A stretch of 63,599 nt of DNA, counting the filler, from Lenisia limosa (lineage: Eukaryota > Protista > Breviatea), in the NCBI GenBank assembly GCA_001655205.1. It is 11 parts of 11 records of this genome, joined end to end, with 100 filler letters (N's around TTAATTAATTAA, not from the genome) between each part and the next. Parts side by side here need not be neighbours in the genome. Positions count along the whole stretch, not along the records: positions 1 to 13,199 come from LPNZ01009110.1; 10 more parts are not named here. One strand, 5' to 3'. The position numbers and the translations under genes were made by a program. Shown piece after piece: positions 1-63,599 of the stretch (position 1 is the stretch's first letter; each line of letters begins with the position of its first letter). A model generated the notes under the pieces. The model was not told the origin of the DNA and made no database searches. It worked only from the letters and a program-made list of their open reading frames with translations.

Positions 1-14
1 CCCCCCCCCCCCAG

Positions 15-3000
15 GACCGCAGCGGACGTGTTGACTTCAGGCGCGGTTTCGGACTCGGAAGTTTCCAGACCTAGGGTATTCGTCAAACAGACAAAGTAGG
101 GCTCTTCTTCTCAATATCTCATTTATACTGCCTTGGAGCGGTCTTTAAAATCCGAAATTATTAAAGTGTCTCTATTTGAGTCTTTGTGACAAATTGTCCA
201 TTCATTTATAATTCTCAAGCTGTACTTGAGTCAAAATTTGGAAACATTTCCATTTTGATACCAAAACTGTTCTTCTCATAGATTAAAACTAGATATGATG
301 TGTCTCATAATAACAATATAACACCAGACAGGTATCAACTTAAAAAGGACACCCAATTCTGATCGTTTAGATCCATTGAAAGCCTACCCCTCGAAAACTT
401 CAAAGAGTCCCCAGAAGAGGTAAGGATTCTTATCTCTGTTTGGGCCTTATCACATGCGAACTAAAGACCATTATATGCGATATTAGGGCTTCCTATCCGA
501 AAAAGACTGAAAATATCGTTTTTATCGAGAATTTTTGGAGAAATTGTCTTTTTGAGACCATAAAGTCATAGGAATAAGTAAGCCACCCCTGATGAAAATT
601 CCCCTCTCCCCCTTGTTTTTTTTTTTTTTTTTTTTCTCNNNNNNNNNNNNNNNNNNNNNNNNNNNNNNNNNNNNNNNNNNNNNNNNNNNNNNNNNNNNNN
701 NNNNNNNNNNNNNGTGCAGACAGAAACATTAGTTAGAGGGTATACTCTTTTTTCGTAAGTTTAGCAAATAGTATTATTGTTCAATATGTCATATCATATG
801 ATACATTCCAAATTGAATTCAGACCCACTCGAGAGATGATTCTATGCTTCACCTCTTCACCATTTCAGAACTCTACTGGCAACACATCAACACCTGATAC
901 ACCAAAAACCTGGGCACATGTCTTGAAGGGCCTTGTTAATGAAAACAACAAGCTGGTGCGTGGGGGTACAAATGTATGTTGTGGGACTCATTTTGGTCCG
1001 GTTCCTCGACAAATCCTCCAACGCTGTCGATATATTATCGGACTTTTTAGGACCGAAGTGTACCCATTTTATGTCAGTACATGTGTGATTTTTGACAAAT
1101 GACTATTTGGTACATACATAATATAATATATACATATATCATATACAAGAGTATATATNNNNNNNNNNNNNNNNNNNNNNNNNNNNNNNNNNNNNNNNNN
1201 NNNNNNNNNNNNNNNNNTCGCGGTCAGTGTATTTTATATGAAAGGCGCAATACCATTCACTGTTTAGCATCAAGAAATGGAAAGTCTTAAGCTTGCCGAG
1301 GATCCAACTAAGGAAAAAACCCATGCGGTGGGAGGGAAGTAGGGGCTTTCTGAAATGTCTCCTATGTGATATTTAGAAATGAGAAAATAGGATTTTATTA
1401 TTTCACCCAATCATTTTTTTTTTTTTNNNNNNNNNNNNNNNNNNNNNNNNNNNNNNNNNNNNNNNNNNNNNNNNNNNNNNNNNNNNNNNNNNNNNNNNNN
1501 NNNNNNNNNNNNNNNNNNNNNNNNNNACCATAATATTATCAACAGCACTTTCAGTCACCACGGCAACAGTAAAGTACCACCTGTAATATTTCCAGCTTAA
1601 CACTGATGCTGAGCTGCCATCTCGACAACGAGCGGACCCCGTTACTCCTACACCCATGCCAATGCCGTCCCCGGCATCACCCCCAACTGCCCAGGGTAAA
1701 TGGAGGCTAAAAGGCCTGATGAATGAAGAGTATTCTATATTCACGGTGAACTGTCTTTCTATTTCCCAATGAAAAGAGGAGATTCTTCATTTTCTGGGGT
1801 AGTGTAGAACCTCTTTTGTTATGACCTTGGTAAAACTTGATCAACATTTCCCACGGTCACTTTGTACATATGCATAGTATACATAGTATACATATCATAT
1901 GATATAGTATATTACATAGCAATGTGTTCATATGCTTTTATGCATTTAAAATATATTTGATGGAATTATTCTGTTGGTCAAGAGTTGATGATATTGATGC
2001 TTCATCCAAATCCTAGTGAATGGAGGTATGTGTTTTTGCTAACGAAAGTTCATGACAAAAATTGTCATAACCACTCGCTGTGACTCTTCAGATGCGACTC
2101 TCGAAACAGAGAAGCCTCCTTCTCAAAACCCCAAGGTTTGCTGTAACTGAATCTTCAGAATAATCAGACATTCGTATCAGAACACAGACTGGTAACTGTA
2201 ACACTTTGACCACTAACCTATCTCAATCCCGTCTAACTTGGCTATAAGTATCGTTGGTTATAAGTTGGGTCATATAACTTCTTAGAGAGGACATAGTGTA
2301 TGATATGTAACTCCACTAACCCCTTCGAGAAACCTGTATAACTTCGAATAACCCCTTAGAGAGACCCGTATAAGTTCAGCTCAGCATTCAACATGGGTCC
2401 CGATCCAGCTGTCCACGGGAGTGACAGGTTTGCTGCTTTCGATATCCAGTAACCATAAGGATCAAAATAGAGCTGCGCTTCGATTCTGCATAAAGAAGGC
2501 TGAATTCACTCTACCTAGGGCTTCATTTCGGTTCAAAAAAAAAGACTGAAATCTTCGATATATCTTCGAAAAAATATTTTACCGGCGAACCGAAGTGAAG
2601 CCCTACTCTACCCTGAATATAGTGCATTTTTTCTTTTAGAGCCGAAAGTATAACTTCAGTTTGAAGGTCAGAATAATATATGCACATATACAGTGACCGG
2701 GATAAGTCTTGACCGATTTGCTATCCATAATATAATCAAAAAGGATATGAAAGCTGTTTTCTGACCACAACTTAATAACCACAAATGACACAATGACATT
2801 TGATTCAAAAAAAATCGTAAAAATGACTTTCTCAGTGAAGGAAGTGTAAGGCGAAAGAAGTCTTCAGATTCTGAAAAGTGGGGGTGTATTATGACTGTGA
2901 TGTTTAATGTAATACCTCTATTGTAGTTTTCAAACACAATCCTCTTTACCCCCCCCCCCACAGGCCAAAAAAGCGAAAGTCGGCCCTTTTGGATTCGAGA

Positions 3001-3483
3001 CGTACACGAAGATCTGCAAGAGATATACAAGGGTGGGTGGGTTGGCTAGTCAGTTGCCTTTTGGCTTTGTTTGGAGAAAAGCGTTGCCTTGTGTGAAAAA
3101 AAACTCTTTCTTCGGGGAAAAGCTATCTGCGGAGTTGAATGTACAAGTCATCAGTACCCTTCTACCACCTAAATTTTGATTGTTGTTTTACTGTTCAGTG
3201 CCACAAATGATTCATCACGAGAGAGAACCCCCAAACTTCCGTATGTGGGATCAATTGGACCTCCTTCTGACTCAAAAACTGTGAAGTTTCCTTCACAAAC
3301 TATTGAAGAACAAAGCTGTGGACTTTCCTTCTCAAACTATTGAAGAACAAAAAGACGTTTCTCTTCAAAGTAGAATTATTTTTCTACTGGATATATATTT
3401 TCCTAGACTGCTTTTTCTGACTATTCAGTCGCGCCTCCGCATCTGTAAAAGAGGCCCCACCATTCGATTATGTTCAAGAATAA
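15..3483 (+). CDS. 3' part of a multi-exon gene for a low-complexity Ser/Pro/Lys-rich protein (5' end outside window)
   Basis: GT-AG bounded exons on +: 15-76 (TAADVLTSGAVSDSEVSRPR), ~1597-1695 (LNTDAELPSRQRADPVTPTPMPMPSPASPPTAQ), ~2091-2135 (DATLETEKPPSQNPK), ~2836-2877 (EGSVRRKKSSDSEK), ~2964-3032 (PKKRKSALLDSRRTRRSARDIQG). Phase was checked only for some junctions. Stop position uncertain; no domain recognised. Confidence 0.45.
2516..2605. mobile_element. MITE family A copy (hAT-like ends TAGGG...CCCTA)
   Basis: TIR TAGGGCTTCA(T/C)TTCGGTTC / GAACCGAAGTGAAGCCCTA, flanked by the direct repeat (A)CTCTACC (7-8 bp TSD). Confidence 0.85.
2691..2721. mobile_element. MITE family B (Tc1/mariner-like), single end
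   Basis: TA followed by CAGTGACCGGGATAAGTCTTGACCGATTT; matches the TIR of full copies at 32556 and 63423. Confidence 0.7.
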
Positions 3484-3714
3484 ACTGTGCTTTCTTTAAG
3501 GTCTTTGATGTTTTTTTGCTCTACTATTATTATGTAACAGAAATGTATTCTTTTGTTTTCTTGCAACATTTCAAAATCAGTTGAAAAGATAAAAACACAA
3601 AACTGTGATTATGAGTTAAATAAACTTGAGTTTTTATCATTCTTTTACATAGGAAACCGAGAAATAACTGAAAACTTAGCAAGAAGGAATGACTTCAGGG
3701 GGGGGGGGTCAAGA

Positions 3715-3995
3715 TACACGTGTTCTTGAGCATCTTCTTGTCAAAAATGGGGCAAGAACTCATTCCGGCCAGACCGTTAGACAAATTTTTCATCCGAACC
3801 TTTCACCAATATGCTCACGTGACCAACTGAACTGTATATCACCCCTACCCCAAATAGTGAGAACTAAGTAACTCAGAACCAACATCTGGAGTCTGTAGCC
3901 AGATTCATTGGAATCCCCGAAAACGGTACCCTTGAATTTTTTCAGGAAATTTTCCCCACTCCAGTTAACGGTAAGCCACAGGGAACTACTCACTC
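3715..3995 (-). CDS. Two or three spliced exons of an unidentified protein
   Basis: Exons ~3960-3871 (GENFLKKFKGTVFGDSNESGYRLQMLVL) and ~3826-3720 (IGHVSILVKGSDENLSNGLAGMSSCPIFDKKMLKN) join in phase across a GT-AG intron. Start and stop not found. Confidence 0.35.
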
Positions 3996-4029
3996 CGGGC
4001 AGTGTGACCTTTTATTACAGAGAGAGGCT

Positions 4030-5190
4030 AGCAAAAGTACTTAAACCATAGAGGAAACATGACCCTTGACAAAAAAGGGGCGCTCAAACCCAGGAGCGGG
4101 TCGTTGCGGGAAGTGTAGTCAGACACTTGATCTGAGAGCAAGGAGTTAGGCCTTAGGCTGACCATGGTTGGATGCTGGCAAACGGAGAGCAGGTGGCGGG
4201 GGGATTCTTGGTGTGGAGGAGATGGAGCTGGGCACAGAGGGTATTGTGGAGGATGGTGTCCGGGTGGACACCAACGTCTGGTGGGTAAGGAGCCAATGAG
4301 GATCCGGAGGCGCATCTTCTCCCGCTTCCATGTAGGAGTTCGCTTGCTTTCCAGGCCCTTCTTCATGTCAGGGGGTAAGGTGTGGTTGGCATAGCACTTC
4401 TCGTTCTTGATTGGGTGTGGGATGTGGTCCCTCATTAGGCTACACATAGATCTGAATCCGATTCTGAAGCTTTTGAAAGGATAAGAAATGTATATCGAAA
4501 AACATTCAGTTAACAAAAGATAAAAAAGATACATAGAAGAGTGGTGGCGGAGTGGACGGGGACGGAATGGAGGTGTGTTCACTTCTAGAGTGGTGCGGCG
4601 GGCGGACTTCTGGGCAGTGGGTGAGCAGACTAGAGGGGTGGCGGGATGGTGACTTCTTTTGTGATGACGGGCGCGGCGGGTGATCTGGGCACTTGGAGTG
4701 CAAACCCGTTACCTATCACATAATAATGTAATAGGGATGGTATTCAATTGCTGTAAATCGAAAAGGTGGAGGCTATAGGGTGGTTATGGTTGAGGTTGGA
4801 AGACGAAGGTGAGGTTAGTAGGTGCTGGCGAGGGCCCAGGGACCAAGGTGACGATGGAGTACATGGCGACGGACGGGCTTTCAGGGACCGCAACTGGTCT
4901 GCTGGGAGGGCCAGCCCCCTCCTCCAAGAGGTCACAGCGGGTTTTCCAGACCCGGAGTGAGTGGTCGAGGGCATTTGGCAGCTTGGCCAGTGCCTTGGAG
5001 TCGAGGAGGGATCTCATGTTCTCCTTGAGGCAAGGGCAGATTCCTGCTGCCAGGCCTCCTGTGACTGAAAAGGGGGGCTTTATTCCTGGACGAGGGTCTG
5101 GTGGTGGCAGGCGAGAAAGGCCAACAGGTGTCGTGGCAAGCCGAAATGGCTCTCGAAACATTCAAAGGCTCAAAGGCTCTTCTTAACAAA
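4030..5190 (-). mobile_element. Probable degenerate non-LTR retrotransposon (LINE) 3' fragments
   Basis: GC-rich stretch with long unspliced minus-strand frames. One reads KMRLRILIGSLPT...Q[Y]PLCPAPSPPHQESPRHLLSVC (4178-4243), a zf-RVT-like C-x2-C...H-x4-C with the first Cys as TAC, one change from TGC. Another reads ...LDHSLRVWKTRCDLL (W-x2-R-C motif typical of LINE C-termini). No RT or endonuclease domain is visible. Confidence 0.5.
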
Positions 5191-5241
5191 AAAACTAGGA
5201 TCGAATGTCAATCTTGATTAAAGGTTTTTGTAAATCCAACT

Positions 5242-5310
5242 GCCCGGTTAGCTCAGTTGGTAGAGCGTAGGACTCTTAATCCTACGGTCGTGGGTTNNNN
5301 NNNNNNGTCG
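5242..5310 (+). tRNA. tRNA-Lys (anticodon CTT), 3' half partly in an N gap
   Basis: GCCCGGTTAGCTCAGTTGGTAGAGCGTAGGACTCTTAATCCTACGGTCGTGGGTT: A-box/D-arm, anticodon stem TAGGA/TCCTA with loop CTCTTAA, start of B-box GGGTT. T8 run at 5311 is a plausible Pol III terminator. The acceptor 3' strand cannot be confirmed. Confidence 0.9.
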
Positions 5311-6070
5311 TTTTTTTTATGTTCTCCGTCCCTGTCTCATTTATTTATTGTGTGTGTGTAACTTGTATGTAACTGTGTTATGTGAGCAAGAAGACAGAAC
5401 ATAGTACAACAACGATCCAAGAGCTGCAAACGAGAGCGAGCACACACAGTTGCCGCAGATCTTCCCAGTTTTGAGCATTTTTATTATTATAGGGGTGAGG
5501 GTGGTAGATGACTCTATGCAATTGATGTGAATGAATTGAATTGGAGAATTGAGTTCTACCGAAGCCAGCCGAAGCCATGCATAACTTTTCAATCGGAACT
5601 TTCCAAATGGGGTAAGTTGCCTAAAGAAGTAAGTTTTTCTCTATTTGAATTGGTGTGTTTGTGTATTTGTTTTGCTTGCTTTTCGTTGTTGAAAACCTTA
5701 GTTTGTTTATCCAACAAGTGAATCTATCCAAAATAAAAGTTTATTTCAAGTAGCTTTCCTCTCTTCTTTTGTAAGCTCTATCCGATTTCTCTTCTGCAGG
5801 TCTAATTGCTTCCAGGAATTCCGCATTCAATTGCTCTGCACCAGTGTGTCACACTTCTCAGTCAATTTATTAGCGGTTTGTTTCACCCCCCTTTCTTGGG
5901 GCTTGAGGCAATTAATGGGTGTGTTACACACGTGTTGTTTTTGGTTATGACTTTCCGGCTGTTTCCACAGCAGCTTCATCTCAGCTCTGGGCGTTTTCTG
6001 GTTCTAATACTGTAAACCTGCTTCAGTTGTGATAAGTAGTTTTTTTTAGTTGTCACCCTTTCAGACAACG

Positions 6071-7590
6071 ATGCTCTCTTCTGTTCGTCTTGTCCCCCGC
6101 ATCTCACTTTTCGCTCCTGCTGCTGCGAGGCATTTCACTGCAGCGCTTCCTCGTGTATGCGGGCAATTGAATGATGCTGAATATTGGTTGAAAATGAATA
6201 ATGCATACTTTACCAACTCATTGTGTCAACTTTATATGATTAGAGCTTGTAACATTGATGATTGAAATGTCTTTTGGAGCCGAAAGGAAGCTCTATTTTC
6301 TTCTCACAGTTCAGAATGTCGAGGCATTCAACCCTCCTGATCTCACCGGTGAGATAGGATGAAGCAGTATAGCAGCTTAGCATACTACTCTTACACAAAT
6401 GTCTTCCTGCTGCTCTTAACGACAGCACTATTTATTGGAGTTTGTTCAATCATAGTTGACCAGTTCGACTCAAATAATTCGTTATGTGATCTTATCACTT
6501 AGATGTCATAATAACACTAGTGGTTATGATGTTACACCCTTCTCTTCCGTTAGCCGTCATAATATTTCCTTCTCACCTTGTCAGTCGCATCCGCTCGAGG
6601 ATTCGATGGACAAGTTCAGGCCATCAACGTTATGAACTCGAGCCTTTCCAACGCCATTTCCGGCCTTTCTGATGTTGGATATTGTGATTTCACAAAGACA
6701 TAATATATGATGAAATTATGGCATTTGGGTAAAGGCTATTTAAAAACGTCTTTTAAATAGCCAAAGCAGTAACCCCTCTAGACCATGACAAACCGCGCAC
6801 CCAGTGATGCGGCGCTCCAAAGCAGCGTCACTGCTGTGCGTCAAGCCTGTGACGGCATGTTGAAGCTTGAGGTGGGGGTGGGTTGACGGGGAAGGAGTGG
6901 GAATGTTTTGGGGTGGGCACTTGCTATCAGTCCTAAAATTTATTGAAAGTTTGGGTCTTAAATCTTCAGATTCAACATGAAACTGACTTCACAATTGATG
7001 TGTTATGTTTCATCAGAGAATAGAACTTTCAAGTTTTAAATAAAAGCTAATAAATGCAAATTATATAACAGAAAAACTGACACTTATCAAAAACTCGCTT
7101 GTATTTTATTTTCATTTTTTTATCACCGGCAACTCCTTCCTTCCTAACCACTCAGCGTGATTTGACAAAGTCTCTTCCCCAGGAGTTCAGCGGACTTACC
7201 TTCACTGCTGTCAATCCCCAACAGGTTGGTTCTCCCCCAGATACTTTGATGTTGATGCTTGTACTAAATCGAAGGTGAAACAGTACCTCAAAATTGTATC
7301 AGCAGTTTTGTGTTTTTGAGATATTCATCCTCCAGGTTCAGCTTTCAGCCGTGGCTCGAACTGCAGAAGAAATGCTCTTGGTTTGTGGGTGGTTAAAATG
7401 GAAGGAAAACAAAGGGGGGGTGGTACAGGGAGAGAGGTGGGGCGCAGATGAAAGAGGGGAGGGGATAAATGGGTAAAAATAGGATTATCGCCGTACTTCT
7501 CCCTGGTACTGTTTGACTGATTAGGACAAGGATGAAGCTTATGAGGGAGCTGCCTTCCTTAACGAGTGGATCATTGAACATAGTGTTTAG
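6071..7590 (+). CDS. ~170 aa protein of unknown function with a mitochondrial-presequence-like N-terminus
   Basis: Seven exons join in phase: MLSSVRLVPRISLFAPAAARHFTAALP / LQNVEAFNPPDLT / VASARGFDGQVQAINVMNSSLSNAISGLSD / TMTNRAPSDAALQSSVTAVRQACDGMLKLE / EFSGLTFTAVNPQQ / VQLSAVARTAEEMLL / DKDEAYEGAAFLNEWIIEHSV*. The N-terminus is Arg/Ser/Ala-rich with no acidic residues. Confidence 0.7.
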
Positions 7591-8197
7591 AGTTTTGTTT
7601 GACTGTTTTTTTCTCAATCATGTTAATCTGTTTCCGTCTGTTATGTCTTTTGACTTTTTATGTAGCTTGCCCATCATCTTGACAAAAGAGACAGAAGAAT
7701 GATATAATGATATGTAATATCAAAGTAGCTTTATCCATATGATATGTAAAAGGAAATGAAATGATTAGCTTTTTGTTTAACCGTATAACTCAACGGAACT
7801 GTAACTTGAAATTGCTTGACTTTACGGGTGGCACTACCAAATGTACAAATGTGAATATGGACCCACTAGAATAGGGGTTTATTTTTTGATTAAAAACGTT
7901 AGAATTTTTATATGCGATTGATATTTTTCAAATTTATGAATTTGGCAATATTGAAGATGAAACTGGAGAGTATTACTTACTGGTAATGGCATCTTCTGAA
8001 AGCTTTAATTTGAGTTCATACGCAACCTGTAGTATGCCTAACATGTCTACATTATGAACGGTATTTTGAATACCTAGTTTTATGTGATATTTGTGGTAAA
8101 TGTATCAGAAAAGATGTCACATTTCGAATGCAGAATTATTATTATTATCAGATTTTTATCATCACAACAGTAAAAAGTTGCATCATTGTCAAATCTA

Positions 8198-11100
8198 TCA
8201 CGCAAACAGAGCCGCCTTAAACAACTCGGGATCCAACACCCAGTTGCATCCAGATGAGAGAGGTTCCAAAGGAATCAACGGGGGAATCCTGGGGGTGGGG
8301 GTTAGTCCAACTACAAGTCAACAATATGTGCATGTGCGAATGATATCCTTCTTTGACCCCCTCCCCCCAACCGAGGTAGTGAAAGTGGCTCATCAGTATT
8401 TGCTGCTTGGAGATTTGCAACCTGCTGTACAATGTTAAGCTTTATTGTGGATACCCCCCCCCCCNNNNNNNNNNNNNNNNNNNNNNNNNNNNNNNNNNNN
8501 NNNNNNNNNNNNNNNNNNNNNNNNNNNNCAGCTCATTTCACTTTTGAATTTTCGATATATCAATTTTTTCCATCTTTCAAAAACCGAAAGTGAAGCCAAA
8601 ACTCGGGCTCCCAGAGTTTCTTGAAGCAGATATATGTAACTTGGGGATGGGATAGCAGATAAAATAATTAAAATACATAATCGATAATATCATATCATAT
8701 CTTACCATCATATGATCCGACTCCTATTCACAGAACCAATATTTCAGAACCCTTTGAGTACCTCACCTCATCTATTGTGGTCATGGCCTGGGTGGCGAGT
8801 GAGATATTGGAAACAGGGGACAACTAGGAGGGTAAGGAAAGAGTTTCTAAGTAAGCAGTTTTTCTGACTTCCTCAAAAATGTTCCAATCAAATGATTGTA
8901 CATTGCTGCTTTTAAGGAAAGAGTATTTGTCTCACGGCCATCATATCTCCATTTCAAGACACATAATTTATATTGTCTTTATTTGAAGCTGTATCGAATA
9001 TTATATATCTATAGTTCACAATATGAGCTTTATAATGTATGTACTATGATAGACAACTTCTTGCAAGACATGGGCTAAAAAGGTGAAAAAAATCTTTTTT
9101 TTTTGTTCAATCAGAACATGCGCTATATAGTTGTGTCGTTTACAGTGTTTGAACTTTGTGCTGTGAAGAAAACTGTTAAAAAAACACGAGTCTGACCTGA
9201 GGAAGAGGTGCTGACAGTGAGCCATGTGAGAGGAGAGGGAGAGACAAAACAGCAGGAGGTCCATTTGGATTGCTATTGCTCTGCATTTGTCAGATAAATT
9301 CCACAGTCTGGAAACTGTGGTAATCAGACTGCGATATTTATCATTTTGCCTGCTTCATTTTATAAAACCAGCAGTTTTGAATAACAATCAAGGTCCAATT
9401 ACACTCAAACAGAAGAGTGATGAAATATGTTTCATTTCAAGATTCTTGGTAATAATTCTTGGAATGTTACACTTTCCCCCTTCTCACTTGAGTGGAAAGG
9501 TGTCCAAGGAAGTACGGGTGCTTCAAGGGTTTTGGATTTTGAGGAACATGCGGTAGTTTTCCGTGATAAGTTGACTATATTTGTGATTGAAGTTGGAAAA
9601 GTCTGCTCAAATGCTGATAAATATCAGGAGTTTTGAGTAGCGGCTCCCATACTTGAATAAACATCCTGTTCCTACCCTGATGATGTTCGATACTTCAGTG
9701 AATCCAAGCTGAACACTACTCCGATAATTTCGCTTCACCTTGAAAGTAAATGTTTATATGTACATGTAAGTGTTTCTGAATCAAATTAAAATGGGCATGA
9801 TTTTGTTCCTGTATGAAGAAGATTAAACGGTTCTCTGTATTTTCTTCAGCATAATCCCAAAAAGGACATTTATTGGTGCCTTTCCTATTGAAGCACTCCC
9901 CCCCCCCCCCCNNNNNNNNNNNNNNNNNNNNNNNNNNNNNNNNNNNNNNNNNNNNNNNNNNNNNNNNNNNACTAGCTGGACCAGATTGTTCCTCACAGCA
10001 AGCGTGAACGGGGTCATGAACTGGAGCGTGAGTTTATTCATATCATCTGTGGAGCTTTCCGATTCCAATCAATTAACCATCCAATTTTCCCATGCTTTGA
10101 GAGAACAAAAATAACCAGAGTTTCACTTTCGGTTCCTATAAGAAACACCCATTATCAATATTATATTTATTGAGAATATATCTAAAAGCTTTTTGTGGCA
10201 ACCGGAAGTGAAGCTCTAATATGAAGCTGAAGAAATTGTGAACTCACATTTTTAGGCTTTATGAAAGGGTCGGAGCCCCTGTTGAGCAGGTGTATTGCAA
10301 GCGTCTCAAACTTGTACGATGTTGCTACATGAAGTGCTGTGCGCCCCTGGGAATATTATAATTGTGTGGAACCTTATTCCCCTAATAAAAGACAGAACTC
10401 TCAATGATGACAATTTACAATGTGCAATGAAATGAACTGTGGAATGAGTGACTGTTATGAATACGTGATTGTAGAAAAATAGCAGTTGAGAAAATTACTC
10501 AAAAATTAATACAGACCCCTCCCTATATTTCATTATTCATCAAAGTACATAACACACAGCCCGAAATAATAGTATACTACTAAAATACAATAAATTGTAC
10601 CTTGCTAATTCAATAAATGGTTACACCTCCCTTGTAACACTCGTGATTTCAAAATACGGCACAGAAGTCAAGTAATATCGTAGAAGGGAATCCGAGCAAA
10701 TAAACTGAATGTTTAAAATTTTGTCATCCCTGAATGGCCGGTAAAAATCCCGATTTAACAACTTTATTATCACCAAAGGAACTACCAAAGCCAGTTATGA
10801 TTGTGATTGTTGCAAAAATTTGAGTACGAAAGATGGCAATATCATATCCGGTCAACTCGGATCTCCATCTCTGATCTTCTTTTTCCTCCGAATACGACCT
10901 CACCTGTTTGGTCGTGTCCTTGATAATGTCGGGGACAATCGTAATAAACGTGTCAACGGCAGCAGTGTTTCCATCTTTGCAGAGCCGGTGTATTAAATGA
11001 AGGTCCTGAACAGTGGGATGGAAAATTGTTAATTATGATACTAAAAAAATCAACTCTGGCTTAACATTTAGGCAACACAACACAAGAGGACTTGGTATTG

Positions 11101-13021
11101 AAGGGAAACAAAATAAACTAGCATCTGACCAAAGCAATATTGGGAGGTGATAAAAAGAGGGAAGATGGATATCATATGCGATGCACTATTTGTATCACCA
11201 TATATCGCTGAATGGAATATCTTGTTCTCAAAAATGAACTTTCAGCCAACGTTAGAGGGCACGAGGGCTTTGGTATCACAGTTTGCCATGACTAAAGTAC
11301 GAGCACAGCCCGAATGACAATGGAAAAGAGCTTCTTTCAGAGGAGGCTCTCCCTGGAACTATGATAGGGAAAGGCTGAACAAGACAATACATTCTAACTA
11401 GGGGATTCACAATCGTGAAAATCTGTTGAATTACCAGCTATCGTCACCCACTAACCTCAACATCAAATTCGTTAACATCAGCGCCGTTCTCAATCAACAA
11501 CTTCACCAGCTCCAAATGGCCATGCGCTGCAGCGAAGTGTAACCCAGATTGGTTCTAATCAGTAAAACGTTTGTTATCACTTCTTCCTTTCGTTAAATCT
11601 CCAAAATTCCATACTCAATCCCTCCAAGTTTGGAATAAGTGAACATATCCCCCTTCCCAACTCTTGTTGATGGTCCAAAGAAAGATATATTTAGCGCGTA
11701 TTTCCCCCTCCCCCACTTTGATTCCTCCGCAGATCGAAATATCGGCCCCGGAAGCAATAAGGAATTCGGCAATTTCCCGGTGTCCGAAGCAGCAAGCTAC
11801 GTGTAACGGTGTTAAACTCTAAACTCATTAGAAACATAACCAAACAGCACTCAGTATTGATACAACAGGACCTCCTCCACTTAAACAAAAGCTGAAATAT
11901 CGAGGATTGATCGGAAAATTATTGTCAACCCTCACGAAAATCCTCAGTGATATATTGTCTAAAAGAGGATACGTCACCCACCTCGGCGTTTTTGGCGTTG
12001 ATGTGTGCGCTATTAGCCAGAAGCAGAGCGGCTGCCTCTACCGCATTGCCCACGACGGCATAATGCAGGGGTTTGGCCTAGGGTGTCATTATTATATGGG
12101 GTTCCGTATCCGAAAAAGTCCTTGATACCAATATTTAGCGAGAATTTATCGGAAAATTTGATCTTGGGAGGTGATGTGGCAATATTTAAAGAGAAAGTAT
12201 TTCATCCAATATGTAGTGGTAGAAGTATTCTATGAAGTGTTGTCTTATTATTAAACAAAAGTAAACAAAAGTAGGCTATATTATTGAAATTCCCTGAAAG
12301 CCTACTTGGCAAGAAGTTCTATTGACCAAGGCTCCGGCCCCCAAAAGAGCCTTGCACACTTCAACTCGATTATGCTGCGCTGCAATATCTAGCAAGCTAG
12401 TCTCCTAAGAACTGTCAATACATAAAGCTGAGAATGTGGTAAAATGAGATTATGTGCGAAATATTTTGAATAAGTTCGTTTGTATTTGTTTAACTGTATA
12501 GTACCCAAAATTTGCCACACCCTCCTTTCCTGTGAAATGCTTTTGAGACCAGCTATAGAGACACAAGAGGCTCACCCATTCACGACCTTCACAAGAGACC
12601 CCGCGAGCTAGTAAAAGCCGCAGAAATCTCACACTTCCAAAAGTCGCAATTTGGACAAGGATATCATCGATCTGATGGTGTTATAAGAGACGATGAAATA
12701 CTACTTATTCATCAGGGGGGCAAATAGCTTCACAAACATGTGTTTACCACTAATTCTCGACAGATCACGAAGAATATCGATATTATGAAAAGAAGCCGAA
12801 ATTGCTTCAGACCGGAAAATGGTGACAAAGGCCTGCGTCAAGCAGAGCGACCGCAGTGGCCTCGTGGTCGGTCGAAATAATTATTGACAAACTCGTGTTG
12901 CCCTAAACGGTGAAATACTTGAAGGTGGCTTCAGTCAAATACTTCCATTTCTACGTACATCTTGACAAAACCCTGTCAAACGAACCTCTCTGTCCTTGAT
13001 GAGAAGCGCTTGGGGCTCCAT
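8198..13021 (-). CDS. Ankyrin-repeat protein (~8 repeats) with a C-terminal low-complexity tail
   Basis: Roughly one repeat per exon: GNTSLSIII..., ETSLLDIAAQHNRVEVCKALLGAGA, AKPLHYAVVGNAVEAAALLLANSAHINAKN, LTPLHVACCFGHREIAEFLIASGADI, SGLHFAAAHGHLELVKLLIENGADVN, GEPPLKEAL..., GRTALHVATSYKFETLAIHLLNRGSD, TPFTLAVRNN. Ends ...WVLDPELFKAALFA* at 8198. ATG at 13021 is the first in-phase start seen. Confidence 0.88.
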
Positions 13022-13308
13022 TGCTAATACTAACGGCAGACATTGCATTGCGTTGCGCGTCAAAAGATGAATTGGGGCACACGTCTAATCAATGTCAAAA
13101 TATTATATGAAAATAGGAACTTATGTTACGATACATATGATATGATATGCTGCTGCACGGAAACCGTGTCATTTATGAGAAACCGTGTCATTTATGATTN
13201 NNNNNNNNNNNNNNNNNNNNNNNNNNNNNNNNNNNNNNNNNNNTTAATTAATTAANNNNNNNNNNNNNNNNNNNNNNNNNNNNNNNNNNNNNNNNNNNNC
13301 CCCCACAG

Positions 13309-16285
13309 TACTGAGTGATTCCCCTCGTCCGCTGGTGACGCACGACGATGTGACTGAGTACCTCGAGCACTTCAACGAAATAGTGAAGGGACCTCCCAGC
13401 AGTGGGCTGGGCTATACGAGTTTCTTACAATCTAAAAGACAGTTGACATCTTTGATTTCGGGTTCTTTTCGGAACATGCCAAATGATTTTGTGCTGTCGT
13501 AACTTTTCTCTTTCCCTCAGTTCAGTCTGTGTTCAAGTAGCTGTTCTCCCATCAATTATTTGCTCCAATGATGTTTTGTTCCATTTAACTACCGCTTTGG
13601 TCTCACCACTTTCAGATATTCTCATCAACGACTCAATCGGAACGTACCGCCAAGCCATCAGGTAAGATGGGTGCTTCAATATTTAGCTCTTTTTTATCCC
13701 TCAGTGATTTGTATTTGTATTATTTCATTTCATGATTTCCACTGATCGTCAAGGCCCAGCACCACCACAACTTCAACCAGCGTATCCGCAACCCATGCCT
13801 TAGGACGGGTGGACGGCGATGCTGCTCAGAACGTGGGCCTGGGAGGGAGCATCGCTTTTGGTAACAGGAAGACAATATTTTTCAAGAAATCATCAAACGA
13901 TGCCGTTTTTCTTTCTTTTGAGAACTGAAATGGAGTGGAGCTTCATTGACGTACCCATGTATACGATATATGCCCCTCTGGGGAGATAAGACTCTTACAA
14001 CCCCACGATATTTGTCACTTTTCGCAATTTCGAAATGTTAAGCTGACCCCCCCCCCCTCACTCCACAGCTGCTTGTTGCGCGTGGATTGTCGCGTGTTTG
14101 CCGTGCATGGCCTGAAATGCTTCGGACGTGGATGGCGCACCATGTTGTCGGCCCGGTCGCCGAGAGGCTCAATGATGTGAGGGGGGCTTGTTGCTGTGAG
14201 GGCATTTGGATCGATGCCTTGAGTTGAATTTTCTTCAGTAACTTCATGTATTCTCATTTCTAGATTTTTTTTCAATATAGCAATGAGAAATAAATAAAAC
14301 AATAAAATAAGGTATAATAATGATATGATGAATTATTTACCCCCCCCCCCCAGATTGACGNNNNNNNNNNNNNNNNNNNNNNNNNNNNNNNNNNNNNNNN
14401 NNNNNNNNNNNNNNNNNNNNNNNNNNNNNNNNNNNNNNNNNNNNNNNNNNNNNNNNNNNNNNNNNNNNCCTCGGGTGCCGCCACCGCTGCCGAGTCACTG
14501 GGGTACCAAAGGTCTCGGGCCGCGTCAAGACTTCCGCAGATGCAGGCTGTTCAGAACCGTGGGGTGGTGTCTTTGCTTCTTATTTGACCCCGTGCATCGG
14601 AATCCTATGGAGCTTGCTGATTGTAATATTCTCTAATTTGAAGTTTCCTCTCATGGTAACATCGTTCTTACCCCTCCGCAGCTTCTGGATATTCCACACT
14701 TGAAGACTTCGTGAGGACTTGTCCCACTGTAGGCATGGCTTGGTGGTAGGGCTTCTCGGTTCGAAAAAAGACTGAATTTCTCGATAAATCCTCAAAACTA
14801 TCGATATTTTTTTGAAGTCTTTTTCGAACCGAAGTGAAGCGCTACTTGGCAGTGTGGATTATTTGGTCGTTGTTCAAAAATATCCATCCTCTTCGGAGAT
14901 TGAAGCAGCATTTTACCTTGCAGCACCCCCTGGTACAAACTTGCATTGCCGCAGTGTGGGAGTACGTCATGGTCCCCGGCCACTCAGTATCTAGGAAGTA
15001 CACGTCGAATCGAATCCTTGGTTGGGGTGGTGATACTTATTGTTAGTCTATAATATCATTTAGTTCATACATTTACCAAGACATATCATATCTTATGTAA
15101 TATTATGATAAAGGCGGTACTTTCCTGAACTGGCAGTTACCATATTTAGAACTGGCCCGCGGCGGCGTGCTGACGGGATACAGCTGGAACAGTGGAGGCA
15201 GGGACTACGGTGCCGACCACCCAACTGATGTCGTCATTTTGATGCATCTCTTCTGTACCTATTTGGTAGGTTGTGGGCAACTCTTCTTCTTTCTATCCCC
15301 CCATGTTTTTTTCTTTTATTATTATAATTCGCAATATCTTTTCTCACCAGAAAGGACCATCTTGTAGGCTCCCCAGACCCAAAGCCGTTCTCATCGCGCC
15401 ACTTCGTCCACGCCACATCACACTCCTATGAAGGTGGGGGGGGGGGGTNNNNNNNNNNNNNNNNNNNNNNNNNNNNNNNNNNNNNNNNNNNNNNNNNNNN
15501 NNNNNNNNNNNNNNNNNNNNNNNNNNNNNNNNNNNNNNNNNNNNNNNNNTAATTAGATCATCTACCGTTTCGTTTTGAGACTATTCCAATCGGTCATTCT
15601 TTGTTGCTTCTTTTCTGTACACTAAGCTGACTCTTGTTCAGACCCCCACCAAGAAACAGTTCGCATTTTGATGACTGGCAGCTCTCCTCCGCATTTCAAG
15701 GTTCGTTTAGGTCCTCGTATCTTAACGCTTCACTTCGGTTTGAAAAAGACCGAGAAATTCTGCCTTTTTTTGAACCAAAGTGAAGCCCTACTCGTAACCC
15801 TATTCAAGAGACATGTCGTATGAACCACATATGAAGCAATTTGTCAAAAAGCCTATTGTCTCTTTTGTCCTTCCACTTGACCTGACCCCCTAGGTTGCCG
15901 TACCCGAGGGACGAGTCTGGGAAATTGTGGCGGTAAGCACAATGGCCCAAGAAACAGTATTATCGCTTTTTTACTTGTTTACTTGTTTTTACTTGCTTTT
16001 ACTTGTTTACTTGTTTTTACTTGTTTACTTGCTTTTACCTGCTTTTACTTGCTTTTTACTTGATTTTTATTTATTATTGTTTCCTTGAACGTTCATTCAT
16101 GCAGGTTACATTCATCCTTTCAGGGCCGAGATAATGCCTTCTACACGCTGGGAGTTTTCCTCGACTTCATCTCAAGGGAATATTCCGGCCACATTCTGGG
16201 GGTCAATCTGGACGCACCCTCGATCAGCCTTCTCACAAGCCTCAATATCGCCCCACATGTTGACCTCTCCAAAATGAAGGTCTAG
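13309..16285 (+). CDS. TMEM209: TMEM209/PNET1-like nuclear-envelope protein (N-terminus lost in gap)
   Basis: Exons encode RAWPEMLRTWMAHHVVGPVAERLND; ELARGGVLTGYSWNSGGRDYGADHPTDVVILMHLFCTYL; KPFSSRHFV; SPPHFK; GRDNAFYTLGVFLDFISREYSGHILGVNL. These match, in order, the recalled TMEM209 C-terminal motifs (W..GG...PTD..I.MH.FCTYL; PPH; GRNN.F.TL..FL....G.LG.VNL). Confidence 0.85.
14747..14844. mobile_element. MITE family A copy in a TMEM209 intron
   Basis: TAGGGCTT...GAAGTGAAGCGCTA with 8-bp flanks CTTGGTGG / CTTGGCAG (degenerate TSD). Confidence 0.8.
15726..15790. mobile_element. MITE family A, internally deleted copy
   Basis: GCTTCACTTCGGTTTGAAAAAGAC...GAACCAAAGTGAAGCCCTA. Confidence 0.75.
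15965..16065. repeat. Degenerate (TTTACTTG(C/T))n intronic tandem repeat
   Basis: About 10 imperfect copies of tttacttg(c)t. Confidence 0.8.
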
Positions 16286-16370
16286 GTGATGTATTGTTTA
16301 ATGGATTTCTATGTTTCTAGTCAGCATTGGTGAGGAGAGGCGAAGGGGATGAAGCGGCAATTGCAATATA

Positions 16371-17484
16371 ATGAAGTCGGCATTCCTTGAAGAGATATTA
16401 CATATCATATTCTTCATCTGTTATCATGGCTATTCCTTGCGAGAAATGATGCCCATACTTACGTGGATGGAAGTTGGAAAGGTGTGTTCCGTTAGTATTC
16501 ACAATAAACTAGCTGTAAAAAGTGGATGGGGGGGAGGGGTGGTAAGTCTTGCCTCCACCAGGCACCCGGTCCCCCACCCCCCGCCATGCAAAGGCAGCAG
16601 AAAAAGTTGCAAGAAGTACAGTTAATGAATGTTGTTGAGGCACGGGAGCCTACCAATATACCAATCTCCAAGAACCAAATCTGAACCAGGTACCTCCCTC
16701 CCATTCGTTTAGACATGTCCATCCTCAACCACCCCTGACCATAACACTTAGCTGGCAACTCCGATCACCCCATTAATGATCATGAGCAGTACACGATACA
16801 TCAGCATGAAAGAGAAGGATTGAAAAAAGACACGTTTTTGAAGAGTTTCGTCATGGATGCAAAGTATGGGGTATTAACTCCTCGTATTTCATATCATTCT
16901 ACCTTCCCAACCTTTCTTCTTTTCATATCTCGACCTCACACACTTCATATGATGCAGTATCTTCTTTGTAAAGGACAGAGGAGAATAGTAATCAGAGATT
17001 TTCCTTCCACAGCAATGCATAATATCTTTCTAACTTGGCTACTTGTTGCCAGGAAGACAAAGCTTATGGTTCCTTCTTCACCTTCAAAATTGTCTTTGAT
17101 AGATAACTTTGGAGGAACACTTTTGTATTTCTTCCCTTTCATGAGTTGTTGGGCAAATGATTGAAGGCATCCTGTTATCANNNNNNNNNNNNNNNNNNNN
17201 NNNNNNNNNNNNNNNNNNNNNNNNAGTTTGTATTGCATGTCCTATTATTTTTTTTTTTTTGCATGAATGTGCCACTTTATCAAGAGAAGATCTTGGGCCG
17301 ATTTAACCTTCATAGTCTTGAGTCCCTTTTGAGCATCAAACCTTTGCTGCATCAGCCTCGGCCAAGTTCGAAATGTGAGAGTTGTGGCGTGCTTTGCGTA
17401 ACAGATTTTGTATATTATGAAGAACATATCGTATACTCTACTAAGTGTGTATGGGTCTCTTCCACAATGCTTTGTTGTGCATAG
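16371..17484 (+). CDS. Possible F-box-like protein or decayed gene
   Basis: N-terminal FLEEILHIIFFIC...VGKVC resembles an F-box. A later + frame has KCESCGVLC...LCC. I could not build a fully in-phase model, and minus-strand exon readings also exist. Confidence 0.25.
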
Positions 17485-17649
17485 TATATCATCTGATATC
17501 GTAATACTGCGTCTCACCAATACTCTTTTTCTAAACCTCTTCAATTCGCTTGATATTTTATGAATGAAATAATAAAGCTCTTTAAATGAGTTTAGTATCC
17601 TTAATAAGCATGATAGGGACCACCTTTATTAATTGTATCGATGTTTTGA

Positions 17650-20600
17650 ATGGAGGAAAAAAAGTCAAACTGTTCCCCTACATTTGTGACGTTTTCAGCT
17701 ACAAAACACCACATCCCCACCAAAGCTGCCCCCTCTTTCCACCCTTCGTCGCCCCAATCCCCGGTCAAATTACCCGACTCCCACCCTACACTTCCCAACA
17801 AGCTATCAAATGACGCCAGAGGCTCGCACCAGTCTCTGTATAACGCGGCTTTTGAGGCAACGTCCTCTTCAAAGTCCCTGCAAAACGGCCTGGCTCATTT
17901 AGACCACACAACATCGCCTCACCCCCCTCTTTCTCCCCGTCCTCCATTGTCGCCATCCCCATCATCTTCCTCACTGACCCCCTCGTCACCATCAAGAAGA
18001 TACTCCTCACGGGTAGTCACCACCTCATGCCCCGCAGCCGTTATCAATTCCGCTCATGCCCTTCCGTTTGTTACTCAAAAGGGCCAGCATTTCACCTCAG
18101 AAACGGGAAACCCCCAACTCAGCCCAAAACCCCCTTCCCTCACGCATCGGGGTGTTTCCTCTTTCCCACTTCTGGCAAGACAAACCAAGCCCAGTCAAGA
18201 GCGTGTTGAATCAGAGAACCGCAGCAGCCATGATAGATCTGGCGACCCCCCATGTCTTGCGTCCGATATTGATCATGCCAATATTGACCATACGTTTGAG
18301 ATGACTGAAAATGAACAAGGTAGGGTAGACGAGTTGAACTTCATATTGCCTAAGATTTTCTCCACTCCTTATTCAACATCATTCCTTCTTCAGCGCAACA
18401 ATCTAATTCACTTGGAGGTTCCATCCATGCCGAAAAAAGTGTGCTATCCGACTTTGGCTTCGTGTGTCCAAGTGATGATGATGACCATGTGGGGAGGGGG
18501 GCTGATTCACCCTGTATGGTGGTTGTTTCTTGAATAATGGTTGAAAATAGGGGACGTTAAATGCAAGTTCTTAAAGTGAAAACATTTGAACGGAAGTAAC
18601 ATTTCCTGTAAGGCAAATGATTGGGCGAATTAATATGATGCAATAGTTCAGTATCTCTTATAAGCATGAGGGTGGACACCTTTGGCCAGATACAATACCT
18701 GCTGGGGAGGCACGCAGAAAGCTGTGTGCACAGAGTTGTAAGGTAAATGATTGGGTGATAATCCAATATCTTATAAGCGTGATGGTGTGGACGCCTTCGG
18801 CCAGATACAAACTTTTTTTTTCTCATTTCTATATTACACCTGTTTTCGGATCACTCATTCATCTCACAGGTAACCTCACACGTTGAAGTCGCTACTGAGT
18901 TGACAGTATTAGAGGATGGGTCTCTGATTCAGGTTGGTGGAATCCTTATTTTTCCGTGTCTTTTATTGTCTTATTTTTGTCTTATTTTTGTCTTATTTTT
19001 GTCTTATTTTTCAAAGTATCAAAATCGAACTTTCTATGTTTTTTATTTGAAATTCAGGTTAAAATTGTGTTTTAGACCGCAGCTGTGGACGGATTTGTCC
19101 AGATTCATGATATCCCGTCTTGTTTACCATTGAAGTCCTGTTCACTCATATAGGGCTTAACATTGTCAAAACCCCGCCCAGAGCCTTCAACACTTCTCTT
19201 CTCAGGTTGGTCTATTGGACATAGAAATCGGAATTCCATCATTTTTACGACCTGACGGTAGCTTGTTGTTTCTTTTCTTGATATATTACATTTCTTCCTC
19301 AGACCTTATCATACTCAAACAACACGGATATCAGTTACCATTCACCAGCCCCAACAGTGGACCGTATTAGTACCGAACTTCAAAAGTTGACCTCCGACCG
19401 AAATTATGTTATTCAGCCACAGGACTTGGAAAAGCTGCTTGACGGTGGGCTATCTACCAAAGGCTTTTGTTCCTGTCATTCTTCTCGCTACATAATATGA
19501 TAAAGGTATTTTATATTATGTTTCCTGCTCTTTTAGCCTCCCTTTGTAAGTAAAGACACATTGTACGTTTTTGAGAGATGAAAGCCCTCTAATGTTACCC
19601 TTTAGAACTGAGCGAAGTCGTATGTACGTTGAGCAATGATGCTATTGGGCCGAAGGATGATGGCATTGTGAATGACGACAACGAAGAGCATCAAGATGAA
19701 ATTCGTCATAGCCTTTGTGAAGAAACAGAATGCTTTCAGGATGACACAGAAACGCATGATGTGGACACAATAGAAGAATCAGAAAGAGATCAACAAGACT
19801 CTGAAGATGTTATTGTTATGCGTAAGATTCAAGAAGAGGGTGGTAAAGGGCAGTTTGAAGAAGGGAAAGATGAGAATAAGAATGGGAATAGAGGTAGTTT
19901 TGTACCAGCTGAAGTTGGGATTGGTGCTGATGAAGAAGAGATGAAAGAGAATGACATGAAGAATGCTCAAGGAAAAGAAGGAAATGGAGAAGAGAAGAAG
20001 GAGCAAGAGCAAGATGAAGTCAAATGTAGCGAAGGAGAAGGATCCATGTTGGAGACCAGCTTATCTGTGAGTCTCAAAGAAGGAGTAAAAGAAGAAATAA
20101 AAGAAGTAGTGAAAGAAGAAGAGACGAAAGAAGAAGAGATTAAAGGAGAGATAAAAGGAGAAATAAGAGAAGAAGTAAATGATGAATTAGAAGAAGAGAG
20201 AGAAGAGGAGGTGGAAAATGAAGATGAAATGAAGGAAGAAATTGAAGAGGAAGTGGAAGACAACAATGATGAAGTCGAAGAAGATAAGGAGGAAGAGGAT
20301 GTGATTGAAGAAATTAATGAAGAAGAAAAGGAAGAAGGAATCGAGGTAAATGAACATTCACAAGTTGACGGGAAAATGAATTATCCAGCGAATGCAGAAG
20401 AAAAGGTAGAAAGGGATGAAGAAAAACACCAGGAAGAAATAAAAGATACTCAACAAAAAGAGAAAATAGATGAATTGGTATTAGATAACGATAAGGAAGA
20501 TGAAGAAGATGAAGAAACCGCTTTGCCGCAGGTATATTCCTCCATCAACCCAATTCTCAGTCGTCGTTTGGTGAAGAAGATGACAATTCTACGAACTGTC

Positions 20601-22090
20601 ATGAAAGCACGCCAACCAAAAGCAGACCCTCAGCCTTCTCAAAGTACGTTTGAAACGGTATTCTTAATTTCTATCATATTTGTTGGACTGATGTGAAACA
20701 CTTGAATACTCGTTCCTCATACTCCAGAAACCTCATGTGGGCAAGCAAAACGGTCGTCGTCTCCTCTCTCGCTCAGAATTGACAGTCTCCGAACGTCTCT
20801 TCTCCACACTGGTTTGCCGCCTCCGTATTGATTTGTCGCTTGTTTTTTTTTTTGGGGGGGGGNNNNNNNNNNNNNNNNNNNNNNNNNNNNNNNNNNNNNN
20901 NNNNNNNNNNNNNNNNNNNNNNNNNNNNNNNNNNNNNNNNNNNNNNNNNNNNNNNNNNNNNNNNNNNNNNNATTTTACTCCCCCCCTCCATATTGTTTGC
21001 CCTTTCTCTTTTCTAGTTTCCTGTTTGTCTTACAGAAATATGTTATACGACCGCTTTCACCCCATCCCTGCAGAGCCGTGTACACACCACCAAGCAAGCC
21101 CGCCACCCTCATTAGATCCTGAATCTGCCCAGAGCATCCGTGATATTTCACGTTTCGCTTCCGACTTAGACAGGTATGAATGATTGTTGATTTTTATGTT
21201 CTCAATAAGGCAGGCGTGTGTTTGGAGATTTTTCCTCGGTGACAATTTAGTGGTAGTAATGAAGAGGATTTTGACATTGTGCAAATACGAAGAAAACGCG
21301 AGAGATGTCTCAAAACACGACAGTTCAGAGCAGCGCAGTCTATTCAGGCATTATGGCGGGGTTACAGGTGGGCGCTGTTGTATTATAACATTGTGGGGAA
21401 TGACTAGAACAGTTTTTCCTTCCGTGAAGAAACATACTGTCATGTTGTGTATACTCCTATTTGGATGCAATATTATATTTTACTCTTAGAACCTGCTCGA
21501 GTAGAACCTTCTTTCTCTTACTTCATGATAGTGCTGGTGGCCTCGGCATAACACACCATGTTCATTCTCTTTTCTACAAAACTCAGTTAATCACCATTAA
21601 TTAATATTATCAGGCTGCGGAAATGGATTCTTCCACAATGGCAAGACTTGGTCAAAGGCCACCGAATACGGTTGGATGTTTAGTCATATTGGGGCATTAT
21701 TTTTGGAGTTGGACTACTGCTTTTGAAAAACAACTCATTACACTTTATTCATGACGCTTCAATTGTTTTATTTTTAATCATGAATCTCATCCATTTAGAA
21801 GAGCCAATTTCCGATCAATCTGCCAACCTTTCTTCTCTGAATGGAAAAGACGTGTTGCAGTGAAGGTAGGTTGCATAATAATATTACGTGGGGTGGGGGT
21901 AACTATATGTAGTGGCANNNNNNNNNNNNNNNNNNNNNNNNNNNNNNNNNNNNNNNNNNNNNNNNNNNNNNNNNNNNNNNNNNNNNNNNNNNNNNNNNNN
22001 NNNNNNNNNNNNNNNNNNNNNNNNNATCATACAAGGATTCAGTTTCCAGACACCTTGGTGAGAGTGCGTGGATGGAGCAATTATTCATTA
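17650..22090 (+). CDS. Large low-complexity protein with Ser/Pro-rich and Glu-rich regions and a C-terminal IQ motif
   Basis: Long exons ~17698-18318 (S/P-rich) and ~19629-20650 (E/K-rich, ~340 aa). Exon near 21260-21367 encodes RQFRAAQSIQALWRGYR (IQxxxRGxxxR). The next exon LRKWILPQWQDLVKGHRIR is IQ-like. Middle exons are ambiguous. Confidence 0.55.
18750..18834 (-). repeat. Dispersed ~100-bp TIR-less repeat, family E
   Basis: Reverse complement of consensus ATATAGCAATGAGAAATAAAAAAATAAGGTTGTATCTGGCC...CTTATAAGAGATATTGGATTATAG...CACCCAAT. A second copy lies at ~18618-18695. Confidence 0.7.
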
Positions 22091-22757
22091 TAGACTTCTT
22101 TACAACCACCCTATCAATCTTTGGTTGTTCTATCCTGAACGTCAAATGTAAAAAAAAATATGATACTATATTCTTAAACTGCAATTCTTTCCTATATCAG
22201 CTCTGTCAACTTACCATTTTAGGAATTAATAGATTCCAATGGCAGTTTAGTGTTAGAGGCTGAAAAACGAAACTGGCTTCTCAAATCAAAGTCCTTCTTT
22301 TCCCTTGCGTTCAACGCCACAAATGTTCAATAGTTGGGAGGGAGGGGAATATTAGTATACATTATATGTTTTTTATCATCTTATCTGCCCTCGGGACACA
22401 ATTTGAAGTCAAATCATGTTGTCAGTAATATATATATATATCTGAAAAGATCAATATGATTTGATGCATCATGTGTAGCATATAGTAATATATTTATTAT
22501 ATGATAATATGTATACCTAATGTGGAAACTACCCTTTGAGTTATTTCATCTCTTTAGGGTTTCTACGTGATTTCTTGTATTTTTTAAGGTTTCAAATGAG
22601 TGGTTTTCCATATTTAATGTATATTTGTCATAGTATCTTTTGGTTTGTTTCATGTTTCTGTTAATTTATACAATCGATTATCTTGGTATGACAACAGCCA
22701 CTGAAACAGTAAGAAGATATCAGCTATAAACCATAAGAAACCTATCAGGGCACTACA

Positions 22758-25700
22758 CTATGACGCAAACTCCTGGTCGACATCCATGTCCTATACAAAT
22801 GAGGAAAGGTATACATAATAAAAAAAAGATAACAGATGATACATATTCATTTTCATTTGAAGCCGTCAAAATCCCCAGCCCAAACAATTTCAATTTCCTC
22901 AGTTATCACCAAACCAATCCATACCTTGATGCCAAGCTCATCATCCATCTCTTCGGATCGTTCTGAGGCGAGTTAGGATGGAAAGGAAGAATTGGGATTG
23001 AGACACGGAGAAACAGAAGAAGAGAGCCAAGAAAGAAAGGAGAAAACTATTCCATTGTTTTTGCAACACTAAATAAGCCAAGTAAGTGAGAGAGAGGAGC
23101 TTACCGTAGTCTTCAGTTGTCATGTTGGGATCTTCATCAGGAGCAAAAATGTTCTGAACGTAGGAGTGTGCAAGGGGGTCGTCAAGGATCAGGGTGAACG
23201 GCAAAATCTCACCGTGTTGCACCTAACAGTCAGGATACTTGAGAAAAGGCAAGAAAGCAAGCATAACAGGTGTAAAAATGAGACAACGTACCCCAGCCCA
23301 CCTTCTGAAGGGTAGCGATGAAGTCCTTGAAGGTGTCCTTTTTGAACTCCTCAGTGGCATCACCAATTTGGAAGGGATGTGTCTTCTCAAGCTGCGAGCT
23401 AATCTGGAGAGTCAATGGAATGGGCATGTTTCCGTATTATTGATCTAAACTACACAGAAATTAAAATCATCAAGTTATCATATAGCGTAGCCGCCACCCC
23501 AGTTGCCACCTGACCTGTTCCAACATGCCTTCAACGGTCGTGAACTTTCCTCCTAAGGTGCCCATAGTAACCTCAAGGTCAACCTCTGGGATCTCAAGAC
23601 TGCATGTTTCTGACTGAGATGGGGGAATAGGTGAACAATGAAAATTCTAGTCACACAAAGTTATGAATCCGTGCAATTAATTTTTTGAAGAATTAAAGTG
23701 CCTGAAATGAGGTTCCCACTACAATAGGTCTCACATCAAATTTTGTCATTAAACAAGAAACAACTCTTGAAGCAAACGGACAAGGTGCCCCCCTCACCTT
23801 CAGGATGTCACGATTAAGATCCTCGGCATCTTCAATGAGAAGAGAAATCCTGCAGAATTAATAGGAAAGAAAACTCTGTTGAGCCCATCACATGCATCAT
23901 GATATCATGAGGGCTTCACTTCAGTTTGAAAAACCCCCCGTAAAAATATCGATAGTTTTCGAAAATTTATCGACAAATTCAGTCTTTTTTCGTACCGAAG
24001 TGAAGCCCTAGATACCAACTGTCATATTTAAACACCTCTCACTTTCTACCCTTAGCGGGGATGCCTCCGACGGCCTTGACATCGTTGCTCTTAGCACCGC
24101 AATGGTCGCATGACAGCGACATCAGAACCACCTCCTTGAAGTGCGGAATGCCTAGTGTAAGCGTCAGGAGGAAAGAATGATGGACATGAATACATAAAAG
24201 CAAATGCCCCCACTAGTTTTGAAGATTCTGGTCTCAGCGTCTTCACCGCAAACATGGCAACTGCCCGGGAAGATGACAACCTCGTCAGGGGTGTCCTGAG
24301 TTGGTTAATCTCAAGATAATTCACCTCTTCCCCCAACTTATTGTACTTAATCATTGTTGGCTGATTTACTCTCCCTTTGCCCACCCCCTGCATGTTTGTC
24401 TCCTTATCAGCCTCAGGGTCGAGGTTAATAAGACGGCATTGCTCCTCAGTTCGTTTGTAGTGTGTCATCTGCGGAGTGAAGGAAGGAACTATGCCATTGT
24501 ATTGGCGGAAGGATGACGGGTTAAGAGGAATAGATAGCAGCAACACATACGAGTACACAGTAATATAGTATAATATCAACTCAGCTGAACGAATATAAAA
24601 ATGTCATAGTAGTATGCTTTGGGAAAATACGAAAAATTCCAGGCCAGTGGAGCCAACTTCACCCAGAATTTCTCTTTAACAACTAGCATTCTTCATTTGG
24701 GTTTCTAAATGTGAAGACACGAAGCAAACTTTGATTGATGGGTCAGGGTGGGGGGCTCTAGGGTTCTCAAGGAAGGAATTTCCCGCGGGATCATCAACAG
24801 TAAACTCAAAGGGAGACTCAACTGAATAATTACAAAGGATAGTGAGTACTCTGTTCGATTAATCATTGATCACTTATTAAAAACTACTTAATCTGTGCAT
24901 GATACATCTCGACATATTACTATTCAGCGAAGTAACTCCCAAAAGGGATAAACAATACAATGTGCTATAAAGCTGAATCCTTATTCTCCCCAAAGCCAAA
25001 ATGACAGATCCATACCATCCAAAGCGTCCTTCAGTTTTTGAACAAAAGCCGTGAGCTTCATACCCGTTTCAGGATCGTTGACCTTGAACGTTAAGGGTTT
25101 TTACCAGACTCCAGCGGTGCGATATAAGTGCTGTTTTGTCCCAGATATCATATCATTACTTACAGCCCCAATGTATTATCGATCGCTTTGAAGGCCCATT
25201 TACCAGGTAGTGGGGAAGGTCAGTGGAAAGTCCCTCGATTGTCTTGGTAATGATGCCCTCAATTGTAGTCATGGACCCCTTTCTGAAACAGTGAAGGGTG
25301 GATGTGGGGGGTTAAATCGACTATAAATAGCTAAATCCTTCTGTGATGTTTTTCAAATTGGCTAAAAATTTGAATCGATATTCCTCCATCCCTTATAAAA
25401 CCATTNNNNNNNNNNNNNNNNNNNNNNNNNNNNNNNNNNNNNNNNNNNNNNNNNNNNNNNNNNNNNNNNNNNNNNNNNNNNNNNNNNNNNNNNNNNNNNN
25501 NNNNNNNNNNNTGCTGCAGCTGTTGGACTTGACAACCATGCGCTGAAGATCCTAACAGCATGTTAATTAACTAATTCAACACAGGTGCCCTTGATGAACC
25601 ACCTTTACAGCATCCAACTCTTGAAAACATATGGTTTAACTACACTGGCTTCCTGTTGGTCTCGAAAGCAACACTCTTGGCGAACCTCGGGGGAGTTAAC

Positions 25701-26233
25701 CATTAGGGAGTATTTCACACCGCGAGGCTCGATGGTGGAAGCCGGCTGGATGTCGCTGTGCCGGAAGTGGCTGGAGAGTGTTAATTGGATCATGTATTGA
25801 TATGCGGTTACATGGGATGAGGAACATTATGCGTTATTGAAAATTCAAAAATTGGGTTCAAACGTGTGGAATAAAGTCCAAAAGCCCAAGAAGCCAGCAG
25901 TGAGCCATGAAGAAATGAAAATGTTGGATTTGCTCCTATTTTGATTTTATAATATTCATTTATGGACAAGATGAACGGAAGTCAAAGCGGAGAAGCGGAA
26001 GACCATGATCAGTAAGTGGCTGTGGTAAAAAATTCAACGAATTTCATGTCTTGGTCGTACCAATGAGGGCATTCAAACGCCATAATGACAATATTACGGA
26101 AGAATGGGATGCGGGTGACGAGCATGCGAGTGGTCCCGTTCTCCTCGCAGTTGTAGCAGAGAGACTCGACCGTCTCGACCTGAGACTCATCGCTGATGTC
26201 CTTAAAGACTTCTTCGCCTGCTGATTTGGTCAT
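22758..26233 (-). CDS. ZPR1: Zinc finger protein ZPR1
   Basis: Both ZPR1 modules are present: [36 protein letters not shown]...TTIEG...[12 protein letters not shown], and FPGSCHVCG...[25 protein letters not shown]...[17 protein letters not shown]...[11 protein letters not shown]...[12 protein letters not shown]...ELGIKDM. Exons join in phase except across one N gap. Confidence 0.97.
23908..24010. mobile_element. MITE family A copy in a ZPR1 intron
   Basis: GAGGGCTTCACTTCAGTTTG...GTACCGAAGTGAAGCCCTA; flanks GATATCA / GATACCA. Confidence 0.8.
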
Positions 26234-26344
26234 AGTAAAGGCCCAGTTTCGCGAAATCTGTACTTAAGTTTATATGTCGGACCTGGGGAGTCATTCTTAT
26301 TTCAATTGTTAAACCTGTTTAAAGCATGGGGTGTATACTACCCA

Positions 26345-26503
26345 TGTGCCATCAACCCACCACACAACAGAGTATCATCACATCAACCACCACACAACAG
26401 AGTATCATCACTTCAACAGAGTATCATCACATCAACCACCACACAACAGAGTATCGTCACATCAACCACCGCACAACACCCACACAACAGAGTATCATCA
26501 CAT
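26345..26503. repeat. Tandem repeat, ~30-bp unit (CATCAACCACCACACAACAGAGTATCATCA)
   Basis: At least 4-5 near-identical units, some truncated, running into an N gap. No unique spacers. Confidence 0.9.
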
Positions 26504-27186
26504 NNNNNNNNNNNNNNNNNNNNNNNNNNNNNNNNNNNNNNNNNNNNNNNNNNNNNNNNNNNNNNNNNNNNNNNNNNNNNNNNNNNNNNNNNNNNNTATC
26601 ATGCAGCTGCAGCAAAGCAGAAACTAAGGAAAAGGAAGAGGCAAGCAGAAGCAGCACGTGCCACTCTGGTTTTTACAGCACAGAAGCGAAGTACAGAAGT
26701 AAGCTGCAACATGGTGTGTAGCAATTTTTTTATTTTTGGTGAATTAAAAAAAAAATAGAAGATCGAGTTGGGTTCGACGTCTCCATTCTGATTCAGTAGC
26801 AGAGGAAGAGCTATTTCCCAAAAGGTATCTCTCATTGTTTGAACAATAAGGAATTTCATTGGCAGAAATCTTAAAGCGATACAATGTTTAGAAAAGTAAC
26901 GGGAAAAACCAAAAATAAAGGTTAAATAGCCTTGAACTGAACTTGAACTGAACTTGAACTGAACTGTCAATTCACGAATTTATGATATTAGGTTTCGATA
27001 AAAATAACTGTAATTCTCCGTGTAAGCGATATCTGTTTGCCATCTTTAGTGTTAGTGTCTTAACAATTTTTTTGATTTAAATAAAGGGAAAACTATCGCT
27101 TGACTCGTCATAAACGAACATATCTATATAGATCAAAAGATCCGTTTAAATAATTTTTTGAATTTTTTGAAAGCATGTAATTCAGT

Positions 27187-30048
27187 ATGCGGTTAGAGGA
27201 GGAAATCTCCATACGAGTACTGTATGAAATAATCTTGTTTCTTTCAGTGGTTTGGCTGTCTGGAAGACTATGTGCAAAATTCAAAATTCATCCGCTCGTT
27301 GGAGAACTGATTACAGGTCAGCTATATGAGTATTTTGCAGAAGGAGGTTGTGAAAATACATCTGACAGCCAGGATTTTCGCTTGGGCCGAACGGGGCTGA
27401 CGTTATCCCCTTCCTAAGCTTCTCCGGCTCCCCTCACCTCTGGTTTTACCTTGGATACATTGGAATATGTCTAATGTGCATGGAAACGTAGGTTATATCA
27501 TGTCAGTTTCTCACAGCCAGTGGTATGCATGTTGATCTTCTTCGCCTCTGGAATTCTCCTGGCAAGCCCCTTCTCTCAATGGCTATCTCGTCATTGGTCC
27601 TATTTGGTGCAGTTCTCCTGATGATGATACAAGGTGAGGATAAGCTCCTTCAGTTGTCCTTCACTTTTTCGCACAAGTGGCCTGATCCCTTAGAGTCTTC
27701 TCACGACATTGTGATGACATTTCTTGCCCTCCTCCCCCCAAGTATGCCAGGCCTGGTCGGGGCGCTTCATCACCATCGCCAGCTTAAGTCTAATCTGGGG
27801 CAGGTATGAAAGGGTCTCCTCCTGCTGTGATAGACATCAAATTGACGTCATAATATTTGTTTTTGTCGTTATCAGCATCATTTTCTTCTCTTGCTACCCG
27901 GCGGATACGATTTTGAATTCTTGGACTACGTTGAGAAAACGTTGAGTCTGCACAACTGTTGATCCAGAAAAAAATTTGATTTCATAAAGCCTTTACCTTC
28001 CGCTTCGAGAGGGTTCATCATCTTTATTTTCTTCGATATTGTCTATTGTCAGTGTCTATTGTCAGTGATCTACCGGGCTGGATTCCTTGCTTGACATAAT
28101 TTTTTCCCTGCCTGTTGGCTGTAGTGACCAGTTAGTCCGTTGGTTTTTTGCTGTTTTCAAACCCTCTGTGTTTTGTGAGCCAATTGAGTTGAATTTGAAT
28201 ATTTTGGGTTCGTAAATGTTCCATTTCTACCCCCCCCCCCCANNNNNNNNNNNNNNNNNNNNNNNNNNNNNNNNNNNNNNNNNNNNNNNNNNNNNNNNNN
28301 NNNNNNTGTAGGGAGTGGTGCTGGAGATCTTCATGCTGATTTGTCTGAGTATTGGCGGCCTTTCTGTTGCGGTGGCGTGGGCCCATGACCCCGCTCTCAT
28401 CAACGTTATCCTGATCTCCCTTGGCACGGGTATGAAGGAGATTCTCTTTGCGTTTGTCTCCTGCAACCTTTGTAATGCAGTTGTTGTTAAAAATGGGTTT
28501 ACTGACTCTTCAGCTGGATATCTGGTTGTCTCTGTGGCTCTTGCGCTGAGCCTCTTCCCGAGCTTGGTGTCTTTTCTAACTTCTTTGGTTGGTAAAGGGT
28601 GTTGTGTCTTTTGATTTATACGGTCCATAAGCTGTGATAAATAGTCACACCTCTTTTTATGACAAAGTTAGACAATGATACCGTTATCCAATTGAAAATG
28701 TCTTCAACTCATTGCACATCCCCAGGGACGCGGGCACAAGGACCATGACGTCAGAGACTCCACGCATGCCGCCTTTATCACCGTTATGACTGTTGCTTGT
28801 GCCTCCGCAACCGCTGTTGTCGGTATGAAACCACTTTATTCAAAAAAAAAAAAAAAAATTGGCTGTGTTTTGAGTTTTTGGGGAGTGAATTTTGTTTTCT
28901 TTTTCTTTTTCTTTGTTTTTTTGGACTTGTGTAATTACACGCCTCTTAAGCTTACTAGCCTATCATTTCTGTTATCTTAACTTTCAGATATTCCAATTCT
29001 TGGAGCACTCTGCTCAGGGTAAGTCCGAATAGTTTTTTTTTTAATAGTGCTGTTTTACAGTTATTCAAACTAAAGGATATCGAATGTGATATAATAATAC
29101 AGACCAACATGTTATTCTCTAACATTATGGCTTTTCCCACTCCAAAGATTAACAAACACATTTGACTGTCTAGTGTTCTGTTTTCTGGAGTACCAAGGTC
29201 ACTAAAAGTCTGGAAGAACCGCGCTGCCTCCACCGTGAATTGGCTCCTTCGACTTTATTTCTCTGTTTTCCTGGGGTCACAGCTTACCTCCGATGACATG
29301 TTCAATGCCAAGGCCTTCCAACAAGGTACAGCTTGCATGTTTTGTTTACTTTAATGTATCAGATGTCTCACCAATATTGTTTCTCTTTTTTTTCATGAAT
29401 CTCTATATTATTGTTTTTGCAAACATTTCACTACCCCCACCCCTCCTCAGGCCTGATTCTGTTCATTTTCGGCTGCCTGGTTGCCAAGGTCCTTTCCGCT
29501 TTCAGGCTCAATCTTGACGGGTTGGTTGGGATCAGTTCTTTAGGATTATTGAACTTCTATCAATACCAGTCTTAAAAATATAGAAAAGTTCTACTAAGTT
29601 TCTAAAAGTATGATGCCAGATTATTTGCGAGACATAGCATGGAACAACAATCCTTTGTTAACTCAATATAGATGGGTGTACGGCTCAGCCTCAATGGGGA
29701 TCGGAGATATCAGCTTAGTGGTGAGCCGAATGAAAGTTTTAATAGTCTGTATCCATTCTTGCACATCATTTCACATTCCCATTCTTCTCATTTTACACAG
29801 ATTATCGGAATTGCTCTCGATACTCCTTGTACTTCCTGCGATGGTAAGATTGGGTAACAATTGTACATCATGCCAAGAGCTTCACTTCAGTGCAAAACAG
29901 ACTGTATTTGAGAATAAACATTTTGTCTTGTCTAACCTTTTGGTGTGGATAAAGGATGCACAACTTTTCAATTTTTTTTAGTTGGTTTTTCTCATGCCCC
30001 CAGACGCACACTTAATATCCACGCCGGCAGCAGCAGCAGTGATTTGGN
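27187..30048 (+). CDS. Divergent cation/proton antiporter (CPA2/KefC-like Na+/H+ exchanger fold); 3' end in gap
   Basis: Hydrophobic exons with family-like motifs in order: PLVGELITG; YLGYIG...SGMHVDL; LLPPSMPGLVGALHHHRQLKSNLGQ; PILGALCSG; WKNRAASTVNWLLRLYFSVFLG; GCLVAK; SMGIGDISLV. Confidence 0.75.
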
Positions 30049-30291
30049 NNNNNNNNNNNNNNNNNNNNNNNNNNNNNNNNNNNNNNNNNNNTTAATTAAT
30101 TAANNNNNNNNNNNNNNNNNNNNNNNNNNNNNNNNNNNNNNNNNNNNTAAACGGTCTTTTTCGAAGCCCTGGTTATATTGAGGGGGTGAAACAGTTATAT
30201 GTTGTGATCATGTGTGTGGGGAGGGGCTTACACCAATATTCTTCATTGAAATTTCCTTCATCCCCACCCTTTTCCCACAATCCAGCCCAAG

Positions 30292-31200
30292 ACCAAAAGG
30301 CGGTTTTCAATCGATTTCGGCAGGCGAAAATCCGACACGCCGACAACGCCCAAGTAGGGGGGGGGGGGNNNNNNNNNNNNNNNNNNNNNNNNNNNNNNNN
30401 NNNNNNNNNNNNNNNNNNNNNNNNNNNNNNNNNNNNNNNNNNNNNNNNNNNNNNNNNNNNNNNNNNNNNNNNNNNNNNNNNNNNNNNNNNNNNNNNNNNN
30501 NNNNNNNNNNNNNNNNNNNNNNNAGTCATCCACAATCAAGGAATAGAGGGAGGGAGGGGTGCTTGCGTTCTTATGTTTCTGTGTTTTCTTCGTCTTTTTG
30601 TACTTCTTTTTTAACTTTCTTTTGATAAAACGAGTTTGGTCCAATTGGTGATATTTTAGCGAGGTAATGCAAGTGATTAGCTGAATTAGCATTAAATAAG
30701 TCTCAATAGTAGCAAAACTAAAAGAGGGAGCAAGAAATTATAGGGAAACATAAGAATACATATGGCGCGGCTAGGGCCAGCTGAGGCCCATCGACTTGGT
30801 ATTCCCATATTATTTGGGATTATAGTATGATTTACCCAAACATTTTCTAAAAACTCTGCTTTCTGTGTACCTCATTCTACAGCAATATATCACATAATGA
30901 TCTTCATTTAAAACACTTTCTTGCACCTGAAACTTGAATGACAACAATCACAAAGTTCATTAACATCATCTTGACTCAATAGCATATGCTTCTTGGAGAG
31001 AAAACAAAACGAAAAAGAGAAATGAAAAAAACAACAACTAAAGGGGGATATTCCGTTTTTGTTAGCTCGTTCGCGGCCTTTTTACGCGTTCCTTTGACGC
31101 CACTTCTTTGCGTTTGCGCTCATTTGACTGAATTGATGTGTTGCTTGGAGGGAGTTGGAGCCGTGCGGATTGGAGATTATTTGGACCTGGGGGATAAATG
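30292..31200 (+). CDS. 3' exons of an unidentified gene (possibly the antiporter tail)
   Basis: GT-AG bounded exons AQDQKAVFNRFRQAKIRHADNAQ, LVRGLFTRSFDATSL, GVGAVRIGDYLDLGDK*. Separated from the antiporter by an unsized gap. Confidence 0.3.
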
Positions 31201-31279
31201 AAGGAAATATCGATGAAGAATAGTGGCATTAAGGAGTTTCCCTCCTCCCCCAACCCTCAATTCAAAGAATATACAATTC

Positions 31280-31482
31280 AATACTCACCCACCATCATCA
31301 CCACCATCATCATCACCACCCTCATCATCATCATCATCACCCCATCACACAGAATGTTTTTTAAAACAAGATTTGTAATGTGTTTTTGACGAAATCAAAA
31401 AAAGACCACTTGTAATACCACCACCACCATCACTATCACCATCTTCACCACCACCACCATCATCATCACCATCATCGTCATC
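31280..31482. repeat. (CAT/CAC)n trinucleotide microsatellites
   Basis: Two imperfect CACCAT/CATCAT tracts in intergenic DNA. Confidence 0.85.
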
Positions 31483-32555
31483 TCATTAGGGCAACACTAC
31501 CTCCACCCCAACACAAACACTCTCTTTTTACAACTCCAGCACCCCAAAAATTATATCATCCCAAACCCCGGGGTAACAGGCCAAAGGACCATAACTCCTT
31601 CTTCTCCCCCCCAAACCCTCGGGTAACAGTTCAAAGGACCGCGGCTGCTCCTTCTTCTCGCCTAGTCGCTTTTTGGGCGGAATTGGAGGGACGNNNNNNN
31701 NNNNNNNNNNNNNNNNNNNNNNNNNNNNNNNNNNNNNNNNNNNNNNNNNNNNNNNNNNNNNNNNNNNNNNNNNNNNNNNNNNNNNNNNNNNNNNNNNNNN
31801 AACAACACACGAGGGTCGATAACAACAAAACAAACAAGCCCAAAAAAGGGAGGGAGAGATACATGGGAAAACTACCCCTACACACACACACACACACAAT
31901 ATTCAAGAAATATATTTATCTCTGTTCAAAAACAATATTAAATATAACCCACTTTAGATTTATTTGTTCCCCCTAGATTTCTAATGTANNNNNNNNNNNN
32001 NNNNNNNNNNNNNNNNNNNNNNNNNNNNNNNNTTAATTAATTAANNNNNNNNNNNNNNNNNNNNNNNNNNNNNNNNNNNNNNNNNNNNGATGTTGACCCT
32101 CCAATCGAAGTCACTGAGGTGGGTGGTTTTTTATTCTTATTATTGTAGTTGTTTTTTTTTTACAACAGATTCTTATGATTTCTGGGGAGGTACATGAATA
32201 GCTGTGTACACAGAGTGGTAAAACAAACGAGAAATAATATGATATGATTTTTCATTCGCTAAGTAATCTCATATTTTGCTCTCTATTTAAATACGATGAT
32301 GACCTGTTTACATGGTACAATCCAAATAGATAATGACAAGGAAGTAAACATGGATTCTTGCTGACCCTTCCCTCCACTAGGCTGTAGCATTGTCCCTCAA
32401 TCTGTTCCTCTTCTACGATCTCGACCCCCTTGCTATCCACTTCACCAAATCCGACCCAGTCCCCCTCCCGCCCGTTCTCAATCTGAAGACGCTTTTCTCC
32501 ACTTACTGTAGGCGTTTTGGCGAGTCTGAATAAGGTTCACTGTCATCAACAAATA

Positions 32556-32624
32556 CATTGACCGGGATAAGTCTTGATCGATTTTCCTTGGGGGGAAATC
32601 GGTCAAGACTTATCCTGGTCGCTG
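32556..32624. mobile_element. MITE family B (Tc1/mariner-like)
   Basis: TA followed by CATTGACCGGGATAAGTCTTGATCGATTTTCC...GGAAATCGGTCAAGACTTATCCTGGTCGCTG; almost entirely TIR. Confidence 0.8.
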
Positions 32625-32662
32625 TGTATTTTGAAATACTCTATGATATGTGATGCACATCA

Positions 32663-32885
32663 TAGGGTTTCACTTCGGTTCGAAAAAAGAGTGTATTTCT
32701 CGATAAATCCTCGAAAACTATCGATATTTTGTCGGTCTTTTTCGAACCAGAGTGAAACCCTTGATAAACACTGCCTATAATATCATAGCATCGTACAGTC
32801 GGTTCGAAAAAACCGGGAAATATCGATATTTTTCGAGAAATTTTCGACAAATTCAATCTTTTTTTCGAACCGAAGCGAAGCCCTA
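32663..32885. mobile_element. Two adjacent MITE family A copies (32663-32762 and ~32799-32885)
   Basis: TAGGGTTTCACTTCGGTTCG...GTGAAACCCTT, then a 5'-clipped copy ending GAAGCGAAGCCCTA. Confidence 0.8.
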
Positions 32886-33419
32886 ATCGTCAACTTGTGA
32901 TAGGATTGTGTTACGTAACTCACTGTGCTTGCTCTATTTGTTGTCACCGCTGATCCATCGATATGTAGATAATCTTTTTCACAACCCAGCCAATCTCGCG
33001 CGACTATTGGGAACCTCATTTCCCCTCAAAACGCATGGTGTGAAGTCTACCTGGAGCTCCGGCCTCGTGGAAACCCTATTGGTGGGGGGTAACTTGGCAA
33101 TAGTATATGATGTATATACACTATCTTATCTTGTCTATTTAGTATTATATATAGACAAAACATGAATCACGGGACAAAACTGTGAATCAGGGACAAAACT
33201 GTNNNNNNNNNNNNNNNNNNNNNNNNNNNNNNNNNNNNNNNNNNNNTTAATTAATTAANNNNNNNNNNNNNNNNNNNNNNNNNNNNNNNNNNNNNNNNNN
33301 NNAAAAAAAAAAAAAAAAAACCCGACAATCTCTGCAGGTGCAGGAATAATGTACAAGTGAAAATATATGGTCATCAAAAAAAAGTAGAGATCCCTGATGG
33401 ATGATGCGAGGGTTTCTGA

Positions 33420-34556
33420 AAGGAAAATAACAAAAGCCCTTCGCACATTGAGGGTGCTTTCACCCCTGCCTGGGCGCTGTAGTTGGCTCCGGAGGCTTTG
33501 GAAACTTCGGCAAGAATAACCTTGGGGGGGGGGGGGGNNNNNNNNNNNNNNNNNNNNNNNNNNNNNNNNNNNNNNNNNNNNNNNNNNNNNNNNNNNNNNN
33601 NNNNNNNNNNNNNNNNNNNNNNNNNNNNNNNNNNNNNNNNNNNNNNNNNNNNNNNNNNNNNNNNNNNNNNNNNNNNNNNNNNNNNNNNNNNNNNNNNNNN
33701 NNNNNNNNNNNNNNNNNNNNNNNNNNNNNNNNNNNNNNNNNNNNNNNNNNNNNNNNNNNNNNNNNNNNNNNNNNNNNNNNNNNNNNNNNNNNNNNNNNNN
33801 NNNNNNNNNNNNNNNNNNNNNNNNNNNCTTGTAAGCCTAATTATAATACATCGATACAAGGTTGTATCTGGGCATTGTTGTTAATAATAATAAAATCTTG
33901 GAATGGACTAATAGTCTTCTTCAGCAATACTCCACCCATCAGAAGGATAACGCTCGTCCAATCTCCCTTCCAATTCATGAACCTCATGACAGAAACCATA
34001 ATTCATGTGACTTCTCTTAAAAAGATAGTAAATACTCCACTACTCACATAAAGCGCCTTCTGGACAGTGGGAATGTGGCCTGGAGTGGTTCCTTTTCTCA
34101 TTGAGGGGACTGCCTCTCCAACAAATGTGATGAACACCAGCTAAAGGGAAGTAAGAGTGATCTAAATCTGTGGAATTCAGGGAAAACTGGATTAACAGAA
34201 TGTTCAAATAAACTCTGAAATTTCTATCTAAAGAGATTAGCAAGCTAGTCAGGCCTAGAAGAAGAAGAGGAAGAAAGGGAATACCTTAGGAAGCTTGGTT
34301 TTGGGGTCGATAACTGAGGCGAAGTAATACTGCACCTTTGAGTCTTCAACTTCATCAAGCATTTCCTTGAGTCCCCCACTGCCTGACTCGGCAACCTTCA
34401 GTTTGTCCGTCTTTTTCACATATGAAAGGACCATCCTGCTTTTGTTAGTTTTTAACCTTTGAAATATACCATTACAAACCAGTTTGTAGGGTTTTTAGGG
34501 TCACAGATTTCCTTGTAAGTGTCATTGATTTCGCTATCGGAAATATCTACGCTCAT
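33420..34556 (-). CDS. Drebrin/Abp1-like actin-binding protein (ADF-H domain); gene probably continues toward ~32300-31500
   Basis: MSVDISDSEINDTYKEICDPKNPTNW / MVLSYVKKTDKLKVAESGSGGLKEMLDEVEDSKVQYYFASVIDPKTKLPK / LVFITFVGEAVPSMRKGTTPGHIPTVQKAL, then ...EVSKASGANYS, the signature following the ADF-H domain in DBNL/Abp1. No SH3 domain found in the visible sequence. Confidence 0.85.
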
Positions 34557-35028
34557 TTTCCTTTTATTTCCTGATAAAAAAAAGTCAAAACAAGTGCAAA
34601 ACCCAAATTCCCAAAAATGAAATAACCAAAAACCACAAAAATGGAAAATGTAATTAATGTGATATTAATGTGATGGTTTCCTTCTGATGACACCTCTACC
34701 CTATCGCTTGATTGTACTAATTAGCAACATGGCCCGTGTGGTTCAGCTGTGGTGTTTGTCAACAAGCCTTGTTTCAATGTAGTTCGAATGTAGTTGCTAT
34801 GTTGTAGCAAGGTGGAGTAGATATAACCAAATCTATGAATATAAATTCCTCCTCATAGGTTGTAGCCTCAGCCTCATGTCTTCCGAGGAGGATTCAAGTA
34901 TTGATTGGGGGTATTGAGTATTGAGGTCTAACGCTGTAGCGTTATAGCTGGGGTTTAACAAAATGCTAACATCTGAACATCTGATGGACACTGCAAGAAA
35001 ACATAAATGAAAACAACAAACACATGGT

Positions 35029-38000
35029 CTACTCAGAGTCTTCGTCAAAAACTTCAACTTCTCTGAGGGCCGCCTTTTCTCCGTTGCAAGCTGCTTGGAT
35101 CACCTATTTTTGGTCAAACACTTGAATAGAATGAAAAATCTATCTCAGAAAATCCCCCCCCCCCCCACNNNNNNNNNNNNNNNNNNNNNNNNNNNNNNNN
35201 NNNNNNNNNNNNNNNNNNNNNNNNNNNNNNNNNNNNNNNNNNTTGTATGTTTTGAGGTACTACTTAGAGAAAAGAAATCTCGTAAATTTAAGTTCTCACG
35301 AGAGTTGTCGTGAAAAGTCATCAACTCACGCTAAAAAATTAAAATAGCCGCCTGTTTCAACATCTAGTCAATTACCTCGGATCCCCATTCACGAAACTAC
35401 CTTACCTCCATAATTCAACAGATTGTTTAATAGAGCTTGGGCTCTTCCATCTCATTTAATATTTCCCTTTCGGTTCCAACAGACTGACACAATATCGAGG
35501 ATTTATCGAGCATTCAGTCTTTTTTGGAACCGAAAGGGAAATATTAAATGAGATGGAAGAGCCCAAGCTCTATTAAACAATCTNNNNNNNNNNNNNNNNN
35601 NNNNNNNNNNNNNNNNNNNNNNNNNNNNNNNNNNNNNNNNNNNNNNNNNNNNNNNNNNNNNNNNNNNNNNNNNNNNNNNNNNNNNNNNNNNNNNNNNNNN
35701 NNNNNNNNNNNNNNNNTTTTGGCTGACAACACACAAGGGGATAACAACAAAACAAACAAAGGCCAGGCCAGTCGCTTCTACAGCACCTCATCTCATCACT
35801 CTACCCTCTCCTTTCCAATGCAGTTAATAAACATCCCCTCATATTGCACTTGACCAACAGACCTTCAAAACGAAGGTCTTAAGACCCCAGCAGAAAGTCC
35901 GGATCCAAGACTGCAGGTCCAGCTGACGGACATCATGGTTGAAGATCTCACTAAACAACATAATATTGCGGAAATAGCAGAAGTAGCAGAAATAGGAGAG
36001 TGTGACAAGAGAACTGTGAGTACCTCCGGAAAGTGATATACTATATACTATACTATATCATATATATATAGCAATGAGAAATGAAAAAAATAAGGTTGTA
36101 TCTACCATCAAGCTTATAAGAGATATTGGATTATAGTATATTAATACTAATTCACCCAATCTTTTGCCTACAACTCTATNNNNNNNNNNNNNNNNNNNNN
36201 NNNNNNNNNNNNNNNNNNNNNNNTTAATTAATTAANNNNNNNNNNNNNNNNNNNNNNNNNNNNNNNNNNNNNNNNNNNNTACAAAGTAGGGGCGAATAAT
36301 TGGGTGAATTAATTATATACTATACTACAATCCAATATCTTTTATAGCGTGACAGCCTTATTTTTTTTATATTTCTCTTTACACCCCCCAACCTAGAGAG
36401 ATAGGATGACACGTCAGCGAGTCTGACTAGGGACAGACTAAGGTCGGCCGGGAAGCACGTCTCCAGAGGAAGGGGCTGTGCAGTGACAAGAAGGGTTTCA
36501 TAGGGAGGTATGGGGAAAATGTGGAGTACCGTTATATTGGAAACTCTCACTCAAAACTAGGGCTTCACTTGGGTTAAAAAAAGACTGGTAAAATATCGAT
36601 TGTTATTGAGGATTTATCGAGAAATTCAGTCTTTATAAAAACCGAAGTGAAGCCCGAGTTTTTTTTACCCAGTACCACCCAAGTTTCATAGCACTTAAGC
36701 AGGAAACTACCAAAGACGTTATATTCCCCATACAGCGAGTTGGGGCGATGGAATCAACACCAAGGGTCGTGAGGAGACCTCTGCGTCCACTGGGGGGTAC
36801 AATTAAAAATCGCGTATAAAAAAAACAACAACAAAAAAAAAAAGCCCAAAATCAACTTTGTTGGCTGACAACACACGAGGGTTGAAAACAACAAAACAAA
36901 CAAAGGCCAGTCGCTTCTGCAGCTCCATCGTGAAAAATTTATTTAACAATCATCATCATCATCCCGCCCTTTAACCATCATCATCATCATCCCGCCCTTT
37001 AACCAACACNNNNNNNNNNNNNNNNNNNNNNNNNNNNNNNNNNNNNNNNNNNNNNNNNNNNNNNNNCGCATGCCAGAACGACATGAGGGAGTTGAAGTGC
37101 GAAGATCGCCCTCTCCCCCCGGCCCGACTTGATGGCGTCGTCTGCGGGGATTAAAAAAAAGGGGAGTAGAAATAGAAATATAAATGAATCATGTAGGAGG
37201 GGGGGACTTGATACGAGGGGGACCTCGACAGGTCTCAAAGAAAATAAATGATAGAATTATCTGTTGAAAAGACTTTTTTTTAAAGCACAAAACACTGAAC
37301 AGTTAATTAAAGTAGAGTAATTAATGTCAATTCTTCGGCGATTTGACGATCTGAAGGACCAGGTGAGGGTTTTGTCTTGGGCCCTTGTTAAAACTCCTCC
37401 TTGGGTGCGCCTCCTGATGTCTTTATCCTGTTTTATAGAACAACTATACTGTAATAAGAATTTCAGTCAAATAAAATCGCCCAATCTTACTTATCTTGAT
37501 GTCCCCGTTATGAACCCGAGCTTTATCAATCATTATTGGAATCCTCCTCATTATCAAGGTACAAAATGACTTGGAGCCTCTAAGGCTTAGCGTCAAAAGC
37601 TTTCCTGACTTTGGCTCACTCGCTATTGAGGAGAAAATCTCGTCTTTATATTTTCTTGCTGAGGACAAAAGCGTTCTACGTTATCTTTTTGAGTCCACCG
37701 CAGCTTATCTTGTTAACGTAAGAAGGCATTGGGGATAATTCCTCTGAACTTAGTGAAAATAAAAACGACACAGTAAACTAAGCTATCAGTATTTATACTA
37801 TCAACCTGAAACACTCCATTAATTTAACCCAAATGCTTAGCATTACTTGTTCTTAATCTCACAGACCCCCAATGTGCTAGACTCTGCCAGAGAGAAGGCT
37901 TTGACCGAAGGTCGTCTGATGCAGCATGCAGCTTCCCTTGATGACAAGGCCTTCCATCCAGGCATAGTCTGGAACATGGATGAGTCCATGGTTGACGTCT

Positions 38001-41000
38001 CCGCCATGTGAAGACCAAGGTTATCCAGCTCAAGGATGCTTAGAAGACCGACGGCAAGACCCCATTGGAACCATTGCGTTTGCAGGATCAACATAAACTG
38101 CTTTATACTAAGGAAAATGGGAAGGGTAATAATAAAGCAGTTGGAGTGATATTTGGGAGGGGTATTTATGTTACTTGTGAGGGGGGGGGGGAGNNNNNNN
38201 NNNNNNNNNNNNNNNNNNNNNNNNNNNNNNNNNNNNNNNNNNNNNNNNNNNNNNNNNNNNNNNNNNNNNNNNNNNNNNNNNNNNNNNNNNNNNNNNNNNN
38301 NNNNNNNNNNNNNNNNNNNNNNNNNNNNNNNNNNNNNNNNNNNNNNNNNNNNNNNNNNNNNNNNNNNNNNNNNNNNNNNNNNNNNNNNNNNNNNNNNNNN
38401 NNNNNNNNNNNNNNNNNNNNNNNNNNNNNNNNTTTTTTTTTGTTTTCAGATAGTGCCTGTTATTTAGTCTTGTTTTTATATTTTGAAAGAGTTTTGATAT
38501 AGTTTTGATCTGAAAGTCTTGAATAAAGCTATAACTGACTTTGTATTATCAGTATTGGATACTATATATTAATGAAATNNNNNNNNNNNNNNNNNNNNNN
38601 NNNNNNNNNNNNNNNNNNNNNNTTAATTAATTAANNNNNNNNNNNNNNNNNNNNNNNNNNNNNNNNNNNNNNNNNNNNCATATCCCATATATATATATCC
38701 TATCTTCTGTATCCTTATACCCTGACGTCTTTGCTGGTACCCCCCCCCCACCACGGCGGCGTCTTTGCTGGTACCGGGCCGGTATTCGATAATTCGCTCC
38801 GTCCAGTTCGTAATCCAAAAAGGCACCCAAAGCGAGAACTACGGGGAGGGGGAGTAAAGTTGGAAAATTTATAACAAAAAAAAGCCCAAAATCAACTCTG
38901 TTAACATGAGGGTTGAAACAACAAAACAAAAATAAGCCCAAAATCAACTAGTCCTTTCTCTGTAGAATGCTCACGTTTACGGTCAGTGTTTTTCACCCCC
39001 CCCCCTCTCTTTATTAGCATTATTAATGTTTTCTAACATTTCACGCCAACTTTATTAGCCAAGCCTTTCTCCTTGGAATGCTCGATGTTGACGGTCAGTG
39101 TTCGGTTGAAGTCATCAGATTGGTGCATAGAGGCAGTGGGATGCACAATGACGACTTGCGAGGGGGCCTGGGGTAAAGTTACAGTGGATAGCAGGGATAT
39201 ACTGTGAGGTAAACACAAAATTATAAAATATAACAAGTANNNNNNNNNNNNNNNNNNNNNNNNNNNNNNNNNNNNNNNNNNNNNNNNNNNNNNNNNNNNN
39301 NNNNNNNNNNNNNNNNNNNNNNNNNNNNNNNNNNNNNNNNNNNNNNNNNNNNNNNNNNNNNNNNNNNNNNNNNNNNNNNNNNNNNNNNNNNNNNNNNNNN
39401 NNNNNGACAAACAACAGCTGTACCAAAAATCCTATCGAGTTTGATAGTATTATTTGCTTCATATATTAATACTATTACATAATATATTTCAATTGTTAAT
39501 CGGACTATACATGATATGCATAATACATGTAGCTGTATGTACATACGCTCTCTTATTAATTGAACTTAAATATACTCTAATATTTAGGTCAAAATTCCTG
39601 CTAAAATTGATACCTTTTATATTCCGCCGCGCAGCGTATCAACTTGTGCCTAGCTATCAGCTTCATTGCGTCAAATTACTCAGAAAGCATTTTCCTTTCT
39701 GTCTCCCCTTTGACCCATTTAGCTGTTTCGATCAGCACCGCCGATCTTCAGGCGCCCCTCCATTTTTATTGTTATTTGATCCCCCCCCCCCNNNNNNNNN
39801 NNNNNNNNNNNNNNNNNNNNNNNNNNNNNNNNNNNNNNNNNNNNNNNNNNNNNNNNNNNNNNNNNNNNNNNNNNNNNNNNNNNNNNNNNNNNNNNNNNNN
39901 NNNNNNNNNNNNNNNNNNNNNNNNNNGAACCCACTCTATCACCAGTAAGGGCGAAGGGTGGGCTCCAGCCGAAGTTAACTTCTGCAATCTTCATCGAAAT
40001 CAGGGCTCTGAGAGGGTTAAAGGGGTCACTTTATCCTGTAATACATATTTTACCCCCCACAATATATATCGATATATTATTTATAGTGTCCGAGATAAGT
40101 CTTGACAGATTTGCCATGTGATTTCCCATGGAAAATCGGTCAATTCTTATCCCGTTCACTTGCTTCCCTTTGGTTCGAAAAAAAACTGAAGATCTCAAAT
40201 TCTCGAATTTTTTTACCGGTATTTTTCGAACCGAAGTGAAGCCCTAGTCATACCCCCTAATATTATTTAGTTACTCCTCCCACGTGGGGTTGAGCNNNNN
40301 NNNNNNNNNNNNNNNNNNNNNNNNNNNNNNNNNNNNNNNTTAATTAATTAANNNNNNNNNNNNNNNNNNNNNNNNNNNNNNNNNNNNNNNNNNNNGGAAC
40401 CGCCTGTTGTATTATCAACTAATATATAGCAATGAGAAATAAAAAAATAAGGTTGTATCTGGCCTGTTGTATTGGCTTTTGCAATAAAGTTTCGATTGAA
40501 GCAAGGATTATTCCCACCTAGTATACATACACAGTGACTGCGATAAGTCCTGACACGATAGACAAAGATAAGGATCAATATCCGGTGCGGGGACTTATCG
40601 CGTTCAGTGTATATAGGAAATATTAATTCAAAAGAATGACACAATATAAGGAAAAAATTGTCAGAAGAATGATCTAACTCTTGCTGTATCATTGCTATCA
40701 TGTACATATGTATGTATCATTTTTTTGAAACAAGAGAAATAATACACTTAAGGCATCTTGGGAAACAAATCATGATGATACATTTTTTGCAGTAATCTCA
40801 ATTGAATCAGGAATCATAAAGATCCGACAGTTAATACCTTGGGCATCAATGTTTTCGAAAAAGATCGGTAAACTATCGAAAAATATCAACGATTTATCGA
40901 AAAATTCACTCATCAATTAATAGATTTCTAAAAAAGAGAAAAAAAAATATACCAAATTTACCCCCACTACCCACTCGATAGGCGGAAGATGTGAGGTGTT

Positions 41001-41240
41001 GAGGGTAAGAGATGCCCCTTCAAAGGGCTGGAACTTCTTCTGTATAGTGTTAGGATATGGATGGAAAGATTACAACACCTTTGGGTATAGAATGATTTGG
41101 CTTCCTTGTTCGGAAGGTTAATGATGTAGTTAACTATAAGGGGGAAAGCGATAAGGCTAAAAATGAATTTGCAATTGAATAACAAAACACAAAAGAGATG
41201 TACCCAGGCGCTTATAGTCCACGCTTGAGATTTAAACATT
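35029..41240 (-). CDS. Divergent fatty acyl-CoA reductase (FAR/male-sterility)-like protein
   Basis: Exon 35950-35863 EIFNHDVRQLDLQSWIRTFCWGLKTFVLK matches the FAR C-terminal 'Sterile' motif. Upstream exons give, in order, VVIVHPTASMHQSDDFNRTLTVNIE, STMDSSMFQTMPGW, VVLAC/GRRGLLTTL, CFPADLSLSLVRLA, aligning with FAR motifs H.AA.V.F...N; PSIV...PGW; AAGKG.LRT; D.VPVD. Stop TAG at 35029-35031. Start (~41700?) unresolved. Confidence 0.6.
35420..35583. repeat. Perfect ~60-bp inverted repeat around a MITE-A remnant, ending flush at a gap
   Basis: AGATTGTTTAATAGAGC...CCCTTTCGGTTCCAA (35420-~35480) is the exact reverse complement of ~35523-35583. Confidence 0.85.
36065..36160 (+). repeat. Family E repeat copy
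   Basis: ATATAGCAATGAGAAATGAAAAAAATAAGGTTGTATCT...CTTATAAGAGATATTGGATTATAGTAT...CACCCAAT. Other copies or fragments at ~14277, 30806, 36298, 40424, 48136 and 56391/56645. Confidence 0.75.
36558..36657. mobile_element. MITE family A copy
   Basis: TAGGGCTTCACTTGGGTT...AACCGAAGTGAAGCCCGA. Confidence 0.8.
36826..36920. repeat. Dispersed intronic repeat, family F
   Basis: AAAAAAGCCCAAAATCAACT...ACAACACACGAGGGTTGAAAACAACAAAACAAACAAAGGCCAGTCGCTTC; related segments at ~31801, 35718, 38876 and 57860. Confidence 0.65.
40084..40246. mobile_element. Abutting MITE-B (40084-40161) and MITE-A (~40162-40246) copies
   Basis: GAGATAAGTCTTGACAGATTT...AAATCGGTCAATTCTTATCCCGTTCACT directly followed by GCTTCCCTTTGGTTCGAAAA...GAAGTGAAGCCCTA. 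Confidence 0.75.
40532..40609. mobile_element. Diverged MITE-B-related element
   Basis: CAGTGACTGCGATAAGTCCTGACAC...GTGCGGGGACTTATCGCGTTCAGTG followed by TA; different internal sequence. Confidence 0.6.
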
Positions 41241-43503
41241 GAAATAATAATAAGGTAAACAAAATCAGATGTTCCCTATGGTCTCCGGCGGAAGCAAATT
41301 GAGAAACTCTAAACAAATACAAAGATTGTAAGAAGAGGGAATCACTGAAGAAGCCAAAGTTCAGCTTATCGGTCATTTATTTCAGTAATAGAGGAATAAT
41401 CATGCTGAAAACAGAGAGAGAAGACAGCTAAGAAGCCCAGAGGAGGGAAAAAAGGAAGGGATCGCCAACCTTGAACCACATCGTTGAAGAGCTCCACAAT
41501 ATACTTGTATCAACCTGTGACGCTTATTCCTGCAATCAAACACCCAGAAAGGCTAAAGGGTAATTTTCAGATTGTTCGTCTTCAAAAGGGAAAGATCCTG
41601 TGATCTACATAGTTGAGTGACATGATCATACTTACCATATACAGTAAGTAGAGGCCTTGCTGTTCGAAAAAAGGCCCATTTTTGGTTCTTTTTGCACTAA
41701 GGATGACTGTTTGAACTGAGTGATTAGGGGTTTTAGAAATTGGGATAGTGTATAATTATTATATTAGTGACTGTATTTGAGCTGAATAACAAAGAGCTTT
41801 GTAATTTGCAGGTAATGGTACTTTCTCTTTGTTTTAGTATTCTATACTCGGTTCTTCTTTCATCAATATGTGGTAAGTAGGATTTATAAAACTGATCATT
41901 TATTGCGTTCCATTCGGATGTGATAATCATATCATTTGAAACATTTAGCACTCTCGTAATTGAATATCTATGTAATTATATATTTCATATTTGTTTCGAG
42001 TCATAAAATAACAACCTGCTATGAATAAATGCATTTAGACGAAAATATTTCATATTTTGGTTAAAGTCATTGAAAAACTTCCAAAATAAACACTTATTTA
42101 CGTTGCAATATCATTGTCTTTGATCAATGGCAGGTTGCATCCAGTTTTTGGTCGAAACCAAATTGATCTAAATGATAGATTAAACCCGCCAGATATCCAA
42201 TCCAGCCAGTTTAAAGAATGGGAAAAAATGGTAAGTTGTTGAGTCACTATTATTGCTTATCTGTTACTATTATTTTTGGCTGGCAATTGTTATTAGAACT
42301 TATAACATTTGCCAGCTAAGGAATAATAGAGCTTCTCGGCTACACATAATCAACTTTGGTAATCATTATCCTAACCAGAACTAAAAAGAGACTTTTGGTG
42401 TATTTTATTAATATTAAGTGAAAATCTTGATGTGATATATTTAAATATTTTGCAATTTTAGGTCAACCGCAAATATTTTGGCTGCTTTGATCAACTGTTT
42501 GAAACTGCGTCTAAAATTTAAGACCCATTCAATATGGCTACCAATTCAAACTGCAGAATAATAGCGTCACCATCAGTTGTATATATTTCAGAAATATTGA
42601 ATATACAGATAACTTTCTTAATAAAGGATTTATTGTGTACACTATTTTTCACATTCCTGATGACAAGCCGCCGTAACTATCGGAAACTATATTTCACCAA
42701 TGTGTCACAAAAACAATATTATATATTATGAAGTAAAACAGCCGCAGTAATATCTTTAGGAAGAAGGCTCTATATTTTGGAGAGACACAGCACTTTATAA
42801 AAGTTTGTGAGGATACTTGTTTTCACTAATTAGAGCTTCGTTTTTGGAGCTATCGCTATCATGAGAATATATTATTAAACATTGAGAAAAGTCGACTATT
42901 TAGTCACATAACAAAGTCCTTATTCTGTGTAGGTATTGGAAGTTCTTTAGACAAAGATGTTAAACGACACATGTTGGAGGATAAATGGCCTTCAGAAAAA
43001 TTTGAAATAGTAAAGGTTGGAGGAGTTGATAATTGGAATTAGTGTCGTGTCGGTCAATTATCAGATTCATATCAAGGTGGTCTCTAGGAGAACCAGTCCA
43101 CGCTATCACGTTTATAAGAGATGTATAGATTACATTATCTGGCCGATGCTGTCCATGTTATCCCATCTCTAAAAGATTTTGGATTTATGTCTTACCGAAG
43201 AGTCCACTTATATAAGAGATTTTGAAATAAAGTATCAATCTCCAAAGAACTAGCTTGATAATGCCATGCATAGCAAGGTCCTACTATTAATTACACTGCT
43301 TCAGCTGTCATTTTTGCTTAATTCAATTAGCTCAGATTATTGCCGAAGGTTTCTTTGCAAATTATGCAATAGATAAAGTCTGGACACTACTTGTTGGAAA
43401 TGGAGATCCAAGTGGTAAGCTAAAGTACCGCAATTTAACCAAGCTCTTCTGCCTTGTTTGTTTTTTGAGAATCTGCTTTATGGCTGATATTTGGAAAAAA
43501 GAC

Positions 43504-43655
43504 CACTACGGCGCATCGACTTGAAATTCCCTATATTATATGTGATTTCCATAAATTTCTTCAAATTTCCATAAAATACCATGGAATTCCCATGTAAAAT
43601 ATAATATGGAAATTCCAACGTTTTCACAAGAATCCCAAGTTGATGCGCCGTAGTG
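43504..43655. mobile_element. CACTA/CMC-type MITE
   Basis: CACTACGGCGCATCGACTTG ... CAAGTTGATGCGCCGTAGTG (20-bp TIR, one mismatch), flanked by AC on both sides (2-bp TSD). A related left end lies at ~46691. Confidence 0.85.
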
Positions 43656-44565
43656 ACCCTCGCGAGTTCACAGGTTCCGTTGTCTTTTGTATATTGACTG
43701 TTATCATTTCCGAATTTCCCTTTTTAACAACCCTAGTTCAATTACCCGATTGTTCTAAAAATTACATATAAAGCTTTGTCATTCACAGTTGCCATTGCAA
43801 ATGGACATTTTCACTTGGCACACCTATTTTTAAATGTTGTTCTAATGACTAATCAGGTTGAAGCACATTACTTTCGCAATAGAACTGAAACAGTTTTGGC
43901 TCTCGTTCGAAAAGCATTTGTGAATAATTTCGAGATTGAAGGATAAAGTACCTGAGTTCCTTTGGCTATTAGATTATTATGAGAAGCTTGGAAGACACAT
44001 TGATAAATTATGCATTTGCCATGTTAAAAAAGACGCAATTCTATTTTTAAAGCGCCTTAATGGTTTGTTGTTAGTTTTCTTATCAGTTTACGATTTGGTT
44101 GTTGTGAAATGTGTAAAGAAACTGAACATGCCCAAAGCTGAAGATCCATTTTACCAGGTTGGTTGAGTGGTTTTTATCAAGTATAAAATAGTATCAAACA
44201 CTAATTAAATGTACATGTTTAGTTTATTATAGCGAGAACGCTATTTCAGATATTGTCGATTGACTGCATTGAACCCGAAAAATAACAAAATCAGGTCCTC
44301 TCAGATGAAGAATTCCTATTATTTTCAAATCTCAAAATCAGGTATGATTATGTAGGCGACCGTGGTATTTAATCTCTTTTAGTTTACTGCAGCTAAGAAT
44401 AATCATTCTGGGGGAATTTTTATTGGCTGAGGGATGAGTGATAAGCTTAAAACGCACCTTATGGAAAATGGCTTGACGATTAACAACACGAAATATGAGT
44501 GACCTGCTATTGATCTTTTTATAATGGTGGGTACACAATACACTACAATGGCTATATATATAGTT

Positions 44566-45085
44566 AAAGCTCCAGACATCATTCAAAATTCACCGGGCAC
44601 ATCAAAACTCCCGGACAGCTTGAGTTTTTCATCTAAAATCATCATAAACCCTATTTCCCTTTTATTTTCGAAAGTAATTTTAGTCTTAATCAAAGGATGA
44701 AACGCCAATTTCATATATTTTCGGGTCAAAACCAAATTAAGTGTCTAAGCCGTCTGTTTAAGGCCCAAATACTGCCAAAACACAAAAAAACTGTGATAAA
44801 AGGACCATATTCAAGGAAAATATGGCAACTATCCTGGGGAGTCTAAAAGAGGGTAAGTTATGAAAAAAATTCTGTAAAAGGCAGAAGGGGACTCCCGGGA
44901 GACCAAATTCACCGATTTTTGACATTTGCTCAAAAAAGTTGGGGAACATTAGGAGCTCCATTTCTCTATGTATCTGTCGAAGCAGTTTTTCACAAAACAC
45001 TAACAATGGCCTTTATTAGGTGTTAACTTCAAGCTGTCCGGGAGTTTTGATGTGTCGGCGAATTTTAAATGATGTCCGGAGCTTT
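44566..45085. mobile_element. ~520-bp non-autonomous element with ~57-bp terminal inverted repeats
   Basis: 44566-44623 AAAGCTCCAGACATCATTCAAAATTCACCGGGCACATCAAAACTCCCGGACAGCTTGA is the near-exact reverse complement of 45029-45085. No ORF inside; TSD not resolved. Confidence 0.75.
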
Positions 45086-47778
45086 GAGGACCCACATATA
45101 TGAAATATTCTGTATGCATATCTTATATGTTTGTTTATATTTATTGATATTAATAATAAAACACAAAAATAGATTACAGTTCGAATAGCTATTAGTAAAC
45201 AATAATAATAATATTCTGATTGATAAAAATGATACATGAATTACCATACCACACCCCTTCAAACCACCTCCATAACTTCAGACTCTCACTGGTACTTCGG
45301 CTTGACATATTCCCTAGTTTATGTTAACTCTTTGACATAAGATGATATTGAAATCTTGAGTACTACATACTATAATATATGATATGCATATGGATATGGT
45401 ATAAATCAACCGCCTGATCTCTATGATCCAAGTTTCAATTGAGATTTTACTGCAAGAAATGTTGTTAATTCTATCAAAAGACGTTTGTATTAGTTCATTC
45501 TTTCCTCTAAATGTGTGAAATGTTGTTTTCGTTATATTATACTGTATGAGTATCTAAATTTATAGCATAAGTACTAGTTAAGATCACATAAATAATTTAT
45601 TTTCAATTGTTCACTTTGAAGGCAGATAAGCTTGGGGTTCTACCATTTGACGATGTGTTACAGTACTCCATCAGGTTGAAGTCGTATCATCGTACACTTG
45701 GACCATCAGTAGGCATTTGAGAGAAGTCTACAAATAGAACAGAATAAATAATTATTAAAGTTATCTTATCCTACTAAATGCATAGCAGCTAACGTTTTAG
45801 GATTATGATAAAGTGTTCTTCAATTGCCACCTGAGAACCAATTAAGTCATTGGATTTTTAAGCAGTATCAAAAGACGGCATTTGTACTTCAAATTTGCCA
45901 GGGACGATTCTAACTACTGAAAATAACTGTGCGATAATTGCATTTATTTGCTTTTCAAATGGACATGATGAACTTTTCCGTCTAATATCTTCAATCACAA
46001 CGAACTCTAAAAATAGACAATCCTGGCTAACTTATTGCAATATGTTTAAGTTTGGAGAAATTGATTACAAATGGAGAATGTTCATGAATTTGATATTAAT
46101 CATCTCAATGACTTTAGCGACTAGATGTTAATTGAAATGAACATTGTTGGAATCAATTTGAACGTACCTTGTTTTCCTAATAAGATTAAAGGGGAAAAGC
46201 CTCTTTATATTGCAGCAATAATGGGCAAAGTGAAGTTAGTAAAGAAATTACTTCGTATGGAGCAATTTATTTATTTTGTATCGCAATGTAAATTTTTTTG
46301 AAAAATAGTTCTATAATAATTAATTAAAAATTCCAATGAGGCCGTTTCACATAAATGGAAACCGAATTCTGCAATTTTTTGAACACAATTATGATGAAAA
46401 ATTATCAAATTTCATAATATTTATGGTTATGTTGACAATCATATTTACATCATTTTTTCGTAATAATTCTATATTAGATGAACCCCAATTTCCAAGACGT
46501 TACGTTTATTCAAATTAATGTCGTTAATAGTTCTTAAAAATCACATTTTAGTTTTTATGACGGGTAACAAAGAAACTTGTGACTTCTTTAGGGACTTCCT
46601 GCCATTTATTATGCGCACCATCACGGCCATAGCGAGATTGTTGATTTGATGTTTGAGACTCGTTTGTTATGAAGACAAATGTGAGGGGGACACTACAATT
46701 GCGCGCATTGACTTGAAATTCTAATGGATTCCATTATTTTCTTGGGATTATACATGTAAGACAAATGTGACAAGGGGAGCTTTTATTGAAATAGTCACAC
46801 CAGCTCATCGACTTGGAGTTTCCGTTGGTTATTTGAAAATTCCATTTGCCCTAGGATATGACATTCGGTCTATTTGCCCTAAGATTTGCCAAAGGTATAA
46901 CCAACACGGTCAGAAATACCACCAGCTATCCGTTCTTAACTGTTCTTGTGCTATCTTATTTTGTCATTTATAGATTACTATATTCACAGTTTACTGTCTA
47001 CTAAAATATCAGATTTTGAGATCACATTATGATTTCATTCATATTCTACTAACATTTTCAGATTGCTTACCTGGAATTTGCATCTTTGGTCTTAAAATTG
47101 TTTAATTGTTTAACCTTTAAATGCAAATTTTCCGTTCGTCTTTGAGGTGTAAATGTCAGTTAACTAGTGTCTAGTGGGATGATTATATGATCGATTTTCG
47201 AGTCGAAAAGATGAACGACAAAAACATGAGGGTTCATCCCGAGTCCGAGTCTATTGAGACTTACTGGTCAATTATCATCAGAGTGGATATGAGGTATTAG
47301 ACTGACTCCCTCTTCATATTCCTCGACTCTTTTGGATTATTTTCAAACGAAAGCCCCGTAGGGCATCAAATGGTCTTCTTTTCAAAGCATTAGGCAGATA
47401 ATTCCAACTAAAACTGAATAATTAACCATGACATTGCTATATTTAATTTGACCGACAAGATCTAAGAGGATTGTGATGTAAAACTTCAAAATCCAATCTT
47501 AGTTCACTATTATCGGCCTTTGCACTAATTGTAATTATTTAAATAGCACTTTTACTGTCTTTGTGTAAGATTCCACCTCGCTGCGTATGCGACACATCTT
47601 CGTTTTAAGATAAAGGTGTAAATACCACATGTACTGTATTGGAGCTTCTGAATTGTTCTGATGGATGAGAGCTAATATAGTTTATAAAATATTTAAATAT
47701 TGTATGTTTTGAATTGTAATGAGGTAAAGAGCCCTTAGTTAGTGACTGGGTTGGCGGTTTGACTAGGATATTCACGCT

Positions 47779-49483
47779 ATGCTCTCTCCAATGGGTATGC
47801 AAGTACATTATTGTTGCTTCTTTGCCCCTCTCTTCTCTACCTACTTAAACACGCTCCCACTCCTTTCCCGCCCAAAAATATCAGATCCTCCCTTTATCAT
47901 TTTATCCCCCCCCCCCNNNNNNNNNNNNNNNNNNNNNNNNNNNNNNNNNNNNNNNNNNNNNNNNNNNNNNNNNNNNNNNNNNNNNNNNNNNNNNNNNNNN
48001 NNNNNNNNTCAGCCAAGAAGTCTACCAGCAAGATTGTTCCTCTTATTGGTTAGCGACAGATCCTTTTTAGACACTTCAGCTGTTAATGATGTTTTGAAGC
48101 AGTGTTGTACCTGATAATATATGAAATAGTGCTCTACTATAATCCAATATCTCTTATAAGAGTGATGTGTAAATGGCTTCAACCTCATGATTCTACTTTG
48201 TTTTATTTGTCATATCTATGATATGTTGTGAGTTTGGATTTGGTCCGGTTGTCCGAATGGTATGATCCGAAGTTTCCACAAGGTCCTCTCTCTCTCTTGC
48301 GGGTTTGCATTTCTATTTATTGTATCCAGACATCTTACTTTTGTGGTCTCGTGAATATAGCATGTTTTTTTCTTAATCTGTAGTGCATTGATGATTGTCA
48401 ATATAATAATAATAATAATTGTTAAAGCAGTTGACACATCTACTCTGTACTTGTTTTTTGCTGTGTTTTTTTTGCTTTGAATGTTTCAAGCGTCACAACG
48501 ATGAGCAAAATAGTTGATTTTCCGTGGTTTTGTTATTAATTCTGATCCCCCTAAGGTTGGATTGTGGCTGCAGTTCTCCTCATTGTGCTAATCATCACCA
48601 TGATCATTCACGACAACCACCATGACGACTGTGAAGACACTGAATTCATTGGCCGCGTGAGGAGGCTTGAAAGAGAGAAAGAGAGAGAGAGAGTCTACAG
48701 TAAAGCCTCACATTTGGTTCCAAAAAGACTGAATTCTCGATAATTCCTTGATCAATATCGATATTTTACAAGTCCTTTGGAAACAAAGGTGAAACTCTAC
48801 ATGTAGTATCATTGATNNNNNNNNNNNNNNNNNNNNNNNNNNNNNNNNNNNNNNNNNNNNNNNNNNNNNNNNNNNNNNNNNNNNNNNNNNNNNNNNNNNN
48901 NNNNNNNNNNNNNNNNNNNNNNNNNNNNNNNNNNNNNNNNNNNNNNNNNNNNNNACTCCTTTAAAACTCAGATTTACTTTAAAGGTTGAGCAACGTGCGT
49001 TGGCATTCCAGGATCATGCTGCTGTAGTAGTCGGAAACCAGCACCCCGATGTGAACCCCTGTGATGATTTTTACGAGTTGGTAGAAGGACTCACCCGCTC
49101 ACCTTTACTCTGTGAAATTATTGAGGATTTATTTTCAACCTTTGACGTGAGACATATACGTGGGTTGGTGGATTTTCCAAAGCCTTTATTGAAAGGATCT
49201 TTCAAAAAATACTGAAAATTTCTAAAGTACAAGAGGGTAAAATACGTATTGTTTTGATGACAGTAATTACTGAAATTAATTAACATTTTGAAGTTCAATT
49301 CACATTTATACTTTCAGGCAAGTCAAAAGTAATTTTCAAAAATGCCATGCGTTGATGTTCTTTTTTTCTACTGTGGTATTAATCTATTATATGTATATTT
49401 TATTTTTAAGGTACTCCTGCGGTGGTTACATGGACACGCACGCAATCTCTGCTCAGAAAGATCGACAAATGAATTTACTCATG
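47779..49483 (+). CDS. 5' part of an M13 (neprilysin/ECE-like) type II membrane metallopeptidase
   Basis: Short basic cytosolic tail plus TM segment (SAKKSTSKIVPLIGWIVAAVLLIVLIITMII), then HPDVNPCDDFYE/YSCGGYMDTHAI, the M13 'PC.DFY.YACG.W' N-terminal signature joined in phase across an intron. The remainder, including HEXXH, is not in the visible sequence. Confidence 0.75.
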
Positions 49484-49832
49484 GTCTGATCAATACTATG
49501 TAATTTGAAACTTTTGGAGCTTGTTTCTTTACTATCTTACTTATTCTAGTTTCAATGGAGACTTTAATTTCCCTTCCATCTTTTTACTTTTGCTACTTGT
49601 TATAGAACAACCCTCATATGTTTCTTGCCAATAGGGTTTATTAAGGGCTTTTTTCGTCATAATTNNNNNNNNNNNNNNNNNNNNNNNNNNNNNNNNNNNN
49701 NNNNNNNNTTAATTAATTAANNNNNNNNNNNNNNNNNNNNNNNNNNNNNNNNNNNNNNNNNNNNTATCTGGAGTTGATTGTAGGCTTTTTGTTTTTCATA
49801 AATTTTCCAATTTTATCCCCCCGCCCCTTCAG

Positions 49833-51433
49833 CCCGGGATATGCAGGAACGCCAGCCGATATGACCTGTCAGTCAGATGGGCTTTGGTCCGCTGCTGTCG
49901 GCTGTTTTGACGCCGACGCCCTCGTGTCGTCAAGTTCCTGTGGGGGTGGGGAGTACTGTAAGATAGATTGTACAATGGGGAGAGAGTATTGGAAGTGGGA
50001 AAATAATGTGAGGAAGAACATTTGAAAACTCCTTCCTGGGGTGTGGGGGTATTATATTCAAGATTTGTTTTTTGTTGTTGTTTTTTTTTCTTTGATTTTT
50101 TTTTGAGGGGGGCGGTGCCTTGGGGTGTGGGGGAAATGTCTGAGTATACGATATCATATACTGTATATGCATTGGTGGATGGAGGCTGTGTTTGTAGTGG
50201 CAAACACAGCTCTGCTATTGGTAACCGTAGGGTGGGCAAGGCGAAGAACCATATTATTTAGTAGATTAGATTATTACTTTTTTTGTGGGGAGGGAGGGGA
50301 CTGAAGATTTAATATCATAATCCACTCTTCCCTCCCTAATACCGCAGTAAGCAGCGAAGAAGACGTTCTAGAAGATTCTTCAAGTAACACTCTTCCTATA
50401 ATCCTTGTCATTGGAGCGGCTCTTGCAATTATGGCTGGTTCGCAGGGAGGTGTCATTCTCAGTTTATTGCGAAGTAATATTGTATTCAAGTGGATCCAAT
50501 AAAATATTCATGCAAAAAGCGATGCGGTTTACAATGAGTCTCACAATTGTCCGACTACAGAAGTGGTTTTCCTCCCGTTATTTTTTTTTTTTTTTGGTTT
50601 TTTTGATAGATTTTTTTTTTTTTTCAATCAAAGGAAAGGATTAACTTTATACCCCTCTTTCCCCACATCCAATCTATTAACCATGTTGGAGCAGTAGCCT
50701 TCCACACCCGTTTTTTGTTTTTGTTTTCTTTGGTTTGTAGTTACTTTTTCATTTAATTGCCCTCCCCGCGCCCCGTTCCCAACTGGCAATTATATATTGT
50801 TTGTTTGTACATATCTGATATGTTATTGACTATATCGGAATATTCAGTATTATTTACAATGTAGGAGTGGTATTGATGGTCAAAAAACCGAAGGCCAAAA
50901 CGGAGTATACTGTTGATGATGTGGTAGGTTGTCCCTCCTCACCTCTCCATTGCACTTAACCTAATGGGATAAGGACCAGCAAGGTCCAGAAAAACACATT
51001 TTAGTCCTTGTCTTTGAGAGCAATGTGACAAGCTTGACTAGTTTTGCTCACCTTTCGGTTCTTTCTCTATAATATGATGAGGGTAATCCCTCTGAATAAC
51101 TCCAATCAGAGCTTCACTTCGTTTCGAAAAATACTCCCTTTCAATGTCGAAAATTATCGATGCTTCTTTCCAACAGTATATAATTCCCTTTAAAATAGAA
51201 CTGATTTTGTCTGCTATTATACAAGGTTTTTATTTCATCACCTTTTCTAACATTTCCTCTACTCAAGCGGTAACTTATTTCCCCAGGGCTACACGGAGTT
51301 TGATGACTTGAGCACCCAAATGGATCTATCAAATGAGGGAAACTTTGACACGACGTCACAGTCCGCTTTTACTACCATTGCACCCCCGAAACAAAAGGGA
51401 CAGAAAGTGGGCCTGTGGAAGATCATTCTTTGA
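49833..51433 (+). CDS. 3' part of a single-pass membrane protein with a sushi/CCP-like domain
   Basis: PGYAGTPADMTCQSDGLWSAAVGC (sushi C-terminal GY...TC..DG.WS...C), then TLPIILVIGAALAIMAG...VVLMVKKPKAK (TM plus basic stop-transfer) and a cytosolic tail ending KVGLWKIIL*. Confidence 0.55.
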
Positions 51434-51619
51434 AAGACGTTTTACAAAATTCTATGTTATTTAATAATCTATATTTAATTCGTCCTGGTATTTTGAAAGT
51501 ATTGAAACATATTGAAGTCTATTTATTTGAAATGGTTTGCTTTGTCGCCATTTAATAATCTTAAAAACTAAAGAACAAAAGGTGCATCAGTCGAGATCAA
51601 TATGAATCAATCGTTTCTA

Positions 51620-54600
51620 TTTTTTTTGGTATTCACGATTTTAGAACCTTTCTCCATATTCTTCTCCCGCTCTAACTCCAAAACGGCCATCCCGAGAGCC
51701 TCCTCTTCTCCCGGTATGTCTTAATAATAATATCATATGATAATATTTATTTTGGAGGAATCCAAAAACGTCACGATTCTTTGACAGGTTGAAAGTTCCG
51801 TTAAGTTCGCCAGTTTTGTTTTGATACCCCCCCCCCTCCCAATCCGTATGGCTAGTTTGTGACAAAATGTAGAACAGAAAACCTCCTCAAAAGCCACTTC
51901 CCACAAGAAGATAACGATATATTTGATTCGATACAGGTCTTTGTTTTGTTTTTCATGCAGCTGTTCGTTCAAAACTCAAACCACTTTTGAAGAAAAATAT
52001 GGAGAATTGCCCCCCCCCCACTAGTTTGGAGAGAATATCACTTTAATCAACCCCATTCAAGAGTTTCTAACGACGAACGATGCGATAAATTAAGAGTACA
52101 CACAAATGCACAAAATAAAAATAATAATGTATTTGATATTCTTTAGTTCTCTCCACAATAAGGGTGTCTGTCTTCTCACGCGATAACCCCCAGTTTTACT
52201 CATTCATTCGGTTCTCTTGATTACATATAAGAATGATATTTTAATTCTTGCTCTCAAAAAATCATATCATACAACATTTTGGGTGGGGGGTTAAATATTG
52301 ACATCAATACAGACATTACTCCGCCATGACACTGGAGAAAGTGAAGGTGTTGTGGCTAGCAACTTCGTCAATCTATATTTGTCAAAAAGCACCAAAATCA
52401 TCAAAAAAAACATATTCTTTGATTTTGGTTTCAATTTGTATTAAGATACAGTTGAGGATACTCTGAAATATCTCATTTTTATTCACACATACACTCAAAA
52501 CATTGAGTGATGTATTTATGCAGTTAAATGATAGGCCACGATGATTGATTTATAACATTCAACAATATAATAATCAACAAACTATTAGAAATTTCCCCGG
52601 ATTTTAACCCCCGAGTCCCCTCTTACAACGCTGCCAAGAGGAAGTCTGTGTACAAGTTTAACACCTAGAATAGTGAGTTGACAGAACTGATGAGTCAGTT
52701 CAGAACTGGATGAGTCATCATGGCTTATCCTTGTATTCCTTTCAAAATCGTTCAAAAGATGGCTTCCTTTTTTGAGGAGATTGGAAGAACGGTTTCGAAA
52801 CTTATCAAGAAAGATTACATAAGGAATATTTCTAGTTGTCCCAAGGAAAGCTATTACTTAACTTTGAACAAGAGCATAAAGCAACTAATAATAAGTGTTT
52901 AATTGTATTGGATAATCTTCCAGATATTTGAATTCCTTTAGCCTGCCTTCTGGCTGGAGACTACGACAATAGAGCAAAAATAGTGGTGTTTGTTTTGTAT
53001 TGCTGAGCTGCTTCATTTTCTTTGAAACAATCTTTGCAGTTGAATATACACAAAAGGCGAATAATAATAATAAAAAAAACACAAAAAAAAAAAATAACAC
53101 AAAATCAAATTTGCTAAATTGAATTATTTTTTAAGCGTTGATGTACAAATACAAACTCCAAAAAACGTAACCTGAACTAAAATAGAACATTAACCCTCCC
53201 TTACCCCTATTTAAGCATTCCAAGAGTATTACACAGAGACGACCGTGGTAAGTCTTGCTCGGTTTCCTTTATGATATTGTATACCAAGGATAAGTGATCA
53301 CGGCCACTGTATGTTATCTCAAAGATACTCAAAACATATCATATGGTACAGGTCTTGTCAAAAGTAAAGGCCCTTCATCCAGTACCTTGTGTGTTTTCCG
53401 AACAAGCACTGGAGGCAGTAGTCTCAGAAATCAAACTCACGAGGGTATGGTCTGTTGGAATGAGCAAAGAAAGTGACATCTTCAAATGTAAAAAAGTTTT
53501 GAAATAGTATGTCGCTGCAGTACTAGTAGAATCAGGGTTGGTTGCTGCAGACGATTCCCANNNNNNNNNNNNNNNNNNNNNNNNNNNNNNNNNNNNNNNN
53601 NNNNNNNNNNNNNNNNNNNNNNNNNNNNNNNNNNNNNNNNNNNNNNNNNNNNNNNNNNNNNNNNNNNNNNNNNNNNNNNNNNNNNNNNNNNNNNNNNNNN
53701 NNNNNNNNNTATATCGATAATTTTCAAGGATTTATCGAAAACCAGTCTTTTTTCGAATCGAAATGAAGGACTACCGGAAGTCTCTTAACCCAGCCAACCC
53801 GAATATGCCATTACAGACTGCCGGGACCTAACGACATTTTTAATGGGTTCTCCTCCAGTTACCTAAAGCTGTTAAAAAAAAAGACATACTTTCAAAACAT
53901 GACACGGTCAAGAATACACAGAATTGTAACCGCGCTGACTTAAGTGATTTATTTTTCGCGTCAAAAAGTAGTTGTTGATATCCGAGGAACAATAAGTTAG
54001 CAGTAGAGAGAAGCCAAACAAAGGAAGAATCACAATAAGTCAGCAGTAGTGAGAAGCCAAACACACTTGCTTTTAAGCTAAACTCGTTTATAAATATGCG
54101 GTAAACTATTGCTAACAGAGGGGAAAAGGGGAAATGGGAATGATAGAAGGGTCTGCAGTTTAACTTTTGAAATATAAACTAGATATGATATACTAAGTAC
54201 AAATCGCAAAGTACTAAAAAGCCAGTAATTATTTCCATCACAGCTATGATTCGTACTGAACTTCATATTACCAACAGTTTTTATTTCAGTGGTGATCTCG
54301 ATTGGAGTGGCCGTGGGTGAAGCTTCACCCGTCAATTCAGCTGAGCCCAAAACAAAGACCCTTCCATTAGCTGAATTAGGTGAAAACACGTGGTCCATTT
54401 AGAATATTTTGATTATAGGCAGGGCTTCCCTGCGGTCCTAAAAAATACTGAATTTTTCGATAAATCCTCGATAAATATCGATATTTAAACCCCAAAAAAA
54501 GGCTGCGTTCATACTTGGTTATTCTAACAATGTCAAAATGTATACGCCCCTTATGGGTCAGAAAAAGACACGTCTCTTACCCCCCACTTCCAAGACCGAT

Positions 54601-57600
54601 AGTTCCTCTGAAGCCGAGAGCCACGGCTGTGACAGGTGTTGGGAAGGCAATCTGCAATTATGAAACAAATAATAATAAAAAAGCTTGCTAGTGTTAAAAA
54701 AAAATAGAAATATATAATTACATATTAAATAGTACAATCACGAACAACACACATAAATCGCCCCAAGGAATGCCTATTTTTCAATAACCAATCCGCCGAA
54801 CTGTCCCATGAAACCCTGCTGTAATGCTCTTCCTGTTAATATTTCCAATGTCTCTATTGCTATAATCCTGTAAATTCGGGCTTCACTTTGGTTCAAAAAA
54901 AAAGACTGAATTTCTCGATAGATCCTCAAAAACTATCGATATTTTACCGGTCTTTTTCGAACCGAAGTGAAGCCCCTGCTGTTAATTTTCCCCATAAAAA
55001 GAAAAACACAGAAAACCATGAAAAGATGTCTTCCTATTGAGCCCAAGACAACAACAAGCATACTTTGGTCCAGTCAAGAGCCGATCCAATGGCTCCAAGG
55101 TTACCATAATCCGAATATCCCCGAGCCCAAGCGTCACCAGTATCTGGGGTTGTGATAAAAAAAATATATTACAAGTCTCCCATAATAAATTGAACAGTTT
55201 GAACTAGTAGAATTGAGGTCACTTAGCCCCCCCCCCNNNNNNNNNNNNNNNNNNNNNNNNNNNNNNNNNNNNNNNNNNNNNNNNNNNNNNATAGTCTTAA
55301 TATGTTGAGAGCTATAAATTTAACCAAAAGATGACAAACATATCAGATCTTATATTAAGACTATAATATTATAGTTACTATCAAGTAGTGTTTAAACTCA
55401 AACAACATTGGGTGTAGAGGAGCGTGGGCGCAAAAGTATGGTAATTTGTTTGTGGTATCCCTATGTATTTATTTGTTTACTTCGACTTCTATTGTCTCTC
55501 GTGTTTATTTTCCTTTTCAAAAAAAGCGTATCAAACCACTTCCCCCCATACCCGCGATATAACCCCAGGAGTGGAATCCAGACAAGTAAGTTGTTGCGTT
55601 GTGCGCAATGGGCAGGGTGACAGGACCTAAGAGGGGATTATTGGGTGAAATTATCAATTATTATTCCTGTGCGTTGTTTGTGTCAACATACAGCCTAAGG
55701 CTTATCGTGGTCCTAATGGTACTTTTTAAGGGAAGGGAGAGAGGGATGGCGGATGTCTGAGGGGAGGGAGTTCAAACATCCAGCCAAAAGTTGGGCTTCC
55801 CTTTGGTTAAAAAAAAGATTGAATTTCTCGATAAATCTTCGAAAACTATCGATATTTTACCGGTATTTTTCGAACCGAAGTGAATCGCAAACCAGAAGTA
55901 CTTGTGAACCTCATCTATCCCCTCCGCATTATCCCATTTGAAATGAACTTTGGGGGTACGAGGTTACACCTACCAATAGCTCCTGAGGCTGGGCTGCTTA
56001 GTTGGGCATAGGAATTGTATCCGCTTGCCACATGAACCCCGTCGGCTGCGAGGGTGAGAATGGAATGGTAGAGGGGAGGAGGACGTTGGATGTATGATAG
56101 AGAGAGCGAGCGGGTGATAATTTAAGAGGGTAGCGGGGTGGGGAACCTAAACAAAAACTATCCAAAATGAACACTGTTAATGATAAACGGGGATGTATGA
56201 TAGATGGGAGGGGGGTGGCGGATTTGTAATAAAAGCTCATAAAAAAAACTATTAGAGAAATAACGAGTGCAACCTCTCTTTTAGCCTACTGATAATTATG
56301 GCTGCAGCCTCAGCACACGCCATTTTAGTGTTGCCGTTAAGGGGCGGGTCAAAGACGTACGGAGACTGGAACGGTCAAATGTAGCATATGTATAGCAATG
56401 AGAGATAAAAAATAAGATGATATCTAACCGAAGCCGTCCACACCATAACGCTGTAGCATATAACAACTGCTATTTCTCATTGCTACATATATACATGTAC
56501 ATATCATATGATATGTACTACTACACATAAATCATAATACGTGTATGTATGATAGCACATATTGTGATAGCATCACATGTATGTACATGTAGATAGATGA
56601 GAAAAAAGAAACACGGTTTTATCTGACCGAATCCATTCATATCACTGCGCTATAAGATATATTGGATTATAGTATAATATTAACTCACCCAATGGTACAA
56701 CTCAGACGTGGAGTTGATATAAAATAATCACTTGATGTAGATATAATGACATGATGAACTTAGAACATCATATTATATTTATTTTGATTGACAATAGTTT
56801 TTCTGCAGCTTAGCCTTGCTTAGATTGCTCAAGTTGCCCTTTCTTGGAAATATGTGAATATTATGCCGTTACCCCAAATTCATTTCAAAATACACCGTCT
56901 GTTTGTACTGCTCTCAAAAAATGGCTCACTTTTGTCGGAGTTGTCACGTCTCCACCTGCGGCAGCTTGGAAGAGCTGGTTGTAGGTGTTCATACCAAACC
57001 CGTAGAGTTCATAAGAGCCTAGGGTGTGAAAGAAATTCATACACTATTCCGTATCCTTGGTGTTTTCTTTTGTTATCAAGAAAACTAAAGATGTTTGTCA
57101 CAGTGGTAGGGGTGTGATGAACAGAAAAGAACCGGCATGGTTACAAAAGAAAGACGTATTGTAGGTTAACAGTCGACCCACTCCCCATAATATTGGCCTA
57201 AGGAAGTTCAACATGCACATTTGGGGCTTAGTGCAGTTAATATTTTATGTTTTTTTTTGGAAAATATTATGATATTTTTCCAAATACATCAACACAACGT
57301 GTTTGGTATATTGAAAACAGCAAAGCGTACTTGTGAGAACGAGAGTGGCCCGGTTTAGCAAAACAAAGTCGTGGATAGACTCGGTCTAAAATAATTAGGG
57401 AAAACATAAGCAAATATTTTTTAAAAATGTAAGTTGTTATACTCTACAAAATAAATTCGGTTGTAAAGGTTACTCTTACGCAATTCATTATGAAAAGTGT
57501 AACCCTTTTTGACATTTAAATTGTTTTTAATAAGCCCATCTAATTAAAAATACCCCCCAACACCACCACCAATATCACTGTTCAAACACACAATCAAGAG

Positions 57601-57810
57601 CCCCCACACACTGGATATCACACCCCCAACCTTACCATAAAATGAAATATCAAGAAAAATATGATATATCATATATTATATCTAGATATATATGCATATA
57701 CTCCCTCCCTACCGCCAGCGCAGTACCCTCCATATTGAACAGACCAGGGCCCTTGGTTAGATCGCCAAGTTCACCGTTTTCATTGCGGCCAAAAACGAAG
57801 AGACGTCTCG
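51620..57810 (-). CDS. RCC1/BLIP-II repeat protein
   Basis: Repeat cores in successive exons: FGRNENGELG (~57780), LYGFGMNTYNQL (~56990), DGVHVASGYNSYAQL (~56050), TGDAWARGYSDYGNLG (~55120), FPTPVTAVALG (~54640), NGRVFVLGS (~54370). Exons below ~54240 are present but poorly resolved, so the 3' boundary is uncertain. Confidence 0.7.
53233..53309. mobile_element. Degenerate MITE family B copy
   Basis: GACCGTGGTAAGTCTTGCTCGGTTTCC...ATCACGGCCACTG followed by TA. Confidence 0.55.
54877..54977. mobile_element. MITE family A copy (near consensus)
   Basis: GGGCTTCACTTTGGTTCAAAAAAAAAGACTGAATTTCTCGATAGATCCTCAAAAACTATCGATATTTTACCGGTCTTTTTCGAACCGAAGTGAAGCCC. Further copies or remnants at ~484, 8530, 10118, 40851, 48710, 51110, 53710, 54420 and 55793. 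Confidence 0.85.
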
Positions 57811-58099
57811 ACGCTGAGGGGAGAGGGTATAATTGGAAAATTTATAGGAAAAAAAACAAAAAAAAAACACAAAGCCCAGACCAGTCGCTTCACCGCACCC
57901 CATCNNNNNNNNNNNNNNNNNNNNNNNNNNNNNNNNNNNNNNNNNNNNTTAATTAATTAANNNNNNNNNNNNNNNNNNNNNNNNNNNNNNNNNNNNNNNN
58001 NNNNTATCCGGCAGTGTAGTATGTGGCATTGTCTGTAACGGGTGAGAGGTTCGCAGGATAACATTGGCAAAAGAGAAAAGAAAGAGAAAAAAAAAACAA

Positions 58100-61000
58100 T
58101 CAATACGATAACCTGAGTCGTACCAGGGAGGACTTCGCCATCGAAGACAGGGTGCAGGGCGCCGGAGCAGGGGTAGCGCCGGAAGTTGTCCGTAGGGAAG
58201 GAGAAGAGGGAGGGCTAATTGTGTGAAGAAGCGTGGGGGAGATGATTGTGTTAATAAGCGTGCGGGAGATGCCTGTGTTAATAAGCGTGGTGATGGAGGG
58301 ATGGCTGAGCTAAGTCCCGTACCCACTTCAAGATAAAACACCTCCATGACGGCGGGGCCCTTAGCGGGTTGGACGTTGAGCTTTCCAGGGGACACGGGAC
58401 GGGCAACCTGGGGGGGGGGTAAAATGAAGAAAATTTATGAGAAAAAAAAACCCCANNNNNNNNNNNNNNNNNNNNNNNNNNNNNNNNNNNNNNNNNNNNN
58501 NNNNNNNNNNNNNNNNNNNNNNNNNNNNNNNNNNNNNNNNNNNNNNNNNNNNNNNNNNNNNNNNNNNNNNNNNNNNNNNNNNNNNNNNNNNNNNNNNNNN
58601 NNNNNNNNNNNNNNNNNNNNNNNNNNNNNNNNNNNNNNNNNNNNNNNNNNNNNNNNNNNNNNNNNNNNNNNNNNNNNNNNNNNNNNNNNNNNNNNCCACA
58701 AACCACGAAATCAAGATAGGCCGTGCCAGTTGGGAAGTCCTCGACCAGGCCCGAGCAAGTGAGACGATAGCGCTGGCCCGGACTCAGTCCTGTTGTGTCC
58801 AGAGTGATGGATGACCCCACGTTCGTCATGATACTGCTTGGTGTTAGATCATCAATGAAACTCCATGATACTTGGTGTTGATCAATAAAACTGGTGTTAG
58901 TTGATCAATAAAAATCCATGACACTACTTTGTGCTATTTCATCAATAAAACTCCTTTCTTTCAACGAAAGCCTTCGCGCCAGTGATAAAAAATATAACCC
59001 TATCTCAATTAAACCCATTCCAGTGAGCTCCCCCCCCCCCCCNNNNNNNNNNNNNNNNNNNNNNNNNNNNNNNNNNNNNNNNNNNNNNNNNNNNNNNNNN
59101 NNNNNNNNNNNNNNNNNNNNNNNNNNNNNNNNNNNNNNNNNNNNNNNNNNNNNNTGAGGGGAATTGGGCAGTCAAAATCGAGTGTTTTGCTTGATACTTT
59201 TATTGATATTTAGAGGGCTGGTATTGAGAATATTTCTTAGGATTTTTCGGATTATCTGGGGGCTGCATTGCTCACAGTGATACTGGACTCCTCATTGCCG
59301 GTTGCAACGTCAATGACCAGGCACTCAATCTACGCGGTCAGCTGGGTGGAGTGGGGGGAGGAGGGTATCGTATGTATGTAATTGTGGAAGAGAGAACCAG
59401 AAAGATGGAATAGAGACCCAAAACTGACCCCTCCCCCACCGCCACGTCACTTCTGAAGGGAAGAAGACGGTAGTTGTAGCGGTCAGCTTGGGACGAAATT
59501 GAAAGTTGGACCTAGGGTATCGTTAATGTGGTGAATGTCTCGAACAGGTTAATAAATTTATGTCCAACTACTTGGATCAACATAATCATTTATGTACTAT
59601 GCATATAGTATATCTGCGAGATAATAAAACAATATCCATCCAACGTCGGTGATTTTGGTGGAAGGAGCATCATTACGACGGGTGTCAGAGTCTACAGGGT
59701 ACATGCGCGCAATTTTCTGTGAAATCAATAATTGGGGGAAGGGTTCGATACTATTTTCTTTTTTTGAACAGAGCACTTTTCCCATTGTCCCTTTGTGACT
59801 AATAGTAATACCCTTCCCACTTTCTCCTTAATACTATGGGTATCGTAGGGCGCGTAAATAACGGTCTTGTCAACACCACTGCAATTGGTCAGATCGGTTC
59901 GGATCATTCCAGACCCTCACGAAGCAAAAGTTAGAACGGAGAATTCGCACACACCAAAGCTAACCCCAGCCCCTGACAAAGAAAAGCTAACCCCAGCCCC
60001 CTGACATTGGTGTATTGAAGACGTTATCAATGGCGATGTAGGAGTACTGGGTCTAAAGGGGTAAGGAATACTTGCATATATGATGCATCGAAGCTGGACA
60101 CTATATTGAACTTTTTTTTATTCTTGAAAGTACACAGACATACTCCACAACTGCCAACATGTGAAAGCTAAAATTACAATTTGAAGAAAGTGACTACCCC
60201 AAGAACCCCCACACAGCCCACCAGATCAACAGTGCCGAAAGAACGGGTCTTGATGAGGGCGGAAGGATTGCCGACACGCTTGGGGACCAGCGGCGTGACC
60301 TCGTGGTCAACAACACGCAGACTGAACGGTGAGATCCAAAATTATNNNNNNNNNNNNNNNNNNNNNNNNNNNNNNNNNNNNNNNNNNNNNNNNNNNNNNN
60401 NNNNNNNNNNNNNNNNNNNNNNNNNNNNNNNNNNNNNNNNNNNNNNAAAATGAATAAAAAAAACACCACTTCCTCATACGTTCCCTGAACTGCAGTGGCT
60501 TCTCCAGTCGAAGCCACAGTGTTCGTCAGTTCAATTTCCTCAGTGTCATGGTTCATGAAACCGCCAGCATCTATAAGGTCAATATCAGAATATCAGAGAG
60601 TGGTATTGGGTTCTCCATTATCCCCACGTTTTGTCAATATCCTTTCGATAAAGGAGTTTTAGCATGGTTCTGTCAACTGCATCCCCATGCATCTCTTGAT
60701 TATATTTGCTATTTCCCCCCCTCTCTAATAATATCGCAAAGCCACCACCCACATTTTCTGTTATCGATTTCAAAGAGCGGTCTGGCATGCTCAACCACCT
60801 TGAAATTAACCCATTCAGTAGTGGACGCTTCAGTCAGCTTATCTGAGGGGTCAGACATAGAACATCAATTCTTACCCAACCCTTTATGATTTTGGTTTTA
60901 CCCAAATCGGCAAAAAAAAAAAGCAAATGTAGAGCAACAACCACAANNNNNNNNNNNNNNNNNNNNNNNNNNNNNNNNNNNNNNNNNNNNNNNNNNNNNN

Positions 61001-62125
61001 NNNNNNNNNNNNNNNNNNNNNNNNNNNNNNNNNNNNNNNNNNNNNNNNNNNNNNNNNNNNNNNNNNNNNNNNNNNAGTAGAGTCGAGGCTCAATGTTCGC
61101 CGAGGCAAACTAGAGAAAATGGTCAAAAGCAAGGCAAGGCGACTATTCTGTTTTTGAACAAGAGAAATAATATACTGAAATCAGACAATTCAAAGATAAT
61201 GAATCGATGTTATATTTGACAGAAGGGAATCATTCAAATTGAATCAATCAAACCATCTCACTCTGATATGGGTCTTCGAGAGAGCGGTATAACTGGCGTA
61301 AGAATCCTTATGCACCATGGTGCCGTTGGACTGCTGGCATGAAAATAAAGCAAAATGTTACAAGAACTTGTCAAAAACATGGTAGAAAAAAAAAAAAAGA
61401 AAAAAAAAAATACTTCNNNNNNNNNNNNNNNNNNNNNNNNNNNNNNNNNNNNNNNNNNNNNNNNNNNNNNNNNNNNNNNNNNNNNNNNNNNNNNNNNNNN
61501 NNNNNNNNNNNNNNNNNNNNNNNNNNNNNNNNAGTCTCTTGATCATGGCAGTAGGCCTTGGAGAATGACCCGCTGATTGGTTAGTAGTGAAAAGGCGGAG
61601 GTTGGAAAGAGATACGCAATATATTGGGGGTTGGAAAGAGATGCGCTATCTATTGGGGGTTGTATACGCTATTACCTCAGATTTGGAGACAGGGACCAAA
61701 ACACGGTCCGGTATAATACCTAGTGCTTCACTTTGGTTCGAAAAAAGACTGAATTTCTAGAAATCCTCGAAAACTTTCGATATATTCCCGAACCAAAGTG
61801 AAGCCCTAGGTATATACCAGCTTGATAATGGAAATTACCGATAAATCCAGGAAGAAAAGGGTGGTCGCTATAAGAAAAGGACCAAAGGTGCCGCGAAAAC
61901 GCCTTCAATAGAACNNNNNNNNNNNNNNNNNNNNNNNNNNNNNNNNNNNNNNNNNNNNNNNNNNNNNNNNNNNNNNNNNNNNNNNNNNNNNNNNNNNNNN
62001 NNNNNNNNNNNNNNNNNNNNNNNNNNNNNNNNNNNNNNNNNNNNNNNNNNNNNNNNNNNNNNNNNTGGGGACCCTTAATGACACACATCGGTGTGATCAT
62101 GGAAGACTTGACTTCGATCTAAGTT
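58100..62125 (-). CDS. Multi-exon beta-rich protein of unknown function; possibly the N-terminal part of the RCC1-repeat gene
   Basis: In-phase exon chain including KIARMYPVDSDTRRNDAPSTKITD / VQLSISSQADRYNYRLLPFRSD / IECLVIDVATGNEESSIT; also LRVVDHEVTPLVPKRVGNPSALIKTRSFGTVDL, DTTGLSPGQRYRLTCSGLV and PSLFSFPTDNFRRYPCSGALHPVFDGEVLPGTTQ. An unsized gap at 57905-58004 separates it from the RCC1 exons. Confidence 0.55.
61721..61808. mobile_element. MITE family A copy
   Basis: TAGTGCTTCACTTTGGTTCG...GAACCAAAGTGAAGCCCTA; flanks GGTATAATACC / GGTATATACC. Confidence 0.8.
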
Positions 62126-63422
62126 GTCAAGAATAGGGGTAAACTCTGAAGGTATTCGCTACATTAACCCGCACAACACCTTGCTGAGTGATAGATATCA
62201 CACCTCCCCCCCCCCCCCCNNNNNNNNNNNNNNNNNNNNNNNNNNNNNNNNNNNNNNNNNNNNTTAATTAATTAANNNNNNNNNNNNNNNNNNNNNNNNN
62301 NNNNNNNNNNNNNNNNNNNATTTGAATTATTTCTTTAGAATTTACTTTGAAGTTTTTGAATATGTCGATGGAGAGCTAAGTTAGATATTAAAAACTGTAT
62401 TGGCGACCTTTACCAATCAGGCAATGTCCTTTGTGCCCGAGAACGCTCCGAGTCCGGAGCTTGTGAAAGGTGCCGCAATGATAGCTGCTACCTCGGTGAA
62501 GTTCCCTTCGACACTTTCTAGAATCAGGGAGCTCAGCCAAGCAGCTACGTCGTTTGATGATACGGGTAGTGATATAGCCGACGCGTTCTCGCTACACAGC
62601 TTGCTGTTAACCAGGGAACGATTGTTGACAACGTGTCAAGACCTCTTTCTTTCCTGCACATTCCGGCGAACCACAGAGTTGCTATTTTAGCACCAGGAAA
62701 TGGATGTAGGTATTGCTAATATCGCTGAGTAAAAAGTTTTTTTTTATAATGATTCTCACCTTCACTAGATTGTATGTGACACCGCTGACGTTAAGGAGAC
62801 ATCCATTCGTCAAATTCAATATGACACCTCGCAGGGAGCTATTTTGTCCCGGACAAATTCCACTTAACTATTAAGATTTTACTTCCAACTAAAAGAGGCT
62901 TCGCTTAGTTGTTATTGTGATTGAAAATTGAACGAATTAACACCAGAGTTTCTCTTGAGTGATTTATTTTTTGCGTGTTTTTTTTGGATAAAATTCGCTC
63001 TCTTAGATTAAACTTAAATCCCTACCAAAGACAAACATAAAAAAGAATTGTTGAGCAAGAATGGCATCAATCGACCAATGTTGAGTTCACGACCTAATTT
63101 AGGACCTTGAGCAGATATATATTCGACGACCACCCTTGGGGGTATGGGTGGAAAGGGGCAAAGTAGGGAAATAACAAGAAAAACTGGGGATCAATAAATT
63201 AAATTAATAATAACAAAAAAAGGAGCAACAAATCATTGATGAACTAATTTGGGCTTGTCTAAAAATGAGATGGCTCTTAAAAAACGTCTGTATTTGCAAA
63301 AATTAACCATTTATTGTGAGCATAATAAAAATACCACTTTTCACTCTTAATGGTTTTAACTACAGACGCTGCCACCCCATTTTTAGATGAGCCATAATTT
63401 GCACCCCACCCCCCAACACAAA

Positions 63423-63500
63423 CAGTGACTGGGATAAGTCTTGACAGATTTTCCTTGGGAAATCAGAGAGCAAATCGGTCAAGACCTATCCCGGTCACTG
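63423..63500. mobile_element. MITE family B (Tc1/mariner-like), complete copy, plus a solo right end at ~63518-63544
   Basis: CAGTGACTGGGATAAGTCTTGACAGATTT...AAATCGGTCAAGACCTATCCCGGTCACTG followed by TA. Confidence 0.85.
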
Positions 63501-63599
63501 TAAACCACATAGCAAAATCGGTTAGGACTAATCCCGGTCAATGTACAGCCCGCACCCCACCTCCTTAGAATGCTCCCGCTCAGCCCGGGTGCGGATCGA

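Follow-up and report, generated by a model that had tools for sequence, protein, structure and literature searches.

The GC-rich block that lies upstream of a tRNA-Lys gene in this stretch of Lenisia limosa DNA (63,599 nucleotides joined from 11 parts of the assembly, hereafter the window) is very probably the debris of a non-LTR (LINE-type) retrotransposon family, which integrates at the upstream edge of Pol III units, namely tRNA genes and dispersed 5S genes. As judged from sequence, the LINE identity is suggested by the pattern of truncation, by an ORF with an RNase-H-like and a zf-RVT-like part and by the dN/dS ratio, and not by a reverse transcriptase (RT). Targeting of Pol III genes is a textbook case of a safe harbour for mobile elements in a compact genome. 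A preliminary description of the window had proposed a LINE aimed at tRNA genes; the evidence given below supports this reading and extends it to 5S genes.

Two element fragments upstream of tRNA-Lys(CTT)

The high GC content noted in the preliminary description is real: it amounts to 51-55% over positions 4001-5000 of the window, against approximately 38% in the flanks and the contig, and the + strand has a strong excess of G. The two minus-strand motifs named there are also present. The finger motif, RLRILIGSLPTRRW...YPLC...ESPRHLLSVC (YPLCPAPSPPHQESPRHLLSVC), is encoded at nt 4172-4312 in a minus-strand ORF extending from 4028 to 4582, and VWKTRC at nt 4934-4951 within the minus-strand ORF 4784-5161. 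A Pfam search with five ORF pieces of the window yielded zero matches. The extent of the block had to be corrected. It had been drawn from 4030 to 5191, whereas a DNA search of the organism's own assembly detected repeat homology only for 4150-5154; positions 4030-4149 are single-copy and 5155-5187 are filler.

The matches of this search sort into three modules: A (4150-4441), B (4471-4833) and C (4820-5154), all on the minus strand. Module A is an internal fragment of an older copy and comprises a linker and the CCHC zf-RVT-like finger with its motif at 4172-4312. It is 5′-truncated at 4441/4442 and lacks its own 3′ part (joint, tail and UTR). At eight or more other loci, module A is 78-90% identical to that of the window; elsewhere it runs leftward into a 70-bp joint followed by module C, and rightward into an RNase-H-like region. 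Between the two fragments lies a 28-bp spacer (4442..4470) outside the repeat. Other copies diverge from the window on both sides of the spacer, which may be displaced old target DNA.

Module B is the 3′UTR of the tRNA-proximal copy. The 3′ terminus of the element is at 4471, where the minus strand ends with ...CCTTTCAAAAG. Module C is the C-terminal tail of the element ORF and contains VWKTRC. Its identity with module C elsewhere is 83-97%, and it is frameshifted relative to the paralogue at locus L004. Module C is 5′-truncated at 5154, where the homology of the window ends while other copies run on into the joint. The copies in the window, truncated and frameshifted, are dead.

Positions 5155..5187, between the truncated 5′ end and the native upstream DNA of the tRNA gene, are occupied by filler. 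It partly matches an internal stretch of the 3′UTR (AAACATTCA...TTAACAAAA) and, to judge from this match, may be the remnant of a third, tiny copy. The block had been said to stop 51-60 bp before the tRNA gene; this holds for the filler, which ends about 54 bp before it, and not for the repeat proper, which ends 87 bp before it.

The 9-bp direct repeat TTAACAAAA, for which a role as target-site duplication (TSD) had been considered, is not a TSD. Its first occurrence (4510-4518) lies 40 bp inside the 3′UTR common to all copies, and the second (5183-5191) belongs to a 35-nt stretch (5155-5191) matching the same UTR segment with a 17-nt insertion. By chance, seven families of 9-nt direct repeats occur in a 1.7-kb stretch. 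A search for TSDs at simple insertions found no clean or consistent duplication, and at one 5S site there was a 12-bp loss with no duplication.

The insertion target, the tRNA-Lys(CTT) gene on the + strand (5242..5310), had been recognized correctly. Elsewhere in the genome, seven intact 73-nt tRNA-Lys(CTT) paralogues match bases 5242-5296 without a difference, and a score of 26.6 bits (E=0.0084) was obtained for the D and anticodon arms. The 3′ part of the gene is hidden by an N gap (5297-5306), because of which neither ARAGORN nor the Rfam gathering run called the gene. The gap sits within the tRNA and leaves the retroelement untouched; about 17 nt are missing where 10 N are shown. It is followed by a G, a short trailer and a T8 terminator (5311-5318), which match the ends of the paralogues, so that the two sides are plausibly continuous, with a gap length about 7 nt too small. 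At 3985-4003 and 3822-3833, the window has short inverted matches of 9-15 nt to the tRNA-Lys gene (5′ end and D arm) and to module C. They are probably due to chance, and no RNA gene was called there.

A dispersed family with one fixed end

The block is multi-copy and not single-copy: within the 49-Mb assembly of the organism, the DNA search detected no fewer than 87 matches. This assembly is broken into 11,727 contigs with numerous N gaps, and several copies lie at the ends of contigs. At other loci the order of the parts, in the orientation of the window, is B, C, a conserved 70-bp joint, A and a further region, D. Read on the minus (coding) strand, the canonical element consists of the RNase-H-like region D, the linker and CCHC finger (A), the joint, the tail with VW(K/Q)TRC (C) and a 3′UTR of approximately 360 nt (B). 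In the copy at L004, finger and tail share one reading frame (minus-strand ORF 1562-2086). This is the longest copy, and it stops at the start of the RNase-H-like domain.

Because of this canonical order elsewhere, the window is read as holding two separate fragments: a 5′-truncated, gene-proximal B+C copy (4471-5154) and an older, distal internal fragment A (4150-4441). This explains why the finger and VWKTRC appear in "reversed" order in the window. Two truncated insertions had been postulated to account for that order, and the loci at which finger, 70-bp joint, VWxTRC tail and 3′UTR follow one another bear the proposal out.

The gene-distal end, which is the left boundary of module B, is at the same base in more than 30 copies (minus-strand read ...GTCCTTTCAAAA), and the flanks beyond it are unrelated. 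The gene-side ends vary, and the copies range in length from 83 bp to about 2.1 kb. Copy number drops toward the 5′ end: the UTR has at least 45 matches (45 with the first 170 bp of module B alone), and the RNase-H-like region D at most 10. Tiny 3′-end copies of 26-55 nt often stand stacked beside longer ones. The element itself has no terminal repeats (LTR or TIR), and its 3′ end is CAAAA only, a run of four A and not a poly(A) tail.

Insertion would take place by target-primed reverse transcription, with the first strand primed at the gene-distal nick. A first strand started there and copied incompletely would give rise to 5′-truncated copies facing the gene. Repeated hits at one site would push older copies outward and produce stacks; in the window, fragment A would be the older, outer copy and B+C the younger, inner one.

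LTR retrotransposons that choose such targets are well known (PMC5911963), and the pieces might accordingly be solo LTRs or fragments of a Ty3/DGLT-A-like element inserted upstream of Pol III genes by its integrase. The two ends of the copy at L004 carry a direct repeat of about 37 nt, and the genome contains a Ty3/gypsy RT fragment (on C10257). The 37-nt repeat, however, is the 3′ terminus of the element again, present as a separate tiny copy, and most copies have no such repeat on the gene side. A nested series of 5′ truncations with one fixed end is unlike solo LTRs, the ORF leads from the RNase-H-like part through the zinc finger and the tail directly to the terminal UTR with no integrase, and the orientation is strictly fixed at 34 of 34 loci. 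We consider this explanation quite unlikely.

Most copies consist of UTR or tail sequence alone, no RT is linked to them, and the B-C junction is of two kinds, one of which includes about 270 bp of Pro/Ser-rich sequence. These features would also suit a short non-autonomous element made of modules B and C, moved by an unrelated autonomous LINE that carries the targeting. Against this, the copies become gradually fewer from the UTR into the ORF, and eight or more loci have kept the junctions C-joint-A-RNase-H, which fits truncation of one long element. Nor was a fixed 5′ end seen, as would be expected of a SINE-like unit, and we hold a non-autonomous unit to be unlikely.

The Pro/Ser-rich sequence lies between B and C in many copies (L004 1233-1500, L020, L023, L024) and is missing from the window copy; from the sequences compared, the difference appears to reflect either two subfamilies or a deletion. 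At L039 (C11617), positions 1391-2220 are scrambled: part of the RNase-H region is inverted and a fragment of tRNA-Phe cut by an N gap is on the wrong side, which could result from rearrangement or misassembly. All copies are degenerate, and the family is either dead in this genome or incompletely assembled; full-length copies may have been lost in assembly gaps.

Pol III genes beside the copies

We examined 46 distinct loci of the repeat for neighbouring Pol III genes. At 24 of them a tRNA gene was found beside the truncated side: ARAGORN identified 21, the gap-broken tRNA-Lys of the window raised the count to 22, and Rfam added two. At 10 of the remaining loci Rfam identified a 5S rRNA gene in the same position. 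The adjoining tRNAs represent more than 20 anticodons. The geometry was uniform in 34/34: the repeat was upstream of the gene, in antisense orientation and with its ragged 5′ end on the gene side, and in no case downstream. The gap to the gene was mostly 47-95 bp, in a few cases 140-500 bp and in one case 1644 bp. Copies upstream of Pol III genes are often stacked. The position and orientation predicted for tRNA genes (upstream, antisense, 5′ side facing the gene) were thus found at every one of the 34 informative loci, with a gap of about 50-90 bp, and 5S rRNA genes, which had not been predicted, are targets as well.

Among control loci (other repeats and RT genes) none of 14 had a tRNA. The majority of the repeat loci with no Pol III gene run into an N gap or a contig end; at six loci with room on the expected side, some of them with N gaps, the gene was absent. 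Of the eight identical tRNA-Lys genes only one is occupied. At L088 an unoccupied 5S gene has undisturbed upstream sequence, which in the occupied paralogues is split at about -62/-49. The insertions at 5S genes lie at -49 to -62, native upstream DNA resumes at -49 to -61 of these genes, and beyond the far side of the insert the 5S paralogues share ...gtatagtcgtgaaatc...

These comparisons also bear on the notion that no mobile element is involved, and that the repeat is host sequence, or an artefact of assembly, duplicated along with Pol III genes in segmental duplications. The fragmentation of the assembly into 11,727 contigs with many N gaps, the copies at contig ends, and the fact that 5S and tRNA-Lys paralogues share upstream DNA of their own would be compatible with it. 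But the repeat adjoins more than 20 different tRNA species as well as 5S genes with unrelated far flanks, paralogous genes are found both with and without the insert, and the truncation point differs from locus to locus. Duplication of this kind is highly improbable.

The 5S rRNA genes observed (L003, L009, L021, L027, L079, L080, L084, L088, L096 and L098) are dispersed singles and do not form a tandem array. They have about 75 bp of upstream sequence in common (...gtatagtcgtgaaatccgcgaaaattttcgatatttc...).

The native target DNA of the window begins with the sequence AAAAAAACTAGGATCG (5188..5203, + strand), which extends from -54 to -39 of the tRNA gene. The corresponding strict motif was defined as four or more A, CT, 2-4 nt and AT[CT][GA], with the typical form AAAAAACT-N3-ATCG(G). 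It occurs at -51 to -39 in 15 of 37 tRNA and 5S genes, compared with a background of 0.01 per 120 nt, and many more of the 37 genes have a match to a loose version. The motif is common to the tRNA-Lys paralogues and was also seen at nine 5S loci and at L047, L028, L030, L026, L011 and L050. In this host it probably serves as an upstream promoter element of Pol III genes, and the element copies sit just outside it. The survey of insertions thereby maps a conserved upstream motif common to the tRNA and 5S genes of the host. A second upstream stretch, TTGTGCCC-N(1-3)-AAAAAATA, was noticed at about -70 to -55 at L083, L094, L029 and L053 (tRNA-Gly, Ile, Leu/Gln and Lys); this may be either a promoter motif or the terminus of a different element.

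Since the targets share only a short upstream promoter-like motif and the transcription machinery, a protein of the element that contacts the TFIIIB/TFIIIC/Pol III complex, and not DNA sequence, probably determines the insertion site. For TRE5-A of Dictyostelium, site recognition through the Pol III machinery was shown experimentally (PMC5911963, PMC3159450).

Coding capacity and known Pol III-targeted elements

Region D contains four acidic motifs of RNase H1 type in the usual order: FFTDGS (TDGS), ATEGL (TEGL), HCDN (CDN) and NNRADLLAK (RADLLAK). A subfamily with 57% amino-acid identity has kept the acidic motifs as well as the pattern and spacing of the CCHC finger (...NPRCPLC...ESLRHLLSVCEHP). 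A comparison of the two subfamilies over 221 codons gave a dN/dS of 0.23 (pS 0.69, pN 0.32), which speaks for evolution of the region as a genuine protein; as the sequences were aligned at the protein level, the value errs somewhat on the low side.

Profile and structure searches gave weaker signals. The L004 paralogue matches Pfam zf-RVT (PF13966) with 13.8 bits (E=0.095), compared with a gathering threshold of 27.5 bits. Neither RNase_H (PF00075) nor RVT_3 had an HMM match at these loci, a genome scan with PF00075 included, and phmmer searches of PDB sequences gave no match for the RNase-H-like region. The AlphaFold2 model of a 247-aa paralogue ORF, built on a five-row alignment, had a pLDDT of 33, too low for the model to be of use. 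The language-model Atlas places both ORFs nearest to clusters of RNase_H (PF00075), some of which include zf-RVT, with a score of 0.90, and to a zf-RVT cluster with a score of 0.91. These assignments, in which the nearest named RNase_H clusters are 71-98% RNase_H, serve as leads only. A phmmer search against 1.84 billion representatives and a word search retrieved only copies from the same genome.

No RT or endonuclease is joined to any copy; RVT_1 (PF00078) matches six places in the genome, none of which is linked to the repeat. Extension from the RNase-H region at the DNA and protein level found no longer copy.

The closest counterparts in organization are TRE5-A/B/C of Dictyostelium discoideum, non-LTR elements of the L1 clade whose insertions lie 40-54 bp upstream of tRNA genes and are transcribed in the opposite direction, with 5S genes used too; their copies are often 5′-truncated and stacked, ORF2 has a C-terminal zinc finger, and the 3′UTR module is long (PMC5911963, PMC5006619, PMC5391098). 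The family described here shares with TRE5 the upstream antisense insertion with the 5′ end toward the gene, the use of 5S genes, the truncated and stacked copies, a putative C-terminal finger and the long 3′UTR, with somewhat wider gaps (47-95 bp versus 40-54 bp). It differs in its RNase-H-like domain and its CAAAA end, whereas TRE5 elements have no RNase H and end in oligo(A). The phmmer search of the 1.84 billion representatives and the word search detected no sequence similarity to TRE5. With no homology to TRE ORF2 and with an RNase-H-like domain, the family is, by sequence comparison, evidently not a member of TRE5. The hosts differ as well. The HSP70 gene of the present host has at least eight short introns (40-100 nt), many short exons and CTAAC/CTGAC-like branch sites; its genes are intron-rich and its genome has approximately 38% GC, unlike D. 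discoideum.

NLTR-B of Polysphondylium pallidum is found 39-64 bp upstream of tRNA genes and has RNase H downstream of the RT (PMC5006619). The present family resembles NLTR-B, and NLTR-A of D. purpureum, in being a probable non-LTR element with an RNase-H-like domain, and NLTR-B also in its place upstream of tRNA genes. According to their descriptions, RNase H replaces the zinc finger in NLTR-A/B, whereas here both are apparently present, and this sets the family apart. Ty3 and Ty1 of yeast, DGLT-A and Tj1 likewise target the region upstream of tRNA and 5S genes, in their case through the Pol III machinery, but they have LTRs, an integrase and another integration chemistry, and form no series of 5′ truncations. 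Grem-LINE1 of Mucorales, an L1-type LINE, has a CCHC zf-RVT-like motif near the C-terminus of ORF2 (bioRxiv 10.1101/706580), as does the present family near its C-terminus; Grem-LINE1, unlike the latter, is pericentromeric and not tRNA-targeted, and no RNase H is reported for it. We class the elements as a new family of Pol III-targeted LINEs similar to TRE5 and NLTR-B, with no sequence relatives outside its own genome, the NLTR elements having been compared by description.

A 2018 review lists LINE-type elements targeting Pol III genes from dictyostelids only (PMC5911963), and the literature covered, which is incomplete, contained no LINE with this target choice from any other group. The elements could be the first such family from outside the dictyostelids, independent of TRE5 and NLTR, combining RNase H with a zf-RVT finger and docking on the Pol III initiation complex beside a host-specific motif (AAAAAACT-N3-ATCG); we offer this tentatively, at slightly less than an even chance. 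If true, convergent evolution would have one more example, a family of unrelated appearance that shows this geometry in a different host. Such a family would also provide a second system for studying how a target-primed element reads the TFIIIB/TFIIIC complex, a question that bears on the design of tools for site-specific gene insertion.

A related, AT-richer family is represented at L063 (C9656), where positions 590-1760 carry on one strand (+), in this order, an RT motif (TRGTPQGDSMSPVLF; RVT_1 E=0.017), an RNase-H-like stretch and IWTTRC. Neither this element nor any of the eight other fragments found of its family is near tRNA genes, and the RT piece is present in only one copy. The C9656 element is fused to an internal piece of module B and has no normal 3′ terminus.

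Other RT matches of the genome (a group II intron RT, two Lys/Glu-rich LINE fragments and a gypsy fragment) were considered as the RT of the element and rejected, as tblastx showed no relation. The Lys/Glu-rich LINE-like RT fragments are at L032 (C9306) and L033 (C11551) and the Ty3/gypsy fragment is at L034 (C10257), none near tRNA genes. Matches to COX1 and Chitin_synth_1 were not found in the 49-Mb assembly, which is incomplete; given the missing COX1, the mitochondrial genome seems to be absent from it, although in an incomplete assembly this is weak evidence. The group II intron-type RT, intact over 322 aa, is on a 1.1-kb contig (L031, C6086) and may represent bacterial or organellar DNA in the assembly.
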